Shown here: positions 1-64,000 of the stretch, in pieces
Layout of the letters: each line of letters begins with the position of its first letter
Position numbering within the stretch: the first letter of the stretch is position 1
Source: the human T2T-CHM13v2.0 reference genome, Homo sapiens
DNA: 64,000 nucleotides
Reading direction: 5' to 3' (one strand)
NCBI RefSeq assembly: GCF_009914755.1
Contig: NC_060947.1
Made by a program: the position numbers and the translations under genes
Notes under the pieces: generated by a model
Told to the model about the DNA's origin: nothing
What the model saw: the letters and a program-made list of their open reading frames with translations, nothing else
Database searches by the model: none

Positions 1-50
1 AATCTATTTAAGTCTGTAAGAGATTACAAGTCACCAAGAAAGCCTGCGAT

Positions 51-215
51 GGTGAGAAAATGTGTGAAGAGCATTGAAGAGCCTTTAGCCAAGCTTCAGA
101 TCTTATTAACATCAAAATTCATTAGCAGTGATGAACTCTATGAATGTAGTAATCATGGATGGTCGTTCAAGCAGAGTTTGGATGTTATTCATTATTGTTA
201 AATACATACTGAAGC
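51..215 (+). pseudogene. Decayed C2H2 zinc-finger array fragment (two degenerate fingers)
   Basis: Reads GEKMCEEH*RAFSQASDLI-HQ-IH..SDELYECSNHGWSFKQSLDVIHYC*IHTE, which follows the YxCxxCG+xFxxxSxLxxHxxIHT spacing with stops and frameshifts. Confidence 0.55.
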
Positions 216-699
216 CATAGGAACGCATTTGATATAATCCTAAGATGTCACTTTGCCTGCTCTTATGATGCAAATTGGCACCAGAAATCCAGCCAACTTT
301 ATTAAAATTGTGGAAATCTGACTGGACTCAGATCCATTAATCCTTGAAAGCAGGTAATACATGTATTTTTGCCATCATTATTTCTCCAGCACTTATCACA
401 ATGTGTAGCACTTTACTAGGTATACTTTTAAAATGTTTTAAAATTCTTATACATTTATAAATAAAGAAGATAAAATCAAGTTGACTCAAGTCTAGAAAAC
501 ATGGATGAGGGATTTAAGAATTCTAAAGTGTTTATTCTGAGGCACCATATTGCTTTATGTTTGGAGGCTCAGTGTATATTATCAATGTAGAGGCTTCAAG
601 AGGGACCCATTATTTCATATGGTTATTCTATCCTTTACTTAGGGGTGTTATAATCTCATGCTATGATTTTGTTTTTATTATATTTTGCTTTAAAGTACT

Positions 700-1500
700 A
701 TGTCTGATATTAATACATCATCTTTTTATTATTTGCATGTAATAACTTATTCCATCCATTTATTTTCATCTTTGCTGTATCTTTATGTTTAAGATATTTC
801 TCTTGTTAATTGCATGTAGCTGCCTTTATAATGGAAAGATACATAAATTTCCTTTAATTACAGCATCCTCAAATATTCTGTAATTGGAGATTTGATTTCC
901 TCTTTGAAGGAAAGCTTCATTTATTCCTTCTCCAGTGCTCTCCCTTTCTTTATGTACTTCCAAGTTTCTGCCCTATATCATTTTCTTTCTGCCCGAAGAA
1001 AATCTTCTAATATTTCTTGCAGGGCAGGTCTGTTGGTGATCAATTCATTCTGTTTTTGTTCATCTGAGAATGTCTTTATTTCTCCTTTACTTTTTTTTTC
1101 TTCTCCTTTACTTTTGAAAGATCTTTTCCTATATGTAGAAATCTAGGGTGGTAGTCATTTTTCTTTTAACACTTTAAATATTTCACTTTACTCTTGTTGC
1201 TTGCATGGTTTCTGATGAAAGCTGCTAGAATTATTATTCTTATTCTATTATAAGTAAGATATTTGGTGTTCTCTGAGCTTCCTGGATCTGTAATTTGGTG
1301 TCTGTCATTAATTTTGGAAAATTCTTAGCCATTATTACTTGATATTTCTTCTGCTGTATTCTCTTTCTCTTCTCCATCTGATGTTCCAGTTATGCATATG
1401 TGACTCCAGATTTGCCTATCCATCAAGATTTTAGGGTGATGATTTGCCCTGAAATTTCATTTCTCTGACAGGTCCAAAAAAGTGATTGATTTTTAGTTTG
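700..1500 (-). mobile_element. Old L1 (L1M) fragments, antisense
   Basis: T-rich L1M-like text (tcttgcagggcaggtctgttggtgatcaattc; ttttggaaaattcttagccattatt). Confidence 0.55.
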
Positions 1501-2653
1501 TCCAGGTTTTTTTTCTGGTTGTTGGTGCCTCCAGCCTCACATTGATTCTGTGGTGGAAGAAAAGCATGGGGAAGCAAAGAGTCAGTAGATATTGTGGGTT
1601 CCTTAAAAAGGAGGAACCATAAGCCCCATATTTTAGGGATGGGAAGAAATGCCAGGTAGGTTTGCAAGATCCTTAAGCAATGTGTTCTTTTGTCTCACCT
1701 TCTGGCTAAGGCCAGAGAGGACAAGACTACAAAATAGAATTGTCTGCGTGGTGTCTATAATTATTTGGAGCCTCTTCATGTGGTTTCCCTCAGCTCAGGG
1801 TATTTACAGGAGTATATGTGAGACAAAGACAGCCTCACGGAGGTTAATAGACCTCAGCATATCATAGGAACAGTAGAATGTTTTCCATGTATATGAGTGA
1901 TATATGATACCCAAAGAGATAGTTGGACCCAAAGCAGCTTTACAGTAAAGAAGGAAGCTCACTCAACAGCTACCTGCTTGGACAGACATTGATGAACAAA
2001 TATGACATGTATGCCAGCATGGATACATGATACCCAACATATGTTACCCATCCTGATGTTTTGACACTATTTAACATCCCTAGAACTTAAATACAACCCC
2101 AAAGCAGAGAGTGAGAGGGGGACTCCATACTGCTGGAGATTAAGTTTCCACCACTCAGTAGAATGGGAACTTGACATATAATTTATGTTGAGTTGCAGAG
2201 AAAATAACTTACATTTCCTGCATACCGGAGTTTGTCAGATAATACCCATACCTGCAGAATAATCATTAACAGAAAGTGGGTGATAAACACTGAGTATCTC
2301 AAACAAATTTATCTACTCAAAACATGGGGTATGTGGCTCTTATAGTAGAAAACCACGGTGGTCTTATCTCAAGGCCAGAGTGAGATGTGAGAAATGACCT
2401 CTGGCATTTTGGTGGGTACCAACATAAAGAGAACAGGGAATCTGAGGAGAGCAAAGGACAACTTCTCTGCAGAACGAAATCACTGTCATTGGTGAGGTGT
2501 GATTCTACTTCATTTCTTCATCTTCCTGTCCCTGTCCCTCTTACTTCAAATACTTCTCTTTTCTCCCTGGTTATTTCCTCTACTCCCTCCTTCCTCTTTT
2601 TTATCCCTCTCCTTGTTTATTTTTCATCCCTCCTTATCTATTCCTTAACCTCT

Positions 2654-3025
2654 TGTCTTAGTCAGTTCGGGCTGCTGTAACTGACTACCATAGACTGGGT
2701 GGCTTAAACAATAGAAATATACTTCTCACCATTCTGGAGGCTGGGAAGTCCAAGACAAAGGCACTGGCAGATCTGCTGTCTGTTGAGGGCCCTCTTTTTC
2801 CTGGTTTGCAGATAGCCATCTTCTCGTTGTGTCCTCACAAGGTGGAGAGCAGACCGAGGAAGCAAGCTTTCTCCCTTCTCTTCTTATAAGGTCATTAATC
2901 TCATTATGAGGGCTCTACCCATATGACCTTATTACCTCCCAAAGTCCCCATCTCCAATACAGTCACACTGAGGATTTAGGTTTCAACATCTGAATTTGGT
3001 GGGGCCACAAACATTTTGTCCATAC
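2654..3025. mobile_element. MaLR LTR (MLT1A-like)
   Basis: Begins tgtcttagtcagttcgggctgctgtaac..ccatagactgggtggcttaaacaa and ends ggtttcaacatctgaatttggtgggg..acattttgtccatac. Confidence 0.8.
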
Positions 3026-3101
3026 CACCCCTCTATCTACTCCTGCCTCCCTCTCATGCTCTTCCACCTTACATCCTCTTCTCTTTCCTCTTGCTTTTTC
3101 T

Positions 3102-3481
<380 letters not shown>

Positions 3482-3849
3482 TAATTCCATTTACTTCCAG
3501 CTGCTATTTTCATTCATCTTTTCTTATTCCTATTATATTCTTTCTTCTTTTCTTCTTCCCTCTCTTCCTCCTCAATTCCTTTCTTTCCTACTTGACCTTC
3601 TTTCTCATTTCTCCCACTCTTCATGCTCCCATCTAACAAGATAGTGGAAAAGAGAGAAAAAGGTAATAGAATGCAATAAAAATGTACTTAAAATGGTAAC
3701 AGGAATAGGTGATGGGTTTGACTGGGGAATAAGGCAGAGAGAGGCATTATGAATAACCCAAAGTAAAATAGGGAGAAAAAGAGGCTATTAAATATGATTT
3801 TTTAAAACTACTTATCAAAAAGCCATAATTATTCTGATAGGCAAAATGG

Positions 3850-6789
<2,940 letters not shown>

Positions 6790-6790
<1 letters not shown>

Positions 6791-8210
6791 GGGTTGCTGG
6801 ATCATATGACAGTTCTGTTTTTAGTTTTTTGAGGAACCTCTATACTGTTTCTAAAGTGGCTGTATTAATTTACATTCCAAAAAAAATGTATGAGTGTTCC
6901 TCTTTCTCCACATCCTTGCCAACATCCATTACTTTTTGTCTTTTTGGTAATAGCCATTATTAACTGGAGAGAAATTATATCTCTTTGTGGTTTTGATTTA
7001 TATTTCTCTAATGACTAGTGATGGTGAGCATTTTAAAAATATATTCCCTTGGTCATTTGTATGCCTTTTGAGAATTATCTATTCAGGTCATTTACCCATT
7101 TTTAAATTGGAGTATTTGCGGAGTGTGTATGTGTGTGTGTGTTTCTATTGAGTTATTGGAGTTCCTTATATATTCTGGTTATTAAATTCCTTGTCAGTTG
7201 AATAGTTTGCAAATATTTTCTCCCATCCTGTAGGTTTTCTCTTCACTTTGTTGATTGATTCCTTTGCTGTGCAGAAGCTTTTTAGCTTGATGTGATCCCA
7301 TTTGTTCATTTTTTCTTTGTTTGAGGTGCTTTTGAGGTCTTACTAAAAAAATCTTTGCCCAAACCAATCCCGGGGCACTTCCCTAATGTTTTCTTCCAGT
7401 ACTTTAATAGTTATAGGTCTTATATTTAAGTCTTTAACCCATTCTGACTTGATTTTTGTATATGGTGAGAGATAGGTCCAAAAGAAAGAAAAATCAATAT
7501 ATCAAAGAGATAACTGGATTCTTGTGTTTATTGTAGCACTATTCACAATGCTGAGATAGGGAATCAACCTAAGGGTCCATCAGTGGATGAATGGATAAAG
7601 AAAATATGGTATATATGCACAATGAAATATTATTCAGCCATAAAAATAAGGAGAGCCTGTCATTTGCAGCAACATGGATGGAACTGGAGGACATTATATT
7701 AAGTGAAATAAGCTAGACACAGAAAGACAAATATTACATATTCTCACTTATATGCAGGAGCTAAGGAAAATTTGATTTCATGGAAGTAGAGAGTAGAGTG
7801 ATGATTACCAGAGGCTGAGAAGGGTGGGGGGTGGGGAGCTTAAAGAGGGGTTGTTTAAGGGGTACAAAAATACAGTTAGATAGTAGGAATAAGACTTAGT
7901 AGTCAGTAGCACAATACAGCGACTATAGTTAACAATCATTTATTGTATGTTTCAAAATAACTAGGGGAGTGGATTTGGAACGTTCCCAATACAAAGAAAT
8001 GATAAATGTTTGAGGTGATGGATATCTCAGTTACCCTGATGAGATCATTATACAAGATCATACCCTGATGAGATCATTATACATCATATACATGTATCAA
8101 AGTATCACATGTAACCCATGAATATATACAACAAATATGTATCCATAAAAATTAAAAATTAAAGGTAAATCTAAGCATGCTTCTTAAAAAACAAAGCACA
8201 ACAAAAAGCA
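6790..8210 (+). mobile_element. L1MA-type element with 5' inversion (6790-7478 antisense, 7479-8165 sense 3' end)
   Basis: Orientation switch at ~7478 between adjacent ORF2/3' consensus positions; L1MA-like 3' UTR ends in aaaattaaaaattaaa. Confidence 0.8.
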
Positions 8211-8214
8211 AAAT

Positions 8215-10975
<2,761 letters not shown>

Positions 10976-11019
10976 CAGAATTAATAAAATATTACCTAAA
11001 AGCAGTAGGGCATCAGTTA

Positions 11020-11358
<339 letters not shown>

Positions 11359-11543
11359 TTAGCTGGTTGGATACCATTGCTGCCGCTACTGAACAGTGGA
11401 CACCGGATGTTAGCCCTGCCACTAATGCTGCCCCTAGAAACTGGATTTTCTTGTGGCTGCTGCTCCCACCACCACAACTATGGTGGTGAATTCCATCACT
11501 GCATATTTGAATCACTCCTTTGAAACAAAGTGTTAGGTCTAAG

Positions 11544-12165
11544 TTGTAACTGCAGTGAAAGGGTTGTACTCAGCAGGTCTGCAATGTTCAAACCCTATGC
11601 TTTCCAAAAAAAGGTCTTTTGCAAAGAATGCTTTGGCTCTTGACCAGCTCTTGGGAGATAATCTGTAAGCCCTTGGAAGTATCCTGCCTGATCAGAGTGT
11701 CTTTGTTTACTGTGGCCTTGGCCCACACTGGATAGTTTGTGCTAACAGTGTGATTTGTGGTGTGAGCCTTGGGCTGAGAGATACTAGTTTAACCTCTGCA
11801 TGGACTAGAGACTGAATAACTAAGGTCAACCACACAGGTGCTCCATGCCTATCTGACTGAACCCCAAAAACAACTCTGGGCACCAAGGCTTGGGTGAACT
11901 TCCCTGGTTGACAGTATTTCATACATGTTTTCACACATCATTGTTGGGGGAATTAAGCACTGGCCATACAACTCCATTGGGAGAGTACAACTGAAAAGTC
12001 GTGCCTGGTCTCTCCTGAATTTTTCCCTATGCACTTTTTACTTTTGCTGATTTTAATCTGTATCCTTTCACTGTAATAAACAATAGCCATAACACTTTTT
12101 CTGAGTTCTCCGAATCCTTCTAGCAAATCATTGAATCTGAGGATGGTCTTCAGGAGCTTGCCACA
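11544..12165. mobile_element. LTR element (MER21-like)
   Basis: tgtaac...ccaca termini; gagactgaataactaaggtcaacc, ctgtaataaacaatagcc and ctagcaaatcattgaatctgagg motifs. Confidence 0.65.
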
Positions 12166-13234
12166 CTGGTAAATCCTAGATCACATTCTCTTAGCTGCCA
12201 AGGGCATGTGAAGAAGTGAATATCTGGCCTTTGTGGCTTTTGCACTTGGAACTGTTAAGTAAGAATATATATGACCTTACTAAAATGTTAAAAATCGAAA
12301 TACATCTGGCCCCAAGGGTTTTCAGTAAGGATCTATAACGCTATATAAAGAACTCCTAAAAGTCAGTAAGACAGACAACCCAAATGAAAAACAGGTAAAA
12401 TATACAAGCATATTACAAAATAAATCTAATATGTTCATTAATGTATAAAAATGTGTTCTACCACATTGCTTATCAGAAATATAAATTAAAACCATAAGGA
12501 GATACCAATAAATACACATAAGATTGGCAAAAAAAAAAAAAAAAAAGGAAAAGTCTTGTAGAGCATGTCAGTCTTACTCCTGGGCTTCTGGTGTCACGGA
12601 AATAAAGACAAACATTAATTATTAAAGTATAAGAATACATGTACAAGTATTTTTATTGCAATGTTGTTGTATTGCCACGCTCCCCACAAAAATCCTGAAA
12701 CTAAAATGGATTCCATCCATGGGGGAATGGTTAAATACATTGTGGTACATTCTTACCATGGAATATTATGCAGTCATTTAAAAGAACGAATCACAGGTAG
12801 ACTGTTGTCAAATAAGATAATTCAGACACATAAAAGTTCATGTAATCTTAAATTTGTAAAAATAAAAAACAACTTTTGAGTATGGAAGGATATCAAATGG
12901 TGTTAAAAACAAGTGTTTGGCAGGTGAAGGTAGAATTGAAAGGAAGTGGGAAGCAGTAAGGAAAAGAATGCAATTTAAGGTCTGGCATATATAACACATC
13001 ATTTATGTAACAACATATATGTGTGTAAAGTATGAAAAGGTAGCACCAAATCTAAGCAATTGTCCAAGGTGATGAGATTTAGTGATGTTTATTTAATTTC
13101 TAAAATATTTAGGCAGTGTTTGAATGTATAGTGATGAGTGTGCATTATTTGTATAATGAGGAAAAATAAGTGAATTGATCACAGGAAAAATTGCCTCTCA
13201 GGTTTCTTGCTTTAGCAATGGGATGGAGAGTGCG

Positions 13235-13570
13235 ATTCATTCATTTAACAAATATTTATTGAGGATATAAAAATGTGCCAGGCATGGTTCTAGGTGCTGG
13301 GGAAACAACAATGAATAAAACAAAAATCTGTCTCCCTAAGAGGTTTACACTCTAAATGGGGGAGAAAGGCATAACTAGAGGAGAAACACTGTGTTGGTGG
13401 GAAGGAGGAGGCGTATGAAGGAATCGGTTTGGGACCTGTTAATTTAGAGAATACTGAGAGATATCCATTTGGAGAAGTGAGGTAGGTAGTTACTATGGAT
13501 CTAGAATTCATAGGCCAAGTCATGACCGAAGATACAGATATGGAAACAGATAGCATAGAAAATGGTGTTT
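13235..13570. mobile_element. L2 fragments
   Basis: attcattcatttaacaaatatttattgagg...tgtgccaggcatggttctaggtgctgggg. Confidence 0.75.
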
Positions 13571-14710
13571 CTGACCTCCTTTCCTGAGTCTGATCACGTC
13601 TCACTGCAGACACTTTACAGAGGAAGTGCTGAGGAAAAACAGGCAGCTGACAGAGGAGGTTGCTATGCAACAGATGAGGAAAGTCATCCAGCCAGGCAGA
13701 ACTGATGTTGGCCCTTGGGGACCAAATGCTGCAGTCCTTCCTAGCATTAGCTTCCTTTCATGTTCAGGCTTCTGGCATGAGTTGATGCCAGAACAAATGT
13801 GAACTGCACAAAGATCTGTCTTGAATTTTGGAAGTGTACCAGTTTAATTTGAGTCACCTCACATCTGTATTTAATTTTCTGCCTTTTTGAGTTTCTCCAG
13901 TTATCCTGGAAGCATAGCAGCGTGTGTGTCCTTGGGTAGGACCCACTTGCTGTGCATTCCACTTTGCACATTGAGAAACCAGGCCCAGAGAATTGAGTGA
14001 CCCGTGCGGGCTCACACAGCTCGAGACAGACAGGCTGGGCACTCCATTCCTGGAATTCTGAAGCCCAGCCCAGTTTCTCTCCATAAAACCACAGCTGCCC
14101 CAGGCCCCAGCCCTGAAAGGAACCAGGGCTTGCCATGGCTCAGACACACAGGTCTGATTGTCCTGGCTGCTCCAGTGGGCACCAGGAAGGCCTCAGGGAC
14201 AGTGTGATTGTATCCCTGATAAGGAAGAGGCCTGATGTTCTGAGCACAGAGTGGACCCCAAGGAGCAATTCCCACGCCTGGATGGACCCACACAGGGCAG
14301 GGGGAGGGTGGGGGCCTCTGCTTGTGTCCTCCTGAATGCAGAGCATGAGCTTGGGCCTCCTAGAACACAAACTTTGCTTGTTTGGTACAAATGGGGTGCC
14401 GTGGTCTGTTGCTCAAATGGAGGAGGGAGGGGTACCCTTAGTCCCCAGGCCAGCATGAGCAGAATGTGGGCTTTGGAGTCAGGAAGACCCAGACCCAAAT
14501 TTTGCATTTTGTTTCCTGGCTCTGTGGCCTTGTCTAGTTCATGCAATGTATCTGTGCCTCAGCTTCCTGATCTGCAAAATAGGGGTGCTGACATCCACTT
14601 CCCAGGGCTGCTGTGACAGGAAGACAAGCCCCAGCACAAATCCTGCTGTGATGTACAAGCTGTGCCCTTCCCTCCTTTCCTCCCCCAACACACACAAAAT
14701 GAGTCCATCA
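13430..14710 (+). repeat. Copy 1 of a ~1.3-kb segment duplicated at 53208-54274 plus 57467-57720
   Basis: Direct alignment by eye; identical ORF translations in both copies (e.g. SNSHAWMDPHRAGGGWGPLLVSS). Confidence 0.92.
14450..14620. mobile_element. MIR
   Basis: ggctttggagtcagg...tctgtgcctcagcttcctgatctgcaaaatagggg. Confidence 0.7.
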
Positions 14711-14939
14711 CCGGAGCTGCAGAAAGAAAGGGAAGAAACTAACGTTCTTTCTGCGTCTGGGAGCTTGTGGGGGCGGGCAGGGGGTGAGGGAGAAATCATG
14801 GAGTCACGTGGCAGCCACAGACTTACTACTACTACTTTGTTAGCTCCAATAGTGTATCCTCTCAGGCCATTCCGTTTCCTCAGCAGAGGTCTAACACTTG
14901 TTGCAATTAGAGACCCCAAACAGAGACCTAAGCATGCTG

Positions 14940-15320
14940 GACAAGGGGGTGGAGATGCAAGCCGGCCTGACAGGAGGGGCCTTGAATAGGGGAGGGACGG
15001 AATAGAGACGCATTGCGGAAAAGGTAGGGGGCCGGTGTGTGGGGCAAGGGGTGGGACCAAGAGGCACAGCGCATCTGTGGGGGAGGGGGCGTAGAGGAAG
15101 GGGAGGTGCTGTTGTATAGTGTCGACCTGGTTGGTGGTGGGGTGGTGTGTTGGCAAAGGGGGCGGGACCGCCTTCCAGCGCACATGCGCATCATGGTCTC
15201 CAGGACGAAGCTTTTGTTGGGAAAGCAGGCGGGACTGACTTTGGCTCTTCAGTGTTTGCGCATGCGCGTAACGTCCTGAGGCGGTGGGTGGTATATTAGG
15301 CGAAGAGGCGGGGTCGCCCA
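14940..15320 (+). promoter_or_regulatory. MAGED1 CpG-rich proximal promoter
   Basis: GC box ggggcggga ~15159-15167; NRF1 palindrome tgcgcatgcgcg 15257-15268 and gcgcacatgcgca 15178-15190; TATA-like tatatta 15292-15298; G-run clusters. Confidence 0.8.
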
Positions 15321-15452
15321 AGCTGCCGCGCTGGCATTTTCTCCTGGACAAGGAGAGAGTGCGGCTGCTGAGAGCCGAGCCCAGCAATCCCGATCCTCTG
15401 AGTCGTGAAGAAGGGAGGCAGCGAGGGGGTTGGGGTTGGGGCCTGAGGCAAG
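15320..15452 (+). other. MAGED1: MAGED1 non-coding exon 1 (start approximate)
   Basis: Downstream of the promoter; strong donor AG|GTGAGA at 15452/15453. Confidence 0.75.
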
Positions 15453-16001
15453 GTGAGAATTAGCCCCCAGACTGGGCATCTGCCCCCTGGTGCGGGCCCC
15501 CATTTTTTTTTATCCCGATCCCTTCACCCTGGATTCTGAATCCCCTTCCACCCCCCAAACCCCAATTCAATGCCCCTCCCGATCCTTCCTGATTCAAAAC
15601 CCCTGTCCGATCCCTCCCATCGTTCGAAATCCTCAGATTCCTTGACCTCGATCTGTACTGTTAGATGATTCCTCCTGACTCAAAACCTCCATGCAACTTC
15701 CCAAATGCGAATCCCAACCCAACCGCACCCCCGCTCCGAATTCAGAACTCATCTGCTTCCCGATCCCCATTTGAAGCTTCGCCCTGTCAGTAGCTTCTCG
15801 GGGTTCAGAACCTCCATCTGGACGCCCATTCACTTTTACCGCTCCGATCCGTTCCTCCTCACATTCACCTTATCCGCCCGCACAGTCAGACCACAGTCAC
15901 CCCCCTCCCAATTAGGTCCTTCGTATTTGCCCTCTGTAGTATAACGCCCTGCCCCTCTCCCACAGCCCCCAGGCTCCGCTCTTGCCAGAGGGACAGGAGC
16001 C

Positions 16002-16046
16002 ATGGCTCAGAAAATGGACTGTGGTGCGGGCCTCCTCGGCTTCCAG
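16002..16046 (+). CDS. MAGED1: MAGED1 exon 2 coding part (MAQKMDCGAGLLGFQ); exon starts at 15966
   Basis: Kozak gccATGG; donor CAG|GTGAGA; recognised MAGED1 N-terminus. Confidence 0.95.
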
Positions 16047-16322
16047 GTGAGATCTCCACTCCCCACCCCACCATTTCCCCAGCCGACAGTCACCCCTCCC
16101 CGCGGGCCTCTTTGGTCTCCCAAACGCCGGGATCCGGTTTGACCCTATTTAGTGACTAGACTCCGTGGGCTTTTCGAATTCCCATCGTTTATCGAAGGGG
16201 GGGAGGGGCGTCTCTTTTCAGCCATCAGTCCCTGCTCAGAGAGAGGGGAGACCCTGTTAGTAGTCAGGGCAATCTGCCCAGAGAATGCGGGGTGGGTAAG
16301 GAACCATTTTTTTTTTTTCCAG

Positions 16323-16490
16323 AATCCTGACGCTTGTAGAGCAGTCTGTCACCCCCTCCCCCAGCCTCCTGCCTCCACCCTCCCTCTTTCTGCATTCCCC
16401 ACTCTGTGCGACCCCCCTTATTCTCAACTCCGCGATCCGCCTGCCGTCCTGAGCTGCTACTGCACGCCTCTTGGAGCGTCCCCGGCTCCT
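16323..16490 (+). CDS. MAGED1: MAGED1 alternative cassette exon, 56 aa (NPDACRAV...GASPAP; long 834-aa isoform)
   Basis: T12-ccAG acceptor, weak GTTCGT donor, 168 nt, phase 0-0, in frame. Confidence 0.75.
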
Positions 16491-16748
16491 GTTCGTGCCC
16501 ACTTTCCGCATACCGCCCCACCCCTCATTTTGCCCTTGCCCTACTTCACCCCTGCCACATGTTTAGTACCCGCCTGGTCCCCCATCGCCCCTCGCGGGCC
16601 CCCTAGATCTCTGCCTCAGCCCCCCTGTTTTTGCACCCACCGCCCGCCTGCAGCTCCGCTGCTGCGCTGCCACCCGGGCTCCCTATTCCCACCCCACCTC
16701 CTGCCTCAGAGGCCCAGAGATTTAATTTTTTCCCCCCTGTGTTTGCAG

Positions 16749-17456
16749 GCTGAGGCCTCCGTAGAAGACAGCGCCTTGCTTATGCAGACCTTGATGGAGG
16801 CCATCCAGATCTCAGAGGCTCCACCTACTAACCAGGCCACCGCAGCTGCTAGTCCCCAGAGTTCACAGCCCCCAACTGCCAATGAGATGGCTGACATTCA
16901 GGTTTCAGCAGCTGCCGCTAGGCCTAAGTCAGCCTTTAAAGTCCAGAATGCCACCACAAAAGGCCCAAATGGTGTCTATGATTTCTCTCAGGCTCATAAT
17001 GCCAAGGATGTGCCCAACACGCAGCCCAAGGCAGCCTTTAAGTCCCAAAATGCTACCCCAAAGGGTCCAAATGCTGCCTATGATTTTTCCCAGGCAGCAA
17101 CCACTGGTGAGTTAGCTGCTAACAAGTCTGAGATGGCCTTCAAGGCCCAGAATGCCACTACTAAAGTGGGCCCAAATGCCACCTACAATTTCTCTCAGTC
17201 TCTCAATGCCAATGACCTGGCCAACAGCAGGCCTAAGACCCCTTTCAAGGCTTGGAATGATACCACTAAGGCCCCAACAGCTGATACCCAGACCCAGAAT
17301 GTAAATCAGGCCAAAATGGCCACTTCCCAGGCTGACATAGAGACCGACCCAGGTATCTCTGAACCTGACGGTGCAACTGCACAGACATCAGCAGATGGTT
17401 CCCAGGCTCAGAATCTGGAGTCCCGGACAATAATTCGGGGCAAGAGGACCCGCAAG
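16749..17456 (+). CDS. MAGED1: MAGED1 exon 3 (AEASVEDS...KRTRK)
   Basis: tttgcAG acceptor, AAG|GTGAGA donor, 708 nt. Confidence 0.95.
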
Positions 17457-17689
17457 GTGAGATCTCTGCTAACTTCATTTTGCTTTGGGGCTGTCTCCTT
17501 TCTTCTCTGAGGGTGTTCATTTGTTCTAAACAAAACAATGTATGTAACTGTATTCAGCTAGGCTATAGGGCATTTGAAGAGAATGTTTATTCCTGTCCTC
17601 CGGATGTTCACAAACTGATGGGGAGATAATACATGGACACAAATAATATATACAACCTGTATGTAATTCAGTTTACATTTTGTTATGTT

Positions 17690-17870
17690 AGTAACCACCA
17701 TGTGTTAAGCCTTGAGCTAGGCACATTCACACAGGTTGTCTCATTAAACCTTAAAGGCACCTCCTACCAGGTAGGGATCATAGTGCCAATTTTACAAAGA
17801 AGGAAATTAAGTGCCAGAGAGGTGAAGTGACTTGAGTGATTTGTTCAGGGTGGTACAGGCAGAACCAGTG
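17690..17870. mobile_element. MIR in intron 3
   Basis: attttacaaagaaggaaattaagtgccagagaggtgaagtgacttg. Confidence 0.7.
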
Positions 17871-18104
17871 GTGGACATAGGAAGAGGAGAAGCCTCAGGC
17901 CCCATCTTTGGGTTGCTCCTGGCCTGGCTCGGAGATGAAACTCCTGCCTGGAAGACAGTGAAAGACAAACCCAGGACTCAGGGTGACCAATGGCTAGTGG
18001 GTCAGGCTGTCACTACAGGTGAGGGTTTAGAGGGCATTCCTGGAATAGATAAGGTGAGGACACAGAACCCACTGGTGATTCTGAACTTCTCTCTGATGAT
18101 GCAG

Positions 18105-18773
18105 ATTAATAACTTGAATGTTGAAGAGAACAGCAGTGGGGATCAGAGGCGGGCCCCACTGGCTGCAGGGACCTGGAGGTCTGCACCAGTTCCAGTGACC
18201 ACTCAGAACCCACCTGGCGCACCCCCCAATGTGCTCTGGCAGACGCCATTGGCTTGGCAGAACCCCTCAGGCTGGCAAAACCAGACAGCCAGGCAGACCC
18301 CACCAGCACGTCAGAGCCCTCCAGCTAGGCAGACCCCACCAGCCTGGCAGAACCCAGTCGCTTGGCAGAACCCAGTGATTTGGCCAAACCCAGTAATCTG
18401 GCAGAACCCAGTGATCTGGCCAAACCCCATTGTCTGGCCCGGCCCTGTTGTCTGGCCGAATCCACTGGCCTGGCAGAATCCACCTGGATGGCAGACTCCA
18501 CCTGGATGGCAGACCCCACCGGGCTGGCAGGGTCCTCCAGACTGGCAAGGTCCTCCTGACTGGCCGCTACCACCCGACTGGCCACTGCCACCTGATTGGC
18601 CACTTCCCACTGACTGGCCACTACCACCTGACTGGATCCCCGCTGATTGGCCAATTCCACCTGACTGGCAGAACCTGCGCCCCTCGCCTAACCTGCGCCC
18701 TTCTCCCAACTCGCGTGCCTCACAGAACCCAGGTGCTGCACAGCCCCGAGATGTGGCCCTTCTTCAGGAAAGA
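18105..18773 (+). CDS. MAGED1: MAGED1 exon 4 (INNLNVEE...LLQER) with WQxPxx hexapeptide repeats
   Basis: gcAG acceptor, AGA|GTAAGA donor, 669 nt; hallmark NRAGE repeat domain. Confidence 0.97.
18237..18716 (+). repeat. 18-bp coding tandem repeat (WQNPxx/WPNPxx/WQTPPG/WPLPPD)
   Basis: Visible 18-nt periodicity. Confidence 0.95.
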
Positions 18774-18903
18774 GTAAGAGCTGTAACTCCCCAGTCACTT
18801 TTCCCCTCTCTTGCTCTTTTCTTTGTCATCCTCTCATCTGTAATTCAACCAAGTTTTTTTGTAAATATTTTATAAGTTTAATGATTTCCTTTTTCCCTCC
18901 CAG

Positions 18904-18967
18904 GCAAATAAGTTGGTCAAGTACTTGATGCTTAAGGACTACACAAAGGTGCCCATCAAGCGCTCAG
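18904..18967 (+). CDS. MAGED1: MAGED1 exon 5 (ANKLVKYLMLKDYTKVPIKRS), start of the MAGE homology domain
   Basis: cAG/GTATGC sites, 64 nt. Confidence 0.95.
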
Positions 18968-18992
18968 GTATGCATCCAGTGTCCCCTCCCCA

Positions 18993-19093
18993 AGCTCTGC
19001 CCTTCCCTTCACTCCATGCTCTGTCAGCATTCTTCTGCTTGTAGCTCTGCCCTTCCCTTCACTCCATGCTCTGTCGGCATTCTTCTGCTTGTA
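18993..19093 (+). repeat. 50-bp tandem duplication in intron 5
   Basis: agctctgcccttcccttcactccatgctctgtc(a/g)gcattcttctgcttgt x2, one mismatch. Confidence 0.95.
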
Positions 19094-19242
19094 TGACCCT
19101 TCCCCTTCTATCCCCTCCTTTCCATGGTTGGCTCTTTCCACCCTTGAGGACCTTGACTGTGCTACCCCCAGCAGGGCTGGCAAAGGGACTGCTGCTCTGT
19201 GGCCCCCGCTCGGCTCAGATGGCTCCCTCCTCTCTCCTACAG

Positions 19243-19322
19243 AAATGCTGAGAGATATCATCCGTGAATACACTGATGTTTATCCAGAAATCATTGAACG
19301 TGCATGCTTTGTCCTAGAGAAG
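19243..19322 (+). CDS. MAGED1: MAGED1 exon 6 (EMLRDIIREYTDVYPEIIERACFVLEK)
   Basis: AG/GTGAGA sites, 80 nt. Confidence 0.95.
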
Positions 19323-19490
19323 GTGAGAAGGCAGCCCTGGGGTACAGGAATAATGGGGAAAGTCTTGATTTCAAAGATTCATGGGGTTCCTACTGGGAGT
19401 TTAGGGCAAGTCTCAGGGAGATGAGTGTCTGCCTATGGGTAGCTTATGCTAGATGTTGTAATTTCATAGTCTGTTTTCTTGCCCCTGTAG

Positions 19491-19582
19491 AAATTTGGGA
19501 TTCAACTGAAAGAAATTGACAAAGAAGAACACCTGTATATTCTCATCAGTACCCCCGAGTCCCTGGCTGGCATACTGGGAAC
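19491..19582 (+). CDS. MAGED1: MAGED1 exon 7 ([31 protein letters not shown])
   Basis: tAG/GTAAGA sites, 92 nt. Confidence 0.95.
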
Positions 19583-19809
19583 GTAAGATGGGAAAGAAGG
19601 TGGAACATGGCCTTTCTCAGTGGTGCTTTTTTTCTAGGAGTTTCACGTAGATCAGGGTCCAGGGTTCAGGGTCACATAGCAGGTCATGGGCAGAGCTGGG
19701 GTATAATTCTCCCCTAGCTGAGGAATATTGGGGAGGCTAGATGGGCAAGCTGGTTGGGGTCTCTCATGCAAATGGCTACTGAAAATATATTCTTTCTATA
19801 TTCCCTTAG

Positions 19810-19889
19810 GACCAAAGACACACCCAAGCTCGGTCTCCTCTTGGTGATTCTGGGTGTCATCTTCATGAATGGCAACCGTGCCAGTGAGG
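19810..19889 (+). CDS. MAGED1: MAGED1 exon 8 ([26 protein letters not shown])
   Basis: tAG/GTGAGT sites, 80 nt. Confidence 0.95.
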
Positions 19890-19980
19890 GTGAGTGGCTG
19901 GACCTGCAGCTGGGGGTTGGCCACAGCCTGATTTCCATGCTTATTTTCCGTCCCTTGTCTCCCCTTGCCTCCCATTGCAG

Positions 19981-20023
19981 CTGTCCTCTGGGAGGCACTA
20001 CGCAAGATGGGACTGCGTCCTGG
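19981..20023 (+). CDS. MAGED1: MAGED1 exon 9 ([15 protein letters not shown])
   Basis: cAG/GTATGA sites, 43 nt. Confidence 0.95.
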
Positions 20024-20276
20024 GTATGATTGGGCTCTCTCATCTCTTGCCTGTTTGTGCCATCCTTTGGCAACAGTGGATGGTCCCAGGATTGCATTAA
20101 CCTGGGGGTCTGGAGGGTTTGGTTTGGGGATGTTCAGAGCCCAAAGATGTGACCTGGGTGGATGGGGAAACAGTTCTGAACTCTCTGCCTCTTTTCTCAT
20201 CTCTGACCTCTGTTCTGGAAAGCTCTTTGGGCATGGTAATAGCCTCTGATTGTGGGTTTCCTTTTTTTACCTTCAG

Positions 20277-20339
20277 GGTGAGACATCCCCTCCTTGGAGA
20301 TCTAAGGAAACTTCTCACCTATGAGTTTGTAAAGCAGAA
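20277..20339 (+). CDS. MAGED1: MAGED1 exon 10 (VRHPLLGDLRKLLTYEFVKQK)
   Basis: cAG/GTAAGT sites, 63 nt. Confidence 0.95.
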
Positions 20340-20416
20340 GTAAGTGATGCCTAAGGGGCTTTTCCTGCTTCTTATGATTCTGCCTGTGTGCTGGTCAGCT
20401 TTAGAAAGCCCTTCCT

Positions 20417-20725
<309 letters not shown>

Positions 20726-20827
20726 TCAAGCTCGTTTCTTACACTATACTTGTGCATATGTGTTTCTGTGCATACAGAAACACTTATGTCCTCAGGAGTA
20801 TTTATTGCATATACTCCTCATGGTTAA

Positions 20828-21133
<306 letters not shown>

Positions 21134-21137
21134 GAAT

Positions 21138-21437
21138 TCTTTTGTTTGTTTTTTTCGAGACTGAGTCTCACTCTGTTGCCCATGCTGGAGTGCAGTGGTG
21201 CAATCTTGGCTCGCTTGAACTTCCACCTCCCAGGTTCAAGCAATTCTTGTGCCTCAGCCTCCCGAGTAACTGGAACTTCAGGTGCGTGCCACCGTGCCCG
21301 GCTGTTTTTGTATTTTTAGTAGAGATGGGGCTTCACCACGTTGGCCAGGCTGGTCTCAAACTCCTGACCTGAAGCAATCCACCCACCTCTGCCTCCCAAA
21401 GTGCTGGGATTACAGGTGTGAGCCACCACACCCGGCC
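21138..21437 (-). mobile_element. Alu, antisense, intron 10 (tandem to the previous one)
   Basis: Alu consensus. Confidence 0.95.
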
Positions 21438-21473
21438 AGAATTTTTCTAATTTTTCTACTTTTCTAAGCAGTT

Positions 21474-21669
21474 GTCTTGCAAGTGAAGCCCATCCACCAT
21501 CCCCACAGTAGACATTCCCAAGGCTGGGCCAGGCTGACACTTTTGCACTGCATTGTACTCATTTCAATGGACCTCTGTGGCTCACTGACAAGATTACAAG
21601 AATCTGGAGCTAGAGCTGAGGCAGAAGGAGTGAAAGGAAATGTTGTCCTTTCTGTGACCCTATACAAGC
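21474..21669 (+). ncRNA. Candidate H/ACA snoRNA-like element (possible diverged SNORA11/U107 paralog)
   Basis: 5' stem gtcttgcaagtgaagcc pairs with ggctcactgacaagat; H box acaaga 21596-21601; 3' hairpin gaaagga/tcctttc; ACA at 21664-21666. Confidence 0.35.
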
Positions 21670-21877
21670 CTCGCCTGCATCTCTAGTGAGTGCTTAGCGT
21701 TCTAGTGCAGGAATTTAAGGCTTGATGATTAAGGGGTAAATACCCTGATGGTGTTCAGGAATGAGCCCAAGGGGGAGTTGCTATCTGAAATCTGTTAAAA
21801 AATGTAAGATTATTTTTCATTAGTGGACTACCATTCTGCCTGGGTAGGTAGACACAAAGACTGTTTTGCTCTTTCAG

Positions 21878-21992
21878 ATACCTGGACTACAGACGAGTGC
21901 CCAACAGCAACCCCCCGGAGTATGAGTTCCTCTGGGGCCTCCGTTCCTACCATGAGACTAGCAAGATGAAAGTGCTGAGATTCATTGCAGAG
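21878..21992 (+). CDS. MAGED1: MAGED1 exon 11 ([38 protein letters not shown])
   Basis: cAG/GTAATG sites, 115 nt; MAGE EFLWG motif. Confidence 0.96.
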
Positions 21993-22224
21993 GTAATGGA
22001 GGAACTGTTCCAGCATTGATAGGTCAAGGGATGAAGTATAGCTGGCTGGGAAAGGCCCAGGGTAGGAATGAGATCCTAGGTGTGGCAGGTGGTAGGTGCC
22101 GCATTGCTGGTGGTATTTGTTGTTGCTGTTAGGTAAACTTAACATGTATTAGGTGCTAACATATGTTAATATATTAGCTAATACAATTATGAGTTTGTTT
22201 TGGGTTTTTTTTTAGGTTTTTAAA

Positions 22225-23215
<991 letters not shown>

Positions 23216-23248
23216 GGATTTTGTTTTGTTTTCTATTCCTCATCTCAG

Positions 23249-23626
23249 GTTCAGAAAAGAGACCCTCGTGACTGGACTGCACAGTTCATGGAGGCTGCAG
23301 ATGAGGCCTTGGATGCTCTGGATGCTGCTGCAGCTGAGGCCGAAGCCAGGGCTGAAGCAAGAACCCGCATGGGAATTGGAGATGAGGCTGTGTCTGGGCC
23401 CTGGAGCTGGGATGACATTGAGTTTGAGCTGCTGACCTGGGATGAGGAAGGAGATTTTGGAGATCCCTGGTCCAGAATTCCATTTACCTTCTGGGCCAGA
23501 TACCACCAGAATGCCCGCTCCAGATTCCCTCAGACCTTTGCCGGTCCCATTATTGGTCCTGGTGGTACAGCCAGTGCCAACTTCGCTGCCAACTTTGGTG
23601 CCATTGGTTTCTTCTGGGTTGAGTGA
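23249..23626 (+). CDS. MAGED1: MAGED1 exon 12 coding part (VQKRDP...GFFWVE*); exon ends at 23634
   Basis: cAG acceptor; TGA at 23624-23626; summed CDS = 2337 nt = 778 aa + stop. Confidence 0.96.
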   Translation, partial: VQKRDPRDWTAQFMEAADEALDALDAAAAEAEARAEARTRMGIGDEAVSGPWSWDDIEFELLTWDEEGDFGDPWSRIPFTFWARYHQNARSRFPQTFAGPIIGPGGTASANFAANFGAIGFFWVE

Positions 23627-23841
23627 GATGTTGGGTAGGTACATCACTTTGGATTGGGCAGTTAGGGTCTCTGGGGGATATAGGGTCCATGGGGTTGTAT
23701 TTATGTGCATGAGCTAGAAGTATTAGGAAACTCATTGTAGGGAGATGAGGAAAGTATGGGGCAGCACTCTTTGGTATGTATATTCCTTATTATTTGATAT
23801 ATATCATTGATTTTTTTACTTCTTCTTTCTTATGTTCACAG

Positions 23842-24050
23842 ATATTGCTATCAATCGCAGTAGTCTTTCCCCTGTGTGAGGCTGAAGCCTCAGATTCCTT
23901 CTAAACACAGCTATCTAGAGAGCCACATCCTGTTGACTGAAAGTGGCATGCAAGATAAATTTATTTGCTGTTCCTTGTCTACTGCTTTTTTTCCCCTTGT
24001 GTGCTGTCAAGTTTTGGTATCAGAAATAAACATTGAAATTGCAAAGTGAA
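23842..24050 (+). other. MAGED1: MAGED1 terminal non-coding exon 13 (3' UTR)
   Basis: Pyrimidine tract + cacAG acceptor; AATAAA at 24025-24030 with a downstream T-rich element. Confidence 0.85.
24025..24030 (+). terminator. MAGED1 polyadenylation signal
   Basis: AATAAA followed by a T-rich tract at 24068-24077. Confidence 0.85.
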
Positions 24051-25065
24051 TTAGATGTGCTCTCTGCTTCTTTTTTTCCCTATATTTGGGGAGCGAGCAA
24101 CATGTTTATGTGGGAGAGACAGGACCTCAGCTGTAGTTTGAAGGGTAGATCAGCTTTCAGCAGGTGGAAATGTGGGAAGATCTAGCTACTGGATTGGGAT
24201 ACAAAGGCAGGATCAATGAACACGAGACCCAAGAACTAGTATAGTTTATTCAATAAATATCACTTAAGTGACTCTCATGTGATAGATATGCTGCTAGGTG
24301 TCTTGGAGTGACATTGCGAGAAGTCGCATAGTGAGAGAGGGTATTGGTGCTCAGACAGTTGCACTTAAGAACACAGAGGAGGTGGAGCTCCAGGTGATGA
24401 TAAGGTCCAGAGAGTAGGTAGTTGAAGGGGACAGAAGGTGACTATTCTGGAGATAAGGGGTCCATGGCCTGTGATTCTAGGGTGTTGGTTATACAACCCA
24501 TGTGGAAAGTGAAAGAACTCCAGGAGGGCAGCAGGAGTAGGAGTAGAGAACACTATGAGTTAGATGCCAGAGTCTCCTCTGTGAGAAGGAAGATATACCC
24601 CTAGCCACATTGCTCATAAAGGGATGGGCTCACAGGCACTCCTCCCCATCTCTGGAAATGCTGCCCAGGATCCTGTCCCTCTAGGAGGCCCTCACAATCT
24701 TCCCACTTGCACAGGACCGGGGCTGCCTCCTCGAGACAGGATCTTATGGGCAGTGAAGGAGGCCTCACAATGGCCTCTTCTCTCCTGCAGGGAGAAAGAG
24801 AAGACTTTGTTACCTCAAGAACAAGAATTACAAAGTAAGACAAAGCTCCATGCACAGGCTTTGACTGTGACTGTGAGCAGGAACTTGGCTTGAGCTGCTG
24901 AGTTCTATGCTGGAAGCAAGGCTCTCCCACTGAGGACAAAATTAGGCCTAGGCCATGACTTCCTTGGGTGCTTGGTGGTATCTGGACATGTGGACAAGGG
25001 CAGAGACGGGAGCTCCTGGGGCACAAAAAAGAGCAAAGGCAATTTGGCCTCCTGGGAAGGGTTTG

Positions 25066-25122
25066 GTAGTGGGTAGGGATGGTGTCCACAGCTTCCTTAG
25101 GTTCCTGAGTGATGTCCACATT
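25066..25122 (-). pseudogene. PFKFB1-like terminal coding exon relic (NVDITQEPKEAVDTIPTHY, stop codon lost)
   Basis: Minus-strand acceptor ctctctcctcAG; matches the recalled PFKFB1 C-terminus NVDITREPEEALDTVPAHY*. Confidence 0.85.
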
Positions 25123-25481
25123 CTGAGGAGAGAGCCCAGGATTAATAGGAAGGAGACAGCAGTGCAGGGCCCCAACGCCTCCCCTGCCTGTTGTCCTCAT
25201 TGCCAGGCTCCCCTCTTTCAGCCAGGCCTGGATCCTGACCCTCAGGTAGGCCTGGAGGAAATCTCAGCCTGAGGCCTTTTTGGCAGGGATTGCACCAGCC
25301 CTGCATCTCCATGATGCCTCAGGTCTGGGCTGTAGTTCCTGCATTTCTGGGTGCTGTTTTTTCCACCTTTTGGTGCAAAACACCCAGGCTCGGTGGGGTT
25401 GGGGCAGTCTTTCTGTGGAGAAGGTGCTTCCACCATGTGCTGTGTCCACAGCCAGCTTGGGTAATGGAGTCCCCCACCTAC

Positions 25482-25546
25482 CTCAGGCTTCTCCCGGTGT
25501 GTGTTCACGGCCTCCACATTCAGGTGGACGGACTCCACCTTGCAGC
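25482..25546 (-). pseudogene. PFKFB1-like penultimate exon relic (xCKVESVHLNVEAVNTHREKPE)
   Basis: 65 nt, acceptor ttcttttccaAG, donor GAG|GTAGGT; matches the recalled PFKFB1 GCKVESIYLNVEAVNTHREKPE. Confidence 0.88.
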
Positions 25547-26064
25547 CTTGGAAAAGAACAATCCATCTTTCCATAAGTCCCCAAGGTAGGCACAGGTCTT
25601 CCATGGGGTATCACCTCCCTCCCATCACCACCCACACTCCCAGCTTCATACTGTGTACAGATCATGACTTGCCTGGGGAATTTAGACAGCTGTGTGATGT
25701 GTGGGGAAGACACCAGGCCTAAGAGGCAGCCAACAGGGCATCCTGTCACCTCTGCCCCTAACAGTCTTAGTTCTCTGAGCTTTAGTTGCTCATTTGTAAA
25801 TGGGGATGGAGATGAGAGATGAACTCTACGGCTGCCCACAGCTCTTGAGGTCCGCAGGACATCAGTCGCATCTGTGTAATATTGATGTAGCTCTGTGGAT
25901 CCTCCAAGCCGTGTTAGGTGCTGAAGAGGTGCAAGAGTCCTGGGGCTACTGCCTTGGGTGATCAGTACCAGGCAAAGTTTATCAGGAGGACAATGTGGTT
26001 GTGGCAACACCAGGAGTGTGGAAGATCACGTGGGAGTTTTAGGGAACCTGAAGAAGGAAGAGGG

Positions 26065-26106
26065 TGCATCTTTGGGGTTTGGGGCTGCATCTTTGGGGTT
26101 TGGGGC
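26065..26106 (+). repeat. 21-bp tandem duplication tgcatctttggggtttggggc x2
   Basis: Exact duplicate. Confidence 0.9.
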
Positions 26107-26640
26107 TGACAGAGGAGGCCTAATGCCTGTGGAAGCTCTGTGGACTGCACCTTACTCCAGGCTTCAGTAGGCCATTCTGCTCTGTCCACACCCCAGAATA
26201 GGTTTGATTCTGTCCCTTCCCTGCTCATGAAATTCTTGTGTAATTTGCACAATTGGCAAAATCAGAACAAAGTCTTTAGATTTAGATTAGACAACAATAT
26301 TATATTAATGTTAGTGGCCTTATTTTGATTATATTATTTTTTTCTGCAAGAGAGTGTCTTTGTAATTTAGTCTCCAAATATTTATGGAAGTGTGTGTGCG
26401 TGTGCACATACATAGAGAGAAGGAGAGACAAAAGACAGGGAGGATAAAACAAATGTGATAAAATGTTAACATTGAAGAATCTAGGTTAAGTGTAGACAGG
26501 AATTTTTTTTAACTAGTTTTGCAACATTTTTTGTAAGTCTTCAATTATATCAGAATAAAAATTTAAATTTAAAAAGTACTTTTATTTTTACAAATATTCA
26601 CTGAAATTCATCTGACTAGCATGTACTACACACACTTCTT

Positions 26641-27066
26641 TTTTTATCACCAAATGCTCACTTCCTTTTAATTATTATTATTATTTTTAATTAATTTCTA
26701 TAGGAATTTTTTAAAATTATACTTTAAATTCTAGGGTACATGTGCACAATGTGCAGGTTTCTTACATAGGTATACATGTGCCATGTTGGTTTGCTGCACC
26801 CATCAACTCGTCATTTACATTAGGTATTTCTCCTTATGCTCTCACTCCCTCAGTCCCCCACCCCCTGACAGGCCCTGGTGTGTGATGTTCCCCGCCCTGT
26901 GTCCATGTGTTCTCGTTGTTTAACTCCTACCTATGAGTGAGAACATGCAGTGTTTGGTTTTCTATCCGTGTGATAGTTTGCTGAGAATGATGGTTTCCAG
27001 CTTCATCCATGTCCCTGCAAAGGACATGAACTCATCCTTTTTTATGGCTGCATAGTATTCCATGGT
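26641..27066 (-). mobile_element. 5'-truncated L1PA 3' end with a probable short 3' transduction
   Basis: L1PA 3' UTR; 18-bp TSD gtactacacacacttctt at 26623-26640 and 27065-27082. Confidence 0.9.
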
Positions 27067-27239
27067 ACTACACACACTTCTTGACATTGCACCCTTTGGG
27101 AAAAGGTCACTGTGCAACATGATGCAGTTATTCTTCATACAAACAAAAGTGCATTCACTCCTTTCCAAAGCAAGAAAACCAAAAGTCTCATAAGCTGTTG
27201 CATGCAGATCCAAATCCAGGGATAATTGTTCATCCTAAT

Positions 27240-27800
27240 TTAGCAGGGATTTTGAATAAGGACATGTGGGAAAATATCCAAAAAAGAGGTCTAGGGAAGT
27301 GGTATGTGGACTTCTTGGGATTGATCCAAAGCATGAGACTTAGTGTTAAATGTGCATTCTCACCAATAAGCTCTTAGTAATCAGGTGAGCAGTATTACCT
27401 ACTCATTGGAGGTCAGGAAGACTGTTTTCTCAGCTATTCCTGTGCTTGCTCGATGGGCACCTATACAAAGTCATATGGTGGCATGAACAGAGGCTATGTA
27501 TGGCCTCAACAAAAGGCGCTCACAAAGGCTGATATGACTACCCCTACTGCTGAGTGTGCAAATTTCCAAAACTATCCTGAGTTTCTGATATGTACCAATC
27601 CAAAGAGGACCAGCCCAGTACCTGGCAGTAAATTAATTACATTGGGCCCATTACATCATGGAGGGGTTTGTTGGCTTTATGATTTGTCAGCAATAAGTGA
27701 ATATTCTAGGTATGGATTTGCCTTCCCTACACACAATATTTCTGTCTTATCACCACCTGTGATCCTACAGAATGCCTCATTCACTGTTGTGAAATTTCAG
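27240..27800 (+). mobile_element. ERVL-type internal (integrase) remnant
   Basis: Degenerate GG..RGYVWPQQ..LTKADMTTPTAECANFQ, W..DYIGPL-like and YSRYGFAFP motifs typical of ERVL IN. Confidence 0.7.
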
Positions 27801-27915
27801 CGTGGGATGACAAAAAAATATGTGTATATGTTAGCCAAATGAACTGTGGTGAATATTTATCTTGTTGGTATCCTGATTGCACCCATTTTCCTTTTAGGAT
27901 AATACAGTTTCCAAT

Positions 27916-28505
27916 TGTAGTAAATGGGATTTTAGGATGGCCGACAAGATCCCTACCCTCTGGTGTACATAGACTTTTTGGCAGTTATTCAGTAAAACAC
28001 TAATCTAGATGCTGTTGTGAAAGGATTTTGTACATGTAATTAACATCCAAAATCAGTTGACCTTAAAATCAGGTGGGCCTGACCTACTCAAGTAAGACTT
28101 TAGAGGGTACTGCACTCATCTTGGGAAGAGAGATTTGAAGATTGAGAGGGATTTATGCATGGAAATTCTCCATTCCTAGATTTGAAGATGGAGATGCTAC
28201 ATGGCAAAGAATATGAGTGGCCTCTATGGGATTAATGAGGCCTCCAGCTGATAGCCAGTAAAGAAATGAGGACCTCAGAACTATAGCTGCAAGTACAAGA
28301 GTTCTGCCAATAATCTGAATGAGACTGGAAGGCATCAGAAAGAAAGGCAGCCCTGCTGACACCTTGATTTCCATCTTGCTTGAACAGAGAACCTAGCCAA
28401 GGCATGCCACACCTTTTGTCCTATAATAACTTGCAGATAATAAATGGATGTTGTTTTAGCCACTCAGTCTGTGGCTGTTTGCTATGCATTAAAAGAAAAC
28501 CAATA
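27916..28505. mobile_element. MaLR LTR (MLT1-like)
   Basis: taggatggccgacaagatcc...ccagctgatagccagtaaagaaatgaggacctcag...ataataaatggatgttgttttagcc. Confidence 0.75.
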
Positions 28506-29129
28506 TGTAGTCTTTGTGGAATGACATGTCTAGATGTTTTCCTCCCCTTATTGACAAGGAGTAAATCAGATTATTCCTCTCTGGTTCCAATATTGCCACG
28601 GGACAGGCATGCAACCTATTCTTAGTCAATTACATGCCCTCTCCTTGGACTTTGAAACTTAAGTGATTGACACAAGAGTGAAAAAAAAGGCTTATGTGAT
28701 TTTTATCCCCAGAGCAGCATCCTTATCAGACCGTTCCTGTGTTTCATGCTCCTATCCAGTTCTCAAGTTACTTTCTCCAGTCTCCTTCCAGTTCTGTGAG
28801 CCTCTGACATCTGTCTAACAAAATCCATTTTATTTACATTGGCAAAGAAAAATTCTTATTGATTGTGACCAATCATGTGGTGAAGCCAGTTTGTACCAGC
28901 TTGAGACAGTGTATTGTATGTACCTCGTCCCACCTTTGCCTTCAGTGAAATTGGCCATGGTGGGATTATTAACTTTGTGAAAAATGGCAGACTACCAATT
29001 GGGAATTTTTAAAATCAGAGAACTAGTTATTAACCATTTACCAGCACATCATTGCTTGCAAACAAAATCTTAAGTAATGGAATACGTATGGATTACAAAG
29101 GGGCTGGACACTGAGCTCTAGGAGGGCAA

Positions 29130-29275
29130 AGGCAGCAGGGTATTGTGGAAAGAACTTGGATTTCACCATCAGAGAATCCTAGATTCTAATCCCATGTTTC
29201 TTCAGTGGTGTGACTTTGAGCAAGTATCTTCGCCTCTCTGAGTCTTAGTGTACTCACCTATGAAAGTAGGTGAGG
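29130..29275. mobile_element. MIR
   Basis: gtgactttgagcaagtatcttcgcctctctgagtcttagtgtactcacctatgaaa. Confidence 0.7.
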
Positions 29276-29949
29276 AAATACACCATTTGGCAAAAACTGA
29301 ATTTTCATGCACTCCCCTACATTTCCCAGCCAACTTTCTTGTTGTGTTGGGGTCATATGACTATTTCTGGCCAGTGTACAGAAGTGATATCTGCACTTCT
29401 AGGATAAGACACCTAAAAGCCCAAATATCTTCAAAATAATGTGTGCCCAGCAGAGTCCTGGGGTAGGTACCCTGAATGGGTGGTTGGATATCCTCGCGGG
29501 GGCGAGACTGGTGCAGTAGGATGATAGGGGAAGGACTGGGATGGCCTCTGAACCTGGAGCCTGGCATCAACCTTCCCTGTCTCTGACAGAGCAGTAAGCT
29601 GCAAAAGGGCTCACATGTGGGAGGTGATTTTAGTAAGTTTGATTTGGTGTGGAGAGGGGCAGGAGAATGATGCAGAAAGACTGGACTAGAGGGCCCAGAG
29701 GGGACCAAAATAACAAGTGTAGGCTGAGGCCAGATTGAAGAAAGGCCTTAAAGACAAGCTTTGGCAGGTTACACTTTCTCCTGGGGCATTAGACACGTAC
29801 ATAATGTCAATTTTTTTCATCGACTGATTTTAGTATCCATTAATTATTCTTCCCTTGTTTAATTATTACCATGTTTATTGTGCAAAAATAACTTTCTATT
29901 TCCATGATTCTTTCTCTTTCAGCTTTATTGAGGTACAGTTGACAAAAAT

Positions 29950-29955
<6 letters not shown>

Positions 29956-29999
<44 letters not shown>
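29956..29999. repeat. (TA)n microsatellite
   Basis: About 22 TA units. Confidence 0.95.
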
Positions 30000-30003
<4 letters not shown>

Positions 30004-33000
30004 GTACAACATGATGTTTTGTTTTGTTTTTGAGATAGTGTTTCACTCTGTCACCCAGGCAGGAGTACATTGGCGCGATCACAGCTCATTGCAGCCTCAA
30101 CCTCCCAAGCTCAAGCGATATACCTCATATAAACAGAATTACATGATATACCTCATAAACAGAATTATACAGTATTTGTCTTTCTGTAACTTGTTTATTT
30201 TACTTAGCATAATGTCTTCAAGGTTCATTCATGTTGTAGCATGTGGCTAATAAAAGTCCATTATTTTTCAAATCTGAATAATAAAACATTTTGTTTATCC
30301 ATTCATCTGTCAATAGATACTTTGAATTCTCCCACCTGTTAGCTATTGTGAATAGTATTGCTATGAACATGGGTGTGCAAACATGTCTTTGAGACCCCGA
30401 TTTCAATTCTTTTGGATATATACCCAGAAGTGGAAATACTGAAACATATGGTAGTTCTATTTTTTAGTTTTTGAGGAACAGCCATACTATTTTCCATAGT
30501 AGTTGCACAATTTTACAATCCCGCCAGCAGTGCACAAGGGTTCCAATTTCTCCGCATCCCCAGTGACACTTATTTTCTCTCTTTTGATAGCAGCCATCCT
30601 AATCGGTATGAGGTAATATCTAATTGTGTTTTTGATTTGCATTTGTCTGATGATCAGCAATGTTTAGCATCTTTCAATATGCTTGCTGGCCATTTGCATA
30701 TAATCTTTGGGGAAATGTCTGTCTTTTGTCCATTTTACAATTGGGTTACTTGTGTTTTTCTTTTAAGAAATAGGGTCTTGCTCTGTCACCCAGGCTGGAG
30801 TGCAGTAGTGCAATCGTAGCTCACTGCAGCCTCAACCTCCTGGGCTCCAGTGATACTCCCACCTCAGCCTCCTGAACAGTGAGGACTACAGGTGAACGCC
30901 ACCATGTCTGGCTAATTGATTTTTTTTTTTTTTTAGAAACAGGTTCTCACTATTTTGCCCAGGCTGGTCTTGAACTCCTCACCTCAAGTGATCCTCCCGC
31001 CTCTGCTGAGATAGGATAACAGGCATGAACCACCGTGCTAAGCAAGTTATTTAATTTTTTGTTGTGGAGAGTATTTTTTATATATTCTGCTTATTAATCC
31101 CTTATTAGGTATATACTTTGCAAATATCTTCTCCCATTCTGTATGTTGCCTTTTCACTGTGTTGACTTTGTCCTCTGATACACAAACGTATTTGTTTGAT
31201 GTAGTCCCATTTGTCTATTTTTTGCTTTTGGTGTCATAACCAGAAATTATTTGCCAAATCCAGTGTCATGAAGATTTTCTATCTTTACTTCTAGGAGTTT
31301 TTAAATTTTAGGTCTTACATTTAAATCTCCAAACTATTTTATTAATTTTTATGGTGTAAAAGGTCTATTTTACTTTTTTGCAGATGGATGTCCAGTTTTC
31401 CCAGCACCATGTGTTGAAGATTGTCATTTCCCCGTTGAGTAATCTTGGCACCCTTGTCAAAGATCATTTAACTACATATATGAGGGTTCATTTCTTGACT
31501 CACTATTCTATTTCATTGGTCTATATGTCTATGCCGGTACCATATATATATAATAAATATTATAATATAGAATATATATATACAATATATTATATACAAT
31601 ATATTATTATATATATATTATGGTTTTCAGTGTATAAGTCTTTTTGCTACCTTGGTTGGGTTTATTCCTAAGTATTGTATTCTTTTTCATTGTATTGAAA
31701 ATGGAATTGTTTTCTTAATTTTCTTTTTGAATTGTTCATTGTTACTGTATAAAATGCAATTTATTTTTGTGTGTTGATTTTAGTATCCTACAAGTTTCCT
31801 AGATTTGTTTATTAGTGCTAACAGTTTTTGTGTGTGGAATCTTTAGAGTTTTCAGCATATAAGAAAGATCATGTCATCTGTAAACAGAGATAATTTTACT
31901 TCTTCATTTCCAGTATGGATGCTTTTTACTTTTTCTTTTCCTTTTCCTGATTGTTCTGGATAGGACTTTAACACTATGTTGAATAGAAATGGCTGCAGTG
32001 GTCATCCTTGTCTTATTCCTTAACTTAAAGGAAAATACTTGGCTCATTAAATTAGTTTGGAAGTGTTTTCTATTCTTATATTATCTGTATCTTATATTGT
32101 GTGAAATCAATACTAATTGTTTAAATACTTGATTATATTCTCATGTGAAGCCACCTGGACCTGTAGGTTTCTTTTTATGGAGCATTGAAATTACAAATTA
32201 TTTTATTTAATAGTTATATACTTCTTTCATCTCAATTGAATTTTGTTATCTTGTAGTATTTAAGGAATTGGTTCATTTCTTCTAAGTTGTAGCTTTTATA
32301 AGCATTAAGTTATTTGTCATGTTCCCTATTATCCTTTTAATTCTTGCAGGGTGTGTAGTAATAGTCTTATTTCATTCTTGATATTGGTCATTTATATCTT
32401 TTCTGTTTTTATTTTTGTCAGCTTTACTGAAGTTTGATCAATTTTATTGATATTTTCAAAGAACCAGCTTTTGTTGCATTGATGTTCTGTATAATTTTCT
32501 TGTTTTCAATATTATTGTTTTCTATTCTCGTCTTTATTATTACTTTCCTTCTGCATGTTTTAGGTTCAATTTACTCTTCTTTTTCTAGTTACTTGGAATA
32601 GAAACTTAGATCATTGATTTTACGTCTTTCTTCTTTCTAATGTAAGCATGTAGTACTCTAAATTTCCATTTCATCTTTGCTTTATAGTATTCCACACATA
32701 TTGATATTTTTTGTTTTTATTCTCATTCTGTTCTATGTATTTTTAAAATTTTCTTAGAAACTTCTTTGATTCATGGATTATGTAGAAATATGTTGCTTAA
32801 TTCACAAGCATCTGTAGATTTTCTGTTGTTTTTCTGTTATTGATTACTATTTTCATTTCTTTATGGATAGAGAACATACTCCGTATGATGTCAATTGTTT
32901 TAATGTTGTTGAAGTTTTCCCCATAGTGTATCCTATTGAATGTTCCACTGGTGCTTGAAAAAATGTGTTTTCTGCTGTTGTTAGTTGGAGTGCTCTTTCT

Positions 33001-33363
33001 ATATATATGTGTCAATTATATCATATTGGTTGATTGCATTGCTCATTTCTTTTATGTCCTTCCAGATATACTGTTTAGTAGCTTTATCAATTGCTGGGAG
33101 TGCACTGTTGAAGTCCCCTAGTATAAATTTAAATGTGTCTATTTCTTCTTTCTGCTCTATCAGCTTTTCCTTCATATATTTTGAGGCTCTTTTGTTTGAT
33201 GCATACACATTTAGGATTGTAGTTTCTTGTAAATCGTTGTAAATCTCGGTGATTGACCTTTTATCATTACGCAGTGTCTCTCTGTCTCCAGTAATTTCCT
33301 TTGCTCTCAATTCTACTTTATTTGATATTAATATCAATACTCCTGCTTTCATTTTTGTTTTGA

Positions 33364-33486
<123 letters not shown>

Positions 33487-34733
33487 TAGTTTTTTTTTTT
33501 TTAATAGAAAAGGGGTTTCTCCATGTTGGCCAGGCTGCTCTTGAGATCCTGATCTCAAGTGATCCATTCGCCTTGGCCTCCCAAAGTGCTGGGATTACAG
33601 GCGTGAGCCATTGCGCCCGGCCCCTGCTTTCATTCGTTAATGTTTGCATTATACATCACTTTCCATCCTTCACTTTCATCCTACTATGTCTTTGTATTTT
33701 TATTTCTTTTTAAATTGATACATAATAGTTGTACATATTTTGGGGGTACATGTGATATTTTGATACCTGTATACAATGTGTAATAATTAAATCAGGGTAA
33801 TTGGGATATCTGTCACCAAACATTATGTTGTCTTTATGTTGGGAGCATTGTGATTCTTCTAGCTATTTTGAAATATACAATAAATTATTGTTAACTACAG
33901 CTTCTCTACTGTACTATTGAATACTATAACTTATTCCTTCTATCTAACTGTATTTTTGTACCCCTAAAACAATTTCGCTTCATTGCCCCCTTACCTTTTC
34001 TGGCCTCTGGTAATTACGGTTCTACTCTCTGCTTCCATGAGATTCACTTTTTAAGCTCCCATTAAATGGGCATGGGAACATGCAGTATTCACTCTTAAAT
34101 GAATGAGAACATGCAGCATTTGTCTTTCTGTGCCCGGCTTATTTCACTTGAGGTAATGACCTCCAGTTCCATCTATGTTGCTGCAAATGATAAGATTTAA
34201 TACTTTTTTATGGGTGAATAATATTTCATTGTATACATGTACCACATTTTCTTTATCCATTTATCTGTTGATGGACACTGAAGTTGATTCCATGTCTTGG
34301 TTATTGTGAATTGTACCATGATAAACCTGGGAGTTCAGATATCTCTTAAGTATACTTATTTCCTTTCTCTTGGATATATACCCTGCAGTGGAATTTCTGA
34401 GTCATATGGAAGTTCTGTTTTTAGTTTTCTGAGGAACTTTTCTATAGTGGCTGTACAAATTTACCTTCTCAGCAACACTGTACCAGTTTTCCCCTTACTC
34501 TGCATTCTTACCAGCATTTGTTATTCTTGTCTTTTTTATAATAGCCATTTTAACTGGAGTGAGATGATATCTCATTGTGATTTTGATTTGCATTTTCCTA
34601 GTGATTGGGTATTTTCTCTATATCCATTGGTCATTTGTTTGTCTTCTTTTGAGAAATGTCTATTCAGATCTTTTACCCATTTTAAAATTGGATTATTTGT
34701 TTTTTTTTTGCTATGAGTTGTTTGAGTTACCCA

Positions 34734-35080
34734 TTGTATTAGTTCGTTTTCATGCTACTGATAAAGACATAACCAAAACTGGGAACAAAAAGAGGATTAA
34801 TTGGATTTACAGTTCCACATGGCTGGGGAAGCCTCAGAATCATGGTGGGAGGTGAAAGGCACTTCTTATATGTTGGCAGCAAGAGAAAATGAGGAAGAAA
34901 CAACCTTTGATAAACCCATCAGATCTCGTGAGACTTATTCACTATCACGAGAATAGCACTGGAGAGACCAGCTCCCATGATTCAATCACCTCTCCTTGGG
35001 TCCCTCCCATAACACATGAGCATTCTGGGAGATGCAATTCAAGTTGAGATTTGGTGGCGGGACACAGCCAAACCATATCA
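34734..35080. mobile_element. THE1-type MaLR solo LTR nested in L1
   Basis: tgtattagttcgttttcatgctactgataaagacata...gggacacagccaaaccatatca. Confidence 0.9.
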
Positions 35081-35963
35081 CCTATATATTCTGGTTATTA
35101 ATCCCTTGTCAGATGAATAGTTTCCAAATATTTTTTCCATTATTCAGGTTGTATCTTCACTTTGTTGATGGTTTCCTCTGTTGTGCAAAAGGTGTTTATC
35201 TTGATGTAATCTTATTTGTCTATTTTTACTTTTGCTGCCTATGCTTTTGAGGTCTTAAAAAAATCTTTGACTAGACCAACAGTCTAAAATGTTCCCCCAA
35301 TGTTTTCTTTTAGTAGTTTTATAGTTTTAGGTCTTAGATTTAAGTATTTAATCCATTTTGAGTTGGTTTGTGTATATGGTGAGAGATAGGGGTCTAGTTT
35401 TGTTCTTATACATAGACACATCAAGTTTTCCCAGCATCAATTATTGAAGTGCCTGTCCTTTCTGTAATGTGTATTTTGGTTCCTTTGTCATTTAGGTCTT
35501 TTTATCCATTTTGAGTTGAGTTTTGTGTATGGTGTAAGATAACAGTCCAAGTTCATTTTTTTCCTCGTGGAAACCCAGTTTTCCCAGCACCATTTGTTGA
35601 AGAGACTATCTTTTCCCCCATTGTGTTCTCTTGGTGCCCTTATCTACAATTAGTTGACCGTATATGTGTGGATTTATTTTGGGACTCTCTATTTTGTTCC
35701 ACTGTTTTGTATGTGTTTGTTTATGACACTACCATACTGTTTTGATTACTGTAGCTTTGTAATATAATTTTAAATAAGGAAGTGTGATCCCTCCAACTTT
35801 ATTTTTCTTCCTCAGAATTCCTTTGGCTATTCAGTGTCTTTGTGATTCCACACAAATTTTAGGATTATTTTTCCTATTGCTGGGAGGAATGCCATGGCAA
35901 TTTTGATAGAGAGTGTATTGAATTTGTATATTGTTTTAGGTAGCATGGGCATTTTAACAATAT

Positions 35964-36050
35964 TATCAGGTTAGTGCAAAACTATTTGTGGTTTTTACTG
36001 TAACCAAAAGAAATGGCAAAACCCACAATTACTTTTGCAGCAACCTAATA
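35964..36050. mobile_element. MADE-type mariner MITE
   Basis: Terminal inverted repeats tatcaggttagtgcaaaa...ttttgcagcaacctaata. Confidence 0.8.
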
Positions 36051-36364
36051 GTTCTTCCATTTCATGAGAATGGACTATCATTCCATTTATTTGTATCTTC
36101 TTCAATTACTCTCCTCAATGTTTTATAGTTTTCCATGTGCAGGTCTTTCATCTCCTTGGTTAAATTTACTCTTAAATGTTTTTTAATGCTACCATAAATG
36201 GGATTGTTTTGTATCCTGCAATTTTCCTGAATTGATTTATTAGTTCTAACAGTTTTTTTGTGTGGAATCTTTGAGGTTTTCTATATATAGGATTATGTCA
36301 TCTGCAAATGGAGATAATTTTACTTTTCTTCTTTCCAACTTGGATACCTTGTATTTCTTTTTTA

Positions 36365-37745
36365 GCAGAAGTAAGTAATAATGATCAGAACAGAAGTAAA
36401 TCAAATAGAGAATAGAAAAACAATAAGAAAAAATCAATAAAACTGAGTGATTTTTTTCAAAAAAAGCTAGACTAAGAAGAAAAGGCAGAAGAGTCAAATC
36501 AATAAAATCAGAAATGAAAGGGGTCATAAGGGGCTATTATGAACAATACACCTGCAGACTGGATAATTTAGATAAAATGGACAAATTCCTGAAAAAATAC
36601 AACCTACCAAGGTTGAATCAGGAAGAAATAGAAAGTCTGAACAGAACAATAACAAATAGATTGAAGTGGTATAATAACTTAAAAGCTCCCAGCAAAAAAA
36701 AGCCCAGGAACAGATAACTTTATCGTTGAATTCTGCAAAACATTCAAAGAAGAATTAATACAAATACTTCTTCAACTCTTCCAAAAACTAGAGCTAGAGG
36801 GACTATTTCCAAACATATTTTATGAGGCCAGCATCACCATGATACCTAAGCCAGACAAAGACACCATAAAAAAAGAAAACTTCAGGCCAATATCTCTGAT
36901 AAACATTGATACAAAAATTTTCTATAAAATATTAGCAAACCCAAGTTCAACAACACATCAAAAAGATTATACATCATGACTGCTATGATTTGAATGTCTT
37001 CTCCAAAACTCATGTTGAAACTCAATCCCCAGTGTGACAATATTGAGAAGTAGAGCCTTTAAGAGGTGAATAGGTAATGAGATCTCTGCCTTCATGAATG
37101 GATTAATCCATTTATAGATTAATGGATTAATGAGTTAATGGACTAATGGGTTATCATGGGAATGGAACTGGTGGCTTTATAAGAAGAGAAAGAGACTCAA
37201 GCATGCTCTGCCACCTCACCATGTAATGCCCTGAGCCGCCTCGGGACTCTGCAGTGTCCCCAGCAGCAAGAGGGTTCTTACCATTTGTAGTCCCTTGACC
37301 TTGGACTTCTCAGCATCCATAAATATAAGAATAAATTCCTTTTTAAAATAAAGTACCCTCTTTTGGATATTCTGTTATAAGCAACAGAAAAGACTAAGAT
37401 AATGGCCAAATGGAATTTATCCTTGGCATGCAAGCCTGTTTTAAAGTATGCATATGAATCAATGTGATACATTAACAGAATGAAAGATAAAAAGCACACA
37501 AAAATCATCTCAATTTACACAGAAAAAGCATTTGACAAAGTTCAACATCCTTCCTTGATAAAAATGCTGAACAGTTTAAGTATAAAAGGAAAGTTTCTCA
37601 GCAAAATAAAGGTCATTTATGAAAAACCCACAATTAATATCATAATCAATGGGGAAAAATGAAAAACTTTTCCTGTAAGATCCAGTGCAAGGTAAAGATT
37701 CCCACTCTCTCCACTTCTATTCAATATAGTACAGGAAGTACTATG
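36365..37745 (+). mobile_element. Sense L1 ORF2 fragment with a nested MST-type LTR (~36981-37401)
   Basis: [29 protein letters not shown]; LTR tgctatgatttgaatgtc...agcaacagaaaagactaagata. Confidence 0.85.
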
Positions 37746-40587
37746 ATGTAAATTTCTTGTAGATAGTATACATTGGATTTTTTGAAAATTCATACTGCCA
37801 ATCTGTTTTTTTGCCAAGTATTTAAAAAAATTTTTTTATAATTAACACATAATAATTATACATGTTTATGGGGTACACTGTGATGTTTCAATACATGTAT
37901 ACATTGTATAATGGTAACATATATTGAAACATGTACACATTGGGTATACATGTATACATGTTTGGGTAATTCACAGATCCATCACCTTAAACATCTATCA
38001 TTTCTTGGTGATCTAATCTCTTTTTAATTGGTATATTTAAACCATTTTTATTTACAATAACTGTCCCTATTTTAAGGCTTAAGTATGCCATTTTGTTTTC
38101 TGTGCATCCCTCTGTTTTTTGTTTCTCTCTGTCTCTGTCTCTCTCTCTCTCTGCTCCCTATAGGTTATATGAACATTTGTTAGGATTCCACTTAGAGTGA
38201 AGTGTAGAAACATTACTTTTGATGTGTTTTTGATCCTGTGTTAACACTGCTTAATTCTTGGTGTTTCAATTTGGTATAATATATTGCTTTTGCCTTTATA
38301 TTTTCGTATAGTGCTTGATTTTTATAAAGCAATGAATATATAATAAATTTGTGAAGTCACTATCCTTCTATTATATTTGTAAATGTAGCTATATATTGTC
38401 AAGGAAAAAATGTGGCTGATTTACACTGTTATTAAAACTTGAAAATCCTCAGTATTTATAGTTTTTAGACTTGACACACTTGAGATTTGAGCAGCAAAAT
38501 CCTTTTTTACACATGACCTAATTTTTTCTATGATCATATCAGTTTCTACCCAAGCATTAGTGATTTAGGTCACTCGGATGGGGGCAGGTTTCTCTTACAA
38601 CTCATCTCCAGCTCAAGAAAAGCCTCTTTCTCTCAAGCTTCTTCCTCACTACTCCCTTAGAGGAAGGAAGACCAATGTGATAGGTCAAATTCTGGAGCAC
38701 TGTAAGGAGTACCACTGTGCATTGCTAAGTGACACCCATACATGTAAGACACATCTAAGCTCTTCTCTTTCTTATGATACTGAAGTGATGAGATAAGCTG
38801 GTGCTGACTGTGAAAGCTGGGCATTGACACACTGGCCTCTCTTTCTTCTCACTGGAGATTTTGGGCTCTGTCATTCCTGCCTACTAGGGGTCAGCTGATG
38901 ATAAGATTTCTGTAGAATAAAAGAGGCAAAGAGACCCTGCTTCATTCTTGTGCCTAAACCTGTGCTTCAATTCAAGTTGACCTGAGGGCTCTGCACTGAG
39001 GGGTCATGGGAACTGGCCCAGTGAATGATATTTCAGGTCCTTGTGTGCATGTCTTTTTCAAGGAAAGCCCTAAGAGGGGGCAATAAAGCAGTGTAACATA
39101 GGAGTAGGGTGTTCTTGTATCCTCTGAACAAATGCTAACCTCACACTGTCAGATTCTTACCAGTAATGCCACATAATTGGATAACTCTCGTTCTACTGCA
39201 GGTGGTGCAGATGGCGACCCAAATGTCATAATCCACATTGAAATGTCACACATACCCACTCAAATAGACATGCCCTCAGGTGTTGCCATGCCCCCATCCA
39301 GATGTCAGCACTAGGTATTTGCAGATATGATTGGTGGACTTCATGTATGAAAAGACAAGGGTAACTTTCTGTAGTTATTAGTAGTTTCAATCATTTGCAG
39401 AGTCATTATTCCCTCCCTGTTCTCCTTTTTGTTTCTTCCCCATTTATTCTTTAGGGTGTTCTATGATACTTAGCCTTATTGGCACCTGCTTTCATTTCCT
39501 GAATTCGTATCAGGATGTCACCCGTACCCTGCCTTCTTAGAATTCATGGTGATGCAATACAGGCAACTTAAATAAAAAGACTGATGGGAGGCCTCTTGAA
39601 CTCTGTTAGTTTCCCTACTCTTTACTTTTCTTTTTATGTTTCATGCACCATCCTCAGGTGCTGTGAAACCAGTTCCTGGTTTTTAATCTAGTCTCACAGT
39701 AAGCAGGTTGTCCTCATTTAGCTACCATTTTACTTCTCAATAATTTAACTTTGACATTAAATTGTCCAAACTGACAAACACATCCCAGGTGAACTTGCTG
39801 TTTTTTTGCCACTTCTCAGTTGTCTTAATTACAGTTAGAATTGGACAATTAAGTTCATCTTTAGTAACTGCACACACATATTTAACTAATTGTTGTCTTT
39901 CCTTGCACATAATTCTATTCTATGTACCTCATATTATTTGATTTCTTTGAAAGAGAGAGCACATATCGCTCTTGTGTTTTTAAGAAGTAACTTTCAGCTC
40001 TCAGTAAGTTATGTATTTGAAATTTTGTCCTGCAGCATTGCTACCACTTTCCAATATACATTTTCTCTTGTACACAAACCTCACACAGGCTCATGTCAAA
40101 TATTTATATAAGCATAGTCAAAACAGGGTGAATAAATTTCTCTTTGGTGGTCAGTTTCCAATTACACCTTCACATGACAGGTAGAGCCTGCTTTAGAGTC
40201 TCTATAATCAATCCTCAACTGTCTGTTACACAACAGTTTCTCCACCATTGGAAAATCAATTCTCTGTTCCCATAGGCTTTGGTAGAGTTACATTCCTCTG
40301 CCATCTCGAAACAAATCCATTTGTGAGATCATACTCATATCACATGGTACCATCACACAAGTTGAGCCCCAGCGGAATGGTAATAAAGTAAGTATTCCTA
40401 ATACATGCTCATGAAAGGGGACTGGAATCACCCTATGACAAAGTTAAGATTGGTGCAGTAAAGTGGTCTCAGGATGGGAGGCACTTTTCCATTTCAGTTT
40501 CTCTGAATACTGAAAGTCTTGACAAAAAGACTTTATCAGCTTGTATTAACAATACCAGCTCATGAGGAATTAAAAAATTTAATACCA

Positions 40588-40949
<362 letters not shown>

Positions 40950-41438
40950 TCATAGTTGGTAATATTTATTTGTGTCAGGGGAATAACATTTTCATGGCTC
41001 CTGAATTTAAGTTTCCTATTTAGTAGGTTTATTTTTATCTAATGAATTTAAAATACCAGCATGAGTATTTTGCTAAGAGAGAGGATTAGATAACACCCTA
41101 GTGTCCCAGAAAAGGGTATGGATACTTCACCACAAAATATTCAAAATATTCCCAAGAGAAACTTTTTAGTTTATGCTATTCACTATGTGAAAGAAGAGGC
41201 ATCCACCACTCTTGTTCATTCCCTAAAGTGCTGGTAGTATTTGCTTTGTAACAACATACCCCTGTTAAAATTCTTTTGACTATCACCTATAGGATAAACA
41301 TAGAACTCTGTGTCATGTGCCTTTAAGATTTTCTATGTTTTGACTAAACTTCCTTAGCAGGCCCATTTTTCTCCCTCTTCTCCCGAGAGTCACCACCCAC
41401 TCTTACCCAGCACCTTCATTAGCATAGAGCTCTCTGTC

Positions 41439-44064
41439 CTTTTTTCTTTTTTCTTTTTTCATACTTTGCATGGGAATAACTAAAACCTTTATTAGATATG
41501 ATTTTCCATTAACAATAATGTGAAAATTACAATTATGAATTCAAAAGGCAGTGAAGTCTGAACATTTAAAAAGAAGACTAGGTGTTAGGGAACAAAAGGT
41601 AAAGGAAGGTGAGAATGTTTCTTTTATACTATTCATTATCTCCCCTCTGTACACAGTGTTGCATATATACAACCACTTCATTTTTACTGACTTTATATAA
41701 TAGTGAAATCCCCTTAAGCAACCTAGGGTATACAGTTGGGGTCCAACTTTCAGGGGGTTGGGGGTGGGGAGTAGAAACACACTTGATTAACAGTTTTCAC
41801 CCACACATTTTAGACAATTTTTTTCTTTTTTTGCCAAGATTTTAGTAGTAAGTTCACAAATATAGGAAATACTTTCACTTCTTCAGTGTTAAAATGGAAA
41901 ACCAAACAGTGCTGACAGTAGTGGCTTAATTATTGGTATACAAGAAAAACACAACACCAATGGGTTTTCTTAATTATGCATTTTAAATATCAGTATGTGC
42001 ATTTGTTTTTACAGTTATAAATTTTCTCATCTGTTTTAGACAACAGCTTGTAATAGTTTTGAATCCATTAAGATGTTGCTTTCAATTTGAAATATTTTGT
42101 GTATACACGTATATAAAAAATAACCCAAAGTATGACTCATCTGACAGATGTTTAAGATCAATAAAGGCTTATTTTTCAACATGCAGTTAGGAAGAGAGGG
42201 AAGCAAGCCAACCTCTCTACACTGTCTTTTTGCTGGCTTGTTTTTGCAGTGGTATCAATAGTGGTTTTTGAAGGGAGCCGTGTGCCGTCAGCCTATCTAG
42301 TTAAGATTAGATACCACAATCAACAAGAGGAGTAGAAGAGATGGGGAAGGGGGAGTAGGTAAGTGTTAGATATCAATTTTTTTTAAGTGTGCATTTTGTA
42401 CTCTTCTAGGTATGGGATTAAAAGCAGGCCAGTGAGGAAAAAAATGTTTTAATTAGGAAAAAACTGCAATCAATCAAATCAAGACATAATAGCCGAACTA
42501 AGTTCTTTTAATAGACTGCATATATAGATGTTTAGCCATACTCTTAGATGAACTTTTTAAGAGTAGAACTTTATATCCAATTTACATGCTCTAGATACCA
42601 CCTTTCTTATTTTTTATAGTAAGGTCTGGTATTAAAATACCCACTTGTACACTGACAGCTTTAAGAAAAACAGGACACAGAGTGAGTCGTCATTTTTAGC
42701 AGCAATGAAATACCACTAACCCATTTTTACATACCAAATTCAAGTCACTATCAGAGGTGAGTGTCACACAGTCACCAGGTATAAAATTGCTAGTTCATTT
42801 TTAAATTAATAACTTGAAATTACCCATGCCTCCCCACCCCATTACATCTTTTTATAAACAGAAAACATTTTGCTATTTTATACATAGGCTAGCAGCCTTG
42901 TTTTAATATGAAAGTGCTAATTCATTTACAGATTTGTATAATCAGTTATGTAGTGCTACAGTAAGTGTCCAATAATCTACATAGGAACAACGATGAATGA
43001 AAATGATGAAGATTGAATAAGGCTATCAGATTACCTTATTTTATGTACATATAAAGAATAGACACCCAATGGCGAGGAAGAGATAGAAATTGGACAAATA
43101 CCCACGGGTGTAAACATTACATCTACTTTTGAGCTTTATACTGTAAATGAAACATTTTAAATAGTCCTGTAGCCCATGCCTATTTTTTCCTCAGAAAAAG
43201 AAAAGCTGCCTTCATGACATCCCCTCTTGTTTCAGATTTCCACAGTGTCACTTTAAAGCTTCAGAGTCAGGATCTTACTTTCTTCAAAAAATAAAGAAAA
43301 TATGCCCCCTAAGGTACCTAAGGTAAGATCTCCCCACCCCCCAAATCCCGCTGGTTTCTTTTCCAGTGCCAGGTTGCATGATCAGGTCCCATCTCCTGGG
43401 GTTGTTGGTGTTTGTTTGTTTGTTTGTTTGTTTTTTCCATCTATTGATCATTAGTTTAGAATAGATAACATGAACCAGTTCTGGAGCCACTACTAGGAGG
43501 AACGCAAGCTCTTCACTGCAATCACACAGCAGGAAAGAAAGAGATAACTCAATTCTTCCGTGGTGCTGGGCCTCCAAAATTCAAAGAACTTGGCACAACT
43601 GAAGCACTAAATTTGTATCCTCCATGCTTCTCAATCATTTTGGACTTATGGGCTGCTCTTCTTTGATTGGCCAGAGTTGCTATGTCTTGTAACTGTTTTC
43701 TTTGTTCTTCATTAAGACTGTGTGAGTCAGAGCCTGATACCACACAGGATTACGATTTTGAATAGTTTGAAAGATAGCTTTAAATATCTGATACTCATCA
43801 ACAGGGTTATCTTCATCATCAATGATTGTGGAATAGCTTTCCAGAGCAGTCTCTTCAGCATCACCTTCTTCCCAATCTTCATCACCTCCATCTTCACCTG
43901 CCTGCTTAGCCAGAATCTCCAAATATTCTTGCTCATCTTCATCAATATAATCTTCATCACTCCCCAGTTCCTCGGTTTCATCATCATCTTCAGCTTCATC
44001 ATCATCATCACTGTCATTCCCGTGTTCTGCATGGCAGGCATATGCTCTTTTAAATCCGTTAAAT
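41439..44064 (-). pseudogene. IPO7P1: Importin-7 processed pseudogene (5'-truncated: C-terminal ~170 codons plus ~2.1-kb 3' UTR and poly-A)
   Basis: [35 protein letters not shown]...[12 protein letters not shown], frameshift near 43720, then [30 protein letters not shown]; intronless; minus-strand AATAAA (tttatt 41488-41493) and T tract 41439-41459. Confidence 0.9.
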
Positions 44065-44649
44065 CTACTGAACAAGAGCATAGAAGATCTTGAATATTTA
44101 TTTCTGATTGAGGACAGACTGATCAGACTGGTCAGAAAGAAGCTGGATAAAATGATCCTTTAGAACTGGCAGAAAATGTTGCATTGCCTCCTAGTCTGGT
44201 CTGTCTGTTCTAAGGTGAATTTACCTTGGTCCTGCAGTGTTGACACCGTGTTTCCAATCTTTTGTATTTCCTTAGGGCTCCTCAACCCTCTGTGAAAGGT
44301 GTGGAGGTACAAAGAAATGTTAAGTCAAGTCGCCAGGCAGGTGATATCAGTTCCCTGCAGAACAATGTGTGTAATAGCTGATGGGTGAGTCCCCTTCCCC
44401 ATCCCTTTCCCTCTCTGCATCTGCCTCCTGGATAATCTAAGCTACTTTCTTATCTCCTAATTGGATGACAACAGGGGGGCCAGGGTTGCCTCAGGGATAA
44501 TAGAGGCCCTTGGTTTTGGTGGCCTATTGTTGTGCATCTGGAAAGCACTAATGCTTAGGTTTTTAGTCCTAGTACCAAGTCAGAAAAACATGAAAGAGGA
44601 GGAAGGAGGATTTAGATTTAGCAATCAAGAGCTAGAATAGAATTTTTAC

Positions 44650-47030
<2,381 letters not shown>

Positions 47031-48219
47031 TTCCTCTGAGAATGGCAGACATATTTTTTCCTCAGTTATATGTCTGATTAGCCTATGTACTTATTGATTT
47101 GATCCCATATTAGTTGAGTAGCACAAAAGAGAATGGGGAAAGATGACATTGTGGGAATTGCCTGGTAAAGAGGATTTATAGGACTGTCATAGCATTGATA
47201 ACTGAGAGAAGATGCGATTGAGGGCCATAGTCTTTCTAGTACTGCCACAGTATGTGGGTGGATAGCTAAAAGGCACACACAATAGAGCGATGCTATATGA
47301 AAGCCACCAGTTGGAGGACAGTGGGGAGTGGTGACCAAATCTTGCAAGGTATTCAATGTTTAGGGAAGTTACATTGAGGTGAGCCCCTCATCAATAAGGC
47401 ATTAGTATAATTACAACCCATTCTCGTTAAGCCTCAAATGTGGTCTAAGGAAGAAGTTACATCAATAAGAGAGTGGGACTGGAAAATTCATCCAGTTGAG
47501 TAAAGAGTTGCGTGTCCCTTTTTTTGTCTTTCCATATCCCACAACACCACAGAGGGGAAAGTAAGTGTCTAGAAGGGAGGACAACAAAGGGAGGGAATGT
47601 ACAGTCCTTGACGTCTTCATCTCCTTTACGCGTTATGATCTTGAAGTCACAGCCTGATCTAGCATGACCTGAGGTAGGCAAGGAGATCTGAGATTTACAT
47701 CAAGTTCAAAAATCAAATTGTAAAATAAATGTGACTGACTTACATGGCACATATATTTACTATATTTATAAGTAAATAATTATATGAGATCATTCTAATA
47801 ATATCACCACCAACTAATAGGATGTGGCCAACCCACGCAAGTGTAAAGGGCATGTTTTCAACTTTCTTAGATGGAGAACAGTCAATGGAAAAAATAACAT
47901 CATGTTTTATGTTTGCACTCTAATGAGTTGAGAATCCTTAATATATTCACTTACAGTTGAAGTTTGACTTTATCTCAACTATTATTTCTCTTTGCATCCC
48001 TGTCCTTTTGCTTGCTCTTCAGCTTGCCCATTTCTCTTTTCTCTGTATTTAGTCCTTCATCTCCTCTTCTCAATCTTTATTATCCTTCATAATCTCTCCT
48101 CTTCCTGCATCTTTCCACCCCTCCTACACTTAAAATTTTATTACATCCTCCTGTCATTCCTCTTACTCCTCTCTTCTGCCTGATTTCTACTACTTCTCTG
48201 CATGTATTGGACCTCTACT

Positions 48220-48355
48220 TAGAGTTAATCATATAATTTATCGACCAAGTGGTGTCACTTTTGAAAGTAAATGAAGGTGCTATTTGTAATTTTGCTAAGG
48301 CAACAGGTACAAACCAGTACTGTCCTAGGAAAACTGGGATATATGGTCACGCTAG
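48220..48355. mobile_element. hAT-type MITE (MER81-like)
   Basis: tagagttaatcatataattt...aaaactgggatatatggtcacgcta terminal similarity. Confidence 0.55.
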
Positions 48356-48389
48356 CTGTAGTAAAGCCCCAATTTAGGGTCCAGATGGG

Positions 48390-49035
48390 TAGGGAAGGTC
48401 ATTATGAGAAAATGATATTAAGTCAATTTCTGTAGGATGTGTAAGAGCCAGATGAAGAGTGGGGAGAAGCATATTACTGGCAAAACAAATGAGAGTACAG
48501 AGGCGCTGAGGTGAGAATGAAGGAAGTTCAAAGTAGCTGGAGAATGGAAAAAGATGGGAAAAGTGGCATAGGCTGAGGCTGCCGATGTGGATAATAATGA
48601 GGAGCCAGATCAGGACAGGAATTGAAAAATGGACATCCAGAATTCCTGTACATGGGGGAAGGGAACTTAGATGAGGCTTTCTGGTTGAAACGAGGGCAAT
48701 AGATTATTTGTCAACAAAGTTGCATTTTTATAACAAGCATAGGAATTCTATATAGAATTGCATGTTACAGGTCAATAAAAATATCACTGTTTTAAAAAGA
48801 TATTTATATTATCAAATTGCATGACCTAAGGAAGCAAGAATTCTTATTGAAGAATGTTATTAATAGTTGAAATGAAGTGATGGTGAGGAATGGAGATGAA
48901 GAAAACAGAAGGGAGAGAAGGTTAAAGCCCTGCCAAAGCCATTGCTTGGCCAGGGTTAGGAGTTGACTTTTATTCTAATTGCAATGGGAAGGCAATAGGA
49001 GATATAAGCAGGGAAATGACATGATTCGATTTACA
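48390..49035. mobile_element. L2 fragment (resumes at ~52870-53340 after the L1 insertion)
   Basis: ttgacttttattctaattgcaatgggaaggcaataggagatataagcagggaaatgacatgattcgattt. Confidence 0.65.
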
Positions 49036-52863
<3,828 letters not shown>

Positions 52864-53207
52864 TATGATTTACACTTTAAAGCAATTGCTGTAGGTACTC
52901 TGTGGAGAACTGATTGTAGAAGGGGAAATATTTGAAGTAGGGAGGTCACTTAAGAGACTCTTATGCCAGTGGCCTCAACTAGGATGATATAGAGATAAGT
53001 TGATATATATTTGAGGTAGAATATTAAGGATTTTGTGGTATTTTTAATATGGGATAAGAGATCAGGTAAAGTAAGCAGTGATGGAAGATTCATAAATTTC
53101 TGGTTTGGGAATCTGAATGTATGTCGGTGGTATTCACTGAGTTGAAAAAGTCAAGTGAAGGAATACATAATGTTTGTGAGAAGGATACATTATAAGATAT
53201 CAATATG

Positions 53208-54274
53208 AGACATGTTAATTTTGAATGTACTGAGAGATTTCCAATTATAGAATGGAGATAGGCAGTTGCATTATGGGTCTAAAAATCATAGGCCAAGTTA
53301 GTAGAGGAGATACAGATTTGGGAGCAGGAAACATAAAATGGTGTTTTAAACCTCCTTTCCTGAACCTGTTTACATTTCACTGTAGAGACATTACAGAGGA
53401 AGTGCTGAGGAAAAGCATGCACCTGAAAGGGAGGTTGCTATGCAACAGATGAGGAAAGTCATTCAGCCAGGCAGAATTGAAGTTGGCCTTTGGGAACAAA
53501 ATGCTGCCGTCCTTCCTAGCATTAGTTGCCTTTCATATGAAGGCTTCTGGCATGAGTTGATGCCAGAACAAATGTGAACTGCACAAAGATCTGTCTTGAA
53601 TTTTGGAAAAGTATCAGTTTAATTTGAGTCAGCTCACATCTGTATTTAATTTTCTGCCTTTTTGAGTTTCTCCAGTTATCCTGGAAGCATAGCAGCATGT
53701 GCGTCCTTGGGTAGGACCCAATTACTGTGCATTCCACTTTGCACATTGAGAAACCAAGCTCAGAGAATTGAGTGGCCTGAGCGGGCTCACACATCTTGAG
53801 ACAGACAGGCTGGGCACTCCATCCCTGGAATTCTGATGCCCAGCGCAGGTTCTCTCCATAAGACCACAGCTGCCCCAGGCCCCAGCTCTGAAAGGAACCA
53901 GGGCTTGCCATGGCTCAGACACATAGGTCTGATTGTCCTGGCTCTTCCAGTGGGCACCAGGAAGGCCTCAGGGACATTGTGATTGTGTCCCTGATAAGGA
54001 AGAGGCCTGAGGTTCTGAGTACAGAGTGGATACCAAGGAGCAATTCTCATGCCTGGATGGACCCACACAGGGCAGGGGGAGGGTGGGGGCCTCTGCTTGT
54101 GTCCTCCTGAATGCAGAGCATGAGCTTGGACCTCCTAGAACACAAACGTTGCTTATTTGGAGCAAATGTTGGGGTGGAGGAGGTCTGTCATTCAAATGGG
54201 AAGGGTGCCTCGGTCCCCAGGCCAGCATGAGCAGAATGTGAACTTTGGAGTTAGGACGACCCAGGCTCAAACTT
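53208..54274 (+). repeat. Copy 2 (left part) of the MAGED1 upstream segment
   Basis: Aligns to 13430-14500. Confidence 0.92.
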
Positions 54275-57465
<3,191 letters not shown>

Positions 57466-57466
57466 G

Positions 57467-57720
57467 CCCAGGACCAAATTTTAAATTTTGTTTACTAGCT
57501 CTGTGGCTTTGTCTAGTTCATGCAATATGTATGTCTATGCCTCAGCTTCTTGTCTGTAAAATGAAGATGCTGACATCCACCTCCCAGAGCTGCTATGAGA
57601 GGAAGACAAGCCCCATAACAGATCCTGCTGTGATATCCAAGTCTGCCTTGCCCTTCTGTCCTTCCCCAGCACACACAAAATAAGTTCATTGCTGGGCCTA
57701 CACAACAGGCAGGGAAGATA
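57467..57720 (+). repeat. Copy 2 (right part) of the MAGED1 upstream segment, including the rest of the MIR
   Basis: Aligns to 14488-14745 (gctctgtggctttgtctagttcatgcaat; aggaagacaagcccc). Confidence 0.85.
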
Positions 57721-58269
57721 CAGGCAATTCATGAGTGAGGTGCTCATGTGGAGGCACTCGGCCCCCATTTATGCGTCTTCTCTCAGTCCTTGCTTTTCCT
57801 CAGCCCTAGAGCTGAGGAGTTTTTCAAGAGGTATTTGATGTAGCACTTGTTTCAGTTAGAGGCCCTCATAAAGATCTCTTTTAGAGAAGCAGCTGATATC
57901 TTCTACTGGCCACCTTGTGGAAAGTCCTGTGGTTCACAGTATTTCATGTTGTTGACACTCAGCAAAGATACTGCCTAAGGAGGCTGATCCATGGCAATTG
58001 GACTCACAGAAGTAATTATAGAACAGAAGCCAATTTATTAACATAAACTCATTTTGACTGCCTGGTGCTCACTCTTGTGCACCTTCTCTCCCAATAAAGG
58101 AAAACAGTCACAGGTAACTTGAGGGAGGGGAATTGATGGTCATGTCAGTGGCTGGAATTCTTGAGTTAAAATTTTCCATTCACAGAAGCTTTTACATGGA
58201 ATGTCTGGTTACAAATTTTGGTGGTCTGCAGACAAGTTAGTTTGTCTATGTTCCAAGTTTGAAGCATGA

Positions 58270-60640
58270 AGAAACAGAAAAACCAAATAGACCAATAATA
58301 AGTAAAGACATTGGATCAATAAGAAAGCCTCCCAACAACAAAAGGCCAGGGACCAAATAGCTTCATTTTTGAATTCTACCAAACTTTAAAAGAAAAACTA
58401 ATATCAATTTATCTCAAAATATTTCCAAAAATTGAAGATGAGGGAATTCTCCCTAACTCATCCTATAAGCCTAGCATTACCCTGGTCCCATACAAAAATC
58501 AAAATCAGACAAGGCCCCCCCCACCCCAAAAAATGAAATTACAGTACAATATTTCTGATGAGTACTGATGCAAAAATCCTCCACAAAATATTAGCACACT
58601 GAATCCAACAGCATATCAAACAGGTTATTCACTATGAGCAAGCTAAATTTATTCTAGGGATGCAATAATGGTTCAACATGCACGTATCTATAAATGTGAC
58701 AAATGTGACACATAACATTAACAAATGAAGGATGAAAAGCATATGATTATCTCAATAGATGTGGAAAATTCATTTGACAAAGTTCAGCATCTCTTCACGA
58801 TAAAAAACCTCTCAACAAATTAGGCATAAAAAGAACATTCCTCAAAAAAATGAAGGCCATATATGACAAACCCACCACTAACATTATACTTAATGGAGAA
58901 AAATAGAAAGTCTTTCCTTTAAGATCTGGAACAAGACAAGAATGCCCATGTACACCACTTTTGTTCAACATAGTATTGGAAATCCTAGCTAGAGCAATTA
59001 GGCAAGAAAAAGAAATAAAGAGCATTTATATTGGAAAAAATAAGTCAAATTGTCCTTGTTTTCAGATGACATAATCTTATACTTAGAAAAACTTAACAAC
59101 CCCACCAAAAAAACTTGAAACTGATAAATGAATTCAGTAAAGAGGCAGGATACAAAATCAGGACTCACAAATCAGTAGCATTTATATATACCAACAGCAA
59201 ACAATCTGAAAAAAGGAATCAAGACATCAATTCCATTTACAATAGCTATAAAAATGGAATACTTAAGAATTAATTAAACAAAGAAGTCAAAGATCTCTGC
59301 AATGAAAACTATAAAACACCGATGAAGGATATTGAAGAGGACACAAAAAACGGAAATATATCCCATGTACATGGATTGGAAGAATTAATATTGTTAAAAT
59401 GTCCATACTACCCAAAGCAATCTACAGATTCAATGCAATCCCTATCAAAATACCAATGTCATCCTTCACAGAAACAGAAAAAGTAATTCTAAAATGTATA
59501 TGGAACCAAAAAAGACCTTGAATAGCCACAGTGATTCTGAGCAAAATGAACAAAGCTGGAGACATCACATTATCTGACTTCAAAATATACTCCACAGGTA
59601 TAACTAAAACAGCACGGTACTGGCATAAAAACAGCCACATAGACCAATGTATCAGAATAGAAAACCCAGAAGTAAATCTATACATTTACAGCTAACTCAT
59701 TTTTGACAAAGACATCAAGAACAAAGACGTAAATATCAAACCTGAAACTATGAAACTTCTAGAAAAAACACATTGGGGAAATGCTTCAGGACATTGGTCT
59801 TGGTAAAACTTTTGTGTAGGACCTCAAAAGCACAGGCAGCTAAAGCAAAAATAGACAAATCGAATTATGTCAAGCTAAAACCTTCTGAACAGCGAAAGAC
59901 ACAACAGATTGAAGAGGCAACCTACAGAATGGGAGAAAATGTTTGCAAACTATTCATGTGACAAGGGATTATTAACCAGAATATATAAGAAACTCAAAGA
60001 ACTCAACAGTGAAAAAAACAAATAATCTGATCTTAAAATAGGCAAATGATCTGAATAGACATTTCTCAAAAGAAGACATTCAATGGCAAACAGATATATT
60101 AAAAGTACTCAACATTGCTAATCATCAGGGAAATGAAAATCAAAACCATGAGGCATAATCTCATCCCAGTTAATACTGCTATTACCAAAAAGACAAAAAG
60201 TAACAGATGCTGGCGAGACTGTAGAGAAAGGGAAACTCCTGTATATTGTTAGTGCAAATGTAAATTAGTACAGGCATTTTGGAAAACAGTATGTAGGTTT
60301 CTAAAAAATCTAAAAATAGGAATACCATATGATCCAGCAATCCCACTGCTGGACATATATCCAAACAAAGAGAAATCATATCAGCATGCCCATGTTTACT
60401 GCAGCACTATTTGCAGTAGCCGAGATATAAAATCCATCTAAATCCCCATCAATAGATGAATGGATAAAGAAAATGTGGTGTATTTATACACAATTGAATA
60501 ATATTCAGCCATCAAAAGAATGAAATCCTGTCATTTGAAGCAACATAGATGAACCTGGAGGGCACTGTGCAACAGATGAATGGAGAAACAAATGTGGTAT
60601 ATCCATACAATGGAATATTACTCGACCATAAACAGGAACA
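58270..60640 (+). mobile_element. Sense L1MA/PB ORF2 and 3' fragments
   Basis: L1 RT-region text (agatctggaacaagacaagaatgccc; cagatgacataatcttatacttagaaaa). Confidence 0.85.
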
Positions 60641-60644
60641 AAGT

Positions 60645-60920
60645 ACGATTGAGTCTTGAACAATGGTCGGGGGTGGGGCTAGCTGTGCCCATCCTCCACA
60701 CAGTTGAAAACTCACGTCTAACTTTAGACTCCCCCAAAACTTAACTGCTAATAGCCTACTGTTGACTGGAAGACTTACTGGTAACATAAACAGTTGATTA
60801 AAACCTATTTTCTGTTATATATATTATATACTCTATTCTTACAGTAAAATAAGATAGAGAAAAGAAAATGTAATTAAGAAAATCATAAGAAAGAGAAAAT
60901 ATACTTACTATATTTTACCA
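60645..60920. mobile_element. Tigger-derived DNA transposon (MER8/Tigger2-like)
   Basis: actcccccaaaacttaactgctaatagcctactgttgactggaagacttac. Confidence 0.75.
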
Positions 60921-61296
60921 CAATAAAAAATAAACTTAAAAAATATTTTAGTGGGCCTGTCAGCAGCCAGGTCATCCTCTCACAGCTAGACTGCCTCAGA
61001 CAAAAGTACTACACATATTTTTTGCTGCTTAGATGTCCCCTTCATAGATTCCATACAGCCCACCTCCCTCCTTCCTACACAGTCCTTTCTTTATTTTTTA
61101 GTGTAATTATTAAGTTTTAATTGAGAAATTTATATAACTTTTTACTTTACAGATCATTTACTCTCTTTCCAGGCATCAAAGAATCATTTATAAAAATTTA
61201 TTTTATACCAACTCACAAAGAAAACCTCAAAAAATTCCCAAAAGTAGAAAGTATAAAACAACCTTCTCTGTGACCACAATGCCAAAAGCAATCTAG

Positions 61297-61505
61297 AGCA
61301 ATGCTGTTTAAAAGAACTTTGTGTAATGATGGAAATAGTCCATATCTGCAGTGTCCAATATGGTGATCACTAGCCACATGAGACTAGTGGGCACTTGAAA
61401 TGTGGCTACTTTATTGGAGGGACTGATTTTTAACTTTTAGTTAATTGTGATTAATCTGAATGTAACTAGCCACATGTGGCCAGTGGCAACCATATTGGAC
61501 AGGGC
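61297..61505. mobile_element. hAT-Charlie MITE (MER3-like)
   Basis: gtgtccaatatggtgatcactagccacatg...catattggacag; aatctag flanks. Confidence 0.75.
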
Positions 61506-62094
61506 AAATCTAGGAAATTAGAACAAAAGTTAAACAGAAACCATACTTTTAAGTTAAAAAGCACTTGTACCCACAAATAAAACTGTGCATACACATATAC
61601 ATGCACACTCTCACACATGCACTTCAAAGTAACTATTGAATTAAAGAGAAGAGCAAATCCACAGGGCACTTAGAAAATGAAAACATTGCATATATCAAAG
61701 CAAACAGGATGCATATAAAACTACATATTCATAGTATTAAATATTTTCTTCCTTATTAAAGAAAAAGAAGCAAAACAAGTGAACTAGACACTACAATCCA
61801 GACATCAAAGATAAGCACAGAAACCTTTTAATGAAAATCAGAAAACTAGAAATTATCATAAATCCAGGAGCTGATCATTTGGAAAAAAAAAAATGGATTT
61901 TTTTTTTTTTGTAAATCACATGAAGAAAAAACTGAAATTAAAATAAGAAGTTATAATAGGATGTACACTTTTATATAAATATACAATGTGATATAAAACT
62001 ATTCTAATAAATTTAAAATCTTGATACTAATCAAATTAGAATCAAATCAGAATATTAGCAAAAACTACTTGAGAAATAAAAAGAAATAAAAAAT

Positions 62095-64000
<1,906 letters not shown>

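What the first reader, a model, noticed from the sequence alone, without database searches (positions are those of the whole stretch)
25066..25546. Hidden PFKFB1 3' end (two exons, intact splice sites) convergent with MAGED1
Seen on the minus strand: a 65-nt exon (25546-25482; xCKVESVHLNVEAVNTHREKPE) with a good acceptor and donor. A 359-nt GT-AG intron follows, then a phase-0 exon from 25122 (NVDITQEPKEAVDTIPTHY). Established (recalled): PFKFB1 ends GCKVESIYLNVEAVNTHREKPE/NVDITREPEEALDTVPAHY* and lies tail-to-tail with TRO (MAGED3) at Xp11.21. Inference: MAGED1 arose by DNA-level duplication of the TRO-PFKFB1 junction. Because both MAGED1 and TRO exist in rodents, the event is old. Yet the first exon differs at only ~2 residues and keeps its CpGs and splice sites, suggesting selection (spliced antisense RNA or micro-protein, or an exonic regulatory element) or gene conversion. 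I found no further upstream PFKFB exon.
Basis: partly seen in the sequence, partly recalled or inferred. Interest (0 to 1): 0.82.

Follow-up and report, generated by a model that had tools for sequence, protein, structure and literature searches.

The report
Decaying PFKFB1 gene tail beside MAGED1
Just downstream of MAGED1 lies an unannotated leftover of the last two exons of the sugar-metabolism gene PFKFB1, copied along when the MAGE-D genes duplicated and later partly overwritten from the real gene, and it looks like a neutral relic rather than a working gene.

Summary
On the minus strand, 25546-25482 and 25122-25066 are copies of the last two PFKFB1 coding exons, with AG/GT sites and a 359-nt intron.

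The real PFKFB1 tail lies 3.05 Mb away at chrX:54226502-54227699, next to the MAGED paralogue that carries decapeptide repeats (TRO). MAGED1 and its 3' flank are colinear with TRO and its flank at 67-85% identity. MAGED2 and both MAGED4 copies carry decayed relics of the last exon at the same place. An old DNA-level duplication of the MAGE-PFKFB1 junction is therefore supported.

The high similarity is not specific to the exon. A 1.12-kb block (25109-26231) is 93.3% identical to PFKFB1. Exon A is 93.8% identical and the introns 93.6% and 92.2% (Fisher p=1.0). The adjacent flank is 65% identical (p=3e-47).

In the relic:
- the distal last exon is old and decayed;
- the stop codon reads CAA;
- the AATAAA reads AACAAA;
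- 14 of 18 CpG sites differ;
- there are no upstream PFKFB exons.

Best reading: a neutral partial pseudogene, with a later gene-conversion patch copied from PFKFB1. Selection on the exon is not supported. Transcription and other species could not be tested.

The parts
25482..25546 (-). Relic of the penultimate PFKFB1 coding exon (exon A, 65 nt), with AG acceptor and GT donor intact
   Evidence: One search gives the sequence; 20/22 aa identical to 1k6m_A residues 392-413, E=1.3e-8; 61/65 nt identical to chrX:54227013-54226949, with 2 synonymous and 2 non-synonymous differences.
25123..25481 (-). Relic of the last PFKFB1 intron (359 nt, GT...AG)
   Evidence: 330/358 aligned bases identical (92.2%), with 1 one-base gap.
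25066..25122 (-). Relic of the coding part of the last PFKFB1 exon (exon B, 19 codons). Only its first 14 nt belong to the young block
   Evidence: 14/19 aa identical to the C-terminus of 1k6m_A; 47/57 nt identical, with 5 synonymous and 5 non-synonymous codon differences; of the 10 differences in 25108-25066, 7 are derived in the relic, 2 are derived in PFKFB1 and 1 is ambiguous.
25063..25065 (-). CAA at the position of the PFKFB1 stop codon TGA, so the stop is lost
   Evidence: The MAGED4 relic still has TGA at this column.
25547..26231 (-). Relic of the 3' 685 nt of the PFKFB1 intron that precedes exon A. Homology ends abruptly at 26231
   Evidence: 619/661 identical (93.6%), with 6 gap events. 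Upstream of 26231 identity is 39%, meaning no homology.
25109..26231 (-). Young high-identity block, the inferred conversion tract copied between this relic and PFKFB1
   Evidence: 1024/1098 identical (93.3%, JC 0.071); against the adjacent old flank, Fisher p=3e-47.
24296..25108 (-). Old, decayed part of the duplicated unit: distal exon B, PFKFB1 3'-UTR-like sequence and the MAGE-PFKFB1 intergenic sequence
   Evidence: 55-72% identity to chrX:54225822-54226585. It is also colinear with the flanks of MAGED2 and MAGED4. AACAAA stands where PFKFB1 has AATAAA 223 nt after its stop.
26067..26108 (-). 21-bp tandem duplication specific to the relic, lying inside the young block
   Evidence: a 21-column gap in PFKFB1 lies opposite the first of the two copies.
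15320..24050 (+). MAGED1 (hub annotation), the convergent neighbour. It is colinear with TRO, MAGED2 and MAGED4
   Evidence: ordered blocks at 59-85% identity.

Best explanation
This is a non-functional, unprocessed fragment of PFKFB1, that is, a partial pseudogene.

**Step 1, inferred from structure seen here.** The ancestral X-linked MAGE gene lay tail-to-tail with PFKFB1. When that MAGE gene was duplicated at the DNA level to give MAGED1, MAGED2 and MAGED4, each copy took the 3' end of PFKFB1 along. These copied tails then decayed.

**Step 2, inferred.** Much later, a stretch of about 1.1 kb was copied non-reciprocally between the real PFKFB1 and the MAGED1-side relic. It covers the last 685 nt of the preceding intron, exon A, the last intron and the first 14 nt of exon B. 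The mechanism would be interlocus gene conversion, or one-ended repair synthesis templated by the paralogue 3 Mb away on the same strand. This reset the divergence to zero.

**Step 3.** Since then the block has drifted neutrally to 93.3% identity, and exons and introns have diverged equally. The intact splice sites and open frame are what is expected of a young copy. They are not signs of function.
For: **Identity.** PDB matches to the PFKFB C-terminus, and a 1.2-kb DNA match to the X-linked PFKFB gene. The kinase and phosphatase exons of that gene lie at chrX:54230727-54256508.

**Old duplication.**
- Eleven colinear blocks link MAGED1 plus flank with TRO plus flank at 67-85%.
- MAGED2 and both MAGED4 copies have a colinear 3' flank ending in a decayed exon-B relic. 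These show loss of the acceptor, a frameshift, and a 5-bp deletion.

**Young block.**
- 1024/1098 bases are identical (JC 0.071), against 65.0% over 571 columns (JC 0.47) in the adjoining flank; p=3e-47.
- The 3' edge lies inside exon B with no gap. The first 14 nt are identical, then 10 of 43 differ, which differs from the block at p=7e-4.
- Most of those differences are derived on the relic side, 7 against 2.

**Neutrality.**
- Exon A versus introns gives p=1.0.
- Transitions to transversions are 49:25, and there are 7 indel events including a 21-bp duplication.
- Only 4 of 18 CpG sites are shared.
- Both amino-acid changes in exon A alter residues of PFKFB1. Position 1 is Ile in the three PFKFB isozymes shown.
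- The stop codon and the AATAAA are lost.
- There is no Pfam domain, no upstream exon, and no RefSeq gene or functional element (hub table).

**Precedent in the same family.**
- A different 1.33-kb piece of the same PFKFB1 intron is 88.0% identical (1146/1302) beside both MAGED4 copies and occurs nowhere else in the genome.
- The TRO and MAGED2 gene bodies are at JC 0.154 while their flanks are at 0.534.
Against: - No other species could be examined. Timing, direction and the very occurrence of conversion rest on within-genome contrasts alone.
- The 5' edge of the block (26231) abuts sequence with no detectable homology to PFKFB1 (39% identity). Classical two-sided conversion is therefore not shown on that side. 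A later rearrangement or one-ended repair has to be assumed.
- Having two relics that each keep a high-identity piece of the same PFKFB1 intron could instead mean that this intron holds constrained elements.
- No expression data were available, so transcription or splicing of the relic is not excluded.
- The ages of 24-59 Myr for this block and 44-109 Myr for the MAGED4 block depend on recalled substitution rates of 0.6-1.5e-9 per site per year.
Confidence: 0.78

Rival explanations
1. The 1.1-kb block is as old as the MAGED1/TRO duplication. It has been kept similar in both loci by purifying selection, acting as a regulatory element, as exons of a spliced antisense RNA, or as a micro-protein frame.
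For: - Splice sites and the frame of exon A are intact.
- 2 of the 4 shared CpGs of the block lie in exon A.
- A second relic, beside MAGED4, also keeps a high-identity piece of the same intron.
Against: - Exon and intron identity are equal (p=1.0).
- Exon B is worse than the introns.
- The stop codon and the poly(A) hexamer are lost.
- 14 of 18 CpG sites differ, and there are 7 indel events including a 21-bp duplication.
- The CpG excess in exon A is not significant (p=0.11). PFKFB1's own coding constraint explains it in part.
- The chance that the six core splice bases survive on the relic lineage at this divergence is about 0.8.
- MAGED2 and MAGED4 let the homologous exon decay.
- RefSeq has no functional element or gene here (hub table).
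- No Pfam match.
Confidence: 0.08
2. There was no old relic at this spot. A 1.1-kb piece of PFKFB1 was inserted here by a separate recent duplication or repair event, and it landed by chance next to MAGED1.
For: - The 5' edge at 26231 has no flanking homology.
- The block is much younger than its surroundings.
Against: - The block runs without a gap, and in frame, into an older, colinear and much more diverged continuation. That continuation comprises distal exon B, the 3' UTR-like sequence and the intergenic sequence.
- The continuation is shared with the MAGED2 and MAGED4 flanks.
- A chance landing at the exactly homologous position and orientation is very unlikely. A homology-guided event at that position is what the main explanation proposes.
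Confidence: 0.06
3. MAGED1 as a whole is simply a young duplicate of TRO-PFKFB1, and the block shows the true age of the duplication.
For: MAGED1 plus flank is colinear with TRO plus flank.
Against: - Introns and the 3' flank of MAGED1 versus TRO are at JC 0.33-0.53, against 0.071 in the block.
- Gene-body quartets group MAGED1 with MAGED4 and TRO with MAGED2, with site counts of 47 vs 6 and 8, 18 vs 3 and 3, and 25 vs 11 and 10.
- PMC3484994 (passages read) analyses MAGED genes of both primates and rodents.
Confidence: 0.02

Closest known systems
PFKFB1 (X-linked 6-phosphofructo-2-kinase/fructose-2,6-bisphosphatase), last two coding exons at chrX:54227013-54226949 and from 54226590 in this assembly
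   Same: - Same exon boundaries, intron position and splice sites.
- 61/65 and 47/57 nt identical in the two exons.
- 93% identical in the introns.
- Same strand.
   Different: - Only the 3' 1.2 kb is present.
- There are no kinase or phosphatase exons.
- The stop codon is changed to CAA, and the AATAAA 223 nt after the stop reads AACAAA.
- Seven amino-acid differences over the 41 residues.
PFKFB1 last-exon relics beside MAGED2 (chrX:54108974-54109054) and beside the two MAGED4 copies (chrX:51464698-51464857 and 51332720-51332864)
   Same: Same position and orientation relative to the MAGE-D gene, and the same duplicated unit.
   Different: - They are old and decayed, at 60-72% identity, with the acceptor lost and with a frameshift or a deletion.
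- They have no exon A (only chance 9-13-nt matches).
- The MAGED4 relics instead carry an 88%-identical 1.33-kb piece from further up the same PFKFB1 intron.
Interlocus (ectopic) gene conversion between dispersed X-linked paralogues, as described for MAGE-A palindrome arms in PMC3112145 (passages read)
   Same: A sharply bounded block of low divergence inside older paralogous sequence.
   Different: - The partners here are 3 Mb apart in direct orientation, not palindrome arms.
- One partner is a dead gene fragment.
- The block is old (7% diverged) rather than kept near-identical.
- Homology on the 5' side is not detectable.

Membership tests
Unprocessed partial pseudogene (duplicated gene fragment) of PFKFB1 | Significant sequence similarity to the parent gene's exons | tested here: met
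   E=1.3e-8 and 3.4e-4 for the peptides, and E=9e-237 for the DNA.
Unprocessed partial pseudogene (duplicated gene fragment) of PFKFB1 | Introns retained at the parental positions, showing a DNA-level copy and not a retrocopy | tested here: met
   the 359-nt intron and 685 nt of the preceding intron align at 92-94%.
Unprocessed partial pseudogene (duplicated gene fragment) of PFKFB1 | Incomplete or disabled coding capacity | tested here: met
   - No PF01591 or PF00300 match in the window.
- Homology ends at 26231.
- The stop codon and the poly(A) hexamer are lost.
Unprocessed partial pseudogene (duplicated gene fragment) of PFKFB1 | No productive expression | not testable with these tools
   - No RNA-seq, CAGE or Ribo-seq was on hand.
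- RefSeq lists no gene here (hub table).
- No paper was found under antisense-style names for MAGED1 or under PFKFB1P.
Interlocus gene-conversion tract | A block with significantly lower divergence than the surrounding paralogous sequence, with sharp edges | tested here: met
   93.3% in the block against 65% in the flank, p=3e-47. The 3' edge lies inside exon B and the 5' edge at 26231.
Interlocus gene-conversion tract | Older paralogous homology on both sides of the block | tested here: inconclusive
   It is present on the 3' side. It is absent or undetectable on the 5' side (39% identity), where an old interspersed repeat (26390-26582) and an L1-like 3' end (26707-27067) lie nearby.
Interlocus gene-conversion tract | Tree discordance between the block and its flanks | tested here: inconclusive
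   Gene-body quartets pair MAGED1 with MAGED4, while the block pairs the MAGED1 relic with the TRO-side PFKFB1. The MAGED2 and MAGED4 relics lack most of the block, and the flank quartet is unresolved at 21/18/17.
Interlocus gene-conversion tract | Species that branched off before the event carry the unconverted, diverged relic | not testable with these tools
   No other mammalian genome is held.
Functional PFKFB gene | 6PF2K kinase domain and His_Phos_1 phosphatase domain encoded at the locus | tested here: not met
   The matches on chrX that lie in the PFKFB gene are at 54230727-54256508; one further PF00300 match lies at 76.40 Mb. None is in 51150001-51214000.
Selectively maintained exon or conserved element | The exon is better conserved than the neighbouring intron, with a deficit of non-synonymous change | tested here: not met
   
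- exon A 93.8% against introns 93.6% and 92.2%, p=1.0;
- exon A has 2 synonymous and 2 non-synonymous differences;
- exon B has 5 synonymous and 5 non-synonymous differences, plus the lost stop.

The most novel reading that the evidence does not exclude
The PFKFB1 3' intron-exon sequence may be repeatedly re-copied into, or selectively kept beside, MAGE-D genes because it does something there. Two different high-identity blocks exist, 93% beside MAGED1 and 88% beside both MAGED4 copies. Possible roles are exons of a convergent antisense transcript, or a terminator- or insulator-like element at the 3' end of MAGE-D genes. On that reading the intact splice sites of the MAGED1-side copy would be used.
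Probability: 0.06. Interest if true: 0.55.

Novelty: new member of a known kind. Interest (0 to 1): 0.25.

Why it matters
- **A marker of how the MAGE-D genes arose.** The PFKFB1 tail relics beside MAGED1, MAGED2 and both MAGED4 copies show that these genes arose by genomic duplication of the ancestral MAGE-PFKFB1 junction. They also show that the TRO-PFKFB1 locus is the parental arrangement. This fits the published synteny statements (PMC3484994 and PMC3112145, passages read). I found no paper that mentions the relics.
- **Later exchange within the family.** This dispersed family has exchanged kilobase-sized patches long after the duplications.
- **A practical note for annotation.** This is an unannotated 1.2-kb look-alike of the PFKFB1 3' end. 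Gene predictors or short-read aligners could mistake it for coding sequence.

It does not point to a new mechanism or a new gene.

Tried and rejected
- **Upstream PFKFB exons in the window.** None found. PF01591 and PF00300 searches of the whole genome gave no match inside the window. tblastx and blastn of window 25000-64000 against 100 kb of TRO-PFKFB1 gave only repeats and scattered short hits, with none colinear beyond 26231.
- **Homology resuming behind a transposon at 26231.** Part of 26232-26706 (about 26390-26582) is an old interspersed repeat with dozens of copies at about 75% identity (40 matches listed). No PFKFB1 intron sequence reappears upstream.
- **Whether the 325 bp between the two blocks in PFKFB1 (54227700-54228024) is a repeat or is present in a relic.** It is unique in the genome.
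- **Exon A in the MAGED2 and MAGED4 loci.** Only chance matches of 9-13 nt.
- **Pfam on the two stop-free frames through the exons.** No family matched either the 122-aa or the 220-aa frame.
- **Exon-specific conservation and CpG retention.** Not supported (p=1.0 and p=0.11).
- **Resolving the quartet tree of the 3' flanks.** The flanks are saturated and the tree is unresolved, at 21/18/17 sites.
- **Literature.** No paper was found for PFKFB1P, for MAGED1 antisense-type names, or for MAGED1 + MAGED4 + TRO + gene conversion. The library lacks most subscription journals, and I read no supplements.

Full report
**What is there.**

- A 65-nt exon lies at 25546-25482, preceded by a polypyrimidine run and AG, and followed by GTAGGT.
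- A 359-nt GT...AG intron follows (25481-25123).
- A second exon starts at 25122, and its frame runs to ...THY at 25066.

The first exon translates, after its two leading bases, to CKVESVHLNVEAVNTHREKPE. The second translates to NVDITQEPKEAVDTIPTHY.

Against all PDB chain sequences:
- Exon A hits only PFKFB isozymes, 12 of 177,635 distinct sequences at E<=10. The best is 1k6m_A residues 392-413 at E=1.3e-8, with 20 of 22 residues identical.
- Exon B hits one sequence only. It is the last 19 residues (414-432 of 432) of the same chain, at E=3.4e-4, with 14 of 19 identical.

That 1k6m is the human liver isozyme PFKFB1 is my recollection. The tool gives only the enzyme name.

**The parent gene and the neighbourhood.**

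The window's own assembly could be searched. The relic (chrX:51175034-51176231) matches chrX:54226502-54227699 on the same strand, 3.05 Mb away. The other hits are:
- the homologous exon of the chromosome-10 PFKFB paralogue;
- two 144-nt matches at 70% identity, at chrX:51.33 and 51.46 Mb.

Pfam 6PF2K and His_Phos_1 exon matches place the body of the X-linked PFKFB gene at chrX:54230727-54256508 on the minus strand. Neither family matches inside the window.

Immediately tail-to-tail with that gene lies a MAGE-D paralogue (chrX:54217063-54224580, plus strand). It contains 47 copies of a 30-bp repeat. By recall this is the decapeptide repeat region of trophinin (TRO, also called MAGE-D3).

**Old duplication of the junction.**

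blastn of the window against 40 kb around TRO gives 11 ordered, same-strand blocks. They run from MAGED1 exon/intron sequence (17606-24074, 68-85%) through the intergenic sequence (24406-24695, 67%) to the PFKFB1 tail (25034-26231).

The same colinearity holds for the two MAGED4 copies. These are an inverted pair, 99.9% identical over 3 kb, and colinearity runs from the promoter region to window 25241. It also holds for the paralogue at chrX:54.10 Mb, which is MAGED2 by recall of the gene order, up to window 25118.

A four-way alignment shows a recognisable but broken copy of the last PFKFB1 exon in each.
- MAGED4 side: the acceptor CAG has become CAA, there is a one-base deletion, and the TGA is still present.
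- MAGED2 side: there is a 5-bp deletion.

It agrees with two papers, of which I read passages only.
- PMC3484994 uses PFKFB1 synteny to identify the ancestral X-linked MAGE gene and says it "expanded locally" into TRO and MAGED.
- PMC3112145 places the ancestral position at MAGE-D2/D3 and does not contain the string PFKFB.

Neither paper mentions PFKFB1 relics. No paper in the library came up for PFKFB1P or for the other term sets.

**Why the exon looks so good: a young block, not selection.**

A global alignment of relic and parent gives these gap-free identities:

| Segment | Identity |
|---|---|
| Upstream intron | 619/661 (93.6%) |
| Exon A | 61/65 (93.8%) |
| Last intron | 330/358 (92.2%) |
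| Exon B, coding | 47/57 (82.5%) |
| 32 nt after the stop position | 72% |
| Further 3' | 55-67% |
| 5' of 26231 | 39% (no homology) |

- Exon A does not differ from the introns (Fisher p=1.0).
- The block 25109-26231 is 1024/1098 identical (JC 0.071). The adjacent old flank is 65.0% identical over 571 four-way columns (JC 0.47). The contrast gives p=3e-47.
- The 3' edge lies inside exon B. The first 14 nt are identical and 10 of the next 43 differ, which differs from the block at p=7e-4.
- Using the MAGED4 and MAGED2 relics as outgroups, 7 of those 10 changes are on the relic lineage, 2 are on PFKFB1 and 1 is ambiguous. Over 25108-25032 the counts are 12, 7 and 2 of 21. The distal exon has therefore been decaying for a long time on the MAGED1 side while PFKFB1 was constrained.
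- The junction is gap-free and in register. This is what a homology-guided, non-reciprocal copy (gene conversion) leaves.

**Signs of neutral drift inside the block.**
- Transitions to transversions are 49:25.
- There are 7 indel events, among them a relic-specific 21-bp tandem duplication (26108-26067) and a 15-bp gap.
- Only 4 of 18 CpG sites are shared, and 9 of the 14 unshared differ as CG versus TG or CA.
- Two of the four shared CpGs lie in exon A. That excess is not significant (p=0.11). On the PFKFB1 side those sites are held by coding constraint.
- Exon A has 2 synonymous and 2 non-synonymous differences. The Val in the relic replaces an Ile that is also present in the three PFKFB isozymes shown.
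- The stop codon TGA reads CAA in the relic.
- The only AATAAA or ATTAAA within about 730 nt after the PFKFB1 stop lies 223 nt downstream, and it reads AACAAA in the relic. That this hexamer is the poly(A) signal actually used by PFKFB1 is an inference.
- At this divergence the six core splice bases would survive on the relic lineage about 80% of the time. Intact splice sites therefore carry no weight.

**Age (inference).**

With recalled primate substitution rates of 0.6-1.5e-9 per site per year, JC 0.071 corresponds to about 24-59 Myr. That is within primate history and far younger than the MAGE-D duplications.

Gene-body quartets group MAGED1 with MAGED4 and TRO with MAGED2. The informative-site counts are 47 vs 6 and 8, 18 vs 3 and 3, and 25 vs 11 and 10. 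MAGED1-TRO distances are JC 0.33-0.53. MAGED1 as a whole is therefore not a young copy of TRO.

**A second block, and a caveat.**

Beside both MAGED4 copies lies a 1.33-kb piece of the same PFKFB1 intron (chrX:54228025-54229355), just upstream of the piece found beside MAGED1.
- It is 88.0% identical (1146/1302, JC 0.131), with sharp edges.
- It occurs nowhere else in the genome.
- The 325 bp between the two pieces in PFKFB1 is unique to PFKFB1.

In addition, the TRO and MAGED2 gene bodies are much closer (JC 0.154) than their flanks (0.534). I read these as further exchanges within the family, which makes conversion here more plausible.

The same facts could be read as constraint on parts of that intron. 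Without other species I cannot exclude this.

The 5' edge of the MAGED1-side block (26231) abuts sequence with no detectable PFKFB1 homology. An old interspersed repeat lies at about 26390-26582 and an L1-like 3' end at 26707-27067. Two-sided conversion is therefore not demonstrated. One-ended repair synthesis, or a later rearrangement, must be assumed.

**Function.**

No PFKFB catalytic exon is present. The stop-free frames through the exons match no Pfam family. RefSeq lists no gene or functional element between 24051 and 43351 (hub table). No paper uses an antisense-type name for MAGED1. I had no expression, ribosome-profiling or population data, so transcription is untested.

**Verdict.**
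- The identity and the duplication origin are right.
- The good state of the exon is best explained by a later conversion patch that has since drifted neutrally.

This is an ordinary, though unannotated, partial pseudogene. It has some value as a marker of how the MAGE-D genes arose.

Noticed in passing
L017 419-1744 (chrX:51465419-51466744), and the mirror copy at chrX:51330835-51332160, partly in L018/L019: Beside both MAGED4 copies lies a 1.33-kb block that is 88.0% identical (1146/1302) to PFKFB1 intron sequence chrX:54228025-54229355. It is unique to these three places in the genome. It sits about 480 bp beyond the decayed last-exon relic and has no exon A between. It may be a second, older exchange with PFKFB1.
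   Followed up: partly
L006 2627-4937 (chrX:54217627-54219937) versus L020 4958-7227 (chrX:54101958-54104227): The TRO and MAGED2 gene bodies, introns included, are 80% identical over 2.3 kb. One block is at JC 0.154, while their 3' flanks are at JC 0.53. This suggests homogenisation between these two neighbours, or a younger duplication with replaced flanks.
   Followed up: partly
window 24601-25263 (-): Because the PFKFB1 stop is lost, the frame of exon B stays free of stop codons through to 24601. Together with intron sequence upstream it forms a 220-codon stop-to-stop stretch. It has no Pfam match.
   Followed up: partly
window 25242-25610 (-): A 122-codon stop-free frame runs unspliced through exon A into the intron. 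It contains an ATG at about 25603-25601, at the codon where PFKFB1 has CAG. It has no Pfam match. It is probably a chance feature.
   Followed up: no
window 26707-27067: A 360-bp stretch is 89-94% identical to dozens of places on many chromosomes. It looks like the end of a fairly young LINE-type repeat, about 480 bp beyond the 5' edge of the relic. No repeat library was available to name it.
   Followed up: no
window 14138-14662: The region just upstream of MAGED1 exon 1 overlaps a RefSeq enhancer at 14615-14734. It is 78.7% identical over about 550 bp to the corresponding region upstream of MAGED4. That is better than most of the gene body, so it may be a conserved shared promoter or regulatory block.
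   Followed up: no
window 26067-26108 (-): A perfect 21-bp tandem duplication is present in the relic but single-copy in PFKFB1.
   Followed up: yes
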